From NCBI GenBank assembly GCA_027622665.1, contig JAQBYT010000022.1:1-60328 (forward strand): a DNA stretch of 60,328 nucleotides, written 5' to 3'. Every line of letters starts with the position of its first letter. The first letter of the stretch is position 1. A program made the position numbers and the translations under genes. The notes under the pieces are model-generated. The model did not search any database. It was not told the origin of the DNA and saw nothing but the letters and a program-made list of their open reading frames with translations. This document shows positions 1 to 60,328 of this stretch, one piece after another. This DNA is from Verrucomicrobiota bacterium. Lineage in GTDB: Bacteria > Verrucomicrobiota > Verrucomicrobiia > Opitutales > Seribacteraceae.

Positions 1-114
1 TTCGTTAGCTCCGATTACCTTGCCCGAAGACTTGGTTCCGCTAATGGTGAAGGCCCCGAACGCCGTCGAGGCGAGGGCGGATTGTTTGATGAAGTTTCTA
101 CGGCTTTGGCTCAT
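1..114 (-). CDS. 5' end of a Tat-exported Gfo/Idh/MocA-family oxidoreductase (runs off the window)
   Basis: Manual translation from ATG at 114 gives MSQSRRNFIKQSALASTAFGAFTISGTKSSGKVIGANE. It has a twin-arginine signal plus the 'VIGANE' stretch typical of these oxidoreductases. Confidence 0.65.
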   Translation of the reverse strand, partial: MSQSRRNFIKQSALASTAFGAFTISGTKSSGKVIGANE

Positions 115-154
115 GTCTTTCCTTTGGTTTATGAGGTTTAGTTCCTCTTGGGAT

Positions 155-817
155 TTAAAACTTTTTGATTCTAAGGTTTCTGTAGTGGCACTCGGCGGGT
201 GGACCTCCATGAACTTGGAGTCCGAGCCGCCCTTTAAGAGGAATGTCTTTTTCCTTCTCGGTAAAGTCAACCGTTTGGTAGCCGTTTAGCCAAATTTGAA
301 TGCGAGGGCCTTCCGCCCGAACAACTAGTTTGTTCCACTCGCCTTTGAGCTTGATGTGTTTCTTTAGCTCGTGTTGTGGTGCTTCGGCGAGCATTTTTCG
401 TCGTCGGGACTCGTCGTAGAGAAAACCCCAGATGGCTCCCTTGCTCCAGCCGCCAATGTCGCATTGGTAGCCGATCATCTCATGGGCTTTGGGTATCCGT
501 TGGCTACGGAATTGTACGCCCGCGTTGTTGCCTTGTCCCAATAGCTTGGCTTCGAAGTGCAATTCGAAGTCCCCGTATTCCTTTTCGCTGGCAAGAAACT
601 CGTTGTTGGGAATGCGGGCATTCAGAAAACCCGCCACGATGGCACCGTCCTGTACCCGAAAGAATTTCTTTTTACCTTCCCAACCTTGGAGCGTCTTGCC
701 GTCGAAGAGCGGAGTGAATCCTTTCTCGTCTTTCTTTTCCTGTTTAGCGTGTATTGAAACCGCTAGCAACAGAACGGACGAGAGATTGAGTAAATTGAAA
801 TTAAGCCAAGTTTTCAT
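155..817 (-). CDS. DUF1080 (3-keto-disaccharide hydrolase family) secreted protein
   Basis: Signal peptide; motifs LFDGKTLQGW, NAGVQFRS, GYQCDI, GEWN and G.LGLQVH. Start placed at MKTW (817). Confidence 0.9.
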   Translation of the reverse strand: MKTWLNFNLLNLSSVLLLAVSIHAKQEKKDEKGFTPLFDGKTLQGWEGKKKFFRVQDGAIVAGFLNARIPNNEFLASEKEYGDFELHFEAKLLGQGNNAGVQFRSQRIPKAHEMIGYQCDIGGWSKGAIWGFLYDESRRRKMLAEAPQHELKKHIKLKGEWNKLVVRAEGPRIQIWLNGYQTVDFTEKEKDIPLKGRLGLQVHGGPPAECHYRNLRIKKF

Positions 818-836
818 GGTAATCCGGGAATGTCGT

Positions 837-2642
837 CTAGTGATTGCTGGCTGTGCCTGCTCCACGCGGTATGCGAATATTCTCAACCATTTGCTGAACC
901 TCGTCGGGTGGGGGAGGGGTAAAACGAGAAACCAGCAAGGATACGGCGAAGTTAAGCAACATGCCCAAGCCTCCGATACCTTCCGGCGATATGCCGAACA
1001 GCCAATTCTCCTTGTTGTTGGCCTCGGGATTCGAGAACTTGAAGTAATAAATATAGGAGGCCGTGAAAACGATGCCCACGATCATGCCGGTGACGGCTCC
1101 TTCCCGGTTCATGCGCTTGTAAAAGATTCCTAAAATTATAGCCGGGAAAAAAGATGCCGCCGCCAAGCCGAAGGCGAAGGCGACCACCTGAGCCACGAAT
1201 CCCGGGGGATTGATTCCAAAATAACCGGCTATGCAAACGGCTACGGTGGCCGCGAGGCGAGCATAGAGTAGCTCCTTCTTCTCGCTTATCTCGGGCATTA
1301 GAATCTTCTTGAGCAAATCGTGCGATACGGAAGCGGAGATCACCAACAAAAGTCCCGCAGCAGTGGAGAGGGCGGCGGCCAAGCCACCTGCGGCAACGAG
1401 TGCGATCACCCAGTTCGGCAGATTGGCGATTTCGGGATTTGCCAATACGATGATGTCTCGATCGATGTGCAATTCGTTTGAATTGGCGGAAGCTCCGTTT
1501 TCATAGGTTGCCTCGCCCGATCTTCCCTGTTTCTTGGTCTTTATCAGTTGAAGCTTCTTTTGGTCGGGAAGTTTGTCGAATGCGCTACCCTTGGCATATT
1601 GAATTTTGCCGTCGGCATTTTTGTCCACCCAAGCCAGTAATCCCGTGGTTTCCCAGTTGCGGAACCAATCCGGCATTTTCTTGTAAGGTTGGTGTTGTAC
1701 CGTCTCAATGAGATTGGTGCGGGCGAAGGCTGCGATGGCCGGAGCGGTGGTGTAGAGCAGAGCGATGAAAAACAGGGCATAGCCTGCGGAAATTCGAGCA
1801 TCCCTCACCTTGGGCACGGTGAAGAAACGGATGATGACGTGCGGCAGACCCGCGGTCCCCACCATGAGAGCGACCGTGATGAAAAATACGTCGATTGTGT
1901 CTTTGGTTCCACTCGTGTACTCAGCGAACCCGAGTTCCGTGTTAAGTTTATCTAACTTGTCCAACAAATAGACGCCAGAGTCGACACCCGATGAATCAAG
2001 CACCGTGGACCCGAACCCGATTTGAGGCAATACGTTGCCCGTCATCGATATGGAAATGAATATGGCTGGCACGAGAAAGGCAAAGATGAGCACGCAGTAT
2101 TGGGCTACTTGAGTGTAGGTGACGCCCTTCATGCCTCCTATGACGGCGTAGAAGAAAACGATGGTCATGCCGATCAAGACTCCGACGTTTATGTCCACGT
2201 CCAGAAAGCGGGAAAACACAACGCCCACTCCACGCATTTGACCTGCAACGTAGGTGAAGGAGACGAAAATCGCGCAGATTACGGCCACCAACCTCGCCTG
2301 CTTTGAATAGTAGCGCTCGCCAACGAAGTCGGGAACCGTGAATTGGCCGAATTTTCGCAGGTACGGAGCTAGTAGCAATGCCAGCAGCACGTATCCTCCC
2401 GTCCAACCCATCAAGTAATAGGCGCCGTCTCTCCCCATGAAGGAAATGAGCCCGGCCATCGAGATGAAGGAAGCCGCCGACATCCAATCCGCCGCCGTGG
2501 CCATGCCGTTGGCAAGAGGAGAAACGCCCCCGCCCGCAATGTAGAAACCCTTTGTGGTCTTTACCCGAGACCAGATGGCGATACCGATGTAGAGGGCGAA
2601 GGTAACCCCCACGATTAGATAGGTCCAAGTTTTTAGATCCAT
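837..2642 (-). CDS. Sodium:solute symporter, ActP (cation/acetate)-like
   Basis: Motifs NGMATAADWMSAASF, GGMKGVTYTQVAQY and GTAGLPHVIIRFFTVP; many TM segments; paired with DUF4212. Confidence 0.9.
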   Translation of the reverse strand: MDLKTWTYLIVGVTFALYIGIAIWSRVKTTKGFYIAGGGVSPLANGMATAADWMSAASFISMAGLISFMGRDGAYYLMGWTGGYVLLALLLAPYLRKFGQFTVPDFVGERYYSKQARLVAVICAIFVSFTYVAGQMRGVGVVFSRFLDVDINVGVLIGMTIVFFYAVIGGMKGVTYTQVAQYCVLIFAFLVPAIFISISMTGNVLPQIGFGSTVLDSSGVDSGVYLLDKLDKLNTELGFAEYTSGTKDTIDVFFITVALMVGTAGLPHVIIRFFTVPKVRDARISAGYALFFIALLYTTAPAIAAFARTNLIETVQHQPYKKMPDWFRNWETTGLLAWVDKNADGKIQYAKGSAFDKLPDQKKLQLIKTKKQGRSGEATYENGASANSNELHIDRDIIVLANPEIANLPNWVIALVAAGGLAAALSTAAGLLLVISASVSHDLLKKILMPEISEKKELLYARLAATVAVCIAGYFGINPPGFVAQVVAFAFGLAAASFFPAIILGIFYKRMNREGAVTGMIVGIVFTASYIYYFKFSNPEANNKENWLFGISPEGIGGLGMLLNFAVSLLVSRFTPPPPDEVQQMVENIRIPRGAGTASNH

Positions 2643-2675
2643 GTCAAAAAAAAAAGAATTAAGCGAGAACTACGA

Positions 2676-2972
2676 TTATTCGTCCAAATCGAACTCGCGA
2701 TCGATTTTGTTCATCTTCCACACGTAAAAGAAGATAAGGGCTACGAAGACGTATATGGATCCCTGCTGGGCGAACCAGAAACCGAGCTTGAATCCGCCGA
2801 TTCTTATCTCGTCCAATTGATCTACGAAAAGAATCCCGCAACCGTAGGAGACCGCGAACCAAATAACGAGCAACCATCCCATGAGTCGAAGGTTGGCTCG
2901 CCAATAGTTGTCTGCAATCTTTTGTTTCTCTTCGGAACTTGAATTTTCTTCACTCATAGCTTGTTCAGTCAT
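2676..2972 (-). CDS. DUF4212 small membrane subunit of the solute symporter
   Basis: YWRANLRL...GFKLGFWFAQQGSIYVF motif; lies directly upstream of the symporter. Confidence 0.9.
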   Translation of the reverse strand: MTEQAMSEENSSSEEKQKIADNYWRANLRLMGWLLVIWFAVSYGCGILFVDQLDEIRIGGFKLGFWFAQQGSIYVFVALIFFYVWKMNKIDREFDLDE

Positions 2973-3297
2973 ACTGCTATTCTAAATAGGGAATTTTCCT
3001 CAAACGATCTACGATTCGGCAAAATGCTCGTTGCCTCAAGCCTAATTATCCTTCCGGTCACTTGTTTGCCATGGCCATTATTCAAGCCCAATCAATTGAG
3101 AGTTCCAATGGGTCTTCAGTTCGATCATGCTTGCACCGTTAGGAGAGTCCGTTTCTTGCTGAAATGTAATTTGACGTTATCTCTTTGGTTTTGATTCAGA
3201 AATGGCCTGTGGAAATGCCTTGCTTCAATTGTTATTCAAAGGCTATGAAAGGATTCTTTCTTCGTATCTTTTCAGTTTGTTGATCGCCCGAAGTTTC

Positions 3298-6200
3298 GTG
3301 AATTCATCATTCAAAAGTCTTTCGCTTTTGGGGTTCCTTGTTTTCTGCTCGGTCGTCGATGCGGTAGACATCCCCGAGGATCATCCCGGATTTCGCATCC
3401 CCTTAGTCCCTGACTTCCTTAAGTTCGAGAGCATGACTAGTCACGGGAACATCGAGATAACCGATCCCGTTGCTGGGGTCTCGACCTATATTCCCGATGG
3501 GAATTACTCCGGTTCCGATTCCTTTGTTTGGATAAGCAGGCAACCGGGTGGTCCTGAGGTTCCCCATCCCGAGCAAATAGTTTTAATTCCCGAGAACGAT
3601 CCCCCAGCCATCATTTCCTATGCCGGTCAATCGCCCTACGGCCTTGATGTGAAGGAGAACAGCACCTTTGTCACCGACGTGAATGGTACCGATGCCGAGC
3701 AAGGCGATCTCGAATACTCAATTGATTCTCCAGCTACCTTTGATTCCGTGTTCTTCGATATAAATAAAACTTCGGGAGCTCTCTTTTTCAAGTACCCCGC
3801 GAATTTTGAAAACCCCGAGGATGAGGATAACAACAATACCTACGAGGTCGTCGTCGTCGTTTCCGAGGTGGGGAATCTCGACAACAATGATACGCAGATG
3901 ATCATTGTGACTGTCACCGACGAAAATGATCCTCCCGAGATATCGGGAAGATTGACAGTTACGGTTTTCATGGACGAGGATAATGCCACCCTCGGTTGGC
4001 GAGATCCCGAATTGGAAGCCGTTGATCCGGACTTGAACCAAACAGCTACTCTCTCGTGGGAAATTTGGGATGCCACGAATGGAGTTTGGAATGTTTCGGC
4101 CGTGACCACGAATGGAGATGCGTCAGTTTCAGGTGCCGGGGGCACCCCCGATCTAATCTATGTGCCGACACCGAACTTCAATGGAACCGACTCGTTCAAG
4201 GTGCGAGTTTCGGATGCCAAGGGCTTAACGGATGAAATCCCGGTGAACGTAGAGGTAGCCAACGTGAACGACTTGCCTGTCTTTAACTTTTCCGCACTTC
4301 TGCAACCAATCGAGGTGAAAGAGAACCAAATGGCGGTGGTGGACGTAAACGTTACTGATGCCGATGTCGGAGATATCCACACCTTCAGCCTGTCTAAAAG
4401 CGAATTTGATGGTGCTTTCTTTGATATAAACGCCACCACCGGAGTCCTTGCATTTATCACTCCTCCGAATTTCGAGTCTAACTCTTCCGTCAATGGCAAT
4501 AACCTTTTCACTGTAAAGATCCTCGTGACCGACAATACCGTCGAGGCGATTCCTGTTGAAGAATTAATTCAAGTCACAGTCCGTGATGCGAATGACGCGC
4601 CCATTTTCTCAAGCCATAATGGCAACTCCTCCGTCTTTTCGGTGGTTCCTGAAAACCAACTCTTTGCTGCTGACCTAAACGCAACCGACGAGGATGGAAA
4701 TGTTCTTACTTATTCCCTTGGAGGGTCGGATAAGGATTTCTTCGAGATTAACGCAACAGGTTCCCTGTCCTTCATTGATTCTCCTGATTATGAGTCGAAT
4801 GCTTCAATCGTGCGTAATCATCTCTTTAATCTCGAGATCAATGCCACTGATGGCACGGCGGTCGTGTCTCAAATGTTTACTATTCAAATAACCAATCTGA
4901 ACGACACTTCTCCTCTTTATCCATCTAGAGATACCAATGGTAGCCTGTTTGTTCAGGTTGCTGAGAACGGAGTTTTCGTCGTTGAACTTAATGCAAGTGA
5001 TCTTGATGGGGATTCGCTCAGTTATAAAGTTTCAGGTGGAGTCGACCAGTCTCGTTTCGAAGTCAATGGAACCGGTGCATTATCGTTCAAGGTTGCACCT
5101 AACTTTGAAATTCCCGCATCTCTGTCTGGCGGCAATGACTACTTCTTGGAGGTTAACGCCACGGATGGTCTCCACACCGTAATCGAATCGGTTGTCGTTC
5201 AGGTTGTGGATGTCGACGAAGTGCCCCCGGTTTTCCCTCCATCATGGGGTCACGTTCATTACATTTCTGTTCCGGAAGGCAACTCGACACATGTTCTCGA
5301 TCTCAACGCATCGGACAATAATGCCAGCGTCATTTTTTATTCCATGTCTGCGGGTAATCCTGACCACGCCTATTTTATCATCGACCAAAATGTCACACCA
5401 CCTCGAATCGAGTTTGAAAATTTACCAGATTTCGAGAGTAACCGAAGCCATGTTTACGCCTTAGAAATTAATGCCAGTGATGGGTTGAACTCCTCCTCAC
5501 ATTTTTTGGAAATCGCAGTTTCTGACGTTAACGAACCTCCCTATTTCATTGATAGCAATTTTACTGTCAATGAAGACAGCGAGGTGCAGGTGCCAAATGC
5601 AGTTGATCCGGAGGATCAAACGGTCTCTTTCTCAATCCTGACTTCTCCAACTTCCGGCACGCTAGTCTCCGGGGTTGATTCCCTTCTTTATCGACCGAAT
5701 GCTAACTTCTATGGTCAAGATTCATTTACCCTCAGGATTTCCGATGGATTGTTGGAGAGCACTCGCTCTATCGATTTATCCGTGCTTTCCGTGAACGATC
5801 AGCCCATCGCGGTAGATGACAGTATTGTGTTTTCCGGTAGTCAAGCTTCCTACTCCCTCGATGTTACGGCAAATGACGTTTCCTATCCAGACCCTGATGA
5901 AAACTTCATCTTATCCATTTCATCTAATCCCAAATTTGGACATGTAAGCATTCAGGACGACAAAGTTGTTTATGCACCTTATGACAACGAATTTTTTGGA
6001 GAGGATTCCTTTGTCTACAAGATTCTGGATCGATCGATCTCCGATCCACAAGGACTGAGCGACTCGGCCACGGTGTCCTTGGTGATTATTCCCCTTGGTT
6101 GGAACCACTCAAATGGATTCGGTTATTTCTACCAAGTTGGGCAATCTTGGGTCTACCATGAGAAGTTGGGTTGGACTTATGTATCTTCTTCGATACTTGA

Positions 6201-6558
6201 AAACGAAAATATCTGGATGTGGAATGAACACCTTGGCTGGTTTTGGTCCGGCAATGCGTTTCCCTACGGATACCTCAACGACCTTAAATCCTGGTGCTAC
6301 CTATTATTGTCCCAACCTTCCGTTCCATGGTATTACTCTTATGCCTCTGGGAAATGGTTGGATGTGAATAGCTCAATTAACGAAAGGCTTTCCACTTTGC
6401 TTCACGGTTCCACTTCTGTGGCCGAAGCTTTGTCTCTTCTACAGGGGGTTGATGGCGTGTCCGAGACTCAACTCAGTCTCATCACGACCGAACTCTCTCT
6501 CTTTGGCGAATCCAACGAACTTAATAAGCTTGGTATAAACGTTAAGTTCACTCGCTAG
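3298..6558 (+). CDS. Large secreted cadherin/Big_9 (tandem-95) repeat protein with a Trp-rich C-terminal domain
   Basis: Repeated PNFE..D.NN.YEV.V, VTDEND.P and YxPxxNFxGxDSF motifs. The likely start is GTG at 3298 (gives a signal peptide); the ORF is open from 3202. Confidence 0.85.
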   Translation: MNSSFKSLSLLGFLVFCSVVDAVDIPEDHPGFRIPLVPDFLKFESMTSHGNIEITDPVAGVSTYIPDGNYSGSDSFVWISRQPGGPEVPHPEQIVLIPENDPPAIISYAGQSPYGLDVKENSTFVTDVNGTDAEQGDLEYSIDSPATFDSVFFDINKTSGALFFKYPANFENPEDEDNNNTYEVVVVVSEVGNLDNNDTQMIIVTVTDENDPPEISGRLTVTVFMDEDNATLGWRDPELEAVDPDLNQTATLSWEIWDATNGVWNVSAVTTNGDASVSGAGGTPDLIYVPTPNFNGTDSFKVRVSDAKGLTDEIPVNVEVANVNDLPVFNFSALLQPIEVKENQMAVVDVNVTDADVGDIHTFSLSKSEFDGAFFDINATTGVLAFITPPNFESNSSVNGNNLFTVKILVTDNTVEAIPVEELIQVTVRDANDAPIFSSHNGNSSVFSVVPENQLFAADLNATDEDGNVLTYSLGGSDKDFFEINATGSLSFIDSPDYESNASIVRNHLFNLEINATDGTAVVSQMFTIQITNLNDTSPLYPSRDTNGSLFVQVAENGVFVVELNASDLDGDSLSYKVSGGVDQSRFEVNGTGALSFKVAPNFEIPASLSGGNDYFLEVNATDGLHTVIESVVVQVVDVDEVPPVFPPSWGHVHYISVPEGNSTHVLDLNASDNNASVIFYSMSAGNPDHAYFIIDQNVTPPRIEFENLPDFESNRSHVYALEINASDGLNSSSHFLEIAVSDVNEPPYFIDSNFTVNEDSEVQVPNAVDPEDQTVSFSILTSPTSGTLVSGVDSLLYRPNANFYGQDSFTLRISDGLLESTRSIDLSVLSVNDQPIAVDDSIVFSGSQASYSLDVTANDVSYPDPDENFILSISSNPKFGHVSIQDDKVVYAPYDNEFFGEDSFVYKILDRSISDPQGLSDSATVSLVIIPLGWNHSNGFGYFYQVGQSWVYHEKLGWTYVSSSILENENIWMWNEHLGWFWSGNAFPYGYLNDLKSWCYLLLSQPSVPWYYSYASGKWLDVNSSINERLSTLLHGSTSVAEALSLLQGVDGVSETQLSLITTELSLFGESNELNKLGINVKFTR

Positions 6559-6575
6559 AGTTTCCCCAATTAGTG

Positions 6576-7442
6576 ATGCGAAATTTGATCCTGCCATTCT
6601 CCCTCATTCTCTTTGCCTTGGCTATACATAATGGGAGGAATGGTAATTTGATTGCCCAAGCAGTGGGGACGCCGTCCAGTTATGGGAATGAATCAATCGA
6701 AAGTCTCGAATCAAGATTATCTCGGCTTGGAGCGCGTGCTCGAGCACTTGGGGTATCTTCTCAGGCAGGCTTGGCGGTTCCTGCTCCTGAGCCTCTGGCT
6801 GAAACACCTTCTATTCTGTCGCCTACGAGAGATAGTTCAGGCTCTTTCCGAGTTGTGGCGACCGAACCAAAGGGGAAGGCTCTTGGCGATTATTACGTTT
6901 TACCCTTTTTCGGCCTTTCTTTGCCGTCATCGGTTGGATATGAGGATCTTGCTGGCGGGCATTCGAAGTTTGGTACTGAAACTGGTTACCTTTTCGGTCT
7001 CATGGGAGGCAGAAACTTTGGGCACTGGTTTGGCGAGGTCCACTTCGAGTATGGGCAAAGCGAGTTCGGTTCCATTGAGGGTTTGTCATCCTCTCTGCCC
7101 TCCGTCTCCTCCGTTTCCGGTGATTCTGAGTTGATTAATTTGGGAGTTAGAGCCGGATTCCTCCATCACTTGTCAGCAAACTCTTGGTTTCAATTTGGTC
7201 TTGGAGTTGGTTTTGCCAACAGAGAGGATTCTCTGGTTGCCATCTTGTCAACTGGACCTCAACCCCTTCCTTCGGACTCTGCTTTGACCTATACTTATGA
7301 TGCGCTTGTCGCCCTAGGTTTCTCTTTTTCCGAATCTTTGCATGCTCGTTTTGGCTATCGTTTCCTTGGAGCCGGGGAAAATGGACAGTTCGGCCCCTTG
7401 CGTCATCATTTGATCGAACTCGGCCTCGGCGCTGACTTTTAG
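6576..7442 (+). CDS. Outer-membrane beta-barrel protein (Opa/OmpA-like small barrel)
   Basis: Signal peptide, alternating beta strands, GYRFL strand and a terminal Phe (LGLGADF). Confidence 0.7.
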   Translation: MRNLILPFSLILFALAIHNGRNGNLIAQAVGTPSSYGNESIESLESRLSRLGARARALGVSSQAGLAVPAPEPLAETPSILSPTRDSSGSFRVVATEPKGKALGDYYVLPFFGLSLPSSVGYEDLAGGHSKFGTETGYLFGLMGGRNFGHWFGEVHFEYGQSEFGSIEGLSSSLPSVSSVSGDSELINLGVRAGFLHHLSANSWFQFGLGVGFANREDSLVAILSTGPQPLPSDSALTYTYDALVALGFSFSESLHARFGYRFLGAGENGQFGPLRHHLIELGLGADF

Positions 7443-7531
7443 CCTAGATCCGTTTCCTTTTCCTTGTCGGTTGACTAGAACCGAAAAAAAACACCACCAC
7501 ACTTGTTTCTCTCAAATCGTGTCCCTTGCCC

Positions 7532-8230
7532 ATGAAATTAGCTACTCATCGCTATCATAATAGTATTGTTTCCGTTGCATTTCTTTTACTGTTCGTCGGC
7601 TGTTCTTCTATATCGGATGATTTTGTTCGAGGAACATCCGGATGGAGGGAGCGTTCGACGGGTGCCCCGAAATTGCTGTCTCCAGTTTCCAAGACTACTG
7701 AGGAGGCTTTAGGCCGAAAGACGACCGTGTGGAGGGAGCGTTCCATTGAAACTCCCAAGTTGGTTATCCCCAGAACCGCTCAACCAGAGAGCATTGCACC
7801 CGTTGAGGTTGTTGAGGACAAACGGAAATCGGAAGGTTCGTTGACCGGATCGTCGAGTTCGCCCGTGAGGCTGACTGACTCGGAGACAATGTCCGAACTT
7901 CAATCGGCTTGGTCGAAACTTTCCCCGGAAGAACTTGTCGAACAACTCGAGAAGGGCTTGTACAAGGAAGAGGTGCAAGCTATTCTGCATTCCGCTTCGG
8001 TGGTTGAGGTCGTGACTCCTTGGGGCAATGTGTGGGTTATGGGGATCGACACGCCGCCAGTTTTTTTCGATGTTCGAGGACGCCTTATCGATTGGGGGTG
8101 GTTCGAGTACCACAATCTAGTTGCTGACCTCGACCCTGCCGGCGATTCGCTTGCCTTGCCCATCAGAATCGTTAAGCAACCGAGTTTCAATGACATCATG
8201 CCTTTACCCAAAAGCAATACCGCTTTTTGA
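7532..8230 (+). CDS. Hypothetical lipoprotein
   Basis: Lipobox-like LLFVG-C; short internal repeat WRERS..xPKL. Confidence 0.55.
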   Translation: MKLATHRYHNSIVSVAFLLLFVGCSSISDDFVRGTSGWRERSTGAPKLLSPVSKTTEEALGRKTTVWRERSIETPKLVIPRTAQPESIAPVEVVEDKRKSEGSLTGSSSSPVRLTDSETMSELQSAWSKLSPEELVEQLEKGLYKEEVQAILHSASVVEVVTPWGNVWVMGIDTPPVFFDVRGRLIDWGWFEYHNLVADLDPAGDSLALPIRIVKQPSFNDIMPLPKSNTAF

Positions 8231-8523
8231 AGGCCTCCTGATTTCCCTTGCCCACTGAATCGATGCCGCATCCGTAAACTTGAGCTTTTTTTCGAGGATG
8301 GGAGTGGCTTGGCAGTCGGTTGCTTTTTGCCGAAGCGTATTGATCGAAATTCTTGTCGTCATGTTGCTCGTGCCATTCGAAAAGGAGGACAACGAGCACT
8401 TAACTTACATGCCGGAAGCATTTAACGCGAGTTGGGACTAATAGGGATTTTTCCAGCCCTACCGATACACCTTTTTCGTTGCCTTGCTCGCTCTTGACTG
8501 GGAGACCATTTCGATTGGTAACG

Positions 8524-11172
8524 ATGACCAAGCATAAAGAAGACACTCCCATGATGAAGCAGTACCGGGAGGCTCGCGCGAGCCTGACTCCGGATACCTT
8601 GCTGCTCTTTCGTCTTGGCGACTTTTACGAGATGTTCGAGGTTGATGCTGAACGGGGTGCGCCAGTTCTTGGTATCACTCTCACGAAGAGGCACGATATG
8701 GCGATGGCAGGGTTCCCTTTCCATGCGGCCGAGGGGTATCTCGCAAAGTTGCTTGCAAACGGTTACAAGGTCGCGATATGCGAGCAATTGGAGACTCCCA
8801 AGGCGGGCAAACTTGTCAAGCGGGGCATCACTCGCATATTAACTCCGGGGACGGTTCTGGAGGAGCGCCAACTGGAAGCAGGGCAAAACAATTTTATTTT
8901 GGCCTTGGATTGCGACAAGAAAGGAGCTCGGGCCGCTTGGCTTGATCTTTCCACTGGAAAGTTCGTTCTCGCTTCCGCGGAAGACCCGAACGACCTTCTG
9001 GCCGCCTTTGCCTCTCTCGCTCCGCACGAATACCTTATGCCGGAAGGCTTAGCTGATCGGGCGAGTCGTGACCCCGATCTGGCGACTTTTCTTGATGAGT
9101 TCCAACACTTGCTTGGCGAGGTTACGCGAACGGATCGTCCCGACTATGATTTCGACCAACGTCCCGGAGCTCGCGAGGTCATGGAGAACCTCGGAGTCAT
9201 GAATCTTGAAGGATTTGGAATCGGACTCGATCATGCCGGACTCGGGCCTGCAGGAGCCTTGCTTATTTATGCCAACGACGTATTGCGGGGTAAGCCGGGC
9301 AACCTGCGCAGGGTGGAGGAGTATCGGAGCGGGGCCGCGCTTTTGGTGGATCCGGCGACCCAGAGGAACTTGGAGGTGTTCCGCACTTCTTCCAACTCTC
9401 GCAAGGGTTCGTTGCTTGATGCTATGGACGAAACAGTTACGTCGGCCGGGGGACGTTTGTTGGAGCGTTACCTGGGGCAACCCGAGCTGGATCTTGCGGA
9501 AATCAGTCGTCGCCAACAGTGCGTGGGAGAATTTGCGGAAGCTCCCGGATTGGCCGAGAAGGTTCGCGATGCTTTGCGTGGCGGGAACGACGTCGAGCGC
9601 ATCCTTGGCCGTTTGCGAAACCGTTTGGCCCGACCCCGGGAACTCGGTGGGCTCCGGGCAACCTTGCGAAACCTGCCCGTCTTGGCTGATTTGCTGAGGG
9701 AGGCCTCCGAAAGGCATCCGCGCATCGGCGGACTCGGGCAAGATCTATGCACCTTCGACGATCTTTGCGAACTGCTGAATGAGGCGCTCGAGGAGGAGTT
9801 GCCCGCCGACATCAAGGTGGACGTGAAGTCGGATGGCGGCCGAGTTATTCGTCCCGGTTTTAATGAGGACTTGGATCGCCTGCGTGAGTTGGGTTCCGGT
9901 GGCAAACAGTGGATTCTCGATCTGGAAACATCCGAGAGGGAGAATACGGGCATCGGAAACCTAAAGGTGAAATACAATGGAGCATTCGGTTATTTCATCG
10001 AGGTGACCAAGGCCAATCTCTCACTTGTTCCCGAGCATTACGTCCGGAAACAAACAATGACTAATGCCGAGCGCTACTTTACCGAGGAGCTCAGGCAGAA
10101 GGAAAAGGAAATAGTGAACGCCGAGGAACGATCAGTGGCCAGAGAGGAGGAATTGTTTCGCGAGGTCTTGGATTCGGCCTTGAGGGAAGCCGATGCCCTT
10201 GCCGAGATGGCTTCCGTCCTTGCGGAAATTGATCTTTATTCATCATGGGGGTGTATCGCTCGAGATCGCGGATATTGTAGGCCTGAATTTCAAGAAAGTT
10301 CCTCCGTCCTCGAAATCGAGCAAGGGCGTCATCCAGTGGTGGAACTCTCCCTCAAAAGTGAGAGCCTAGGGTTAGCGGGAACTCACGCCTTCGTGCCGAA
10401 CGATTGCCAACTCTCTTCCGAGCACGAGCAGATATGCCTGATCACGGGCCCCAACATGGCGGGGAAGTCGACTTTTATTCGGCAAGTGGCTTTGATCGCT
10501 CTCTTGGCTCACGTCGGTTCTTGGGTGCCTGCCCGGGCCTGCCGTTTGGGTTTGGTGGATCGTATCTTTTCTCGAGTCGGGGCGGGTGATGAGCTTGCCC
10601 GAGGTAATTCCACTTTTATGGTTGAGATGAACGAGACGGCCAATATCCTCAATAACTGTACGAATCGGAGCTTGATCGTTCTGGACGAGATAGGTCGTGG
10701 GACCAGCACCTACGACGGTCTCAGCATCGCATGGGCGGTGGTGGAGCATCTTCACGGGAAGGTCTCCGCCGGCCCCAAGACACTTTTTGCGACGCACTAC
10801 CATGAACTGACCCGTCTATCCGAAAGCTTGCCCAGACTCCTCAATTACTCGGTCGCAGTGAAGGAATGGAATGACGAAATCGTCTTCGTCCGCCAAGTCA
10901 CGCCGGGAGCCTCGGAACGATCATTCGGCATTCAAGTGGCTCGTCTAGCCGGCTTGCCCGATAGCGTCGTCAACCGAGCCAAGACGATTCTTCAGAGTTT
11001 GGAAGTGGGGGATGCCGAGGCGGCGAGGGTCGATGCGGAAGACGCCTCGATTCCTGAACCCGATTCTTCCGAAGACACGACTGCTGTAGAACCAGAACCT
11101 CCCGATGGTGAGGAATCTTCCGTTGGGGAGAAACCTGATTCGGACAATAACAGGCAGCTCGAGCTGTTCTAA
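8524..11172 (+). CDS. mutS: DNA mismatch repair protein MutS
   Basis: Motifs TPMMKQY, FRLGDFYEMF, Walker A ITGPNMAGKST, STFMVEM, DEIGRGTST and FATHYHEL. Confidence 0.97.
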   Translation: MTKHKEDTPMMKQYREARASLTPDTLLLFRLGDFYEMFEVDAERGAPVLGITLTKRHDMAMAGFPFHAAEGYLAKLLANGYKVAICEQLETPKAGKLVKRGITRILTPGTVLEERQLEAGQNNFILALDCDKKGARAAWLDLSTGKFVLASAEDPNDLLAAFASLAPHEYLMPEGLADRASRDPDLATFLDEFQHLLGEVTRTDRPDYDFDQRPGAREVMENLGVMNLEGFGIGLDHAGLGPAGALLIYANDVLRGKPGNLRRVEEYRSGAALLVDPATQRNLEVFRTSSNSRKGSLLDAMDETVTSAGGRLLERYLGQPELDLAEISRRQQCVGEFAEAPGLAEKVRDALRGGNDVERILGRLRNRLARPRELGGLRATLRNLPVLADLLREASERHPRIGGLGQDLCTFDDLCELLNEALEEELPADIKVDVKSDGGRVIRPGFNEDLDRLRELGSGGKQWILDLETSERENTGIGNLKVKYNGAFGYFIEVTKANLSLVPEHYVRKQTMTNAERYFTEELRQKEKEIVNAEERSVAREEELFREVLDSALREADALAEMASVLAEIDLYSSWGCIARDRGYCRPEFQESSSVLEIEQGRHPVVELSLKSESLGLAGTHAFVPNDCQLSSEHEQICLITGPNMAGKSTFIRQVALIALLAHVGSWVPARACRLGLVDRIFSRVGAGDELARGNSTFMVEMNETANILNNCTNRSLIVLDEIGRGTSTYDGLSIAWAVVEHLHGKVSAGPKTLFATHYHELTRLSESLPRLLNYSVAVKEWNDEIVFVRQVTPGASERSFGIQVARLAGLPDSVVNRAKTILQSLEVGDAEAARVDAEDASIPEPDSSEDTTAVEPEPPDGEESSVGEKPDSDNNRQLELF

Positions 11173-11177
11173 AGCGG

Positions 11178-11951
11178 ATGGCGATTCGGACACTCGTCTT
11201 CGATCACGCCGGTTCGGAAGGCGCCCCCCCCATAGTTTTTCTTCATGGATTGCTCGGTTCTCGCCGAAATTGGAGATCCGTAGTCAGGGATATCTCTACA
11301 GAACGTCGAGTGTTCTCGGTCGATCTACGCAATCATGGAGATTCCTTTCATGATGAGAATGGTACTCTCGCTTCCATGGTCGAGGATTTGCGATTTTGGA
11401 TCGACGAGCGAGGTCTGGACTCCTTCGTCTTGTGCGGGCACAGTCTAGGGGGCAAGGTCGCGATGAAGTTCGCCTGTCTTTATGGCGATCGAGTGACGCG
11501 TCTCGTCGTGGTCGACATTGCTCCTCGTGACTATCCGTCTGAGCATCACCTGCCGACCTTCGATGGTTTGCTTGCCCTCAACCTCCAAACGCTTTCCTCT
11601 CACAAGGACGCTGACGAGCGTCTGACGGAAGCGTTTCCGAATTGGGCCTTTCGTAAGTTTCTTCTCACCAATCTCGCGGAGGAAGCGGGAATATTCCGAT
11701 GGAAAGCAAATATTCGCGCATTGCGGTCCTCTTTGCCTGATCTTTCGAGGAACCCGTTGACCCTGGAAGAATCCTACGGTGGTGACGCGACTTTCGTGAA
11801 CGGGGGTAAATCTTCTTACGTTCGCCTTGAGGATGAGGATTCAATCATTCGTCATTTCCCGAAGGCTCGAATCGTGGTTTTACCTAAGGCAGGACATTTC
11901 GTTCATGCCGAGGACAAGGCGGGGTTCTTGTCTGCTTTGCGAGAAATCTAG
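11178..11951 (+). CDS. Alpha/beta hydrolase, YbfF-like esterase
   Basis: Motifs HGLLGS, DLRNHG, nucleophile elbow GHSLGG and GHFVHAE. Confidence 0.9.
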   Translation: MAIRTLVFDHAGSEGAPPIVFLHGLLGSRRNWRSVVRDISTERRVFSVDLRNHGDSFHDENGTLASMVEDLRFWIDERGLDSFVLCGHSLGGKVAMKFACLYGDRVTRLVVVDIAPRDYPSEHHLPTFDGLLALNLQTLSSHKDADERLTEAFPNWAFRKFLLTNLAEEAGIFRWKANIRALRSSLPDLSRNPLTLEESYGGDATFVNGGKSSYVRLEDEDSIIRHFPKARIVVLPKAGHFVHAEDKAGFLSALREI

Positions 11952-11985
11952 TTTCAGGCCTAGCCCTGTTTCCTCAGACCACGGT

Positions 11986-13188
11986 CTAGCTTTCAGGAAA
12001 TCGGTTGTTCGGTTTCTCCAGTGGGTCGGTGATTCGTGCGCCTCGGGAAGCTTCGAACCGGTGAATTTTCGGATTGTTCCCAAATGTTTTTCTGAAAGCG
12101 GTCGCGGTTGCTTTAGCTTCGGTTCGTGAAAATTCGTGATCCGTCCACGCGAGCACCGCACCTCCAAATCCTCCGCCGGTTAGACGTGCTCCAAGGACGC
12201 TTGGACGCCCACGCAGGTCATCCACGAGGAAATCGAGCTCGGGGCAACTGTTTTCAAATAGGTCGCGTGAACTGGCATGCGAGGCGAAGAGAAGTTCACC
12301 AATCTTCTTTGGCGAAACATCATCCTTGAGAAGTTCGATCGCTCGGTCGACTCGAGCAGTTTCCTCGACGACGTGGAGGGCTCGCTTGGATAAGGGGGCG
12401 GGGAGATTCGCCGAAGTAAGCAATCCTTCGGATGCTGCGGCAAGGCAGGGCAGGGCAGGTTCCCGCTTCTTTAGCAGTTCCAGCGCTTGCGCGCACTCGG
12501 AGTGTCGTGTGGCATAGAGAGAGTCAATAAGGTCGTGCTTGATCCCCGTATCGAAGATCCATAGACAGGTATGTTTGGGCAGGGGCAGTGTGGAGAAGTT
12601 TTCTTTCTCGCAGTCGATGAGAACTAGGTGGTCCTTCTCGCCATAGGCGGAGACCCCTTGATCGAGAATCCCGCAGGGTAGCCCGACGAATTCATTTTCC
12701 GCCCGACGACATAAGCGGGCAAGGTCGCTTTTGCCTAACTCGTGCCCGCCGAGTTGAAGGAGCGCGAGGGCAGTCGCCAGTTCTACGGCGGCACTGGAAC
12801 TGAGTCCTGCAGCGAGGGGCAGGTCTGTCGTCAGGATCAACTCAAAGCCCGATGGTGGAGCAAGTCCTGCTTCCTTTAAGGACCAAAGAACGCCGAGCGG
12901 ATAGTTAGCCCAGGATCCCGGCCCTTTGCGGGAAGAAAGGTCGTTAAGGGAGGTCTCGACCACTTCGTTCTCAAAGCTCTCGCTGAAGAGTCTAATCGTT
13001 TGCTCTTTTCGAGGTCTTGCGAGTGTGCAAACCGTGCCGTTAATTGCGGCGCCAAGCACTTTACCGCCATTGTAGTCGATATGGTTGCCTAAAAACTCGA
13101 TCCGCCCGGGAGCTTCGGCGGAGCGGCAATCCTGCATGTACTCTCTATATGCGTTAAGGCATCGAGCCTTTTTCTCCTCTTCGATCAT
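11986..13188 (-). CDS. galK: Galactokinase (GHMP kinase)
   Basis: Motifs APGRIEFLGNHIDYNGG, LPLAAGLSSSAA, CGILDQ and GARLTGGGFGG. Confidence 0.88.
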   Translation of the reverse strand: MIEEEKKARCLNAYREYMQDCRSAEAPGRIEFLGNHIDYNGGKVLGAAINGTVCTLARPRKEQTIRLFSESFENEVVETSLNDLSSRKGPGSWANYPLGVLWSLKEAGLAPPSGFELILTTDLPLAAGLSSSAAVELATALALLQLGGHELGKSDLARLCRRAENEFVGLPCGILDQGVSAYGEKDHLVLIDCEKENFSTLPLPKHTCLWIFDTGIKHDLIDSLYATRHSECAQALELLKKREPALPCLAAASEGLLTSANLPAPLSKRALHVVEETARVDRAIELLKDDVSPKKIGELLFASHASSRDLFENSCPELDFLVDDLRGRPSVLGARLTGGGFGGAVLAWTDHEFSRTEAKATATAFRKTFGNNPKIHRFEASRGARITDPLEKPNNRFPES

Positions 13189-13192
13189 CTTG

Positions 13193-13224
13193 CAAAAAAA
13201 AACCTGCGGCGAACCGCAGGTTTT
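13193..13224 (-). terminator. Rho-independent terminator downstream of the HU gene
   Basis: Minus strand reads AAAACCTGCGG-TTCG-CCGCAGGTT followed by a run of T, about 25 nt after the HU stop. Confidence 0.8.
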
Positions 13225-13248
13225 AAAAAAGATAGATGGAAAAAAGTC

Positions 13249-13521
13249 TCAGAGAGAAGCTTTCAGCTTTGTGCCGGGCTTGAACTTCACTGATTTGGAG
13301 GCCTTGATCTTAATCTTGTCGCCGGTTTGAGGATTGATACCGTCACGGGCAGCTCTTTTCACGACCGAAAATGTGCCGAATCCAATGATTTGAACATTCT
13401 CTTTCTTTACGGCTTTAGTAATGCTGTCGATCACGGCATTAAGAGCAGCATCTGCAGCAGCTCGAGAGGCATCCTTGCCCAGGTTTTTTTGTATGGCGTC
13501 AATCAGTTGTCCTTTATTCAT
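13249..13521 (-). CDS. hup: HU family DNA-binding protein
   Basis: MNKGQLIDAI...VQIIGFGTF...RDGINPQTG.KIKI.AS..VKFKPG. Confidence 0.95.
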   Translation of the reverse strand: MNKGQLIDAIQKNLGKDASRAAADAALNAVIDSITKAVKKENVQIIGFGTFSVVKRAARDGINPQTGDKIKIKASKSVKFKPGTKLKASL

Positions 13522-13626
13522 TTACGATTCCTTTTGTTTAGAAGTTTGGTTGATATTTTTTAAGCCAGTAAGTGGGGTAGTCTCCATGCCTCTTTTTTTT
13601 TGGCATTTCGTCAACCCCTTTTTGCT

Positions 13627-13887
13627 CTAGGCTTTATCTTTTCTGATTTTTTGCTCCTCCGTGATCCCGTAAGTCGCTTGTTCAGAGGGCTTCAGATTAC
13701 CACGAGAACCACAAGTCACAGTTTCCAGAAGTCCTTGAAGAGCTTCAGTTTTCGTAATGTTTAGCTCAGTCGAAAGCTGTTCTGCCCGCTTGAGCAGTTG
13801 GTCTGCCATCCGCAAAGCCTGTTTTTTTTCGGATCCGAGGCTCGAAAATATCCCCGCAATATCGCTAATTTCGTTATTCTCGTTCAT
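13627..13887 (-). CDS. Small hypothetical protein
   Basis: 86 aa ORF overlapping the ygfZ stop, which suggests translational coupling. Confidence 0.6.
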   Translation of the reverse strand: MNENNEISDIAGIFSSLGSEKKQALRMADQLLKRAEQLSTELNITKTEALQGLLETVTCGSRGNLKPSEQATYGITEEQKIRKDKA

Positions 13888-14807
13888 TTAATGAAGATTT
13901 TGGGCTCACTCGAAGGCAAAAGGGAGAGTCCCGTCGCCCTTATTTCGGGTAAAAGATTGTGACGAACCAAGACCATGCCTAATCCGTTAGGCTTGGATTT
14001 GTATTTAAAGAAGCTTTTTAATTGGCCGACTTTCTTGCCTTCCAGGAAAAGATCGGCGGGTAATGTTGTAGGGGGTTCTTTTTTTATGGTTGCCGGCAGC
14101 AGGACGCGTTGGACTTGCCCCATGGAGTGAATTCTCGCCATGACTTCTTGTCCGAGGTAGCAACCTTTGTCGAAATCAACGGCACCATCCTCCAATCCGC
14201 CTTCCTGAGGAAGTTCGCCTGGGCCCATTTCAATGGGAATGGCAGGCATGCCTGATTCAATTCGGGCGAGAGTCAGGGAATTGGCATTGGCAATGGTAAC
14301 GATACCTTCCTTCGTTGATTTCTTCAAAAACTTGCTCAGTGCTTTGGCGTGTTCCTCGTCTGCCAGAATATCGATGTTGGCCGGTTTCGTTTTTCGCCCC
14401 CAAAAAATCAAACCGAATTCTGTTACGGCAAAAGAATTCGCTTTTGGCAGTGTGAAAGCGAACTGCGAACTAATGGCTTCATAGTCGCCTCCCCAAAGCG
14501 AAATGATTTCGTGTCCATCTGTTCGATCCTCGAATTCAACGTCGTCGGCCACCACGTTTTCCTCCAGAAGTGCGATCAGGTTCGCCGCGGGGCAATCGTA
14601 ACTGACGATAAGGAAGTTTTCATCGTCCTTTCTCAGAATGAAGCCATCGGCAAGGATCCGACCCTTGCGATTGAGGCGCAGTCCATAGGTCGCTTGATTC
14701 TCTCCTTGCGAGTCAAGTTGTGAGCTCCACTGGCTCTGCAAATAGGCAAGAGAATCCTCTCCCGAGGCAAGGACGACGGCAGCCGGATGATGGTGGTGAG
14801 CAAACAT
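13884..14807 (-). CDS. ygfZ: YgfZ/GcvT-like folate-binding protein
   Basis: Signature KGCYLGQE motif. Alternative start at 14825. Confidence 0.9.
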   Translation of the reverse strand: MFAHHHHPAAVVLASGEDSLAYLQSQWSSQLDSQGENQATYGLRLNRKGRILADGFILRKDDENFLIVSYDCPAANLIALLEENVVADDVEFEDRTDGHEIISLWGGDYEAISSQFAFTLPKANSFAVTEFGLIFWGRKTKPANIDILADEEHAKALSKFLKKSTKEGIVTIANANSLTLARIESGMPAIPIEMGPGELPQEGGLEDGAVDFDKGCYLGQEVMARIHSMGQVQRVLLPATIKKEPPTTLPADLFLEGKKVGQLKSFFKYKSKPNGLGMVLVRHNLLPEIRATGLSLLPSSEPKIFIK

Positions 14808-14878
14808 AAATACCTTTATTAGCATATTTTTTAAAGTTTGTCTTGTTCATACGAGCTTGGCTTTTATGGTTCGCTAAC

Positions 14879-15937
14879 GTGCAACAAGTAACTGACTTAC
14901 GAATTCTCTCATCAGACCCGCTCCCGGCTCCAGCCGAACTTTGCGATGAAATCTCTCGCAGTCCCGAGCAAATAGGCTTCGTCGCGGAAGCCCGCGAAAA
15001 GCTACATCGCATTATTCACGGTGAAGACAAGCGACTTCTTTGCGTGGTGGGACCCTGTTCCATTCACGACTTGGATGCCTGTCGCGAATATGCCGGGCGT
15101 TTCCGCGGATTGGCCGAGGAACTGGATGATCGACTCCTGCTCGTGCTTCGCGTCTATTTCGAAAAGCCTCGCACTACCTTGGGTTGGAAGGGATTAATCA
15201 TGGATCCCAAGCTTAACGGCACCTGCGACATTCCCGAAGGTCTCCGTATCGCCCGAAGATTTCTTGGCGAGGTGCTGGACCTGGGCATTCCCACTGCCAC
15301 CGAGTTGCTCGATCCCATCACGCCGCAATACATTGCCGACTCCCTTTGCTGGTCGGCGATCGGGGCCCGCACCTCCGAATCCCAGACCCATCGTCAGATG
15401 GCTTCCGGTCTTTCCATGCCAGTCGGGTTCAAGAATTCCACGAGTGGCGATGTGAAGGCGGCCGTCTACGGGATTTTGGCGGCCACTCAGAGTCAAACCT
15501 TTCTCGGAATAACCAAGGATGGTCGGGCTTCCGCCGTCACTACTGGAGGTAACCCCGACTGCCAACTAATTCTTAGGGGTGGTTCCTCCGGGTCCAACTA
15601 TTCCGTGGAGCATGTTGCGGTTGCGGAAGAGGCTCTCAACGCGGCCGAGGTGGCTGCCTCGATCATGATCGATTGCAGCCACGCCAACAGCGGAAAGGAT
15701 CCGCAACGTCAGCCAATCGTGATGGAGGAGGTATTGAGTCAAGTGTCCAACGGTTCGGACGTCATCCATTCCGTAATGATCGAGAGCCACTTGAATGCCG
15801 GCAGTCAATCCTTCCCGCGTCCGCTGGAGGATCTCGAATATGGTGTTTCGATTACCGATGGTTGCATCGACTGGTCTTCCACGGAGGCCCTTCTTCGCCG
15901 AACCGCCGAGGTGATAGACAAGGCAAGATTTTCCTGA
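14879..15937 (+). CDS. 3-deoxy-7-phosphoheptulonate (DAHP) synthase, class I
   Basis: Motifs GPCSIHD, RVYFEKPRT..GWKG, IGARTSESQTHR, DCSHANS and SITDGCI. GTG start inferred. Confidence 0.95.
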   Translation: MQQVTDLRILSSDPLPAPAELCDEISRSPEQIGFVAEAREKLHRIIHGEDKRLLCVVGPCSIHDLDACREYAGRFRGLAEELDDRLLLVLRVYFEKPRTTLGWKGLIMDPKLNGTCDIPEGLRIARRFLGEVLDLGIPTATELLDPITPQYIADSLCWSAIGARTSESQTHRQMASGLSMPVGFKNSTSGDVKAAVYGILAATQSQTFLGITKDGRASAVTTGGNPDCQLILRGGSSGSNYSVEHVAVAEEALNAAEVAASIMIDCSHANSGKDPQRQPIVMEEVLSQVSNGSDVIHSVMIESHLNAGSQSFPRPLEDLEYGVSITDGCIDWSSTEALLRRTAEVIDKARFS

Positions 15938-15979
15938 TTTCTCTCTCAACAATCCTTCAATTATAAAAACTGAACCTCA

Positions 15980-16972
15980 ATGAACGCCCAACAACCTATT
16001 CGAGTAGCCGTTACCGGCGCAGCCGGTCAAATCGGTTATTCTCTTCTCTTTCGCATTGCGTCTGGGGAACTCTTCGGACCGGATCAACCAGTCTCGCTCA
16101 ACTTGCTTGAGATCGAGCCGGCGATGAAGGCTCTGGAGGGAGTCGTCATGGAGCTGGACGATTGTGCCTTCCCGCTTCTCCGCGACGTACGTCCCACCTG
16201 CGACCTTGACCAAGGTTTCGGCGACGCCAACTGGGCCCTGCTTGTCGGCAGCGTCCCGCGCAAGGCAGGTATGGAGCGCGGAGACTTGCTCGGCATTAAT
16301 GGGAAGATCTTTACGGGGCAGGGACAGGCCATTCAGCGATCGGCCGCTTCCGACGTCCGCGTCCTTGTGGTGGGAAACCCTTGCAACACGAACTGTCTTA
16401 TCGCGATGAACAATGCTCCCGACGTTCCGAAGGATCGCTGGTTTGCCATGACGAGACTCGATGAAAACCGGGCCGCAGCTCAACTTGCCGCCAAGGCCGG
16501 CGCCCATGTTTCCGAGGTGAGCAACGTTACCATTTGGGGCAATCATTCCGCCACTCAGTATCCCGACTATCATAACGCTCGAATCGGAGGAAGGGCTGCT
16601 TCGGAGGTGATTGACGACGAGGACTGGTGTCGCGAAACTTTCATTCCCACAGTCCAGCAACGCGGAGCCGCCATCATCCAAGCCCGAGGCTCTTCCTCTG
16701 CCGCCTCGGCTGCCAACGCCGCCATCGATACGGTGAGCTCTCTCGTGAACCCTACGCCCGAGGGCGATTGGAATAGCGTGTGCGTGGCTTCCGACGGTTC
16801 CTATGGTAGCGAAGAAGGTCTGATCACTTCCTTCCCTGTTCGTTCCGACGGGACGAACTGGTCCATTGTACAAGGGGTTCCGATCAACGATTTTGCTCGC
16901 GAAAAGATAGATGCTTCCGTGGCCGAACTGTCCGAGGAACGGTCGATGGTGCGGGATTTGTTGCCGACCTGA
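15980..16972 (+). CDS. mdh: Malate dehydrogenase
   Basis: Motifs [40 protein letters not shown] and WGNHS. Confidence 0.97.
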
Positions 16973-16976
16973 ATCG

Positions 16977-17480
16977 CTACTCGAAACGACGTTCGTAAAT
17001 CCTTACATCGTGATATTTGCCAAGCTTGTAGCCTGCTTCGTGGAGTACGCCTGTTTCTCGAAAACCCAATTTCTCGTGCAGTTTTACTGAGGCCGGATTT
17101 GGTATGACCACGAGGCCATAAGCTCGATGTACTAGTCCCGTCTTTTCCACTCCCGACAGCAATACGCGATAGAGAGTTTCTCCAATGCCGTTACCCAGTT
17201 GCGTTTTGCTGATGTAAACGCTTGTCATGACCGAGGGCTCGTAAGCCGGCCTTTCGTGAAATCGGATGCTGGCTGCATATCCCGCCACCTCGCCGTCGAC
17301 TTCAGCTACGATCAATTGGTGTCGACCTGCGGGATCAAATTGCTTGAACCACTCCCGCCGGTTCTCGATCGATACCTCCTCCATCTCGAAGGTTACTGCC
17401 GATTCAAGGATATAGTGGTTAAGGATATCGCGTATTGCGGGAAGGTCTGCTTCCACGCCGTTTCGGATGGATAAGTTCAT
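16977..17480 (-). CDS. GNAT acetyltransferase, phosphinothricin/YncA-like
   Basis: Motifs AVTFE, SVYI...GNGIG and PNPASVKLHEKLGF...GYKLGKYHDV. Confidence 0.9.
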   Translation of the reverse strand: MNLSIRNGVEADLPAIRDILNHYILESAVTFEMEEVSIENRREWFKQFDPAGRHQLIVAEVDGEVAGYAASIRFHERPAYEPSVMTSVYISKTQLGNGIGETLYRVLLSGVEKTGLVHRAYGLVVIPNPASVKLHEKLGFRETGVLHEAGYKLGKYHDVRIYERRFE

Positions 17481-17495
17481 GTGGAAATCCTCCCT

Positions 17496-18494
17496 CTAGT
17501 TCACTACATTGCGAGGCGGCAATCCCTTAAGCACACGAAGGCAGTTGTTGCTTCCTTTTATGCGCATGTCGTCGATACCCTCTTCGGAGTAGAAGGCGGC
17601 GTGTGGATTGAGGATCAAGCGATGGTGGGCGGGGTGCTTCGGATCGCGCCATGCCTGCAGGAGCGGCGTGTCCTCGGTTGGTGGTTCTTGCGGGAGTACG
17701 TCGATGGCAGCGCCCGCCAGCTTCCCGCTTTGGAGCGCTTTGGCTATCGCTTCTCCGTCCGTTACGGTTCCACGGGCGGTGTTTACAAGAAACGAACCCT
17801 CGGGCATCAGGGACAGTGCTCGGTCGTCGATCAGGTTTTTCGTTTCATCGGTTCCAGGGCAATGCAGGCTTAGGACACGAGCTTGTCGCAACAGGTCGTC
17901 CAAATCCTCCATCCGGCGAATGCCGAGGGCCTTGTCGCGACCATCCGGAGCATAGGGGTCGTAATAAGCCACCTTCATCCCCAATGCCTTCGCTCGCAAG
18001 GCTGTGGCCGTGCCGATGCGACCCACGCCTACGATGCCGAAGGTTTCTTCCCGCAAACGCCGAAGTGGCTTGGCCGGTTCGTAAGACCAAGGCGCACTAG
18101 AATCGTCCCGCAGACGATTATTCAGAAAGTGAAATCCTCTGGCCAAGGCCAAGGCCATGCCGATGGCGGAGTCCGCCACCTCTTCGCTCCCATAGTCCGG
18201 TACGTTGGCAACGTCGATGCCGCGTTCCCGGGCGAAGACGTGGTCGATGTTGTCGTAACCCACGCCGCAGCGTACGATCAGGCGACAATTGGTGAGTCGC
18301 TCGATAGTCGGGCGCGTTATGGTTACGTAGTGGTAGAGCATGATTGCGTCGGCGTCCTCTACCTTGCCCGCCAAGTTTTCCTCGCCTATCGCTTGAAGCG
18401 TCTTCACCTCGGCAATATCACCCAAAATCTCGCGTTCGAACGTCGCGGGTTCTTCCACGAGATCCGTTACCACGACCTTGAAAGGATTGCTCAT
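17496..18494 (-). CDS. CtBP-like D-2-hydroxyacid dehydrogenase
   Basis: Motifs RCGVGYDNID, NVPDYG.EEVAD, GVGRIG, VNTARG and PHAAFYS. Confidence 0.9.
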   Translation of the reverse strand: MSNPFKVVVTDLVEEPATFEREILGDIAEVKTLQAIGEENLAGKVEDADAIMLYHYVTITRPTIERLTNCRLIVRCGVGYDNIDHVFARERGIDVANVPDYGSEEVADSAIGMALALARGFHFLNNRLRDDSSAPWSYEPAKPLRRLREETFGIVGVGRIGTATALRAKALGMKVAYYDPYAPDGRDKALGIRRMEDLDDLLRQARVLSLHCPGTDETKNLIDDRALSLMPEGSFLVNTARGTVTDGEAIAKALQSGKLAGAAIDVLPQEPPTEDTPLLQAWRDPKHPAHHRLILNPHAAFYSEEGIDDMRIKGSNNCLRVLKGLPPRNVVN

Positions 18495-18585
18495 CGACAG
18501 AAAGAATGGAGTATTTCCGCAACTTCGGCAAGAATTTCGCCAAGTGGGCTAACTAGGTCTTCTGGGGTTTTCGCTTAGTGGAATG

Positions 18586-19671
18586 TCAGGCGGCTTTCCT
18601 TGACATCGTTTCCGCCAAATCGGCCTTTTCTTCCCTAAGTTGTTTCTTCAACTGCCGAAACCCGATCATTTTCTTGGAGTCTTCGTCCCAAAGACGAGAA
18701 TTTATTGACTTTAGACTACCCCACAGCGTCATGGCTTTGACCTCTTGGAACATGGGGTCAGACCAGTGGCATTTCTCCAAGTTGTAATTGGGGATTTTTG
18801 GGCTGAGATGGTGGATATGATGAAAGCCAATGTTGCCCGAGAACCATTGCAGGACTCGTGGCAATTGATAGAAGGAACTGCCTTGAATGGCTGCCGTGGT
18901 GTAATCCCAATCTTCGCTATCCGACCAGTATGTTTCTTCAAACTGGTGTTGTACGTAAAACATCCATACTCCGCAGGAACTGGCCATCACCAACGCCGCA
19001 AGTTGAAACACCAGCCAGGGTAGGAATCCGAGAATACTTATAAGACCAGCAGCTGCCGCCAACAAGGCGAAGTTCATTAACCAGACTGATCGCTTTTCAC
19101 GTGGCCCCGCTCTTTTAGAAGGGAATCTTTCCAGTACCAGAAAGAGTGAGATGGGAGCGAGTAAGAACAGAACAAATGGGCTTCGAACTAGTCGGTAGGA
19201 AAATTTCTTCCACCGAGACGAATCGAGGTATTCTCTCACCGTCAACGTCCAGATGTCGCCTATTCCTCTGCGGTCAAGATCGCCCGAAGTTGCATGATGG
19301 ACGGAATGCTCCCACCTCCAGTGAAAGTAAGGGGTGAAGATGAGAAGCCCTGATATGAAGCCTAGGTAGTTGTTCGCCTTTTTAGATTTATAAAATGAGC
19401 CATGCCCGCAGTCGTGAAAAATAATGAAGACCCGAACCATAAACATTCCTGCAAGGAGAGCAGGTGGTATCGCCCACCAATATGAAAGAGACAGACCAAG
19501 GGACATGTACATCCATAACCCCCACAGTGCAAAATAGGGGCCGATGGAATTGGCTACCTGCCAACTAGCTCGAGCAACGCTTGGCTTTTGGTATTCGGCT
19601 ACGATTCTTTTCCACTTGGAGGTCGCTTCCTTGTGGCTCGCCTTGCTTAAAAGTTTTATTTCCTCCTCCAT
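18586..19671 (-). CDS. Membrane fatty acid desaturase
   Basis: Three His boxes HDCGH, HSVHH and HHIHH, plus YVQHQFE. Confidence 0.92.
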   Translation of the reverse strand: MEEEIKLLSKASHKEATSKWKRIVAEYQKPSVARASWQVANSIGPYFALWGLWMYMSLGLSLSYWWAIPPALLAGMFMVRVFIIFHDCGHGSFYKSKKANNYLGFISGLLIFTPYFHWRWEHSVHHATSGDLDRRGIGDIWTLTVREYLDSSRWKKFSYRLVRSPFVLFLLAPISLFLVLERFPSKRAGPREKRSVWLMNFALLAAAAGLISILGFLPWLVFQLAALVMASSCGVWMFYVQHQFEETYWSDSEDWDYTTAAIQGSSFYQLPRVLQWFSGNIGFHHIHHLSPKIPNYNLEKCHWSDPMFQEVKAMTLWGSLKSINSRLWDEDSKKMIGFRQLKKQLREEKADLAETMSRKAA

Positions 19672-19760
19672 CCCTTCGACCAATCATCAAGTAATCTTGG
19701 AATATGTTCAAGGTAATACGATCAGGGGTAGCCAATTCGTTCCGTTCTCCTGAAGGTTCT

Positions 19761-19793
19761 ACGCTTTGGCTTGAGCCCGTGGGACAATTGGTC
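19761..19793 (+). repeat. Direct repeat copy 1 (33 bp) flanking the M14 gene
   Basis: acgctttggcttgagcccgtgggacaattggtc; 29 of 33 positions identical to 21110-21142. Confidence 0.75.
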
Positions 19794-19831
19794 GAAAGGC
19801 TAAGCTCTCCCACCCCATGGTGAGAAGTGCT

Positions 19832-21010
19832 TCAACGAGCGTGCTTGAGGTAATTTGCAATCGCTTGGCCGAGGGCGACCCCATAGGTTCGGTAGCCGTC
19901 CTGGGTGGAGTTGGAGGAGTTCCAAGTGGTCTCGAGAGTCATGTTCACTGAGGTGAAGGCGGTGTTTTCGGCCACCCAGTTCTTGCTTATGCGTCGCCAA
20001 AGCGGATGGTAGCCCGGACCTGTGACGCGAACTTTCCCGGACAAACCGAGGGAGTGTTTGCCCAAGGTATCCAGGCAGAGTGTGTGAAAGCGCTGTTGAT
20101 TCGCCTTGCGGGAGGCATTGAGATGTGAATCGGGTGAGCCGAAGAAGAAGGGTGTGCGGTCGCCGGGCGCGGGGTTGTGAAGGTCGAGGAAAAGGGTGAA
20201 GGCATGTTCCTTGTCGAGGCGACGTATCCAAGCCTGAGCGGCTGCGACCTCGGGGTAGCGCGGTTGGGCGCTCCAGTCACGGTTGTGGTCGTGGGGAATT
20301 TGGTTTTTTCCGCCCGCCCCGCGTTCGACGTTGTCCACATCCATGATGGGCACGACGTGGACTAGCGCCTTTTCGCGCAACCCCTTGGCATCCTCGTGGT
20401 CCGAGGCCATCCATTCAACGAGGCCTCGGCAGACCCAACTAGACCCAGCCTCCCAAGCGTGCTGGCGAGCCTGTATCCAGATGGCGGGTTGCTTGCCGTC
20501 GCCCTTGGGCTCCCAGCGGAGGGCGGGCACGGCATGGCCCTCCTCGCTCTTGCAAAGCTCGAAAGCTTCGGCCCCGACCTTTGCCTCCACCGTTTCCTCG
20601 ACGAGTTCCCGTGCATTCGCGAGGGTGAAAGGTGGTCCCCACGCGAACCAGGTGGTTTCCTCGTCCACCTTGACTTCGTAGGTGAACAGTTTGCCCGACC
20701 GCTTGCCTGGAGAGGAGTGCTTCCACTTCTTGTCGTCGGAGCTTACGGAAGCCTGGCTCGGGACCGCGAACCCCGAGCCGTTAAGGCTCAGTTTCCAGAC
20801 ATCGCCCGGCGTGAGGCCCGAAACCTTGAAATACCACCAACAGGCCCAGCCCTTGCCTTTGTGGTTCATGGGGCGGAACCGAAGCAATCGGGCTTTTCCG
20901 TCCAGTTCCTCGACTACGACGGAGCCGCCGGGAAAGTCGGCTTCCACTTGCACCTTGGCTTGCAAGGCAGCGGTTCCGATGACGAATGCAAGGAGGATGA
21001 AGGGTTTCAT
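19832..21010 (-). CDS. M14-type zinc carboxypeptidase-like secreted protein
   Basis: Signal peptide; ARQHAWE (HxxE), NRDW and LDLH. Upstream starts at 21025 or 21049 are possible. Confidence 0.85.
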   Translation of the reverse strand: MKPFILLAFVIGTAALQAKVQVEADFPGGSVVVEELDGKARLLRFRPMNHKGKGWACWWYFKVSGLTPGDVWKLSLNGSGFAVPSQASVSSDDKKWKHSSPGKRSGKLFTYEVKVDEETTWFAWGPPFTLANARELVEETVEAKVGAEAFELCKSEEGHAVPALRWEPKGDGKQPAIWIQARQHAWEAGSSWVCRGLVEWMASDHEDAKGLREKALVHVVPIMDVDNVERGAGGKNQIPHDHNRDWSAQPRYPEVAAAQAWIRRLDKEHAFTLFLDLHNPAPGDRTPFFFGSPDSHLNASRKANQQRFHTLCLDTLGKHSLGLSGKVRVTGPGYHPLWRRISKNWVAENTAFTSVNMTLETTWNSSNSTQDGYRTYGVALGQAIANYLKHAR

Positions 21011-21109
21011 GAAAGCAAAACGCATAGTATGCGGCCTTTCCGTTTGCATTCAATCCCTACTTGTTGCGGAAATCCTTCTTTGCCGTGAGAGGGTTTTCGC
21101 CAAAGGGTC

Positions 21110-21142
21110 ACGCTTTGGCTTGAGCCTGTAGGGCAATTGCTC
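21110..21142 (+). repeat. Direct repeat copy 2 (33 bp)
   Basis: acgctttggcttgagcctgtagggcaattgctc, 5 nt before the sulfatase ORF. Confidence 0.75.
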
Positions 21143-21147
21143 AGAAG

Positions 21148-22617
21148 ATGGTAACTATGAAAAAACCAAACCTTTTTTTCTCAAACTCGGTGACCGTTCG
21201 CCTTGCCCTGAGCCTCTTTCTCTTCGCCGGGTTGGCCGAAGCCAAGGAGCGACCACCGAACGTCATCCTGATCTTGGCCGACGACCTCGGTTACGGCGAT
21301 CTCGGTTGCTTCGGTCAGAAGACACTTAAGACGCCTCGTCTCGACAAGATGGCGGCGGAGGGTATGCGTTTCACTCAGTTCTACGCGGGTTGCACGGTAT
21401 GCGCCCCGTCCCGCAGCGTTTTGCTCACGGGTAGGCACATGGGACGCACGGTGGTGCGTGGCAATTCCACCCAGCCGATCGTCATCAAGCCGGATCAGCC
21501 CACCTTGGCCTCGGTCCTCAAGCAGGCGGGTTACGCCACAGCCTGCGTGGGCAAGTGGGGCGTCGGCACTCCCGACAATTTCACCAATCCCAACGACGTA
21601 GGCTTCGACCATTTCTTCGGCTACGTCAACATGTGGCACGCTCACAATTTCTATCCCGAGTTCCTCATCCGCAACGGCAAGGTGGAAAAGCTGCAGAACG
21701 AAGTGGCTTCGAAGTGGAAGCGCTGGCAGGACCCGAAGCTTCCGCAGGCGGGCCGCGGGGTGGCGGTGAAGAAGGTAGATTACGCTCCCGACCTCTTCGC
21801 GGAGGACGCTCTCCGCTTCATTCGGGAGAAGCACGAGAAGCCCTTTTTCCTCTATTTCGCCATGAACGTGCCCCATGCCAACAACGAGGCCGGCAATCAG
21901 GGCATGGAAGTGCCCGACCTCGGCGAGTTCGCCAAGAAGGATTGGCCCGAGCCTGAGAAAGGGTTCGCCGCCATGATCAAGAACATCGACCGCGATGTCG
22001 GCAAGGTCCTCGACTTGGTCACCGAACTGGGCGTGGCCAAGGACACCCTCGTCATCTTCACCTCCGACAACGGTCCTCACCAGGAAGGAGGCCACAAGGC
22101 CGACTATTTCGACTCCAACGGCCGCTACCGCGGGATCAAGCGGGATCTCACCGAGGGCGGTATTCGGGTGCCCACCATCGCGTGGTGGCCCGGTTCCGTG
22201 AAGGCGGGAAGCGCCGACGACCACCAATGGTACTTCGGCGACTGTATGACCACCTTTGCCGAGTTGGCCGGGGTCGAGGCCCCCGATGACATAGACAGCG
22301 ACAGCTTCCTCCCTACTTTGCGGGGCAACCCGCCCGATAAGCAGTGGGCCCGCAAGAGCCGCCTCTACTGGGAGTTCCTTGAGCGCGGCTCCGCCCAAGC
22401 CGTGCGCTTCGGCAAGTGGAAGGCCATTCGCCAACCCATGTTCACCGGCCGGATCCAGCTCTACGACCTCTCTTTCGACCACGAGGAAAAAACGGACCAT
22501 GCCAAGGGCCGGCCCGACTTGGTCAAGCACGCCGCCAACCTTTTCGACCAGTGCCACGAGCCCGATCCCAATTGGAAGACGCCCGGGAGAACAAGTCCCC
22601 CGAAAAAGCCGAAGTGA
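21148..22617 (+). CDS. Arylsulfatase (S1 formylglycine-type sulfatase)
   Basis: Motifs PNVILILADDLG, CAPSRSVLLTG (CxPxR), GKWG and SDNGP; signal peptide. Confidence 0.95.
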   Translation: MVTMKKPNLFFSNSVTVRLALSLFLFAGLAEAKERPPNVILILADDLGYGDLGCFGQKTLKTPRLDKMAAEGMRFTQFYAGCTVCAPSRSVLLTGRHMGRTVVRGNSTQPIVIKPDQPTLASVLKQAGYATACVGKWGVGTPDNFTNPNDVGFDHFFGYVNMWHAHNFYPEFLIRNGKVEKLQNEVASKWKRWQDPKLPQAGRGVAVKKVDYAPDLFAEDALRFIREKHEKPFFLYFAMNVPHANNEAGNQGMEVPDLGEFAKKDWPEPEKGFAAMIKNIDRDVGKVLDLVTELGVAKDTLVIFTSDNGPHQEGGHKADYFDSNGRYRGIKRDLTEGGIRVPTIAWWPGSVKAGSADDHQWYFGDCMTTFAELAGVEAPDDIDSDSFLPTLRGNPPDKQWARKSRLYWEFLERGSAQAVRFGKWKAIRQPMFTGRIQLYDLSFDHEEKTDHAKGRPDLVKHAANLFDQCHEPDPNWKTPGRTSPPKKPK

Positions 22618-22623
22618 CGCCCC

Positions 22624-23886
22624 TCAGCCCTCCACCGTGATGGTGGTCTTGTGGATGGCGTTGGCGCCGTCCTTGCGGAAGGGGCGCGGCATCGGCTGGG
22701 CGTTGCCCTTGTCGTCTATGGTGCGGCAATAGAGGTCGTGTTTCCCCGGGGCGACGTCCTTGAGCAGGGTGGCCCAGTGGGCGATGGTGTAGCGCATCGG
22801 CCAATGCTCGGGCTTGCCCGCCTTGGTGAAGAACTGCACCTCGGGCGGCAGCTTGCCGTCGGGCAGGTCGCCTCCCCAGTTGGTGGGGGGCGGCAGAATC
22901 TTGGCGTCCTGCCACGGGGCCTTGGTGAAATAGGGGTCGTCCTCGGGCCATTCCTTGCCCTGCGGGTTTATCCACAGTTGCGCCTTGCTCAACCCACCCA
23001 CGCCCACTTGGGCCAGCCCCGTCACGGGGATCGGGACGCCCGCCTTTTCCTTGGCCGGCTTGTAGACGAACCGGCACATGGTTTTTATCCAGCTGGCGAT
23101 GTCGTTGTTGCCCCCCGCATAGGTGTCGTTGGCTTGGTGATCGTTGGTCAAGGCGACGGTCTTGAGCCACTTGACGGACTTGAAGCCGTAGGCGTCGGGT
23201 ACCAGCATGCGGACGGGGCCGCCGCGCTTGCCTGTGAGCCCTTCGCCGTTCAACTTGTAGCAAAGAATGATGGGGTTGTCGCCCGGCGGATCTTCGAGGG
23301 CCCGCCCGATGGGAAGCGAGCTGCGGAACATTTGTTTTGGATCCTCGTTGTGGTGGCCGTAATAGTACACCCGCCGAACATTGGCGGTTGGCTTCGCCAG
23401 CCAGATGACGGTCCTCATCGGCACACCTTCCCACAGGCCCATCCCGAGGGGGGCCTTCATGTTGTTGCACGACATCACCTTGAGGAAGCGCACGGCATGT
23501 TTGTCGGCCAGCTTCATGAGCCCCTTGAAGTCGAGGGCGTTGCCCTTTTCCCTGGTCATCGGGTTGACCATCGCGGCATTGCTTTCGGGGTCGGGGACGA
23601 CATCCAGCTTCCAGGTCTCACGCTCCAGCCCGATCTCGAGGCGTTTTTCCTTGGGCAGGGTGTAGGGCAGGGGGTTTCCCCTTTGCACCGTGCCGAACTC
23701 GTCTTGGTAGGTCAGGTACTCCATGTCGGAAGTGGCCTCCTCCAGTATCTCGGCATCCGATTCCTTGGCCCATGCGGCAATCACCTGCGTCGCCCCCAGT
23801 CCCGCCGCTCCCAAGCGCATGAAGTAACGGCGCGTCACCTCCAAGTGCTGCCGGCGGAGATCGTTCGATAGGGGGGCGTCTTGCAT
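22624..23886 (-). CDS. Tat-exported molybdopterin-dependent oxidoreductase (sulfite oxidase family)
   Basis: Tat motif TRRYFM; WEGVP; RGGPVRMLVP.AYGFKSVKWL; C-terminal Ig-like domain with CRTID..GNAQP. Confidence 0.85.
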   Translation of the reverse strand: MQDAPLSNDLRRQHLEVTRRYFMRLGAAGLGATQVIAAWAKESDAEILEEATSDMEYLTYQDEFGTVQRGNPLPYTLPKEKRLEIGLERETWKLDVVPDPESNAAMVNPMTREKGNALDFKGLMKLADKHAVRFLKVMSCNNMKAPLGMGLWEGVPMRTVIWLAKPTANVRRVYYYGHHNEDPKQMFRSSLPIGRALEDPPGDNPIILCYKLNGEGLTGKRGGPVRMLVPDAYGFKSVKWLKTVALTNDHQANDTYAGGNNDIASWIKTMCRFVYKPAKEKAGVPIPVTGLAQVGVGGLSKAQLWINPQGKEWPEDDPYFTKAPWQDAKILPPPTNWGGDLPDGKLPPEVQFFTKAGKPEHWPMRYTIAHWATLLKDVAPGKHDLYCRTIDDKGNAQPMPRPFRKDGANAIHKTTITVEG

Positions 23887-23976
23887 GGATTTTCAGTGGT
23901 CGGTGTTGCGGACAACTTGGGTGCCCCATGGCAACTCTTCATGCTAATTCCCAATGCGATCGGCACTCTTGGTACT

Positions 23977-24113
23977 GTCATTGCGAGGAAGCCCATTGGG
24001 CTGACGCGGCAATCCAGAGAAACTGCAACGCTTTGGCAATCCGGACGGTGGTTATACGTCTTCAGTAATGCGACTGGATTGCCGCGTCAGGCGTATGCCT
24101 TCCTCGGAATGGC
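23977..24113. repeat. Inverted REP-like palindromic pair (GTCATTGCGAG family)
   Basis: gtcattgcgaggaag...gacgcggcaatccag at 23977-24017 and its inverse ctggattgccgcgtc...cctcggaatggc at 24074-24113. Same family as 57373-57757. Confidence 0.8.
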
Positions 24114-24215
24114 AACTCGGAGAAGGTATGGCCGAAGAGGAAGGCGGCCCGTGCCTTCGTGCCTCCGCGAGAGATTAGGAAGAAGTCACAACTCGAGACG
24201 CAGTTGGTCTCGTTT

Positions 24216-24665
24216 TCAGCCCGGACGCTCGGGCAGGTTCTTTAGGTATTTTTTTGGGTTCGCTTGGAAGCGCGACACCGCGCGCTTCTTGGAAAAGTAA
24301 ATAGTTCGCCCCTTGTGCTCGATGAACAAGCTTTTCGGGTGCACCCGCATGTTCGCGTAGACGGGGCAGAACAATTGCCTGAGCGGTTTGATTTCCTTGG
24401 ACGCAACGGCCTTCAACTGGGGAGCCTGCTTCTGGCAGACCACCGCGAAGTATTCCGGGTTCTTGGCCCACGTCTCCTTGCACGAACCGCAGCATATGTA
24501 GACCTTCACTCCCTTGAAGACGACGAACTCCTCCATGTCGATTTCATCGTCCACCATCAACGGGCACCGCGTCTGCTTGGGTGCCTCCCGGGCCAGCGCC
24601 GAGAAGGCCAGCAGCTCCTCGAGGGAAAGCTCGGGGAGTATGGCGGAGACAAGACCGAGCTTCAT
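24216..24665 (-). CDS. YHS-like tandem domain protein with a chimeric N-terminus
   Basis: CPLM...FKGVKVYICCGSC and CPVY...HKGRTIYF...F.ANPKKY. The first ~22 aa resemble the N-terminus of a sugar-phosphate isomerase. Confidence 0.65.
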   Translation of the reverse strand: MKLGLVSAILPELSLEELLAFSALAREAPKQTRCPLMVDDEIDMEEFVVFKGVKVYICCGSCKETWAKNPEYFAVVCQKQAPQLKAVASKEIKPLRQLFCPVYANMRVHPKSLFIEHKGRTIYFSKKRAVSRFQANPKKYLKNLPERPG

Positions 24666-24702
24666 TGTGGTTGGTTCGTTGGCGAGGGAGGGTGCCGAAA
24701 CT

Positions 24703-25335
24703 TCACTGTTTCGAGTTCGTCAAGTCGATGAGCTTGAGGTTGCGGAACTTCACCCAGCCGGCGTGGCCTTCGGCTCCGTAGGTCTGGAAGGCGATGGAAC
24801 CGGCCTTTTGTAGGTCGACCCGCGGCTTGGGGTCGAGGTAGTCCACGATGAGTTGGTCGTTCAGCCAGGCCCGGATGCGGTTGTCGACCACGAGGAGGCG
24901 CACCTTGTTCCATTGGCGGGGCTTGCGGATATCGTCCTTCTCGTCCCCCTTGTCCAGCCAGTCGTCGAGGTAGAGTCCAACGTATTCGCCGGCCGCCCCG
25001 CGCCCGAGGTTCAACTGGTAGGGACGCCCGAGTCGCTTGGTCTTGGAGCGCCGGAAATAGATGCCGCTGTTGTACTTGCCGTGCTCGTCGATCTTGTACT
25101 CCAGTCGCAGGTCGAAGTCCTTGTAGTTTTTCTTGCTGACGAGTATGCCGCTCCGCTTGGGATCGCCGTCCTGTCCGCCCACGATGACGCCGTCCTCGAC
25201 CCGCCACTCGGCCTTGCCAGTAGGTTCCCACTGGCTGAGGTCCTTGCCGTTGAAGATTTGAACGTGATCGGTCTTGGCCCCGACGCAGAAAGCAGGAGTT
25301 AGACAAAGGAGTATGCTAAAGGTTCTTATATACAT
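24703..25335 (-). CDS. DUF1080 secreted protein
   Basis: Motifs IFNGKDLSQW, DFDLRLEYK, NSGIYFR, QWNKV and GSIAFQ. Confidence 0.9.
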   Translation of the reverse strand: MYIRTFSILLCLTPAFCVGAKTDHVQIFNGKDLSQWEPTGKAEWRVEDGVIVGGQDGDPKRSGILVSKKNYKDFDLRLEYKIDEHGKYNSGIYFRRSKTKRLGRPYQLNLGRGAAGEYVGLYLDDWLDKGDEKDDIRKPRQWNKVRLLVVDNRIRAWLNDQLIVDYLDPKPRVDLQKAGSIAFQTYGAEGHAGWVKFRNLKLIDLTNSKQ

Positions 25336-25533
25336 GCTTTGGGAGTTAAAGAGTCGCGAGGGATCGCCACTTCCGATGACTCAGCCAACCCAAAGTTATC
25401 CCATCATGCAATTCCGATTCTCCATTAGGAAGGATTTCAAGGGCATCATTCCTAGGCATTCGTAAAAATGCGGATGAGCCAAAGACCCTAAAGTAGTTCC
25501 ATGTGGAAGCGGACTCTCCCGCTCTCCCCGGAC

Positions 25534-26916
25534 TTAGCCGAACAGGGGTAGGGGATTGCCGTCGGAGATGGGCAATGGACGATCATCCCGGTCCATGATC
25601 ATTTGGCGGGGGTCGATACCAAGGGCATGAAAGATAGTGGCGTGTAGATCGGGCGGGCCGCATGGCTTGGTTGCGGGCTTTGCCCCGATGGCGTCGGAAC
25701 TGCCGTATACCTGACCACCCTCAATTCCTCCGCCCGCAAAGGCGACTGAATAACAATCAGGAAAATGGTCGCGGCCAGCTCCGCCGTTTATCTTTGGTGT
25801 GCGTCCGAACTCGGTTAGCAGGACGACCAAGGTCTCTTCCAGCATGCCACGCGCTTTCAAATCCCCGATGAGAGCAGTGGCTGCTTGGTCGAGAGGGGGG
25901 AGCATGTTGTTCTTGAGGCGGTTGAAGTTGTCTCCATGGGTGTCGAAGTGGTCGCCCGAGGAGCCGTTGAGGTCTCCTGCGGCGCAGTACACCGTGGATA
26001 CCGGCACGCCCGCTTCCGCCAGTCTGCGTGCGGTGAGGACACTTTGGCCGCATACGTGCATGCCGTAGGTCTCCCTTGTCTTGACGGATTCCTTTTCCAA
26101 GTCGAAGGCGTCGCGCGCCTTGGGGCTGAGCAGCATATCAAGGGCTTGCTCTCGCGAGCGAAGAACAGCCTTGCTCTCCTCGTGGTCGGTTCCCGCCAGT
26201 CTGTCCTCCAGTTGGCGAAGCAAGCTGCGTCTTCTGGCCAACCGATCTATATTCAAGCCCTCGGGTAAATCCAATTCCACGCGGCCGGAGGATGGTGATT
26301 TCCCCCCGTACTCACGAAGTTTCCTTCCCGTTGGACGGAACACCACCGGGTCTCGGCCGAGACCAAGAAATCCGCCGTCTTGTCCGTTGGCTACTCCGCC
26401 GTCGAACAGGGTGTAGGGTAGGGACGCAGCACCGGGTACCGGGCCTCGCCCGTCGCCCAGAGCTTCCCATATCAAGGATCCGATGCAGGGCCAGTCGTCT
26501 CGCGAGGCGGGCCAGTTTCCACCGAGGTTCGGTGGTTCGTGCCCCGTCAAGTTCCAGTAGGCTCCCGAGCGATGACTGGGCGCGTTGTGGTGGGCGCTCC
26601 GCACGATAGCCCACTCCTTCATTGTGCGGGCGAATCCCGGGATGTGCTCGCCCACGCGGATTCCCGGCACGGCCGTGGGCATCTCCTTGAATTGCCCGCG
26701 AATGTTGGATGCCGCATTTGGCTTCATGTCAAAGGTGTCGAGGTGGCTCAATCCACCCCAGGCGAAAAGCACGATGCAGGACTTGGCCCCGCCGAAACCG
26801 TGGGTCGCTTCGTCGTTTCGTCTGTCAGCAGCTTGCGAACGTAAAGCCAGAAATTCGGGTAACGCCAAACCCGACACGCCCAGCTTTAAAAAGTTTCGCC
26901 GACTCCACTGATTCAT
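25534..26916 (-). CDS. DUF1501 protein (Tat-exported)
   Basis: Motifs SRRNFLK, GGLSHLDTFDMKP, ARRLAEAGV, EFGRTPKIN...GRDH and DLHATIFHALGID. Confidence 0.92.
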   Translation of the reverse strand: MNQWSRRNFLKLGVSGLALPEFLALRSQAADRRNDEATHGFGGAKSCIVLFAWGGLSHLDTFDMKPNAASNIRGQFKEMPTAVPGIRVGEHIPGFARTMKEWAIVRSAHHNAPSHRSGAYWNLTGHEPPNLGGNWPASRDDWPCIGSLIWEALGDGRGPVPGAASLPYTLFDGGVANGQDGGFLGLGRDPVVFRPTGRKLREYGGKSPSSGRVELDLPEGLNIDRLARRRSLLRQLEDRLAGTDHEESKAVLRSREQALDMLLSPKARDAFDLEKESVKTRETYGMHVCGQSVLTARRLAEAGVPVSTVYCAAGDLNGSSGDHFDTHGDNFNRLKNNMLPPLDQAATALIGDLKARGMLEETLVVLLTEFGRTPKINGGAGRDHFPDCYSVAFAGGGIEGGQVYGSSDAIGAKPATKPCGPPDLHATIFHALGIDPRQMIMDRDDRPLPISDGNPLPLFG

Positions 26917-27033
26917 TCAATCGAGAAATATTCCATCAAAGATGAGATTCGTCAACGGGGTATGAGGGCAATTCGGAAATCTTGTCTTCTCACTCCCGTC
27001 GGTAAGGGAATGCCCTCACCCATAGGTCTTGTT

Positions 27034-27453
27034 CTATTCTTTGCTAAGAGCACCGATAATTCTCAGCAGATCTCCGGCGGGACTCTTTTGAATGTAGCTC
27101 TTGTTTGTCCTCTTGAAATAAAAGACTGTGTCTTTCCCCGAGGATTCCACCCAGAAACATTGCCAGCGTTCGTTTCCCAGTCGGTTGAGCGCTTTTCCCA
27201 TTTCCGTGGTGGCTTTGCCTCCGAACGCGACGATCTTATATTCCCAGTCGCCCATGTTCTCTATGTCTTCCTTGACCCACACCTTGGTTTGTTCGGTGAG
27301 TTCCTTGCCGTCCCCAAAATTCTGTTCATAGAGTTTCTTACGATCCTCGATGTTTTCGTCGTAGAGCTTCTTGCCGCTTTCGACTTTCTCTGCGGGATGA
27401 AGGTAGAGAGGAATTAGGCAGAGCATAAGGAATGCGGTGAGTATTTGTTTCAT
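27034..27453 (-). CDS. Secreted hypothetical protein with a DUF4177-like domain
   Basis: Signal peptide; WEYKIV...LNRLGNERW...FYFKR. Confidence 0.65.
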   Translation of the reverse strand: MKQILTAFLMLCLIPLYLHPAEKVESGKKLYDENIEDRKKLYEQNFGDGKELTEQTKVWVKEDIENMGDWEYKIVAFGGKATTEMGKALNRLGNERWQCFWVESSGKDTVFYFKRTNKSYIQKSPAGDLLRIIGALSKE

Positions 27454-27619
27454 GATCGAGTTCTCTATTATGGGTGGTGCTTCAAGGCCAATGCTTGAAG
27501 TGGCGAACTTGGATTCATTATTTATTGGAGGAGTTGGCCCACTTTACCAGGAATTTGGCGAACGGATTAGGTGATAACGTTTGATCGCAAGTTTGATCAT
27601 CTTGATGAATGATTGATGG

Positions 27620-28954
27620 ATGGACTTGACCACCGACCCGATTCCCAACCTCGTCCGGAAAATCGCCGTACCTGCGAGCATTGGTTTCTTTTTCAATACC
27701 ATGTACAATGTGGTCGATACCTATTTCGCCGGTTTTATTTCGACCGAGGCTTTGGCGGCATTGTCGATCTCCTTTCCCGTGTTCTTCATAATTATCTCGA
27801 TGGGCACGGGAATATCCCAAGGTGGCACGGCCCTGATCGCCAACGCCCTCGGCGAAAAGGATAGCGATAAGGCTCATCACATCTGCGTGCAGTGCCTGTC
27901 TTTCGGCATCCTTTTCGCTATCGGTCTGACCATTTTCGGCTTTGCCTTTGCACCGTTCTTATTCGGGGTGCTTGGAGCGACGGGGGATTACCTCGAGCTG
28001 GCTCTGGATTACATGAACGTCATTCTTGCGGGGACCGTGTTCTTTGTTCTGCAATCGGTTCTGAACGCCTCGCTCAATTCTCAAGGAGACACCAAAAGCT
28101 ACCGAAACGTGTTGATCGCCGGTTTCTTCTTGAATTGCTTGCTCGATCCTTGGTTCATGTTCGGTGGTTTTGGAATTCCCGCTCTCGGGATTCGTGGTGT
28201 CGCCTTGGCGACGGTCTTTATCCAGATTTTGGGAACGGTCTACCTGTTTCGCAAGTTGGCGGATACCAAGCTCTGGGAGGGACCCATCCTGTCGGAGCTT
28301 CTTCCTTCCTCGAGTTACAAGGAAATCGCCCGACAGGGAATCCCCGCCAGTCTGAACATGGTGACGGTGGCCATCGGTATTTTTGTCATCACCTTCTTCA
28401 TTAGCCAATTCAGCACTGCGGGAGTTGCCGCTTACGGAATTGCGACGCGAATCGAGCAAATCGTGCTGCTACCAACCATCGGTCTGAACATCGCCGTTCT
28501 TTCGCTAACCGGTCAAAATAACGGGGCAAAGAAGTTCGATCGGGTCCGTGAAACTTGGAACACCACCATGAAATACGGTCTGACTATGATGTTTGTAGGC
28601 GGTTTCTTCATCTTCTTTCTTCCCAAGCCATTGATGACTTTCTTTACCGATGATCCAGTGGTGGTCGGGCATGGGGTGGCCTACCTTCGAATAGCGGCCA
28701 TCACCCTTTGCTCCTACGTCATTTTATTTCAGACGGTTTCCTTGCTCCAAGGTCTTAAAAGGCCCCTTTACGCAATTATCATAGGTGTTTATCGGCAAGT
28801 TTTGGCTCCTGGCATAGTGTTCTATCTCTTGGCTTTTCACTTCGACTTTAAGGAATACGGAATTTGGTGGGGCATCTTTCTTATTACGTGGAGTGCCGCA
28901 ATAATCACCTTTTTCTATGGGAGGCGTGTTTTGAATCGTATTACCTCGGGCTAA
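27620..28954 (+). CDS. MATE family efflux transporter
   Basis: MYNVVDTYF, LNCLLDPWF and VAAYGIATRIE; 12-TM pattern. Confidence 0.93.
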   Translation: MDLTTDPIPNLVRKIAVPASIGFFFNTMYNVVDTYFAGFISTEALAALSISFPVFFIIISMGTGISQGGTALIANALGEKDSDKAHHICVQCLSFGILFAIGLTIFGFAFAPFLFGVLGATGDYLELALDYMNVILAGTVFFVLQSVLNASLNSQGDTKSYRNVLIAGFFLNCLLDPWFMFGGFGIPALGIRGVALATVFIQILGTVYLFRKLADTKLWEGPILSELLPSSSYKEIARQGIPASLNMVTVAIGIFVITFFISQFSTAGVAAYGIATRIEQIVLLPTIGLNIAVLSLTGQNNGAKKFDRVRETWNTTMKYGLTMMFVGGFFIFFLPKPLMTFFTDDPVVVGHGVAYLRIAAITLCSYVILFQTVSLLQGLKRPLYAIIIGVYRQVLAPGIVFYLLAFHFDFKEYGIWWGIFLITWSAAIITFFYGRRVLNRITSG

Positions 28955-29036
28955 GGTGACGCTCGATATGAATTTTAGCTGACCATCCAATTCCTACCTT
29001 GCGGCCGGGGCTTTTTTATCAAAGCTACGCGAGATC

Positions 29037-31568
29037 GTGGAGTTTGCAGGAGATATAAAATGCGCTGGGGTTGTTATGGGCCTGTTCTTTCTCGTTTTTT
29101 CGGTGGCGGCGGCGGAACCAGTGGAGGAAATTCAGGAGGCATGGGGGAAAGGCGACTACGCGGTAGTTGTGACGAAGACAGCCGAGGCCATAAAGGAGAA
29201 TGAATGGAAGGAGGATTTGTGGATCCTGCAGATACGCGGATTGATGGCTCAAGGAAAATACGAAGATGCCTTGAAGACTACCAGTGCGGCCATTGAAAAG
29301 GTCTCCCGAGGCGTCCGCGTACGGTTGTTGGCGGAAGAGGTGTTTCGCTACAATGGCGATTCCAAACGGGCCGATGCCGTCTTGGTGGACATCAACCAAT
29401 TGGCGGGTTCGAGGGCGTGGGCCTATCGCAACGCACCCGACTTGGTAGCCTTGGGGCGAACCGCCCTCAAGCTGGGTGGCGAGGCAAAGCTGGTGCTGGA
29501 CAACCTCTACTCGGGAGCTCGGGAAAGGGACGCCGATTACGTGGGTGTCCCCCTTGCTATTGGTGAACTGGCCTTGTCGAAGAGTGATTTTGCCTTGGCG
29601 GGGCGAACCTTTCAACTGGCTCTCAAAAAACATCCTGAGAATGCCGAGCTGCATTTCGGGGCTGCCCGGGCTTTCGCCCCGTCGGATAGGATGGCGATGT
29701 TGGAATACCTGCAGGCGACTTTATCCATAAACCCGAATCACGCTGCCTCCCTCATCCTGTTGGCCAATCACCTGATCGACGTGGAGGCCTACGCGGAGGC
29801 CGAGGAGCAATTGTCCAAGGCTTTGGAGGTGAATCCCCGGCATCCCGAGGCGTGGGCCTACCGTAGCATCATCGCCCATCTGCTCGAGGATAAGGAGGCC
29901 GAAAAGGCCGCCCGCGAAAAGGCTCTCGCTCACTGGAAGGACAATCCTATGGTGGACTACTTGATCGGGCGGAAGCTTTCGCAGAGGTACCGTTTTGCGG
30001 AAGGTGCGGAACACCAGCGCCTAGCGCTGGCCTTCGACGGTGATTTCCACCCCTCCAAGATTCAGCTCGCTCAGGATTTGCTGCGCCTCGGTCGGGACGA
30101 TGAAGGCTGGAAACTGACTGAAGAAGCCCACGAGGCCGACGGCTACGACGTGACCACCTTCAATCTGGTGAATCTCAAGGACACGCTCGACAAATTCGAT
30201 ACCTTGAAGACTGACAAGTTCGTCCTCCGTATGGCTCGACACGAGGCTGCCGTCTATGGTGCCCGGGCTCTGCGTTTGCTGAATCGTGCCCACAAGACTT
30301 TGACTGAGAAATATGGGATCAAACTGGAAAGGCCAACCGTGGTGGAGATTTTCGACAAGCAAAAGGATTTTGGCGTCCGTACCTTTGGGATGCCTGAGAA
30401 CCCGGGCTTTCTCGGGGTCTGCTTCGGGTGCGTCATCACGGCCAACAGTCCTGCCACGCAAATGCCGTTCCCGGCTAATTGGGAAGCCGTGCTCTGGCAT
30501 GAATTCTGCCACACCGTGACGCTTACCCTGACGAAGAATAAAATGCCCCGTTGGCTGAGCGAGGGTATCAGCGTGTACGAGGAACGCCAAGCCAGTCCCA
30601 CTTGGGGGCAGCGCATGAACCCGGATTTTCGGGAGATGATCCTGATGGGAGGACTTACCCCGGTCGGCAAGCTCAGCGGAGCCTTTCTCTCTCCACCCAC
30701 GCCCGAGCATTTGCAGTTTGCGTATTACCAGTCATCGCTCGTGGTGGAACACATCGTGGAGCGGTTCGGGCACGAGGCGATTCGAGCTATCTTGGAGAAG
30801 CTCGCTCAAGGGGTGAAGATCAACGTGGCCATCGCTCAGGCGGTCGAACCGATCGAGGAACTGGAGGTGGCGTTCGCTACCTATGCCCGCACTCGAGCGG
30901 AGGCGCTCGGCCCCAAACTGGACTGGAGCAAGCCCGTGCCTGATGATCGCAAGGACGATCGGAACGGAACGGCAAAGGAGCTCCCCAACTTTTACACACT
31001 AAGCAGAGAGGCTCAACGTCTTGCCAAGGATCGCAAGTGGGAAGAGCTCAAGGCACCCTGTCGTGAACTGATCAAGCTTTTCCCTGAGCACAACGAAAGG
31101 GGAGGCAACCCCTATGTCTTGTTGGCGAAGGCTCATCGCGAGCTGAATGAATTCAGCGAGGAAAGAAAAACCCTGGAAACCTTGGCGGGGATAAGTGGGG
31201 ATGCCTACGAGGCCTTTATTCGCCTCATCGAGCTTGGAGGAGAGGTGAGGGACTGGGAAGCCGTGCAGCGAAACGCCGAGCGCGCCCTTGCTGTGAACCC
31301 GCTCCTGCCGCGACCTCACCGACAACTTGCTCTTGCCGCCGAGGCCAAGGAACAGGCTGAACCCGCGATCGAGTCTTGGCGCACCTTGCTGGCATTGGAA
31401 CCGGAAGATCCCGCCGAGGCCCACTTCCACTTGGCCCGCTTGCTTCGGGGGCACGAGAAAACGGAGGCCAAGCGACAGCTGCTTATGGCCTTGGAGGAAG
31501 CCCCCCGCTTTCGCGAGGCGCATCGACTGCTGCTTGACTGGAACAATGAAAAGCAAGAAGAGGAGTAA
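29037..31568 (+). CDS. TPR-repeat protein with a peptidase-MA-like zincin domain
   Basis: Multiple TPRs; VLWHEFCH (HExxH) followed by PRWLSEGISVYEE. Alternative start ATG at 29076. Confidence 0.85.
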   Translation: MEFAGDIKCAGVVMGLFFLVFSVAAAEPVEEIQEAWGKGDYAVVVTKTAEAIKENEWKEDLWILQIRGLMAQGKYEDALKTTSAAIEKVSRGVRVRLLAEEVFRYNGDSKRADAVLVDINQLAGSRAWAYRNAPDLVALGRTALKLGGEAKLVLDNLYSGARERDADYVGVPLAIGELALSKSDFALAGRTFQLALKKHPENAELHFGAARAFAPSDRMAMLEYLQATLSINPNHAASLILLANHLIDVEAYAEAEEQLSKALEVNPRHPEAWAYRSIIAHLLEDKEAEKAAREKALAHWKDNPMVDYLIGRKLSQRYRFAEGAEHQRLALAFDGDFHPSKIQLAQDLLRLGRDDEGWKLTEEAHEADGYDVTTFNLVNLKDTLDKFDTLKTDKFVLRMARHEAAVYGARALRLLNRAHKTLTEKYGIKLERPTVVEIFDKQKDFGVRTFGMPENPGFLGVCFGCVITANSPATQMPFPANWEAVLWHEFCHTVTLTLTKNKMPRWLSEGISVYEERQASPTWGQRMNPDFREMILMGGLTPVGKLSGAFLSPPTPEHLQFAYYQSSLVVEHIVERFGHEAIRAILEKLAQGVKINVAIAQAVEPIEELEVAFATYARTRAEALGPKLDWSKPVPDDRKDDRNGTAKELPNFYTLSREAQRLAKDRKWEELKAPCRELIKLFPEHNERGGNPYVLLAKAHRELNEFSEERKTLETLAGISGDAYEAFIRLIELGGEVRDWEAVQRNAERALAVNPLLPRPHRQLALAAEAKEQAEPAIESWRTLLALEPEDPAEAHFHLARLLRGHEKTEAKRQLLMALEEAPRFREAHRLLLDWNNEKQEEE

Positions 31569-32373
31569 CACTTTGTTTGCCTTGCTCGCGGGGGCGGGAG
31601 TACTTATAGCGGTCGCCGTGCCTTGGGCACAGCGTTCTCCAGTGCCGCCGTCGATAGATCGTCGAGGCGTGCCCGAGTGGGAACTCGACAACGAGATGCC
31701 TCGCGATGTTTTCACCTTCGTGCGGATTCGCTACGGCAGCTACAATGGAAGGGGAGGGAAGTGGGCCACTGATTATCCCGATGCCGAGCTCAACCTGTCT
31801 TACCGCCTGCAGGAAATGACTTCCCTTAAGGTGCATCCTGAGGGCAAGGTGATCGAGTTGACCGATCCGGAACTGTTCGATTACCCGTTCATCTATATCA
31901 TTGAGCCGGGCGACTTGTGGTTTTCCGCAGAGGAGGTGAAAGCCCTCCGTAAATACCTCCTCAATGGTGGCTTTCTACTGGTGGATGATTTCTGGGGAGG
32001 GGATGAGTACGATAACTTCGCGAGTGAGATGAAGCGGGTCTTTCCCGACCGAAAACCCAAGGAATTGCCCCTCGAGCATCCTGTCTTTCACTCCGTTTTC
32101 GATCTCAAGGAAAAACCGCAGCTTCCCAGCATCGGCCAAGCCATGAACGGTTTGAGCTTCGAGTGGCGTCCAGGACCCGACGACGGCAGCGTGGTCCATT
32201 ACAAGGGCATCTTTGACGATAAGGATCGGATGATGGTCATCATTTGCCACAATACCGATCTCGGTGACGGCTGGGAACGTGAGGGGGAGAACCAGTATTA
32301 CTTTCGAAATTTTTCCGAACCGAAAGCCTATCCGATGGGTATCAACATTATCTTCTACGCGATGACGCATTGA
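31546..32373 (+). CDS. DUF4159 domain protein
   Basis: Motifs FTFVRIRY, WATDYPDAE.NL, GGFLLVDDFWG, HNTDLGDGWE and GINIIFYAMTH. Confidence 0.9.
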   Translation: MKSKKRSNTLFALLAGAGVLIAVAVPWAQRSPVPPSIDRRGVPEWELDNEMPRDVFTFVRIRYGSYNGRGGKWATDYPDAELNLSYRLQEMTSLKVHPEGKVIELTDPELFDYPFIYIIEPGDLWFSAEEVKALRKYLLNGGFLLVDDFWGGDEYDNFASEMKRVFPDRKPKELPLEHPVFHSVFDLKEKPQLPSIGQAMNGLSFEWRPGPDDGSVVHYKGIFDDKDRMMVIICHNTDLGDGWEREGENQYYFRNFSEPKAYPMGINIIFYAMTH

Positions 32374-33374
32374 TGAAAACCAAGACCACCACCGAAGCCG
32401 AAACCTTAACGCAGCTCGTCGAAGGCTACCTTCAGATCAGAGCCGAACTGGGCAAGACCATAGTGGGTCAGAGCGAGGTCATCGAGCAGGTTCTAATCGC
32501 TCTCTTCGCGGGGGGGCATTGCCTCATCACGGGAGCACCCGGATTGGCCAAGACCTTGCTCGTTAAATCCATATCGGAAATCCTCGACCTACAATTTTCT
32601 CGAGTGCAGTTCACGCCCGACCTGATGCCGGCGGACATCACGGGAACCGAGGTGCTGAGCGAGACCGAGGAAGGGCGCAAGCTCACCTTTATGCCGGGGC
32701 CTGTCTTCGCCAATATACTTTTGGCCGATGAGATTAATCGCACGCCTCCGAAAACTCAGGCCGCCCTGTTGGAGGCCATGCAGGAGCATCAGGTGACTGC
32801 TGCGGGCCAGCGGCATCCTCTACCCGAACCTTTCTTCGTGCTCGCGACCCAGAACCCGATCGAGATGGAGGGTACCTACCCGTTGCCCGAGGCTCAGCTG
32901 GATCGCTTCATGTTCAACGTGGTCATCGACTACTTGCACGAGGATGATGAGGTGGAGGTGGTTCGCCAAACCACAGCCGAGCCGACAAAGCCGGGTAAGT
33001 CGCTTTTCAACGCCGAGGCCATGTTGCGTTTCATCGCCCTCGTCCGGCAGATGCCGGTGGCCGAAGATATTTCCCGCTATGCGGTGCGCCTCGCGGCCGC
33101 CAGTCGACCCCATCAGGATAGATCGCTCGAGTACATCAACGAGTGGGTGAACTGGGGGGCTGGACTGAGAGCTGCTCAGTTCCTTGTGCTTGGGGCCAAG
33201 GCGCGAGCCCTTCTGCTAGGTAATACCCACGTTACCGTAGAGGATGTCCAAGCCCTCGCCCGACCTGTTCTCCGTCACCGTATCTTGGTCAATTACCGGG
33301 CGGAAGCCGAAGGCATCACTACCGAAAAGGTAATCGAGTATCTGCTGGAGAGCATCTCTCCCGTAATCAAATAA
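32373..33374 (+). CDS. moxR: MoxR family AAA+ ATPase
   Basis: Motifs GAPGLAKT, RVQFTPDLMPADITG, LADEINRTPPKTQ and ATQNPIEMEGTYPLPEAQLDRF. Confidence 0.95.
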   Translation: MKTKTTTEAETLTQLVEGYLQIRAELGKTIVGQSEVIEQVLIALFAGGHCLITGAPGLAKTLLVKSISEILDLQFSRVQFTPDLMPADITGTEVLSETEEGRKLTFMPGPVFANILLADEINRTPPKTQAALLEAMQEHQVTAAGQRHPLPEPFFVLATQNPIEMEGTYPLPEAQLDRFMFNVVIDYLHEDDEVEVVRQTTAEPTKPGKSLFNAEAMLRFIALVRQMPVAEDISRYAVRLAAASRPHQDRSLEYINEWVNWGAGLRAAQFLVLGAKARALLLGNTHVTVEDVQALARPVLRHRILVNYRAEAEGITTEKVIEYLLESISPVIK

Positions 33375-34315
33375 TGCCTCCATCGGTCCAGTCTTCGCCT
33401 AGGCGCGCCGAATTTATCGATACGCGCACCCTCATGCAGATTCGCAGCTTGGAATTGCGTGCTCAAGTGGTCGTGCAGGGCTTCCTTAAGGGGATTCATC
33501 GCAGTCCCTATCACGGGTTTTCCGCGGAGTTCACAGAGTATCGCCAGTATGTGCCCGGCGACGATACGCGCTACCTCGATTGGCGTTTGCTCGCCCGTAG
33601 CGATCGGACGTACATCAAGAAGTTCGAGGACGAGACGAACCTACGCTGTCATCTGTTGCTCGACCAAAGCCGCTCAATGACCTTTGGATCGCTCGACTGG
33701 ACGAAGGCCGATTACGCTCACACCCTCGCCGCCACTTTGGCCTACTTCCTCTTCCAGCAGGGAGACGCCGTGGGCTTGCTTAGTTTCGACGAGAATATTC
33801 GAGATTACCTGCCTGCCCGCAATCGACCGGGCCACTTGCGGCAACTCATGCTTTCGCTGGAGAAGCCTGCGGGGGGGAAGTCGACCGATCTGTTCAAGCC
33901 GCTTCGCCGGATCGTCGAGTTGGTCAACAAGCGAGGTTTGATGGTGCTCGTCTCCGACCTGCTTACTCCACTTGAAGAATTGGAACGGCAACTCGGCCAG
34001 CTGACCGCGACCGGGCACGAGGTCGTCGTCTTTCAAGTGCTGGACCCCCGGGAGGTAGATTTCGATTTCAACGAGGCCCTTCTCTTTCATGATGCCGAAA
34101 CGGAGGCGGATTTCTTTATTGATCCCGTTGCCGCCCGCCGCAAGTACCTCGGCAGGTTTGAGGAGCACGGTGGTTCCTTGCGCTCCATCTGCAACAAGCT
34201 CGGGGCGGAATTTCTATCCGTCACCACCGATCAACCGCTCGATCGTGTGTTGTCCGACTTCCTTCGACAGCGTCGGCGTCGAGGCAAGAGCATCCGCCGC
34301 CACGCGAACCGATGA
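33374..34315 (+). CDS. DUF58 protein
   Basis: GIHRSP.HGFSAEF.EYR.Y.PGDD.RYLDW and DQSRSM. Confidence 0.93.
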   Translation: MPPSVQSSPRRAEFIDTRTLMQIRSLELRAQVVVQGFLKGIHRSPYHGFSAEFTEYRQYVPGDDTRYLDWRLLARSDRTYIKKFEDETNLRCHLLLDQSRSMTFGSLDWTKADYAHTLAATLAYFLFQQGDAVGLLSFDENIRDYLPARNRPGHLRQLMLSLEKPAGGKSTDLFKPLRRIVELVNKRGLMVLVSDLLTPLEELERQLGQLTATGHEVVVFQVLDPREVDFDFNEALLFHDAETEADFFIDPVAARRKYLGRFEEHGGSLRSICNKLGAEFLSVTTDQPLDRVLSDFLRQRRRRGKSIRRHANR

Positions 34316-36393
34316 GCTTTCTCACGCCATTGTTCCTCCTGGGCGGTCTAGCCATCGCGGGCCCCATCCTCTTTCACCTCATAAGGCGTAATACGCGCGA
34401 ACGCTTCACCTTCAGTTCGCTCATGTTTCTCCGTCCCGAACCGCCCCGGTTAACCCGCAAGAGTCGGCTCGATGACATCCTCCTCCTGTTGGCCCGCTGC
34501 GCTCTGCTGGCTTTATTGGCCTTCTCTTTCGCCAGACCATTCTTCAAGGAACTAGTTAGTCCCGACCAAAATCCCAATGCCAGCCGGCGGACTGTCCTGT
34601 TAGTCGACGTCAGTGCAAGCATGCAGCGAGCCGGGCTTTGGGACAAGGCTATGGCCAAGGCCGAGATCGTGATCGAGAAAACGAAATCGGATGGCAGTCT
34701 CGCCATCTTGGCTTTCGGCGATGAGACAAAGGCCTTGCTACGCTTCGATCAATGGAACGATCTGCCCGAGGAAAAACGACCGGCCGTCGCTCGGGAAACC
34801 TTGGGTAAACTCCAGCCCGGATGGGGTGGCACGCACTTGGGCAACGCCATCCTCACGGCGGCCGAGTTACTCGATGAAACCGATTCCGCGGCTCGGAAGC
34901 GGATCGTAGTTCTGAGCGATCGGCAGGGAGGGAGTCGACTGGATGGCCTGCAAGGTCACGAATGGTCAGAGGGTATGGAGCTCACCATGGAACGGTTGTC
35001 ACCGGACATTGCCGGCAACGCGGGTCTTCACCTCGCTCCCGCCCGGGAATCGGACGACGGTGATGCGCCCCTGCACGTTCGTGTCGTGAACAGCGAGGAT
35101 GCCACGCAGGAGAAATTTAGCTTGGCTTGGGTCAAGCCGGACGATTCCAACGTGACCGGAGTCACCCACCTGTACCTACCTGCCGGCCAAAGTCGCTCGG
35201 TGAAGGCTCCGCGCCGACCCTTCGGCGAGGACTGGCGTCTTGCCCTGCTCGGTGACGGCGAATCCTTCGATAATCAACTTTTTATCGTCCCGGAAACGCC
35301 CGAGCCCATCCGCATTCACTATGTCGGCAACGAGAAGCCCGATGACGTCGAGCACATGCGTTTCTACCTTGAGCGGGCTTTCTCCAATACGCGCCTGCAG
35401 CACGTCGAGGTGCTTGCCCATGCCCCCGATGCCTTGGCGGGTAAATTGATTCATCCCGATGATCGTCTGCTCATCGTGACCGAGGCTTTGCCGGAACCCG
35501 TGATCGAGGAAGCCCGTTCCTTCTGCGAGTCCGGTCATCCCGTGCTGTTGGTGTTGAAGGACGACGGTCTCGCTCCCACCTTGGCCGCCCTTGCGGCATC
35601 AGATCCTGTGCCGGTGACCGAGGCCAAGGTAAACGAGTACGCCTTACTTACGCGTCTGGATTTCGAGCACCCTTTGCTGGCGCCCTTCAGCGAGCCTCGC
35701 TTCAGCGATTTTACGAAAATCCATTTTTGGAAGCATCGGACAATCGATTCCGGACGCCTAGCCGGTTCCCGTGTCCCGGTTCGTTTTGACGATGATTCGC
35801 CGGCTCTCATAGACTTGCCCGTTGGCCGTGGTCATCTTCTTGTCCTGACCAGTGGGTGGCATCCCTCCGACAGTCAGCTCGCCCTTGCCAGCAAGTTCGT
35901 GCCGTTGCTTTACTCCATGATGGACATGGGGCGAATCTCCACCCCGTTCAAGGCTGCTAACCTTGTGGGGCGTCCCATCACCCTGCCTCCCGAAAATACT
36001 GCGATCCGTGAAGTGGAGGGTCCCGCAGGCACCATCCGGTTGCCCGGGGAGGACGATGCGTTTTTTGCTGACCAGCCGGGCCTCTACTCTATCAAGGGCA
36101 CTCGAAACGCCACCTTTGCGGTAAATCTTCCACCTGCGGAAAGCCACACCGATCCCATCCCCGAGGAGCGACTCGAAGGGCTGGAGCTCCCCCTTGCCTC
36201 GACAGACGTGGCGCCAGCGGCACTTTCCCAAAACCGACGGCAAGCCTTGCTGGACGAGGAACTCGAGAAACGTCAAGAAATGTGGCGTTGGTTCATCGTC
36301 GGGGCGATTCTGCTGGCAATATTGGAAACTTGGCTGGGTGGACGTACCTGGCGTCGACCGGCCCTTGTGGCCCAAACGGAGGAAGCGGCATGA
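34312..36393 (+). CDS. BatA-N + vWA domain membrane protein
   Basis: MSFLTP...PILFHL...FSSLMFL (BatA-N); MIDAS motif DVSASM; C-terminal TM segment. Confidence 0.88.
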   Translation: MSFLTPLFLLGGLAIAGPILFHLIRRNTRERFTFSSLMFLRPEPPRLTRKSRLDDILLLLARCALLALLAFSFARPFFKELVSPDQNPNASRRTVLLVDVSASMQRAGLWDKAMAKAEIVIEKTKSDGSLAILAFGDETKALLRFDQWNDLPEEKRPAVARETLGKLQPGWGGTHLGNAILTAAELLDETDSAARKRIVVLSDRQGGSRLDGLQGHEWSEGMELTMERLSPDIAGNAGLHLAPARESDDGDAPLHVRVVNSEDATQEKFSLAWVKPDDSNVTGVTHLYLPAGQSRSVKAPRRPFGEDWRLALLGDGESFDNQLFIVPETPEPIRIHYVGNEKPDDVEHMRFYLERAFSNTRLQHVEVLAHAPDALAGKLIHPDDRLLIVTEALPEPVIEEARSFCESGHPVLLVLKDDGLAPTLAALAASDPVPVTEAKVNEYALLTRLDFEHPLLAPFSEPRFSDFTKIHFWKHRTIDSGRLAGSRVPVRFDDDSPALIDLPVGRGHLLVLTSGWHPSDSQLALASKFVPLLYSMMDMGRISTPFKAANLVGRPITLPPENTAIREVEGPAGTIRLPGEDDAFFADQPGLYSIKGTRNATFAVNLPPAESHTDPIPEERLEGLELPLASTDVAPAALSQNRRQALLDEELEKRQEMWRWFIVGAILLAILETWLGGRTWRRPALVAQTEEAA

Positions 36394-39300
36394 CAAGACT
36401 GAGACCTTATCTAAAACCCGTGGTTCAACGGCAATACCTTTGGCGGAAGTGGCGCATGATGGCCGTCTGGTGGGGACTGATGGCGGCGGTCGCTTGCCTA
36501 GTTGTCGGGCTTTCCGCAAGCGGAGCCCTCTTGCCCGACCACACGGTGGGCTGGATCGTCTTCATCCTGATCACGGGGACAATTGGAGCACTACTTGTCA
36601 ATCGCCGCCAATCCGAGGTGGACTACCGGCAAGTCGCCCGTGACATCGAGGAGAAGCATCCCGAACTGCATGCCGCGCTCCTCACGGCCGTCGAGCAGAA
36701 ACCCGACCCGAAGACGGGCAAGTTTCACTTCCTGCAGGAACGAGTGATCGACAAGGCGGCAGACGCCTTTGTCGAGACAGGCTTCGCCAAGACCGTTCCA
36801 ACCAAGGAACTTAGTGTACTGCGGTCCTGTTCATGGGTTTTCCTCATGATATTCTGCATCGTCCTCAGCCAAGTCGATCAGCCCACTCTTTCAGGTTTGT
36901 CGGCAGCTCAGGCAAAGGAAGAGGCAAAACCGGTCGGCGATAAGCTTGCTCGGCTCGACAAGGTGGATCCGGGCGATGCCGAGGTTGAGCGCGGTAGTCC
37001 GCTGGCGGTGCTGGCCCATTTCAGCGAGGGTTTCCCCGGCAAGGCCGCCCTTGTGGTCACTCCTCGGGATGGCGAGGTTCGCCGCCTGATGTTGGTCAAG
37101 AACCTCGAGGATCCTATCTACGGGGCCACCCTCCCGAGCGTGGATGGGCCATTTGCCTATCAGGTCGAGTACGATGGACAGAGGTCGGAGGTTTTCTCAG
37201 TCAACGTATTCGAGTATCCCGAGCTCGAGCGGGCAGACGCCACGCTGAGCTATCCCGCGTACACCGGAATTCCCGAACGAACGGTCGAGGACACCCGGCG
37301 CCTGAGCGTCGTGGAGGGCACCCGACTCACCTATCGGTTCCATCTCAACAAACCGGTGGCGGCGGCTCGTCTGGTGGGAGAAAACAACGAGAGCGTCGAG
37401 CTTGATGCCCACCCCGAGCAACCGCTTGCCGAACTGCCCCCATTGATCCTCACCAAGACGATGAAGTGGAAATTGGAGCTTGTCGATGCCGCCGGTCGAA
37501 CCAATAAGATTTCCCCCCGCATCGAGGTCGTGGTCTACCCCAACAAGGGACCGAAGATTCGTATCGTCAGTCCGGGCGGTGACCAGCAGGTGTCGCCCTT
37601 GGAGGAAATTACTTTCACCGCGGAGATCGAGGATGACTTCGGCCTGCTCCGTCATGGTTTGTCCTACAACCTCGATGGTGGCGCCGTGGAGGAATTCGAA
37701 TTGGGCGAGGTCGCCTCCGGTCAACTCAAGTCGCTTGCCTCGCATCTGCTCGCTCTCGAGGAGATGAAAGTGGAAGCCGGACAACTGGTCAGCTGGTTCT
37801 TCTGGGCCGAGGACACGGGCCCAGACGGTAAACCCCGTCGCTCCTTCAGCGATATGTTCTTCGCCGAGGTGCGACCCTTCGAGGAAATCTTTCGACAGGG
37901 CCAAGGGGGGGAGAGCTCCGAGGAAGAAAAGGAACAGCAGCAAGGGCTCAGTCAGCAGGTGGAGAAACGGATCAAGCTGCAGAAGCAAATCATCAACGCC
38001 ACCTGGAAACTCCATCGCCGACCCAGTGGCTTGGAGCAGGATGCGCCCGTTCTCGTCGAGAGCCAGTATCAGGCGTTTCAGCAGACGACGGAACTGCTTG
38101 AGGAGGCCGAAAGCGAAAAGGCCAAGGATTTTCTTCAGGATGCCGCCGACCATATGGAGAAGGCGGTCGCCCACCTCACCGAGTCGACCGAGGACGTTGA
38201 GAAACTGATGCCGGCCTTGGCCTCTGAGCAGGGCGCCTACCAAGCCTTGTTGCGTTTGCTTGCCCACGAGTTCGAGGTCAACCGCAGCCAGAGTAAAAGC
38301 CAGTCCAAACCCCAACCCCGTAGTGAACGGTCGCAGAGCCAGTTGGACGAACTGGACCTGCGTGAGCAAGAGGATCGCTATGAAACCGAGAGCCAAGCCC
38401 AACGCCTGCAGAATGCCGAGGAACGCGAACAGTTGCAGGTGTTGAGTCGTCTCAAGGAACTGGCCCAACGACAGGATGACCTGAACAAGAAGCTCAAGGA
38501 AGTGGAGAACGCCTTGCGGGCTGCCGAGGATCCGCTCACGGAAGAGGATCTCCGGCGCGAGCTCAAGCACCTGCGCGAGGAGCAGCGCCGAAACATTGCA
38601 GATCTCGATGAGCTCAACCAGCGTATGGAGAAGCCCGAAAATCGATCGGAGATGGCTCAGGAGCGAAGACAGGTCGAGCAAACGCGCCAAGAAATGAACA
38701 AGGCTTCCGAGCAATTGCAGAAAGGTCAGCTTTCCCAAGCCATCGCCTCGGGCACTCGAGCCCAGAAGGATCTACAGGAGATGCGGGATGAGTTGCGCGA
38801 GAAGACTTCAAACCAATTTGCCGAGCAAATGCGCGACATGCGTCGGGAGGCTCGGGAGCTTTCTCAGCGTCAGCAGGAGATCGGGGAGCAACTTGCCAAA
38901 GTGGACAAGGGTAAGGAAAAGCGCCGTTCCCTGACCGACGATGCGCCGGACGACAAAAAGGAAATCGCCGAACAATTCGACCAACAAAAGGAAAAGCTCG
39001 AGGGCCTGCTCGAGGAGGTCAAGGAGGTGGTCGAAAAATCCGAATTGTCCGAACCGCTCCTCAACCGGAAACTACATCAATCCTTTCGACAAGCTCATCA
39101 GGACCAAACGAAAAAATCGCTTGATGCCGCATCAACCTTGCTTCGCGAGGAGGAAGATGCCTTGAGGGATTACTCCTTTCTTCGCTCACTTGAGGAAGTG
39201 ATGGAGAATGAGCCCGAGAAGCAAGAACTGGTCGATCGGCTTCGCGAGGGTGATTTTCGCAAGGCGAGCAAGACTCTCGGTGACCGTTCCCAGCGTAAGC

Positions 39301-40202
39301 TGGACAACCTCAGGAACGGTATCGAGAAAGCCGCCGAGAGCGTACTCGGCAACGAGGTCGAGGCCTTGAAGTTCGCGGAGCGCGAATTGCGCGAATTGGA
39401 GGAGGCCCTGCAAAACGAAAAGGCCGAGGCAACCGGGCCACAAGACGGTCAAGCCGAACCGAGCGATTCAAGTCAGGAAGGCCGGGAACCCGGCAAGGAG
39501 GAACAGGTGGCCGGAAAGGGAAACCCAGGCCAAGGTGGCCAACCGAATCCCGAGTCCCAGCCGGAAAAGAAAGGGGTGGAGGGCAGTCCCCAAGGAAACC
39601 CAAGCGAGCAAGCCGAGGGTGAAGGTGAAGGCGATCAGGAACAGGCTCGGCAGCCAGGCAACCAACCCGGAGAACAACCCGGACAGGAGGGCCAGTCCGG
39701 GCAAAAGGCTACCAACCAACCGGGGCAAGGAGGGCAACAGCCGGGAGAGGGAGATCAGCAACCGGGAGAGCAACCTGGGCAACAAGCAGGTAATCAACCT
39801 GGACAGCAACCCGGGCAGTTGTCATTTCTAGAGAAAGGCTTTGGCCCCAATGGTGGGGGTAGCAACCCCATCACCGGCGGAAAGAATCGAGAATGGACGG
39901 ATCGTTTGCGGGACGTGGAGGAGGCGGTCGGCATTTCCGAGGTTCGCGAGCGAGTGAGCCAAGTGCGCGAAGATATCCGCAAGATGTCCAGAGAGTTTCG
40001 CCGACACAGCAAGGAACCGGAATGGGATCTGGTGGATGCGGATATTCTCAAGCCTCTCAATGAGATTCGTAGGCAATTGGCGGAGGAATTGGCCAAGCTC
40101 AAGTCGGACAAGGCCCTCGTCCCGATCGACCGCGATCCCGTTCCCGACAAGTTCGATGAGCTTGTGCGGCGTTATTACGAGCGACTGGGCAAGGGGAAAT
40201 AG
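36390..40202 (+). CDS. DUF4175-like large membrane-anchored coiled-coil protein
   Basis: N-terminal TMs, YPAYTG Ig-like region, long coiled coils and C-terminal DPVP.KF.ELVRRYYERL. The start ATG overlaps the upstream stop. Confidence 0.8.
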   Translation: MTRLRPYLKPVVQRQYLWRKWRMMAVWWGLMAAVACLVVGLSASGALLPDHTVGWIVFILITGTIGALLVNRRQSEVDYRQVARDIEEKHPELHAALLTAVEQKPDPKTGKFHFLQERVIDKAADAFVETGFAKTVPTKELSVLRSCSWVFLMIFCIVLSQVDQPTLSGLSAAQAKEEAKPVGDKLARLDKVDPGDAEVERGSPLAVLAHFSEGFPGKAALVVTPRDGEVRRLMLVKNLEDPIYGATLPSVDGPFAYQVEYDGQRSEVFSVNVFEYPELERADATLSYPAYTGIPERTVEDTRRLSVVEGTRLTYRFHLNKPVAAARLVGENNESVELDAHPEQPLAELPPLILTKTMKWKLELVDAAGRTNKISPRIEVVVYPNKGPKIRIVSPGGDQQVSPLEEITFTAEIEDDFGLLRHGLSYNLDGGAVEEFELGEVASGQLKSLASHLLALEEMKVEAGQLVSWFFWAEDTGPDGKPRRSFSDMFFAEVRPFEEIFRQGQGGESSEEEKEQQQGLSQQVEKRIKLQKQIINATWKLHRRPSGLEQDAPVLVESQYQAFQQTTELLEEAESEKAKDFLQDAADHMEKAVAHLTESTEDVEKLMPALASEQGAYQALLRLLAHEFEVNRSQSKSQSKPQPRSERSQSQLDELDLREQEDRYETESQAQRLQNAEEREQLQVLSRLKELAQRQDDLNKKLKEVENALRAAEDPLTEEDLRRELKHLREEQRRNIADLDELNQRMEKPENRSEMAQERRQVEQTRQEMNKASEQLQKGQLSQAIASGTRAQKDLQEMRDELREKTSNQFAEQMRDMRREARELSQRQQEIGEQLAKVDKGKEKRRSLTDDAPDDKKEIAEQFDQQKEKLEGLLEEVKEVVEKSELSEPLLNRKLHQSFRQAHQDQTKKSLDAASTLLREEEDALRDYSFLRSLEEVMENEPEKQELVDRLREGDFRKASKTLGDRSQRKLDNLRNGIEKAAESVLGNEVEALKFAERELRELEEALQNEKAEATGPQDGQAEPSDSSQEGREPGKEEQVAGKGNPGQGGQPNPESQPEKKGVEGSPQGNPSEQAEGEGEGDQEQARQPGNQPGEQPGQEGQSGQKATNQPGQGGQQPGEGDQQPGEQPGQQAGNQPGQQPGQLSFLEKGFGPNGGGSNPITGGKNREWTDRLRDVEEAVGISEVRERVSQVREDIRKMSREFRRHSKEPEWDLVDADILKPLNEIRRQLAEELAKLKSDKALVPIDRDPVPDKFDELVRRYYERLGKGK
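39520..39820 (+). repeat. Gln/Pro/Gly-rich coding tandem repeats (QPGEQPGQ)
   Basis: Repeated caacc(c/g/t)gg units in the DUF4175-like gene. Confidence 0.7.
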
Positions 40203-40237
40203 GTGGTTGTCGCCCCCCTGTTCTTCGAAATCACCCC

Positions 40238-42562
40238 ATGAACGAATCCTTCTACCTTTCCGGAAAAGAATGGCTGTTTCCCGTGGTCCTTGCTTTGGTC
40301 GTTGCCGTTGGCTTCGTCCTGTGGGCCTATCACAAGGCCCCGACGGATCGTAAAACCCGGAGGATTTGCATTGGGCTGAAGATTCTCGGGATCGTTCTCT
40401 TGTTGCTCTGCTTGGTCGATCCGATGGTGACCGAGGAAAGGGCCAAGCCCGGAGGCAATTTGCTCGCCTTGGTTGCCGACACCAGCGAGGGGCTTAACCT
40501 TACCGATGCCGGAGCATCCCGGTCCCGGGCCGCAATCTTGCAGGCCGCCCTTGAGCCAAAAAGTGAGAACTGGCAGGCCAAGCTGGCCAATGATTTCGAG
40601 CTCAAGCGGTATCGGTTCGACACTCGTCTCGCCAATCTGGCGAATTTCGAAGACCTGAAGTTCGCGGGTGCCGCCTCCCGCTTGGGCGAGTCCCTCCGCA
40701 CATTGGGCCGGCGCTTTCGCGGACAGCCACTTGCCGGTGTCGTGGTCTTCACCGACGGTGTGGCTACCGACTTCGAGGCTGGTCTTCCCGACCTTTCCGG
40801 CCTGCCGCCGGTGTATCCCGTAATCATAGGCAATGGAGTTCCCGAACGCGACCTAGCCGTGGGCAAGGTGACCGCCACGCAAACCGCTTTCGAGGATGCC
40901 CCCGTGACAATAGTGGGGCAGGTTGAAGCACATGGCCACGAGGGGGAGGAAATCACTGCAAAGCTCGAGTTGCTTGAAGCCAATGGCACGTCCGCGTCCC
41001 AAACCCTGACCGCCAATGAGTCCGACGCCAGCCTGACCTTCCGTTTTCAAATCCGTCCCGCAGTTCCCGGAATCCTATTTTATCGTTTTACCGCAAGTGC
41101 CTCGGGCAAGGCGGACGAAGCGACGCAGGCAAATAATTCGCGCGTGATCGTTGTGGATCGTGGCGCCGGTCCTTATCGCGTGCTCTACGTGTCGGGTCGG
41201 GCAAACTGGGAATTCAAGTTCCTCAAGCGGGCTCTGGACGAGGATGAGGAGATCGCCCTCGTGGGGCTTATACGTATCGCCAAGAAGGAACCGAAGTTCA
41301 CTTTCAAGGGCCGCACCGGCGAAAGCAGCAATCCTCTCTTTCGCGGCTTCAAGAACGAGAACCAGGATGCCGAGGAGTACGACAAGCCCGTCTTGATCCG
41401 CCTGAACACGCGTGATGCCGACGAATTGAAAACCGGGTTTCCCGCCACCCCCGAGGAACTTTTTGCCTACAATGCCGTGATCATCGACGACCTCGAGGCC
41501 GGGTTCTTCACCTCTCGGCAGCATTCGCTGGTTCAAGAGTTCGTCAACCGTCGCGGTGGCGGCTTGCTCATGCTCGGCGGACAGGAATCCTTTCGGCAGG
41601 GCAAGTACGAGCGCACACCCATCGGTGGCATGCTCCCGGTCTATCTCGATCTACAAGGAAAGGTTCGGGCGCTCGACAACCTCAGCATCGATCTTACCCG
41701 CGACGGATGGCTTCAACCTTGGATGCGTCTGCGGGACAAGGAGGAAGCCGAGAAGAAGCGTCTTGGCGAAATGACAACCTTTTCCTCTCTCAATCAAGTG
41801 CGCGGCAACAAGCCGGGCGCCAGCGTCATGGCCACCGTCGAGGCAAAGGGTGGGGGAGGGTCTCATCCCGCCATCGTGACCCACAAGTTTGGCCGTGGTC
41901 GGGTCGCCGCCATGCTCCTCGGGGACTTTTGGAAGTGGGGTCTTGGGAAGCCTGAGAATCATGAGGATATGGACCAAGCGTGGCGACAAATGATTCGCTG
42001 GCTCGTGGCCGACGTGCCGGCGACCATCCAGTTAACCGTTGAGAAATCCCCGAATGCGGTCGGCCGGGAGCTGGTCGTGACTGCTCGCGACAAGCAGTTC
42101 CAACTTCTCGAGAATGCCGAAGTTACCTTGAATGTACGAAGCATGGGGGCCTCCGACGTCATCCCGCTCACTGCCGAGACGGATGAGGAGAATGCGGGCG
42201 TATATGCCACCCAATTCGTACCACGGGCCACCGGGGGATATTTGGCCGAGACGGAGGTGCGCGACCCAAAGGGTAATCTCATGGGCATTCGCCAAGCGGG
42301 CTGGTCAACAGATTTTGCCGCCGCCGAATATCGTTCCCTCGCCCCAAATCGCGCCCTCCTTGAAGAACTGGCCGATAAAACAGGTGGTCGCACCCTCACT
42401 CTTTCCGAACTCGATGACTTTGTTGAGATGCTTCCTTCGCTTCGGGCACCCGTGACCGAGACGCTGCACTCCCCCGTTTGGCATCAAACTCCGTTTTTCA
42501 TGTTGGCTCTCTCCTGCTTTGTGGCGGAGTGGTTCCTGCGCCGAAGAAAGGGCCTGCCCTGA
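40238..42562 (+). CDS. vWA-like + class I glutamine amidotransferase-like membrane protein
   Basis: Motifs VVFTDG, RVLYVSGR.NWEFKFL, GGGLLMLGG.ESF, GRGRVAA and C-terminal EWFLRRRKGL. Confidence 0.82.
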   Translation: MNESFYLSGKEWLFPVVLALVVAVGFVLWAYHKAPTDRKTRRICIGLKILGIVLLLLCLVDPMVTEERAKPGGNLLALVADTSEGLNLTDAGASRSRAAILQAALEPKSENWQAKLANDFELKRYRFDTRLANLANFEDLKFAGAASRLGESLRTLGRRFRGQPLAGVVVFTDGVATDFEAGLPDLSGLPPVYPVIIGNGVPERDLAVGKVTATQTAFEDAPVTIVGQVEAHGHEGEEITAKLELLEANGTSASQTLTANESDASLTFRFQIRPAVPGILFYRFTASASGKADEATQANNSRVIVVDRGAGPYRVLYVSGRANWEFKFLKRALDEDEEIALVGLIRIAKKEPKFTFKGRTGESSNPLFRGFKNENQDAEEYDKPVLIRLNTRDADELKTGFPATPEELFAYNAVIIDDLEAGFFTSRQHSLVQEFVNRRGGGLLMLGGQESFRQGKYERTPIGGMLPVYLDLQGKVRALDNLSIDLTRDGWLQPWMRLRDKEEAEKKRLGEMTTFSSLNQVRGNKPGASVMATVEAKGGGGSHPAIVTHKFGRGRVAAMLLGDFWKWGLGKPENHEDMDQAWRQMIRWLVADVPATIQLTVEKSPNAVGRELVVTARDKQFQLLENAEVTLNVRSMGASDVIPLTAETDEENAGVYATQFVPRATGGYLAETEVRDPKGNLMGIRQAGWSTDFAAAEYRSLAPNRALLEELADKTGGRTLTLSELDDFVEMLPSLRAPVTETLHSPVWHQTPFFMLALSCFVAEWFLRRRKGLP

Positions 42563-43509
42563 TGCGCGTTTCGCTCATCTTGCTATCCTTCATCGTCGGT
42601 TTTCTCGGGGCTGCAGAGAAGCCCTCAGTCATCGTCGTTACGGGAGCCCCCGGCACGGAGGAGTACGGCCAAGATTTCGTCAAGTGGGCGGACCAATGGA
42701 AGGCGGCTTCCAAGAAAGCCAAGGCCACCTTCCGCCATGTGGGCAAGGCGAAGAAAGGTGATCCCAGGGATGACTTGCGCAAGATTCTCGCCAAGGAATC
42801 GAGAAAAAGCCCGCAACCCCTTTGGATCGTGCTGCTGGGGCACGGCACCTATGCCGGCAAGCAAGCGAAATTCAACCTCAACGGACCGGACCTCGAGGCC
42901 GGCGAACTGGCCGAGTGGTTGAAGGATTTCGAACGGCCTTTGGTCATTGTCAATTGCTCCTCCTCCAGTGCACCGTTCCTCAACGCTCTCCGTGCCAAGG
43001 GGCGCGTGGTGATTACTGCAACCCGCAGCGGGGTGGAGCGAAACTACTGTCGCCTCGGTGGTTTCTTGGCCACCGCCATCGGCGATTCCACCGCCGACCT
43101 CGACAAGGACGGTCAGACCTCCCTCCTCGAGGCCTGGCTCATTGCGGCCCAACGGACGGCGTCTTTTTACGAGGAAGATGGACGTCTCGCCACCGAGCAT
43201 TCCCTGCTCGACGACAATGGCGACGGCAAAGGCACCCAGGCAGACTGGTTCCGCGGCTTGCAGGTGACCGAGAAAAGCGCAGAGGAAGGCCTCTTGCCCG
43301 ATGGGCTGCGGGCCCATCAGTTTCATTTGATCCCGAGTGAAAATGAACGCAAGCTTACTGCCGAGCAAAGGGCCGAGCGCGATGCCCTCGAGCTAGAACT
43401 AGCCCGCCACCGCTCCCGCAAAACAAACCTCAGGGACGAGGAATACTACGAACGCCTAGAAGAAATCCTCCGCGAAATGAGCCGCATCTATTTCCCGGAC
43501 AAACAGTAA
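42562..43509 (+). CDS. Conserved secreted hypothetical protein (caspase/legumain-like fold possible)
   Basis: Signal peptide; LLGHGT, ADLDKDGQTSLLEA and TEHSLLDDNGDG; coupled to the operon. Confidence 0.7.
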   Translation: MRVSLILLSFIVGFLGAAEKPSVIVVTGAPGTEEYGQDFVKWADQWKAASKKAKATFRHVGKAKKGDPRDDLRKILAKESRKSPQPLWIVLLGHGTYAGKQAKFNLNGPDLEAGELAEWLKDFERPLVIVNCSSSSAPFLNALRAKGRVVITATRSGVERNYCRLGGFLATAIGDSTADLDKDGQTSLLEAWLIAAQRTASFYEEDGRLATEHSLLDDNGDGKGTQADWFRGLQVTEKSAEEGLLPDGLRAHQFHLIPSENERKLTAEQRAERDALELELARHRSRKTNLRDEEYYERLEEILREMSRIYFPDKQ

Positions 43510-43723
43510 AGACCGAGCAAATAGTGAATGCCCGCAGCGAGTTCCCTTCATCACATTAGAGAATGAATAATCACAAAATCAGACTCGTTAGATAGGAAGG
43601 GTAGTGGAAATCTATATCAGCAGGTTGGACATCTGTCTCCTGTCCTCCCTCAAAGGTAACAAGCATCGTTAACTAGAAGCTCAAGCAAGAGCACGGGACG
43701 GATTATGATCTTATGCCGCAGAA

Positions 43724-43810
43724 TGGTACCCGGAGAGGGGGTCGAACCCTCACTCCCTTGCGGGAACTGGATTTTGAATCCAGCGCGTCTACCAATTCCG
43801 CCATCCGGGC
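43724..43810 (-). tRNA. tRNA-Leu (CAA)
   Basis: GCCCGGATGGCGGAATTGGTAGACGCG-CTGGA TTCAAAA TCCAG-...GGTTCGACCCC...GGGTACCA; long variable arm and encoded CCA. Confidence 0.95.
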
Positions 43811-44057
43811 AAAGTGTTGATCGGCAGCATTATGCGAATGCTGTCAATGCATCTCTTTAATAGTAGAATTCTCTTTCTTTATCTACTTTGTGACTACCAT
43901 TCAAACAAAAACAATTAGGAACTAGCACATTAACGGAAAATATATTGAAGATTTTGTGATGTCAGTTCCAACCGTTACCCTTAGCGGGTTCTTTTTTGTT
44001 CTCTAAAGCTTTTGCCCTGATCCGAGTAGTTCGGCATCGATTGCCGAGCGGAAAGAG

Positions 44058-45254
44058 TTAAAACCTTTCCTCTAGCTTTTCGACGATGTGCTTGCCGATG
44101 TTGAGGGATGCGGTGGCGGCCGGAGACGGGGCGTTGCAGACGTTCACGATTCGATCCGTTTCCTGAATGAGAAAGTCGTCGACGAGTCCGCCGTCGGGTG
44201 TCACCGCTTGGGCCCGAATTCCCGCAGGAACGGATTTAAGATGCTCGGCGTTGATCTCGGGTATGAGTCGCCGCAGAGCCTTGACGAATGCTCCCTTGTT
44301 GTAAGAGCGCCACATTTCGCCGAGGCCCATCTTCCAATGTTTCCATGCCATTTTTTGGAAGCCACGGTAGAACAGGGATTCGAGGAGGTCTCGCAGGTTG
44401 AGGTCGAGCTTGCCATAGGCTTCGCGACCAAAGGCTAGAACGGCGTTGGGTCCGCATTCGACGGAGTTGTCGATCATCCGGGTGAAGTGCACACCGAGAA
44501 AGGGAAACTGAGGGTCGGGCACCGGGTAGATGAGGTTGCGGCAGAGGTGGCTGGCTTCCTCCTTTAACTCGTAGTATTCGCCCTTGAAGGGAATGATCTT
44601 GGCGGGTGGGGTTTCTCCGCCCAAGGAGGTCACCCGGTCGGAGTGAAGGCCCGTGCAATTGACGATGAATGCGGTTTCGATTTCTCCTTGTGTCGAATGG
44701 ACGACCTGGCCGTCCGTTGTTTTGCTGATCCGGGTAACCTTGGCATCGTTGATGACTTGGTTGCCGTCTTTTTCATCGACGCGACGGGCTAACCGTTCGC
44801 ATACCTGTCGATAATTCACGATTCCGCACTCGGGCACGTGAATGGCTGCGACGCCGGCGGAGTGGGGTTCGAGCTCCGCGAGTCGTTCCTTCGAGATTAG
44901 TTCACAGCTAATTCCGTTGGCTTGTCCACGTTCGTAGATCTTTTGCATGCGGGGAACTTCCTCGTCGTCGAGGGCCACGATTACCTTCCCGCAGATGTCG
45001 TGGTCGATGTCTTCCTTTTGGCAGAAGTTCTCCATGGCGACTTTTCCTGCGCGGCAGTTGATTGCCTTGAGGGAACCCGGTTTGTAGTAAATGCCGGAGT
45101 GCAGCACCCCCGAGTTGTGACCCGTTTGGTGCTCGGCTACGCGGGCCTCTTTTTCCAAGACGATGACTCGTTTGTCGGGGTGGCTTTCGGTGAGACGGTA
45201 AGCCGTGGCTAGGCCAACGATCCCACCGCCGATTATGCAGACGTCGGACTTCAC
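44058..45254 (-). CDS. lhgO: L-2-hydroxyglutarate oxidase family FAD oxidoreductase
   Basis: Motifs IIGGGIVG, HQTGHNSGVLHSGIYY.PGSLKA, YPVPDP.FPFLGVH and NAPSPAATAS. GTG start at 45254. Confidence 0.88.
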   Translation of the reverse strand: MKSDVCIIGGGIVGLATAYRLTESHPDKRVIVLEKEARVAEHQTGHNSGVLHSGIYYKPGSLKAINCRAGKVAMENFCQKEDIDHDICGKVIVALDDEEVPRMQKIYERGQANGISCELISKERLAELEPHSAGVAAIHVPECGIVNYRQVCERLARRVDEKDGNQVINDAKVTRISKTTDGQVVHSTQGEIETAFIVNCTGLHSDRVTSLGGETPPAKIIPFKGEYYELKEEASHLCRNLIYPVPDPQFPFLGVHFTRMIDNSVECGPNAVLAFGREAYGKLDLNLRDLLESLFYRGFQKMAWKHWKMGLGEMWRSYNKGAFVKALRRLIPEINAEHLKSVPAGIRAQAVTPDGGLVDDFLIQETDRIVNVCNAPSPAATASLNIGKHIVEKLEERF

Positions 45255-45262
45255 TAATGATT

Positions 45263-46057
45263 TCAGTCGAGTTTGATTTTTCCGTAGGCGCGATCGAAGT
45301 GAACGTAACCGCCATCGGGATGAAATATTTGGCCCGTAGTGTGTGACGAGCGAGCGGAAGCCAGAAAGACTACCGCATCCGCGATTTCCGCGTCCGTGGT
45401 CATCCGTTTGCCTAGCGGGATGTTTTCTTCTATTGATTCCAACGTTTGATCGGGGTTGTCGAGAGAGTCCAGCCAGCGTCTGTACATGGGGGTCATGACT
45501 TCGGCTGGGATGACGGAGTTGACGCGTACGCCACGTCCGGCGAGATCGAGCGCCCATTCTCGGGTAAGTGCGTTCATGGCTCCTTTGCACGCGGCATAGC
45601 CGGATGTCCCTCCTTGTCCCGTAACGGCTACCTTGGAGCCGATGTTGATTATGTTTCCCTTCGATTCGACAAGCTTGTCCAGGGCGAAGTGGGTGAGGGC
45701 GAAGACATGAAAAAGACTCTTTTGAATGGAGCTCAGGAAATCGCTTGGCGAGGAGTCGAGACCCACCCCGTCGTTCACTCCCGCATTGTGCACGAGCACG
45801 TCGAGACCACCCCCTTTGGCGACGGTTTGCTCGACGGCGTTACGGCATGCCTTTTCGTCGGTGAGTTCGGTGGGAATGCAGAACGCGTTGCCGCCCGAGA
45901 ACTCAATGTCTTGAATCAGATTTTCGGCGACGTCGGGGTTGCGGTCGACGATGGAAACGAGCGCGCCTTCGCCAGCAAAGGAACGAACAATCGCTTCGCC
46001 GATCCCCTTTGCCCCACCCGTGACGAGTACGACCTTGTCTTGTAGTTCCAGATTCAA
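45263..46057 (-). CDS. SDR oxidoreductase, L-fucose dehydrogenase-like
   Basis: Motifs TGGAKGIG, NAGVNDGVGL, GQGGTSGYAACKG, LTREWA and HTTGQ...DGGYVHFDRA. Confidence 0.8.
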   Translation of the reverse strand: MNLELQDKVVLVTGGAKGIGEAIVRSFAGEGALVSIVDRNPDVAENLIQDIEFSGGNAFCIPTELTDEKACRNAVEQTVAKGGGLDVLVHNAGVNDGVGLDSSPSDFLSSIQKSLFHVFALTHFALDKLVESKGNIINIGSKVAVTGQGGTSGYAACKGAMNALTREWALDLAGRGVRVNSVIPAEVMTPMYRRWLDSLDNPDQTLESIEENIPLGKRMTTDAEIADAVVFLASARSSHTTGQIFHPDGGYVHFDRAYGKIKLD

Positions 46058-46908
46058 GACGCGGGGACTGCTGTTTGGCTAGAAGTGCCGAGACCTTCTA
46101 TGCCCAGTTCCACCACGTCGCCGGGTTTCAGGTATTGCGGAGGGTCTAAGCCGAGGCCCACGCCGGGTGGGGTCCCCGTCGAGACCACGTCGCCCGGCAG
46201 GAGAGTCATGAACTGGCTGAGATAACTTATTAGAAAAGGAATCTTGAAGTGAAGATTCGAGGTGTTGCTTTCTTGTTTGTTCTCCCCATTTACCGTGAGC
46301 CACATGCGGAGGTCGTTTACATCCGCGAGTTCGTCGGGCGTGGCGAGGAAGGGTCCCAGGGGAGCAAAGGAATCGCAGCTTTTTCCCTTCACCCATTGGC
46401 CGCAGCGATCCAGTTGAAAGCCTCGTTCACTGTAGTCGTTGTGGAGGGCGTAGCCTGCGAGATGGTCGAGGGCTTGGGCTTCGTCGACGTAGCTTGCCCG
46501 CTTGCCGATGACGAAGGCGAGTTCGACTTCCCAGTCGGTCTTGTCTCCTCCGCGGGGGATTATCAAGTCGTCGTTCGGCCCGCAAAATGCGGAGGAGGCC
46601 TTGAAGAAGATGACCGGTTCGGCGGGCAGATCCATACCGGACTCGGCGGCATGGTCGGCGAAATTCAAGCCTATGCAGACGATCTTGCTCGGGCGACCGA
46701 CGGGTGGGCCGTAGCGCGAGCCTTCGGGGAACGGGGGGGAGGATTCGGCGTGCTCGTCGGCCCATTCCGCGAGGCGTTCGAGACCATCGGTTTCCAGGAA
46801 TATTTCGTCGTAGTCTTCGTCGAATGCGGATACGTCGACCTCGCGACCGTCGGGCAGGATGAGCCCGGGTGATTCTTCTCCCAGTTCCCCTTTTCGGATT
46901 AATTTCAT
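46054..46908 (-). CDS. Fumarylacetoacetate hydrolase family protein (2,4-diketo-3-deoxy-fuconate hydrolase-like)
   Basis: Motifs KIVCIGLN, DWEVELA, NDYSER, WVKGKSCD and TGTPPGVG. Confidence 0.88.
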   Translation of the reverse strand: MKLIRKGELGEESPGLILPDGREVDVSAFDEDYDEIFLETDGLERLAEWADEHAESSPPFPEGSRYGPPVGRPSKIVCIGLNFADHAAESGMDLPAEPVIFFKASSAFCGPNDDLIIPRGGDKTDWEVELAFVIGKRASYVDEAQALDHLAGYALHNDYSERGFQLDRCGQWVKGKSCDSFAPLGPFLATPDELADVNDLRMWLTVNGENKQESNTSNLHFKIPFLISYLSQFMTLLPGDVVSTGTPPGVGLGLDPPQYLKPGDVVELGIEGLGTSSQTAVPAS

Positions 46909-46955
46909 ACTTTGATTGTAGTTGCTTGTGAAGGATTGCTGTTATCGAAAATTGA

Positions 46956-47741
46956 TCAGCGAAGCAGCATCGTGCCACCATCGACGTCGTAGGCGGAACC
47001 AGTGATGAAGGATGCTTCGTCGGAGCAGAGAAAAGTGGCGAGGGCGGCGATTTCCTCGGGTTGTCCCATACGACCGATGGGCTGATACTCGGAAAGTTTT
47101 TGGAACATTTTAGCGCGCTCGTCTTGGTCGGGGTAATATTCTTTCAAGTACCCGTCGACGAAAGGGGTTTGTACTCGACCGGGGCACAAACAATTGCACC
47201 GGATACCCTTGTCGACGTAATCCTTGGCCACGCTTAGGGTCATTGCCAGAACAGCTCCTTTGCTGGCTGAGTAGGCGAACCGTTCGGAAATTCCGAGTCG
47301 CGACGCAATGGACGCGAGGTTGAGCACGACGCCTGACTTTGCCTCGACCATGCCGGGGAGAATGCGATGCAGGCAGTTGTATACGCCCTTGGCGTTTATT
47401 TTGAGAATGCGGTCGAAATCTTCCTCACTCGTTGTTTCCGCCGTGCCTATGTGGGCGATGCCGGCGTTGTTTACCAATATAGAGACTCGCCCGAGTTGTT
47501 CGATCGTCTCCGTGGAGGCGGCTTGAACGCTTGCTTGGTCCGAGACATCGCAGGAAAACATTTGTGCGGTCCCGCCTTCATCGCGAATGGCGGCGACGGT
47601 TTCGTTGCCGGCTTTTTCATCCAGTTCCCAGATTGCGACGGCGGCCCCGCTCGAGGCAAACCTTTTGGCTATGGCTTGGCCGATTCCCTTGCCGCCTCCG
47701 GTCACTACGGCCACTTTTTCTTTGAGAGATATTGAGCTCAT
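46956..47741 (-). CDS. SDR oxidoreductase, 2-keto-3-deoxy-L-fuconate dehydrogenase-like
   Basis: Motifs TGGGKGIG, NNAG, RFAYSASKGAV, GIRCN.LCPGRV.TPFV and QPIGRMG. Confidence 0.8.
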   Translation of the reverse strand: MSSISLKEKVAVVTGGGKGIGQAIAKRFASSGAAVAIWELDEKAGNETVAAIRDEGGTAQMFSCDVSDQASVQAASTETIEQLGRVSILVNNAGIAHIGTAETTSEEDFDRILKINAKGVYNCLHRILPGMVEAKSGVVLNLASIASRLGISERFAYSASKGAVLAMTLSVAKDYVDKGIRCNCLCPGRVQTPFVDGYLKEYYPDQDERAKMFQKLSEYQPIGRMGQPEEIAALATFLCSDEASFITGSAYDVDGGTMLLR

Positions 47742-47752
47742 GTTTTTGAAAT

Positions 47753-49402
47753 CTACAGAGACATTCCTCGCCTCCAAGGCAGAAAGTCGTCTCGTCCCTG
47801 CCGAACGGCTTTGGTCATTTTTTCTCCGCTGGCATATGCGATGACGGACTCGAACAGTTCATCCCCCATTTCCTCGACTGTGCTTTCCCCTCGGATGATC
47901 GGGCCAGTGTCGAAGTCGATGTATTCTGCGAAGGATTCCGCGAGTTGGCTATTGGTTGATACCTTTACGACCGGGGCTACGGGATTCCCCGTGGGTGTGC
48001 CGAGCCCCGTGGAGAAGAGCATGAGGTTGGCCCCCGCCCCCGCCATTGCGGTGGTCGACTCCACGTCGTTTCCGGCGGTACAGAGCAAGGAAAGGCCGGG
48101 CTTGGAAACCCAACCGGGATAGTCTAGGGCATCGACCACCGGTGAAGTGCCGCCTTTTCGAGCAGCCCCCGCCGACTTTATGGCGTCGGTAATCAAGCCG
48201 TCCTTCACGTTGCCGGGAGAGGGGTTCATGTGAAACCCGGATCCGGCTTCCTTTGCCCGGTCTTCGTAGTTTCGCATGATTTCGATGAAGTGTCGCCCTA
48301 TGGCTGGTTCCGCGCAACGGTTCACCAGTTCCTGCTCAACTCCGCAAAGCTCTGGAAATTCGGAAAGGATTACGCGACCACCCAGAGCAACGGTCAGGTC
48401 GGCGACTCGGCCGAGGGTGGGGTTCGCGGAAATGCCCGAAAACCCGTCGGATGCCCCGCACTCCATGCCTAGGGTAAGCTTGGAGAGAGAGGCAGGTAGA
48501 CGTTCACACTCATTGGCCTTGCGGAGACCTTCGAACGTTTCGCGTATGGCCCGTTCGAGCATATCGCGCTCGGAGGGATGTTTTTGTTGTTCGTATACTA
48601 GAAGGGGTTTGTCGAAACTCGGGTTTCTCTTGGCTATTTCCTCCTCCAGAATGGAAACCTGAGCGTGTTGACAGCCAAGGCTCAATATGGTGACGCCGGC
48701 CACGTTCGGGTGGTTCGCGTATCCCGCCAACAAGCCGCATAGCTCGTTAGATATCCCGCGGGTCTCTCCACAACCAAGGCCGTGGACGAGGAATTTCACT
48801 CCATCGACGTTGGGGAAAATGGGGGAAGGTCGAATTTCTCCCTCCTCGGGCAGGCTGACGCGCGAAAGATCGCCACCCGTTCGGCATGTTTCGGCGAGCT
48901 CCTGGGCAAATGTCTGATAGTGACCGCGTCGCTCGTAGCCCAGTGCTCGAAGCATGGCCTCTCGCAGAAGCTCAACATTCCCGTTTTCGCAGAAGACCAT
49001 GGGGATGACCAGCCAGTGGTTGGCGGTGCCGACGGAGCCATCGCTGCGGTGGAATCCATTAAAGGTTACGTCCTTCCAGCGAGAGACGTCGGGGGCGTTC
49101 CACGATATTTCCTCAGTCTGTTCGCCATATTCCGCCGAGCGATGGGCGAGGTTCTCGGTGGTGAGGGGGCCACCGCGTGGAACGGCTTGGGTGGTCTCCC
49201 CAACAACCACCCCGTACATGGTGGCGAGGTCACCCTTTTCAAAATCCTTGTCGGCAAACTTATGCTTGGCGGAAACATTGTCGGGCAACTCGTAGGTTTC
49301 CCCTTCCACCTCGACGATCTCGCCCGAATGCAAGTCTCGCAACGCCACCACGAGATTGTCCTCGCGGGCGACCTTCATTGCTGTTTTGGGGCTCGAATGC
49401 AT
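47753..49402 (-). CDS. UxaA/altronate dehydratase family protein (SAF + GD_AH)
   Basis: Motifs DNLVVAL, HGLGCG, HPNVAG, ECGASDGFSGISANP and FSTGLGTPTG. Confidence 0.9.
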   Translation of the reverse strand: MHSSPKTAMKVAREDNLVVALRDLHSGEIVEVEGETYELPDNVSAKHKFADKDFEKGDLATMYGVVVGETTQAVPRGGPLTTENLAHRSAEYGEQTEEISWNAPDVSRWKDVTFNGFHRSDGSVGTANHWLVIPMVFCENGNVELLREAMLRALGYERRGHYQTFAQELAETCRTGGDLSRVSLPEEGEIRPSPIFPNVDGVKFLVHGLGCGETRGISNELCGLLAGYANHPNVAGVTILSLGCQHAQVSILEEEIAKRNPSFDKPLLVYEQQKHPSERDMLERAIRETFEGLRKANECERLPASLSKLTLGMECGASDGFSGISANPTLGRVADLTVALGGRVILSEFPELCGVEQELVNRCAEPAIGRHFIEIMRNYEDRAKEAGSGFHMNPSPGNVKDGLITDAIKSAGAARKGGTSPVVDALDYPGWVSKPGLSLLCTAGNDVESTTAMAGAGANLMLFSTGLGTPTGNPVAPVVKVSTNSQLAESFAEYIDFDTGPIIRGESTVEEMGDELFESVIAYASGEKMTKAVRQGRDDFLPWRRGMSL

Positions 49403-49599
49403 AGCAGAGTCTTATGCTTGGAAAGCTTGGATAAGACAACGTTGAAAGCTTTAAGGAAATTATGACACGCTCACGGGTTGCGATCGAGATTATCATTCAT
49501 AGGTTTAAGGGCATGTAGTTAAGCGCTCCGAAAGCAAGCATCCGTAGAAACCCGTTCAGTGCGGGTTACCAACCGGGCGAGGGGATCGCCACGGTGGTA

Positions 49600-50518
49600 C
49601 AAGGCCATAGGCCGGGATGCGCGGTATGGAGCGCACTGGGGACCCGGACCGGAAGTCCTCAAGGTTAAGATTTCAACCTGTATAGAGACCTTGTCCGAGG
49701 AAGAGGATGAAATTCGCTCCCTGTCCGACGACCAGAACATTGTCCTCGGATTTGCCGAGGACTCGCCCGAGACCAATTACCTGCCCGCTGCTGATTGGCT
49801 CGCCAATCGAATCGGGAGCTGCCTGGAGGCTTGGCGCTCGCGTAGTGTCCATGACTTCGGGCCCGACCTCAAGGTTTTGCCGATTCTACGACGGGTAGGG
49901 GCTTGTTCGTCGACGAGCTGGGAATGGGAACGTCTCACGGTCAGTCTCCAACACCGCAAGGGAATCGATTACGAACTGCAGTACCGGAAACGGTTTCCCT
50001 TTCTCGCAGACACCTTGAGCGCACTCGAGAAACAGTCCGAACTGACTGGGCTATCCTCCACCTTTGGGATCGAGAAGTTTTATCTCAACGGCGCGGGTGA
50101 CTTTTGCCAAGGCGGGCCCCAGGGCGACAATGGCCTGAGCGGCAGGAAACTGGTGGTGGACCATTATGGTCCGGCGGTCCCGATTGGCGGAGGAGCCCTC
50201 TGCGGGAAGGATCCGCACAAGATAGATCGGGTAGGTCCACTGCGAGCCCGCCAACTTGCCAAGCGTCTATGCAAGACGCACGGCGAACCGGTGCGCGTGC
50301 GACTTGGCTGGTCTCCGGGAGAAGCCGAGCCTTTTCTTGTGGAAGCCCATTTGCGGGCTACCGGTGGGTGGCAGGAACTTGCAGTCAATCAATTGCCTCC
50401 CCGTGACTGGTTCGGCATCGACGTTATTTTCAGGGATCTCGATCTCGGGATCGTCGATTGGCCGAAAGTGGCTCTGTCGGGCTACTTCCAAAACCCCGAC
50501 CTGCCTTGGGAAAGTTGA
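49600..50518 (+). pseudogene. 5'-truncated divergent S-adenosylmethionine synthetase (MetK-like)
   Basis: SDDQ...G and GGPQGDNGLSGRKLVVDHYG...GGGALCGKDPHKIDRVG are present. The N-terminal GHPDK motif and a credible start are absent. Confidence 0.7.
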
Positions 50519-50523
50519 AAGAC

Positions 50524-53500
50524 CTATTCGGTTCTCCAGTCCTGGGCGGAGCGATCGTAGAGGCGGACGGTGTCGGAGGCCGCTTGAAGGTCGAGGTAGG
50601 TCCAGGCGGTGGTCGCGTGATGATAAAGGTGGGGGTAGAGATCGGGTCGTGTCCAGAGCCAACCGCTCTTTGCTCGCCAGATCCAGAGCGCGTTTTCTTC
50701 GCCTTCGGAAACATAGGTCCAGCCAAGGCGGGCATGGTAGATCCACGGGTAACTCCGGGCGTGGAAAAAACCAAACCACGGCAGGCTTTTCCAATGGGCT
50801 TCCAGCGAGGTGGCATTTTGGTCGAGGGCTGAGGCCGGTCGAAATTTCCAACCGGGCGAGGAGGCGTGGGCGAGCGAGACGGGAACCTCGTCCGCCTTGA
50901 ATACCCGGAATAGGGATTCGTCCAGAACCGTCCAGTCTTCGACCGTGCCCGAACGGCGGGCTTTAAGGGTTCGTCGTTCCGTGGATGGGGGAATGGGCAG
51001 GTATTCGACCCCGTAGTTTCCCACGGGTATGCGAATGCCGTCGGGGGACGAGACGAAATGCCCGATGGTCGGGTAGAGGTTTCCCGATAGCATAGCATTG
51101 GGCCACTCGTACGGGGAGTCGATTTGGTTGACGTCGGCGACTCGGACGCCGTTGGTTGTTCGGCCGATGAGGTAGGAGCCGTCGGTTGCCAGTGCCGTTA
51201 GGTTTTCACCTTTGAAAAGGCCGGATGTCTTGGCAAAGAGGCCCGACTCGTCTATTCGGTATCCATCGACTCCCGGGGACTGCGAGTTCGACAGACCGAC
51301 AAAGACATTGCCTTTTGCAACGGCGAGCGGGCCCGAGGTGCCGGAAAGGTCGAGTTCATCGAGGTAGTAGGCGAGGGTGCCGTCGTAGGCGCAAGCAGTC
51401 AAGGAGCGACCATAACGCTCGGTTTCGGGGATGATTTTGTTTTCGCCGGAGTCGTCATCGAGGTTGATGGGCATGGGGCGGTAAATACCGATGGAGGTAT
51501 CCTTGCTTTCCGCGAAAAGGTAGGCTTCTTGCGAGCCTTCTTCCAGTTGGTGTACACCTGCCAGTAGACCGGGCAGTGACGCCGTGGCGAGGATCTTGGG
51601 GCTCTTCGGCTCAGTTAGGTCGAATCCGTGGAGACTGGAGTTTACGTCCGAGTTCACGACTCGCCAAGTCTCCTTGGAATCGTAGAGGTGATTGGTGACC
51701 GTGGACCCGTACAGGATGCGGTTCTGCAGCAGGAAGGGTTCGCTCCATTGAACGTTGCCCGCGAGAGTGATGCTGGCGTTGGCTTCGTGAACGAGGGTCG
51801 ATCCCGCCAAGTTTTCCTCGAAGGTGAAGGTGTGCGCCTCGACGGTTGCCGACCCGTAGCTCGGATAGGGGTACATGACGTCGTCCATCATAATGCTTGA
51901 TCGCCTGTATTCGTAAGGTAAGTAAGTTTGACCCTTTTTGCCGATGGTAGCCCAGCAAACGGTTTTTTCATCGAGTATGAAGGCCTTCAATTCGGGGCGG
52001 TAGGTTCCGCTCTTCAGTTTTACCTCGGCGGATGCCAACCTTATTGCGGAACCGTTGGCTTCCAAATCGTAGACCTCGGCCACTAGCTTCCCGTTGTTTG
52101 CCAGAGCGAGATGAAGCTTCCCCGCATGGACAAGGCTGCCGGCTATTGTGCCCCCGCCGAGGTTCAGCGAACTGATCAGCTCGTCGGGAGTTGCCGTTTT
52201 TGTTACGCGTAGCGTGGCGTTTGCATCCTGCGAAGATATTCCCCAGCCCCAATAGTATCCGCCTTGGTCTTCGATCTGGAGAAGGTGTTCGCCTGAAAGG
52301 TGGATACGGTCGACCTTCCATGCGAGAGGCATTTGGGCCAAGGGTTTCGGGTTTTCACGGTCGGCGAAATCGGTCACCCGGAGCTCGTTTCCCGAAATCG
52401 AGAATATGTGCATCCCGGTTTCATCGGGGGCTGCTCGGCGTGCTTGGAAGCGGTGTGTGATTTCGCCTCTTGTGACCAGGCCCGTATTCGTCACTTCGAG
52501 GATCTGCACCTTTTTGACGTATCCTCCTTCTTCCCATGATTGAAAGGGAATCAGGAAAAGGTTTTGGGAGGGCAACTGTCCGATAGCCTTTTCGTCGTAG
52601 TTGGCCTCACTCCACGAATAAGCCCCTTCTTTCCCCATGAACACCCGATAGGCGAGGCGCGGGTTTTCCTTATCGGAAATGTCGAAAAGGGAAGCGGTTA
52701 CCCGTCCTTCTTCCACGCCCACGGCGAAAAGTTGGTCGCCCATGGGCTGGATGTATTCGGACCAACCGGGAACGATCAGCTCGGATATTAGGCGGGGTGT
52801 CTTTGGTTTCGTCAGATCGATGATGAAGAGGGGATCGGTGCGGAGAAAGGTTACGACGTATGCGTAGTCGCCGTCGAAACGGGTGGCGTACAAAGTTTCC
52901 CGTTCGGCCAGTTCCATTGAGCCGAGGCGTTTTCCCGTTGAGAGCTTGAAAGTCTCCAGCAGTGAATATCTGGCTCTCCAACTTTCCTCACGGTAGGCTT
53001 GCGAGATGACGGTGAGGATGCCGTTGCGGATGCGGAGCTTGAACTTGTCGAGTACGCGACCACCGGGTTTTACCTCGGTTACCTGTTCGGGGACGCCCGT
53101 AAAGCCCGTGAGGTCGAATACGTGAACGAGGTGCTTGTTGTAATAATCAGAGGGGTCTCGGGTCACGACCATCAGGTTACTGTTTGTGGCGGAGATGACT
53201 TGAGGCGCTCCCGCGAGAATTTTCTCATCGATTTTTCGAGGATTGTCGGGATCGCTTAGGTCGAAAGTGGCGAGGCGCGTACTGTAGGAGAAGGACCAGT
53301 TTTGCCATGCCATCTTGTCTTTTTCCCATTTTTCGGAGAGCACGTAGAGCTTGTCCCCGACCATGCGGCTTTCCTTATAACTGGCATCGAGGTCAAGGCG
53401 TGCCACTTCGGAAATTTCCGAACCGTCCAGTTTCAACACCCTTACTTCCGACGAATATGGCCAGCCTTGATCGGCTTTGCGGGCCAGCAAAAATGCATAG

Positions 53501-54123
53501 TCTCCGTCATCCGTGACGTACATTTGCTCGCCAGATGCGGGTAACCGGTGTCGGGCGATCACCTTTGGATCATTGGGTTGGGAGAGGTCGACCACCTGCA
53601 ACCCTCGCATTTGATTGAAGAAATAGAGCCTGTCTCCCGATAGTCGCCAAACATCGGACTCCTGCACGTTGTCCGTGCCGTCGTCCGAAGCTTCGGCGCT
53701 ATCTGCCACTGCGCTAAAGGCTAATTCTGCAGTTCGAAATTGAGCGGATGCGGACGAAGCATCCCCCTCTCTAGCTCCAAATTTGCTACGACCTTCGTAA
53801 AAGGAATAGGGAAGGGGATCGGAATTGTTCCACCTGACTCGCACGCGACTTCGGTCCACGTCGAAAGGTATCTCCAAGTAAATCTTGCCCGCCCGCGACC
53901 CTGGAAGGTGTCCTGTCTTTACTGCGTCCCATTCACCTGTTTCTTTATCACGTATTTCGAGACGAACCCGTTTAGCTTCCGCCGGGGCGGAAACCTCGAC
54001 CACGTCTCCCTTTTTTAACCAAATCGAAGCTTGGTTCCAATTTTCGCCAACTGCGAAGGCAGCATTCGCAATTATCGCGAAGCCGAAGCTTGCGATGATA
54101 AAAGGGTGGCAAGCTCGGTTCAA
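50524..54123 (-). CDS. Secreted beta-propeller domain protein (Beta_propel type) with a Trp-rich C-terminal domain
   Basis: Signal peptide; VQESDV, ERETLYATRF.GDYAYVVTF.RTDPLFIIDL and VPGWSEY. Confidence 0.82.
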   Translation of the reverse strand: MNRACHPFIIASFGFAIIANAAFAVGENWNQASIWLKKGDVVEVSAPAEAKRVRLEIRDKETGEWDAVKTGHLPGSRAGKIYLEIPFDVDRSRVRVRWNNSDPLPYSFYEGRSKFGAREGDASSASAQFRTAELAFSAVADSAEASDDGTDNVQESDVWRLSGDRLYFFNQMRGLQVVDLSQPNDPKVIARHRLPASGEQMYVTDDGDYAFLLARKADQGWPYSSEVRVLKLDGSEISEVARLDLDASYKESRMVGDKLYVLSEKWEKDKMAWQNWSFSYSTRLATFDLSDPDNPRKIDEKILAGAPQVISATNSNLMVVTRDPSDYYNKHLVHVFDLTGFTGVPEQVTEVKPGGRVLDKFKLRIRNGILTVISQAYREESWRARYSLLETFKLSTGKRLGSMELAERETLYATRFDGDYAYVVTFLRTDPLFIIDLTKPKTPRLISELIVPGWSEYIQPMGDQLFAVGVEEGRVTASLFDISDKENPRLAYRVFMGKEGAYSWSEANYDEKAIGQLPSQNLFLIPFQSWEEGGYVKKVQILEVTNTGLVTRGEITHRFQARRAAPDETGMHIFSISGNELRVTDFADRENPKPLAQMPLAWKVDRIHLSGEHLLQIEDQGGYYWGWGISSQDANATLRVTKTATPDELISSLNLGGGTIAGSLVHAGKLHLALANNGKLVAEVYDLEANGSAIRLASAEVKLKSGTYRPELKAFILDEKTVCWATIGKKGQTYLPYEYRRSSIMMDDVMYPYPSYGSATVEAHTFTFEENLAGSTLVHEANASITLAGNVQWSEPFLLQNRILYGSTVTNHLYDSKETWRVVNSDVNSSLHGFDLTEPKSPKILATASLPGLLAGVHQLEEGSQEAYLFAESKDTSIGIYRPMPINLDDDSGENKIIPETERYGRSLTACAYDGTLAYYLDELDLSGTSGPLAVAKGNVFVGLSNSQSPGVDGYRIDESGLFAKTSGLFKGENLTALATDGSYLIGRTTNGVRVADVNQIDSPYEWPNAMLSGNLYPTIGHFVSSPDGIRIPVGNYGVEYLPIPPSTERRTLKARRSGTVEDWTVLDESLFRVFKADEVPVSLAHASSPGWKFRPASALDQNATSLEAHWKSLPWFGFFHARSYPWIYHARLGWTYVSEGEENALWIWRAKSGWLWTRPDLYPHLYHHATTAWTYLDLQAASDTVRLYDRSAQDWRTE

Positions 54124-54133
54124 GGTCTTGGGT

Positions 54134-55285
54134 TCAGGATCCCGTGAAGCGTTCGGCGTTCTTGACCCAGTTTCCCGGGCCGCCTTTCATGTATCCGCTC
54201 TTCCCCTTTACTTTGCCCCCGGCATCGAGAAACAGAATGGTGGGGTAACCGCGAACGTCGCTGCCCACGCGCTTCTTGATTTCTCTTGCGTCGCCTAAAG
54301 TCGGTTTGCTGCGGGGGAAGTCGGCCTCCAGAAGAACAACGTTTTCCTCGGCCCAATCCTTGAACTCGTCTTGAGAGAAAACTTCCTTTTTAAGGCGTAT
54401 GCACCATCCGCACCAATCGCTCCCCGTGAAGTTTACGAGTACGGTCTTGTCGCTTTTCTTCGCTTCCTTCAAAGCATCGTCGAGGTTGGTCAGCCACTTG
54501 GCATCGGATCCCCCCCTCTTTTTCTTCTCGCTTGAATTAGCAGTGTCGGTGGGTGTGGAGGTGCCGGATTTGGTCCATTTGGCCAACGCGCCTTTCGGGT
54601 TGCCCGATACGTCGCCGCGACCGTTCTTGGTGATGGTTTCCCCGTCAGGTGAAACAATGATCAGTGCCGGTATGCCGCTTACGCCGTATTTGGCCGCAAG
54701 ACTATTTGCCGCCTTGCCTCGGTGAGGCAATGTAAGCCATTTCATGTTCGATTCTTCCATGTAGCCCATTTGAGCCTGTGGACTTCTGTCGGAGCTGACA
54801 AAGACGATCTCGAAGTCGTCTTTGTTCTGATCGCGAAATTTAACGAGATTTGGAGTGAACGTTCTGCAAGGCGGGCACCAGTGCGCGGAAAAATAAAAAC
54901 CCACGGTTTTGCCCGCCAATTGGTCTCGAGAAACTTCTTTGCCATGCGAATCCAGCAAGTTTTCAGGAAGCAGATCGGCCAATCCGCCCTCGAGCGTGGC
55001 TTTGTTATCCTTTTCGGTGCCCGTGTTGCTGTCGCTTTCGGTCTTGGTCTGGACTTTCTCTTGTTCGTCGGCCCACTTCATTATGCGGACTTGATCTTCG
55101 GGCACAAGCTTGGCTAGCGGTAGGTTGAGTTTCCTTCCGCCGGTGGTCTTCAGGACCACCGTGCGGTTGGCGTACTCCATTAATTCCGCTTCCAAGGTGG
55201 TGCCTGCCGTACTCGTCCAAGTCCGGGTTTCAGCCGAGGTCCAGACTGTAGAGTAAAGAAATAGGCAAAGAATAATTTTTTTCAT
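54134..55285 (-). CDS. Secreted SHD1 + two thioredoxin-like domains
   Basis: ETRTWTS..G.TLEAE (SHD1), YFSAHWCPPCR and FTGSDWCGWC. Confidence 0.85.
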   Translation of the reverse strand: MKKIILCLFLYSTVWTSAETRTWTSTAGTTLEAELMEYANRTVVLKTTGGRKLNLPLAKLVPEDQVRIMKWADEQEKVQTKTESDSNTGTEKDNKATLEGGLADLLPENLLDSHGKEVSRDQLAGKTVGFYFSAHWCPPCRTFTPNLVKFRDQNKDDFEIVFVSSDRSPQAQMGYMEESNMKWLTLPHRGKAANSLAAKYGVSGIPALIIVSPDGETITKNGRGDVSGNPKGALAKWTKSGTSTPTDTANSSEKKKRGGSDAKWLTNLDDALKEAKKSDKTVLVNFTGSDWCGWCIRLKKEVFSQDEFKDWAEENVVLLEADFPRSKPTLGDAREIKKRVGSDVRGYPTILFLDAGGKVKGKSGYMKGGPGNWVKNAERFTGS

Positions 55286-55487
55286 CGGTCGCTCCTTCTG
55301 TGGTCGTTCTTACTCCCCCTTGAGGTTCACGGGGATTACATGATTGTCATTAATCTATAGAGTGACAGTCCCGAGAAAGCAAGGGATTCGCTTTTTTTTC
55401 TTGCCCGAGGCATTCCTTTTGATGGTGATGTATGTTCATCTTTTTTGACACCCTTAAAGCTAACCCTCACACACAAAGGAAATCGGA

Positions 55488-56507
55488 ATGAGCAACGCAT
55501 CTCTAAAACTTCATAATGCCATGTGGCCCGGACTCGTGGGCAAGGGAGGCGATGAAGGGCAAGAGCCCCCCATCAGTCTCGAACGGATGCTCGATCTTTC
55601 CGCAGGAGCCGATGTGGATGGCCAAAAGTTCGATGGCATCGATTATTTCCTCTTCCTCCCTCACACCAACCCCGAAGCTTCCGACGATGAGTTGAAGGCA
55701 ATTGCGGATAGCATCACCGGACGTGGCTTTGCCATCGGCTCGCTAGTGGCTCCCGTTTGGCCCGGAACGGTGGGCGATTCCGCCATGGGGACGGCGGAAC
55801 AACGCGGAAAATTTATCGATGCGGTTAAGATGGCTTGCCGTATTGCGAAGGTCTTCAACGAACACGGAGCCCGTAACTACGGCGTGATCCGCATCGACTC
55901 GGCTGAGTTCGGGGTGGAGAAGTGGCGCGAGGATACTGGCGCCAACACCGCCATCATCGTCGAAACTTTCAAGGAAGCCGCCAGAATAGCTGCCGATCAT
56001 GGCGAGCGTCTTGCTGCAGAGGGTGAAATTTGCTGGGCGGGTATGCATAGCTGGAAGGATATGCTGGACTTACTCGAGGGCGTTGGTATGCCCGAAACCC
56101 TTGGCTTCCAAGCCGACCTCGCTCACACCTACCTCTACACCTTGGGTTACAATGCTCCCGAGCACGTACTGTTGCAGGAAGGTTACTCCGAGGAAGAGTT
56201 CTATGCCGCCTACGAGCAGATGACAGACAAGCTTCGTCCATGGACCATCGACTTCCACGTTGCCCAGAACGATGGACAGGTTCACGGAGCCGGTTCTCAC
56301 GATAAGACGGGGAAGCACTGCCCCGCGGACGATCCGAATGGGAAACTAGATATCACGCGCTGCTCTCAATACTGGCTCAAGGATTTTGAAAGTCGTGGCA
56401 TCAAGCACATCTGCTGGGATGGTTGCATGTTCCCCAACTCCACTTTGGAGAATCCCGAGACTTGGAACGTCATCCTCAAGGCGATGCTCGACGTGCGCGA
56501 CTCCTAG
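55488..56507 (+). CDS. Sugar isomerase/epimerase, xylose-isomerase-like TIM barrel
   Basis: Motifs [28 protein letters not shown] and CWDGCM. Substrate unknown. Confidence 0.8.
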
Positions 56508-56759
56508 TCGTAATTCAGCGGCAGTCTGCTAAGCGGTCTCCCGAGCACGGAGAGGTTTCATCCTCTCTTCTTGTGGCTTAGGTCGCCGGATGTTCTTTTA
56601 GCCTGATTCTGGCTGGAAATACTAATCATGTTCTATTTCTGGCAAGGGAATTATTGGCTTTCAATAAGTTTAACAATCATTATTGGTTAGTTCTTCTTAT
56701 CCCGGAAGTAAGGCGGGCTAAAGAAGATGAGGTCAATCGGATTTCGACTTGTAGATTTC

Positions 56760-57313
56760 ATGGCACGTGGAAATCGTCGGGAGAATATTGTTCTGGGTGA
56801 CGACGACCGCTGGATGTTCCTGCACACTCTGGGAGAGATGGCCGGACGAGCCAGCCAATCGATTCCGGCAAAATCCTCTGGCAGGGCCAAAGTCTGCAAT
56901 CCACCTTGAAACGAGGCTGGTATTTTGGAGCACAGGAGTTTCGGGAGAAACTACTTTCCTGTCTGGAAACAGAAAAAGCTAATTTGGAAAGAAAAACCCC
57001 AAGGCGATACACCGGTTGAGAACTCAAAGCCTATGACGAGCAAGTGGCGGAAGCCATCGTGCGTGCGGGTTTGAAAGAGCTGGGGCTTGCACACAGCGCA
57101 CTGGCTGATCTCCCGAAGAACGCTCCAGCCAAAGCCCTGCTAGCGCACATCATCACGGAACAAACCAGCGTGCCGCAACAATGGATCGCGCAAACCCTTC
57201 ACATGGGCAGTGCCCCCTATGTCAGCAAACTGGCCAAGGAAATGAAGCAAGCCATACCAAGGAGCAAAAAATGGCGAGATGTTAAACAGAGCATTATAAG
57301 ATTTATCACCTGA
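56760..57313 (+). pseudogene. Internally deleted RAYT (REP-associated tyrosine transposase, IS200/Y1-like)
   Basis: MARGNRRENI...DDDR..FL.TLGE at 56760, then in another frame LKRGWYFGAQEFREKL (stop at 57017) and KALLA...TSVPQQWIAQTLHMG. The HUH and catalytic-Tyr core is missing. Confidence 0.8.
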
Positions 57314-57338
57314 CCCTTTTCTTTACGGTGTGGAGTGG

Positions 57339-57757
57339 CGGGGGCGGATGCGGGAGTTGCCCTGCGCGGTCGCTGGATTGCCACGTCGCTGCGCTCCTCG
57401 CAATGACAATGTTGTGGGCATGGTGTTTCATCCCGGTATTTCGGGCGCATCCCCCAAAGTTGTCATTGCGAGGAAGGTCTCGCAGAGAACTGACGTGGCA
57501 ATCCAGTCGGGGGCGGATGCGGGAGTTGCCCTGCGCGGTCGCTGGATTGCCACATCGCTGCGCTCCTCGCAATGACAATGTTGTGGGCATGGTGTTTCAT
57601 CCCGGTATTTCGGGCGCATCCCACAAAGTTGTCATTGCGAGGAAGGTCTCGTAGAGAACTGACCTGGCAATCCAGTCGGGGGCGTGGTGCGGGATGCCCG
57701 AGGCGATGCGTCCCCCAAGGCTGTCATTGCGAGCCACAACGTGGCGCGGCAATCCAG
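57339..57757. repeat. REP/BIME-like array: 169-bp tandem unit x2 plus an extra palindrome
   Basis: Units start at 57339, 57508 and 57677 (partial). Each holds an inverted pair ctggattgccac...ctcgcaatgac / gtcattgcgag...ggcaatccag; a fifth element lies at 57723-57757. Confidence 0.9.
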
Positions 57758-57802
57758 CGAAACCGTAATGCGGGATGCCCAAGCGATGCGTCTCCCCTTT
57801 AG

Positions 57803-58005
57803 AAGGCAGGAAAGGGGTCATTTCGTAATGTTTAAGGTTGCCTTTGCTTTCAGTATGTGGATGTTCCTTTGTTTATGGCGCGAAGTTTACGAATTGAACG
57901 AGCCAAGGGAGTGTGTCATATCATCAACCGTGGCAATGACCGGCAGAAGGATATTGCTTATTATGAATTTATTCGTACATTACGCAATGACCTCATCTAT
58001 GCCTT
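57803..58005 (+). mobile_element. RAYT-derived miniature element, copy 1
   Basis: Left end aaggcaggaaaggggtcatttcgtaatgt; encodes MARSLRIERAKGVCHIINRGNDRQ; degenerate right inverted end acattacgcaatgacctcatctatgcctt. Confidence 0.8.
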
Positions 58006-58172
58006 GGAAGGCTGCGGGCAAAGCTGGGCAACGAGCTCTGGTGAGCAAGAAGCTAAAGAATGATTCTTTGAGGTTTTCGCAGATGCAAGTGATCATTGAT
58101 GCCCTTCCCTTCCTGACGCGATTTGGAATAGAGGCTGAAATTCGAGTGAATGACCATTTAGATAAGCCGTGA
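58006..58172 (+). pseudogene. Orphan 3' gene fragment coupled to the downstream gene
   Basis: Open frame ...KAAGKAGQRALVSKK...EIRVNDHLDKP* begins at the element end. Its TGA overlaps the GTG at 58169. Confidence 0.45.
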
Positions 58173-59035
58173 AAAATTATTTGTTTATAGCGTTTTCCAT
58201 GATCCTAAGCTTGTTCTGCCGCGCTGAACAACAGGTTGTGCTGGACCTGAATGGAGGAGTTACGTGGCAGGAAATCTTTGAGGCAGGGTTACGCCCAAGT
58301 CACTTAAGCGACGGAATAGACATATGCCGTCAAGCCAATGTTAATCTTTCGATAAGGAGTATTTCTGGGGATATCTTACACCTAGGGAGAGGTGATATTA
58401 ATTTAAGCGTAAGAGAAGGTCATTTGCTTGTGGTACTCTCTTTCCGCGGTCGAGAAAAGCGCAGTTTGAAAGAAGCTCGCGCGAAGAGCAGATCGTTTGT
58501 AAAAATGCTGAGTGAACACGTAACCCAACAAGCCTCGCTCGACACTTTTCGAGTCAAGCACGAGGTGGATTATCGCGGGCGAAAAATCGACCCTCCGGAA
58601 ATAGAAGAACACGTCGATTTGAAGACCGCAACCAATGCAGCCAAGATCGACGACTTTTCGGTTATCTATCGCTTTAGCGACTCCTATTTCGATGACTTGC
58701 CTCTAGTGGAGCGGCTTTCCGTGACGCTCAAATCACAAGAGGCGAAACGCGCTAAGCGCCTGAATGAAAAAATCCGGCCTCCTGCGGGTTATGAGCATAT
58801 CTCCTTGGAGCCAAATCAAGTGGCGGAGAAGCCAGAGAAAAGAGTCTCCAACGGGGAATCTAGACAAGATAAAGAAGATGTTAGATCTTCTCAATCGAGA
58901 AAAAAACAAGAAGTCGAACGCGAAGAGACAGTCGAAGTGAAGTCATCCAACCTTCCATGGATCATCGCAGGAGTTCTTCTCGTGGGAATCCTCGCCCTCC
59001 TCTTCAAAACCTTCAAAGGAAAATCCACCTCCTAA
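58169..59035 (+). CDS. Secreted hypothetical protein with a conserved C-terminal TM anchor (cassette 1)
   Basis: Signal peptide MKNYLFIAF...CRA, charged linker and LPWIIAGVLLVGILALLFKTFKGKSTS. Confidence 0.85.
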   Translation: MKNYLFIAFSMILSLFCRAEQQVVLDLNGGVTWQEIFEAGLRPSHLSDGIDICRQANVNLSIRSISGDILHLGRGDINLSVREGHLLVVLSFRGREKRSLKEARAKSRSFVKMLSEHVTQQASLDTFRVKHEVDYRGRKIDPPEIEEHVDLKTATNAAKIDDFSVIYRFSDSYFDDLPLVERLSVTLKSQEAKRAKRLNEKIRPPAGYEHISLEPNQVAEKPEKRVSNGESRQDKEDVRSSQSRKKQEVEREETVEVKSSNLPWIIAGVLLVGILALLFKTFKGKSTS

Positions 59036-59084
59036 CCGCTGCCGCGAGGATCAACGTCCAAATCTAAAGGTCAGACCTTTAAAC

Positions 59085-59285
59085 AGGCAGGAAAGGGTCA
59101 CTTCGTAATGTTCAAGGTTTCCTTTGCTTACAGTATGTGGATGTTCCTTTGTTTATGGCGCGAAGTTTACGAATTGAACGAGCCGATGGAGTGTGTCATA
59201 TCATCAACCGTGGCAATTTCCGGCAGAAGGATATTGCTTATTATGAATTTATTCAAAACATTACGAAATGACCCCTTTCTGCCTT
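59085..59285 (+). mobile_element. RAYT-derived miniature element, copy 2
   Basis: Near-identical to copy 1. The right end acattacgaaatgacccctttctgcctt is the reverse complement of the copy-1 left end except for one missing C. Mini-ORF at 59155-59271. Confidence 0.85.
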
Positions 59286-59297
59286 TTTAATAAACCA

Positions 59298-60131
59298 ATG
59301 AAAATATTATTAATTTTTTACTTAATTGTTAATGGATCACTCGAGGCTAAAGAGCCATGGGAAGTCACGGTTACTCCTTTGTCTAAAGAAGAAAAGGTAA
59401 TAGATGAAACAATGAAACAATTAGTGATGTTCGGAAAGCCTACTCCTTTGTCTAAAGAAGAAAAGGTAATAGATGAAAAATTGAAACAAATAATGATGTT
59501 CGTAGTGGACTACGCATCAACTGGAAGAAAGGCCACAAAAGAAGAAATACAATTAATTGATGAACTTTATCAAAATGAGAGTTCGTCCAAAGTGGCTATC
59601 TATGCAAAGGCTTACTCTTTTGCAACTATGTCTATAGCGAAAGATATTAGTGTATGGAGTAAAGAATTACCAATCCTTCTTAAATCTACGCAGCTTGCAG
59701 GATTTGCGATTGATGCTGTCTACTATGTTTATAAGAAAGGAACACGAAAAGAGAAACTGCATTTACTCAAGGAACGAAAACTCCAAGAGCAATTGAATGA
59801 ATCTTTATTGAATGAATCTTTAGAAAAGTTTGATGCCGAAAACTTTGCAGCCAAAATTAATAAGATCTCTGAGTTGGTGAAAGAAAACAAATATCTACTG
59901 GACGAACCTGATTTGTCTAAAAATTTGCGTGGTGTTAGACGCGGGGATGAAGGAGAGGAACCTTTCGGAAATGATTTAGTGTCAAAGCCAAAAAATCAGA
60001 ATGAGCCTCTGCAAGAAGTTTTAGAAGCCGAACCATCTCCAAGCCGTCTTCCGTGGATCATTGTTGGAGTTCTTCTCGTGGGAATCCTCGTTCTTCTCCT
60101 CAAAACCTTCAAAGGCAAATCTACGTCGTAG
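59298..60131 (+). CDS. Secreted hypothetical protein with a conserved C-terminal TM anchor (cassette 2)
   Basis: Signal peptide MKILLIFYLIVNGSLEA, AT-rich body and LPWIIVGVLLVGILVLLLKTFKGKSTS. Confidence 0.85.
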   Translation: MKILLIFYLIVNGSLEAKEPWEVTVTPLSKEEKVIDETMKQLVMFGKPTPLSKEEKVIDEKLKQIMMFVVDYASTGRKATKEEIQLIDELYQNESSSKVAIYAKAYSFATMSIAKDISVWSKELPILLKSTQLAGFAIDAVYYVYKKGTRKEKLHLLKERKLQEQLNESLLNESLEKFDAENFAAKINKISELVKENKYLLDEPDLSKNLRGVRRGDEGEEPFGNDLVSKPKNQNEPLQEVLEAEPSPSRLPWIIVGVLLVGILVLLLKTFKGKSTS

Positions 60132-60260
60132 GGCTGTCGCAGGATCGATTAGCGATGAAGTCGATATGGATGCTCAATATGGATTTCAAAACCCCAAAAA
60201 GGGTCGGTCCTAGTACGCCTGCGAAGGCAGGAAAGACAAGGCAGAAAAGGGGTCATTCCG

Positions 60261-60328
60261 AAGGCAGGAAAGGGGTCATTTCGTAATGTTTAAGGTTGCC
60301 TTTGCTTTCAGTATGTGGATGTTCCTTT
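60261..60328 (+). mobile_element. RAYT-derived element, copy 3 (left end; runs off the window)
   Basis: Identical to 57803-57870; preceded by stuttered partial left ends at 60224-60259. Confidence 0.8.

Follow-up and report, generated by a model that had tools for sequence, protein, structure and literature searches.

Miniature TIRYT-type elements in a likely acquired islet of two predicted orphan immunity-type genes in a Verrucomicrobiota bacterium

Integrons are organised around IntI, attI and attC cassette arrays, with attC sites at the borders of each cassette and a cassette content that differs among strains, and orphan cdiA-CT/cdiI and rhs modules are orphan toxin-immunity modules. To our knowledge, transposition has never been demonstrated for the TIRYT/RAYT-like transposase class. 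The names TIRtron and TIRYT have been given to RAYT-like genes that lie between terminal inverted repeats carrying a GGGGWSAS motif, in many cases along with repeat families (PMC3733652, PMC6006769). The latter name stands for TIR-associated tyrosine transposase (Di Nocera et al., 2013; PMC3733652), and the motif occurs in most, not all, of the cases described there. Quentin et al. (2018; PMC6006769) equated the type with the TnpA-REP-like subclass 2.1, described with a C-terminal HTH extension (Bac_DnaA_C, HTH_23 or HTH_28). REPINs are described as non-autonomous inverted-repeat doublets, thought to be moved by the Y1 tyrosine transposase whose gene they flank, with short palindromic REP hairpins and a single-copy RAYT (PMC3116915, PMC5581495). 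As for immunity genes, the rAID-1 loci of Bacteroidales are described as recombinase-associated orphan-immunity arrays with integron-like intergenic repeats; a XerD-like recombinase marks their 5' end, and they comprise as many as 31 genes, with homology to T6SS immunity genes already known (Ross et al., bioRxiv 10.1101/471110). Other immunity arrays described are the T6SS arrays of Vibrio cholerae (PMC5361080) and an immunity islet of Salmonella Typhi (PMC7400221).

We analysed the whole of contig C7 (60,328 nt, hereafter the window) from the genome of a Verrucomicrobiota bacterium. Sequence comparison confirmed the pattern reported in the initial annotation, i.e., a repeat of ~200 bp with inverted ends of ~30 nt that alternates with two genes, all in one orientation. 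That annotation knew of no named system with this organisation; the element type does have a name in the literature (TIRtron/TIRYT, PMC3733652), and recombinase-associated immunity arrays have been described (rAID-1). We consider it probable that the array consists of miniature TIRYT copies in a likely acquired islet of two predicted orphan immunity-type genes and is not a capture machine. The features are the following:

56655 to 57320, + strand: remains of a second TIRYT-type transposase gene, decayed and with an internal deletion, matching protein P0058 in broken frames (left boundary approximate, set at a two-copy stretch with doubled depth and a 140-nt copy on contig C45)
57339 to 57800, no strand assigned: cluster of GC-rich palindromic repeats, with two 169-nt tandem units and further units
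57803 to 58004, + strand: miniature TIRYT element copy 1, left end intact, outer part of the right inverted repeat decayed
58005 to 58169, + strand: 3' remnant (last 55 codons) of a partner gene, which encodes the large modular secreted protein preceding gene-1 homologues elsewhere
58169 to 59035, + strand: gene 1, GTG start, 288 aa
58952 to 59034, + strand: tail-coding DNA of gene 1 (LPWII...KGKSTS), 86% identical to 60048-60130 (83 nt)
59085 to 59285, + strand: copy 2 of the miniature TIRYT element, complete and with inverted arms of 34 nt
59298 to 60131, + strand: gene 2, 277 aa, start taken from the homologues P0048, P0032 and P0049
60223 to 60260, + strand: two partial, stuttered copies of the outermost left end of the element (60238-60260 is 91% like 57803-57825)
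60261 to 60328, + strand: third copy (miniature or full-length), of which the contig end leaves only the left end

Identity of the repeat

Copies 1 and 2 were 91% identical across 179 nt in the repeat comparison (57796-57974 against 59076-59254) and 91-92% identical across 203-212 nt by BLASTN, and copy 3 (60260-60328) was a 100% match to the first 69 nt of copy 1; all three lie on the + strand. The two 34-nt arms of copy 2 are 88% complementary, and the right arm of copy 1 has kept a 15-nt core with one mismatch, its outer ~13 nt being decayed. Between inverted ends of ~30 nt with a GGGGTCA core, the repeat retains the first ~25 and the last ~13 codons of a RAYT-like Y1/HUH transposase gene, in agreement with the derivation first proposed for it. 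The transposase start lies 40 nt inside the left end and the stop codon within the right end. On contig C18, a stutter similar to that at 60223-60260 precedes the second left end.

We found eight left and nine right ends in the genome, which could be aligned with each other. BLASTN with the repeat recovered copies on C7 (three) and C18 (two), left parts stopping at the ends of C50, C15 and C31, and right parts near the ends of C51, C49, C58, C27 and C5. The contig ends with right parts carry the 3' portion of a transposase gene, and the third copy in the window is one of five left ends that stop at contig ends. Longer copies of the element, at least five of them, exist and break the assembly. 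The translation from C5 (223 aa) is 99% identical to the 342-aa metagenome protein P0058, which matches PF01797 (40.2 bits, cut-off 23) and contains the HFH and YVHLNPVRAG motifs; the transposase scored 49.5 bits with the NCBIfam model REP_Tyr_transpos, under its cut-off of 80. The middle of the transposase gene is absent from the host assembly (G000), in which the PF01797 search returned a single, unrelated match on C51.

The deletion junction GGCAATnnCCGGCAG|AAGGATATTGC is common to all three miniatures (copy 1, copy 2 and the C18 copy), with differing flanks. The occurrence of one junction at three different sites indicates that the miniature form was copied after the deletion. Single ends folded as hairpins no better than shuffled sequences (z -0.3 to -1.5), and inspection of the element ends by eye revealed neither target-site duplications nor a clear target motif. 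Among the 60 relatives searched, the element DNA was limited to this species, and related ends were present in the host's own family, Coraliomargaritaceae. Its sequence identifies the repeat as a miniature, derived by internal deletion from a multi-copy TIRYT or "TIRtron" element, a type already described.

The element shares with the described TIRtrons a RAYT-like Y1/HUH gene whose product (~330 aa) has a long C-terminal extension, terminal inverted repeats of ~30 nt instead of REP hairpins, the overlap of the 3' end of the gene with the right repeat, and ends forming a genomic repeat family, partly in dimers and clusters. It differs from them by its long copies (at least five, versus typically one or few genes) and by the defined ~200-bp deletion derivative at three sites. 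The core of its inverted repeats (GGGGTCAT) fits seven of the eight positions of GGGGWSAS. Pfam detected no HTH domain in the C-terminal extension (~200 aa), either at E ≤ 10 with the 223-aa fragment or at E ≤ 1e-4 with P0058. The miniature resembles REPINs as a non-autonomous inverted-repeat doublet presumably moved by a Y1 tyrosine transposase, whereas its ends are not self-folding and it retains parts of the transposase gene, which itself occurs in several copies. The IS200/IS605 elements, with a TnpA of ~150 aa and subterminal hairpins without inverted repeats, differ from the present element with its 342-aa protein and inverted ends; the NCBIfam model transpos_IS200 gave 24.6 bits for the transposase, under its cut-off of 55.

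Upstream of the array, the remnant of the second transposase gene comprises a piece at 56727-56906 matching residues 25-48 of P0058 (E 0.002) and another at 57044-57310 matching residues 258-332 with 29% identity (E 2e-7). The GC-rich palindromic repeats that follow form a dispersed family (76 BLASTN matches across 27 contigs), and their cluster is separate from the TIRYT element; in run X5, where DNA depth is ~200x, a minority contig skips the cluster and connects 57315/57320 directly with 57805. An Rfam scan of 56400-60328 gave no match at E ≤ 0.1. No public contig by itself crosses the GC-rich repeats between the core of the contig and the array; the two are linked by the assembly of the window and by a reported 76.6-kb contig for both proteins.

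The two genes, their common tail and a partner gene

The product of gene 1 has a signal peptide, an alpha/beta body, a charged linker and a C-terminal membrane anchor; that of gene 2 has a signal peptide, an all-helical body, a charged linker and the same anchor, the two folds being those of the bodies in the AlphaFold models. Alignment of the products was restricted to their last 52 residues (54% identity), and 24 of the 27 final residues are identical; the bodies are unrelated and the tails near-identical, as initially annotated. Gene 2 contains a 69-nt internal tandem duplication (59372-59502), and the GC content of its body is 33-38%. Genes 1 and 2 are the only tail-bearing genes in the 4.52-Mb assembly. 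Searches of Pfam and NCBIfam with both genes and with the tail alone gave nothing above cut-off. LPXTG_anchor reached 14.6 bits for the tail (cut-off 15.9). Foldseek returned no match at E ≤ 0.001 for either gene, and the fold matches were weak throughout (Foldseek E > 0.01); a CDI immunity chain at E 0.084 for gene 2 is a mere lead, and the top Z score of gene 1 in VIA-align (5.9, DcrB) is in the range of a common arrangement. In viral contigs, the tail profile produced 114 pattern matches, none of which was confirmed. We considered that the tail could be a sorting signal with a dedicated enzyme, which finds little support with two such genes in the genome.

The genes have a GC content of 33-50%, lower than that of their flanks (~55%). 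None of the 75 other genomes from the same family yielded a member of the gene-1 family, a member of the gene-2 family or the tail, and gene-1 homologues were found in 4 of the 400 genomes sampled across the class, three of the four belonging to one other family. The islet with genes 1 and 2 was likely acquired horizontally.

The interval of 165 nt between copy 1 and gene 1 turned out to be no spacer and to consist of the 3' remnant of another gene: 28 of its 55 residues are identical to residues 920-973 of a 973-aa protein of genome G723 (pairwise E 9e-14; tblastn E 3e-7). A search of the host genome (G000) at E ≤ 1e-5 did not recover the rest of this partner gene, and all six partner proteins examined lack homologues there. 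In three of the four other Verrucomicrobia genomes (G723, G767 and G526, not G655), the gene-1 homologue lies directly behind a modular secreted protein, overlapping the stop of a protein with the same C-terminal module. This module begins at an LLPVE motif and is found on proteins of 327-2111 aa with differing N-termini; the modular secreted protein family has 3638 relatives at E ≤ 1e-3. The protein preceding another tail gene (locus L019) ends in a peptidoglycan amidase domain (Amidase_3, E 4e-32). The partner of gene 1 matched no known toxin domain (DUF2515 reached 23.4 bits, under the cut-off of 24.3), and the top score of its C-terminal part in the ESM Atlas (0.77) was uninformative. The gene-1 homologues display the layout of polymorphic toxin/immunity loci, with a gene directly 3' of a modular protein whose C-terminus is exchangeable; in such pairs the C-terminal domain is toxic, and the product of the following gene binds it and neutralises it. 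This context of the gene-1 homologues, together with the remnant, makes plausible the early guess that the genes are immunity-like, and we infer that genes 1 and 2 are predicted orphan immunity-type genes whose partner was lost.

As in orphan toxin-immunity modules, an immunity-type gene would have been kept here with the 3' fragment of a displaced partner, beside mobile-element debris; the present case differs in that the host genome has no homologue of the six partner proteins, and any delivery, toxin activity and neutralisation are putative here. Co-oriented low-GC orphan immunity-type genes, repetitive intergenic sequences and horizontal acquisition are shared with rAID-1. The differences from rAID-1 are that no recombinase lies upstream, that the two genes have no immunity family match and that the repeat is a transposon miniature.

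Origin of the alternating pattern

We propose that a small islet with two genes, both encoding membrane-anchored periplasmic proteins, likely received three copies of the element by transposition, with the full-length transposase presumably acting in trans on the miniatures. On this view the elements are passengers that may also have caused the truncation of the partner gene. The upstream partner would have been an antibacterial toxin, and genes 1 and 2 would neutralise such toxins in the periplasm. Three of the eight left ends of the genome lie within 2.5 kb, which was reached in 88 of 2,000,000 random placements; the clustering of left ends in the array is not due to chance. The three insertions, a count far above chance for such a distance, all share the orientation of the genes. 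The proposed scenario accounts for the clustering and the shared orientation by inference only: the clustering could reflect an islet of dispensable AT-rich foreign DNA or local hopping beside existing ends.

The initial annotation suggested an attC-like role for the repeat in a possible integron-like array, where the miniature would be a recombination site at which the Y1 transposase inserts, excises and reorders tail-gene cassettes. The locus does share with integrons repeats that alternate with co-oriented, promoter-poor genes of foreign composition, and the single orientation and the clustering above chance favour this possibility, as does a second element-gene-element unit on C18, with a low-GC small membrane-protein gene. 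However, the element is a transposon derivative located mostly elsewhere in the genome: only 4 of its 17 ends touch tail (LPWII...KGKSTS) genes, all within the C7 array, and the other 13 adjoin unrelated genes, a tRNA gene or contig ends. Conversely, the element was nearby in none of the seven foreign metagenome loci with tail genes, and a tail gene was present in none of the six Verrucomicrobia loci with related inverted ends. No IntI was found: the search of the whole genome for an integron integrase (TIGR02249), bounded on the array side by the contig end at 60328, stayed below the cut-off of 265 bits throughout, with a maximum of 105 bits on C5 and no match on C7, and a recombinase on C18 scored 44.8 bits. 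The array has two tail genes only, the sole ones of the genome, copy 1 adjoins a truncated gene, and the spacing between elements and genes is irregular, with 165 nt before and 50 nt after gene 1 and 12 nt before and 130 nt after gene 2.

A fixed array order across strains had been named beforehand as an argument against such capture, and the order was indeed fixed in the runs compared, the three junction contigs (57945-59160, 59249/59255-59401 and 59449-60289/60270) showing no difference in four runs from four studies; as these runs hold apparently one strain, the test is weak. Cover was patchy in runs X14, X17 and X19 (low share of words), and its holes carry no weight. In run X16, from a divergent strain, the similarity of the gene-2 contig to the window begins at 59290, at most 5 nt from the right end of element 2, so that the array is not invariant across all strains, a point in favour of capture; 124 nt precede gene 2 in that strain. 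One contig each in X4 (59284 to 60263) and X16 (59278 to 60261) joins a right end straight to a left end, which would also fit; however, the ends are near-palindromic and the joints extend over just 29-33 nt of them on either side (shorter side 33 nt in X4 and 29 nt in X16); they were rejected as too short, and as ambiguous since the ends are mutual inverted repeats. They could equally arise from adjacent or stuttered ends, as at 60223-60283 and on C18. The public contigs examined for sequence past 60328 all end at 60289-60290, inside the repeat. Integron-like capture is thus very improbable and already close to refuted.

It is also improbable, if slightly less so, that two element copies act as one unit with genes 1 and 2 as passengers, as in a composite transposon. 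The direct orientation of the copies, the complete ends of copy 2 and the foreign character of the genes in the family are consistent with such cargo, and IS200/IS605 Y1 enzymes act on whatever ends they meet. On the other hand, the element DNA is confined to one species with related ends in its own family, relatives of the genes occur in other lineages without the element, no second gene-plus-element unit of this cargo was found in the genome, and the right end of copy 1 is decayed. An artefact of assembly, with the alternation arising from collapsed or mis-joined repeats, might be suspected from the contig ending in a repeat and from the five left and five right ends at contig ends; it is extremely unlikely, each element-gene junction being covered by independent contigs from four studies with no differences, and a separate 1780-nt metagenome contig (L016) holding element, gene 1 and element.

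A possibility compatible with the passenger scenario, though in itself unlikely, is that the miniatures became domesticated expression modules, the genes being transcribed from the transposase promoter of the miniature after loss of the partner, which would explain the orientation. Gene 2 starts 12 nt after the right end of copy 2, and gene 1 starts 165 nt after copy 1; the transposase start region survives in both copies, along with a mini-ORF of 44-68 codons in gene orientation; and the genes overlap the stop of the upstream gene in other genomes, so that they likely have no promoter of their own. However, the promoter and terminator scan revealed no excess over shuffles (5 promoter-like sites versus 3.3 ± 1.8), with no site in the left ends and a sole + strand site inside copy 1. 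We also entertained, as a tentative and rather doubtful extension, that the tail, with the first ~25 nt of the 3' flank, and the LLPVE motif are the homology arms of a "toxin C-terminus plus immunity body" cassette. The locus would then belong to an undescribed polymorphic toxin system of aquatic Verrucomicrobia; the host, lacking the toxin, would have taken up two orphan immunity genes as an acquired defence against neighbours, and the transposon miniatures would now provide their transcription. Homology arms would explain the otherwise unexplained 73-91% identity between the tail DNA of gene 1 and tails in foreign loci, from genomes otherwise unalignable, and the use of the same codon at 277 of 448 identical-residue positions, versus 146 expected.

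TIRYT elements and putative orphan immunity in Verrucomicrobia

The array is likely a pile-up of mobile DNA rather than a new kind of integron, and a "repeat, gene, repeat, gene" pattern can come from the accumulation of transposons in foreign DNA without any capture system. The junction shared by three miniatures, together with at least five long copies confined to one species, provides clean genomic evidence of recent activity in trans, and the copies single out a species in which TIRYT activity could be sought. If the immunity reading of genes 1 and 2 holds, orphan immunity genes would be kept against a toxin family that is not self-encoded, outside the gut Bacteroidales and Proteobacteria, and a large uncharacterised family of modular secreted proteins would come into view in Verrucomicrobia.

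The ~200-bp repeat and its transposase unit

The window covers the whole of contig C7 (assembly of 4.52 Mb in 66 contigs), whose end carries the following features:

56655-57320 (approximate): decayed second, diverged TIRYT-type transposase gene, whose N- and C-terminal pieces match P0058, a metagenome transposase (E 0.002 and 2e-7)
57339-57800: GC-rich repeat cluster, with two 169-nt tandem units (98% identical) and palindromic GTCATTGCGAGG-type units
57803-58004 (+): copy 1 of the ~200-bp repeat
58169-59035 (+): gene 1, with the LPWII...KGKSTS tail
59085-59285 (+): copy 2
59298-60131 (+): gene 2, with the tail
60261-60328 (+): copy 3, reaching the contig end

The repeat reported at these places by the initial annotation is real: copies 1 and 2 are 91-92% identical, and the contig's final 69 nt match the start of copy 1 without a mismatch (100%). 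The inverted arms of copy 2 span 34 nt with 88% complementarity, and the right arm of copy 1 has kept its core, with the outer ~13 nt decayed. Single element ends folded no better than shuffled sequence; in the complete miniature, the inverted ends pair to give one long hairpin (z -4.2). The outermost left-end bases (AAGGCAGRAAAG...) recur as stuttered partial copies at 60223-60283, right before the full left end of copy 3, and similar ones precede the full left end on C18 near 95-140, a pattern suggesting that insertion or repair occurred more than once at this terminus of the element.

By BLASTN, the genome contains two other copies on C18; left parts that extend to where C50, C15 and C31 end, besides C7 and C18; and right parts at a distance of some hundreds of bases from the ends of C51, C49, C58, C27 and C5. 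The latter contig ends bear the 3' part of one gene, whose 223-aa translation is 99% identical to P0058 (342 aa, annotated as a transposase). This protein has PF01797 (Y1_Tnp) over the cut-off, together with HFH and the tyrosine motif YVHLNPVRAG. Its relatives, about 330 aa long, number at least 713, and several carry names from Opitutales or Coraliomargarita. In the ~200-bp repeat, the left end and the gene's first ~25 codons are joined to its last ~13 codons plus the right end; holding both termini of a Y1 transposase gene, the repeat has the RAYT-type origin initially guessed. The name TIRYT has been given to RAYT-like genes with a long inverted repeat on either side, and TIRtron to the whole unit; a GGGGWSAS motif is common to many of the inverted repeats, and some repeats form moderately abundant families, in dimers or clusters (Di Nocera et al., 2013; PMC3733652). 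Most TIRYTs correspond to subclass 2.1, whose proteins are long and extended at the C-terminus (Quentin et al., 2018; PMC6006769). The core of the present repeat, GGGGTCAT, matches 7 of the 8 GGGGWSAS positions, and the repeat belongs to this named kind, although no named system had been recognised at first.

The three complete miniatures (two in the window, one on C18) have one common deletion junction and different flanks, and thus represent a single deletion derivative later copied to new sites. An intermediate form on C51 and C58 lacks about 0.43 kb (by eye). Counting cores with flanks, we obtained 8 left and 9 right ends, including a solo right end on C18. A search of 60 related genomes, 8 of them of the same genus, found no element DNA. 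The exact 20-nt inverted-repeat core was found at seven loci, six in three other Verrucomicrobia MAGs (two titled Coraliomargaritaceae, one only Verrucomicrobia) and the seventh in a Myxococcales MAG. At a locus with a related TIRYT left end (L034, Verrucomicrobia MAG, 1440-3070), a 400-aa ORF lies between two identical ~65-nt copies of that end, into which a further mobile element has apparently inserted.

Genomic context and stability of the array

The alternation of elements and genes had been read as a possible integron-like capture array. The genome holds two tail-bearing genes only, and 4 of the 17 element ends lie less than 200 nt from one, all inside this array; the remaining 13 adjoin sulfatase-like, tRNA, low-GC or other genes, or contig ends. 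A tail-profile search recovered eight metagenome loci, among which L016, from the same species, shows the order element, gene 1, element. The element was found in none of the other seven; by BLASTN, five of these (L017-L021) resemble this genome in the tail alone, and L022 and L023 show no similarity at all. No tail gene or relative of gene 1 or gene 2 was found at the loci with related inverted ends. The element is not tied to tail genes, which leaves the capture-array reading unsupported.

Another unit in the order element, gene, element, lacking a tail gene, occupies C18 1-2546 (L041, minus strand), where the element copies come after a tyrosine recombinase (Phage_integrase) and a DUF2726 gene: a miniature and the solo right end, an ORF, and a left end at the contig end. 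The ORF encodes a multi-pass membrane protein of 138 aa (39% GC, no known family), and the recombinase is far under the integron-integrase cut-off. The right ends of two long copies (C51 22300-25263; C58 19000-21991) adjoin low-GC (32-46%) genes.

Members of the element family seem to accumulate in foreign DNA, and the array sits in a patch of mobile debris. The left 140 nt of the 56655-57320 remnant recur at C45:27955-28094 with 94% identity, and the GC-rich repeat family is dispersed (76 BLASTN hits, 27 contigs, often at contig ends). The cluster at 57339-57800 reaches very high depth in metagenomes, and a minority contig of run X5 lacks it, joining 57315/57320 to 57805.

Comparison across samples did not bear out a variable array order: contigs from four runs of four studies cover 57945-59160, 59249/59255-59401 and 59449-60289/60270 at similar depth with zero differences, but as a single strain seems to be present in all of them, the evidence on strain variation is weak. 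Run X16 holds a diverged strain, whose gene-1 piece differs at 21 positions in 806 nt. Its gene-2 contig (1057 nt) matches the window only from 59290, 5 nt from the right end of copy 2, after 124 nt that do not match, and, with one 69-nt repeat unit fewer, reaches the left end of copy 3. An insertion polymorphism of copy 2 would account for this pattern. Right-end-to-left-end joints, seen in single contigs of X4 and X16 and resting on 33 and 29 nt, are ambiguous because each element end is the inverted repeat of the other.

The tail genes and their partner proteins

Genes 1 and 2 could be aligned over their last 52 residues only, with 24 of the final 27 identical and 86% identity over 83 nt of tail DNA. 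Their AlphaFold models differ (gene 1 alpha/beta, mean pLDDT 72; gene 2 all-helical, mean pLDDT 60), in agreement with the initial description of unrelated bodies with near-identical tails. Neither gene has a Pfam or NCBIfam match. We recovered 23 near-full-length relatives of gene 1 (47-72% identity, one named from Luteolibacter pohnpeiensis) and three of gene 2, and nearly the same tail on some 30 more proteins with unrelated bodies. Both gene families and the tail were found in none of the 75 other genomes of the family, and gene 2 has a GC of 33-38%, compared with about 55% in the flanking DNA, which makes it likely that both genes were acquired. Inside gene 2, a 69-nt tandem duplication (59372-59502, 94% identical) repeats a 23-residue stretch; P0048, an 84%-identical relative, and the X16 strain carry one unit fewer.

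Tail genes in other genomes lie directly behind a large secreted protein, often overlapping its stop. In three of four genomes (G723, G767 and G526, not G655), gene-1 homologues follow proteins with one common ~480-aa C-terminal module, which starts at an LLPVE motif. Among 1.84 billion representatives searched, this module is C-terminal on proteins of 327-2111 aa with differing N-termini, and the N-terminal part is found separately on other proteins. At locus L019, the protein preceding the tail gene has a peptidoglycan amidase domain at its C-terminus. The large secreted proteins upstream of tail genes at L017, L019, L021, L022, L040 and L039 (3334-6252, minus strand) share an LLPVE/LLPVD motif, beyond which their C-terminal parts are unrelated (one Amidase_3, one DUF3238, one DUF2515-like); the motif seems to mark the border of exchangeable C-terminal modules.

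The 165 nt from copy 1 to gene 1 encode the partner's last 55 residues (28/55 identical); the remainder of this partner gene and five other partner proteins had no match in this genome. Judged from sequence, gene 1 and this stub look like an orphan immunity-type gene that still has a piece of its displaced partner beside it. A periplasmic body is predicted from the signal peptide, C-terminal anchor and basic end.

Insertion clustering and tail conservation

Three co-oriented element insertions within 2.5 kb are far above chance, and tail DNA is 73-91% identical among loci of otherwise unalignable genomes. Identical tail codons number 277 of 448 versus 146 expected (the pairs not being independent), and the similarity extends in some loci 10-25 nt beyond the stop codon. 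Tail genes with different bodies at L017, L018 and L019 have a conserved ~60-nt 3' flank in common (GGCTGTCGCCGTATCGGAG...), the first ~25 nt of which are present at genes 1 and 2. As the most speculative reading, the tail and the LLPVE motif may be recombination arms for swapping "toxin end plus immunity body" cassettes. Both genes of the window are probably immunity-type orphans lying in a foreign islet, whose products would neutralise putative toxins.
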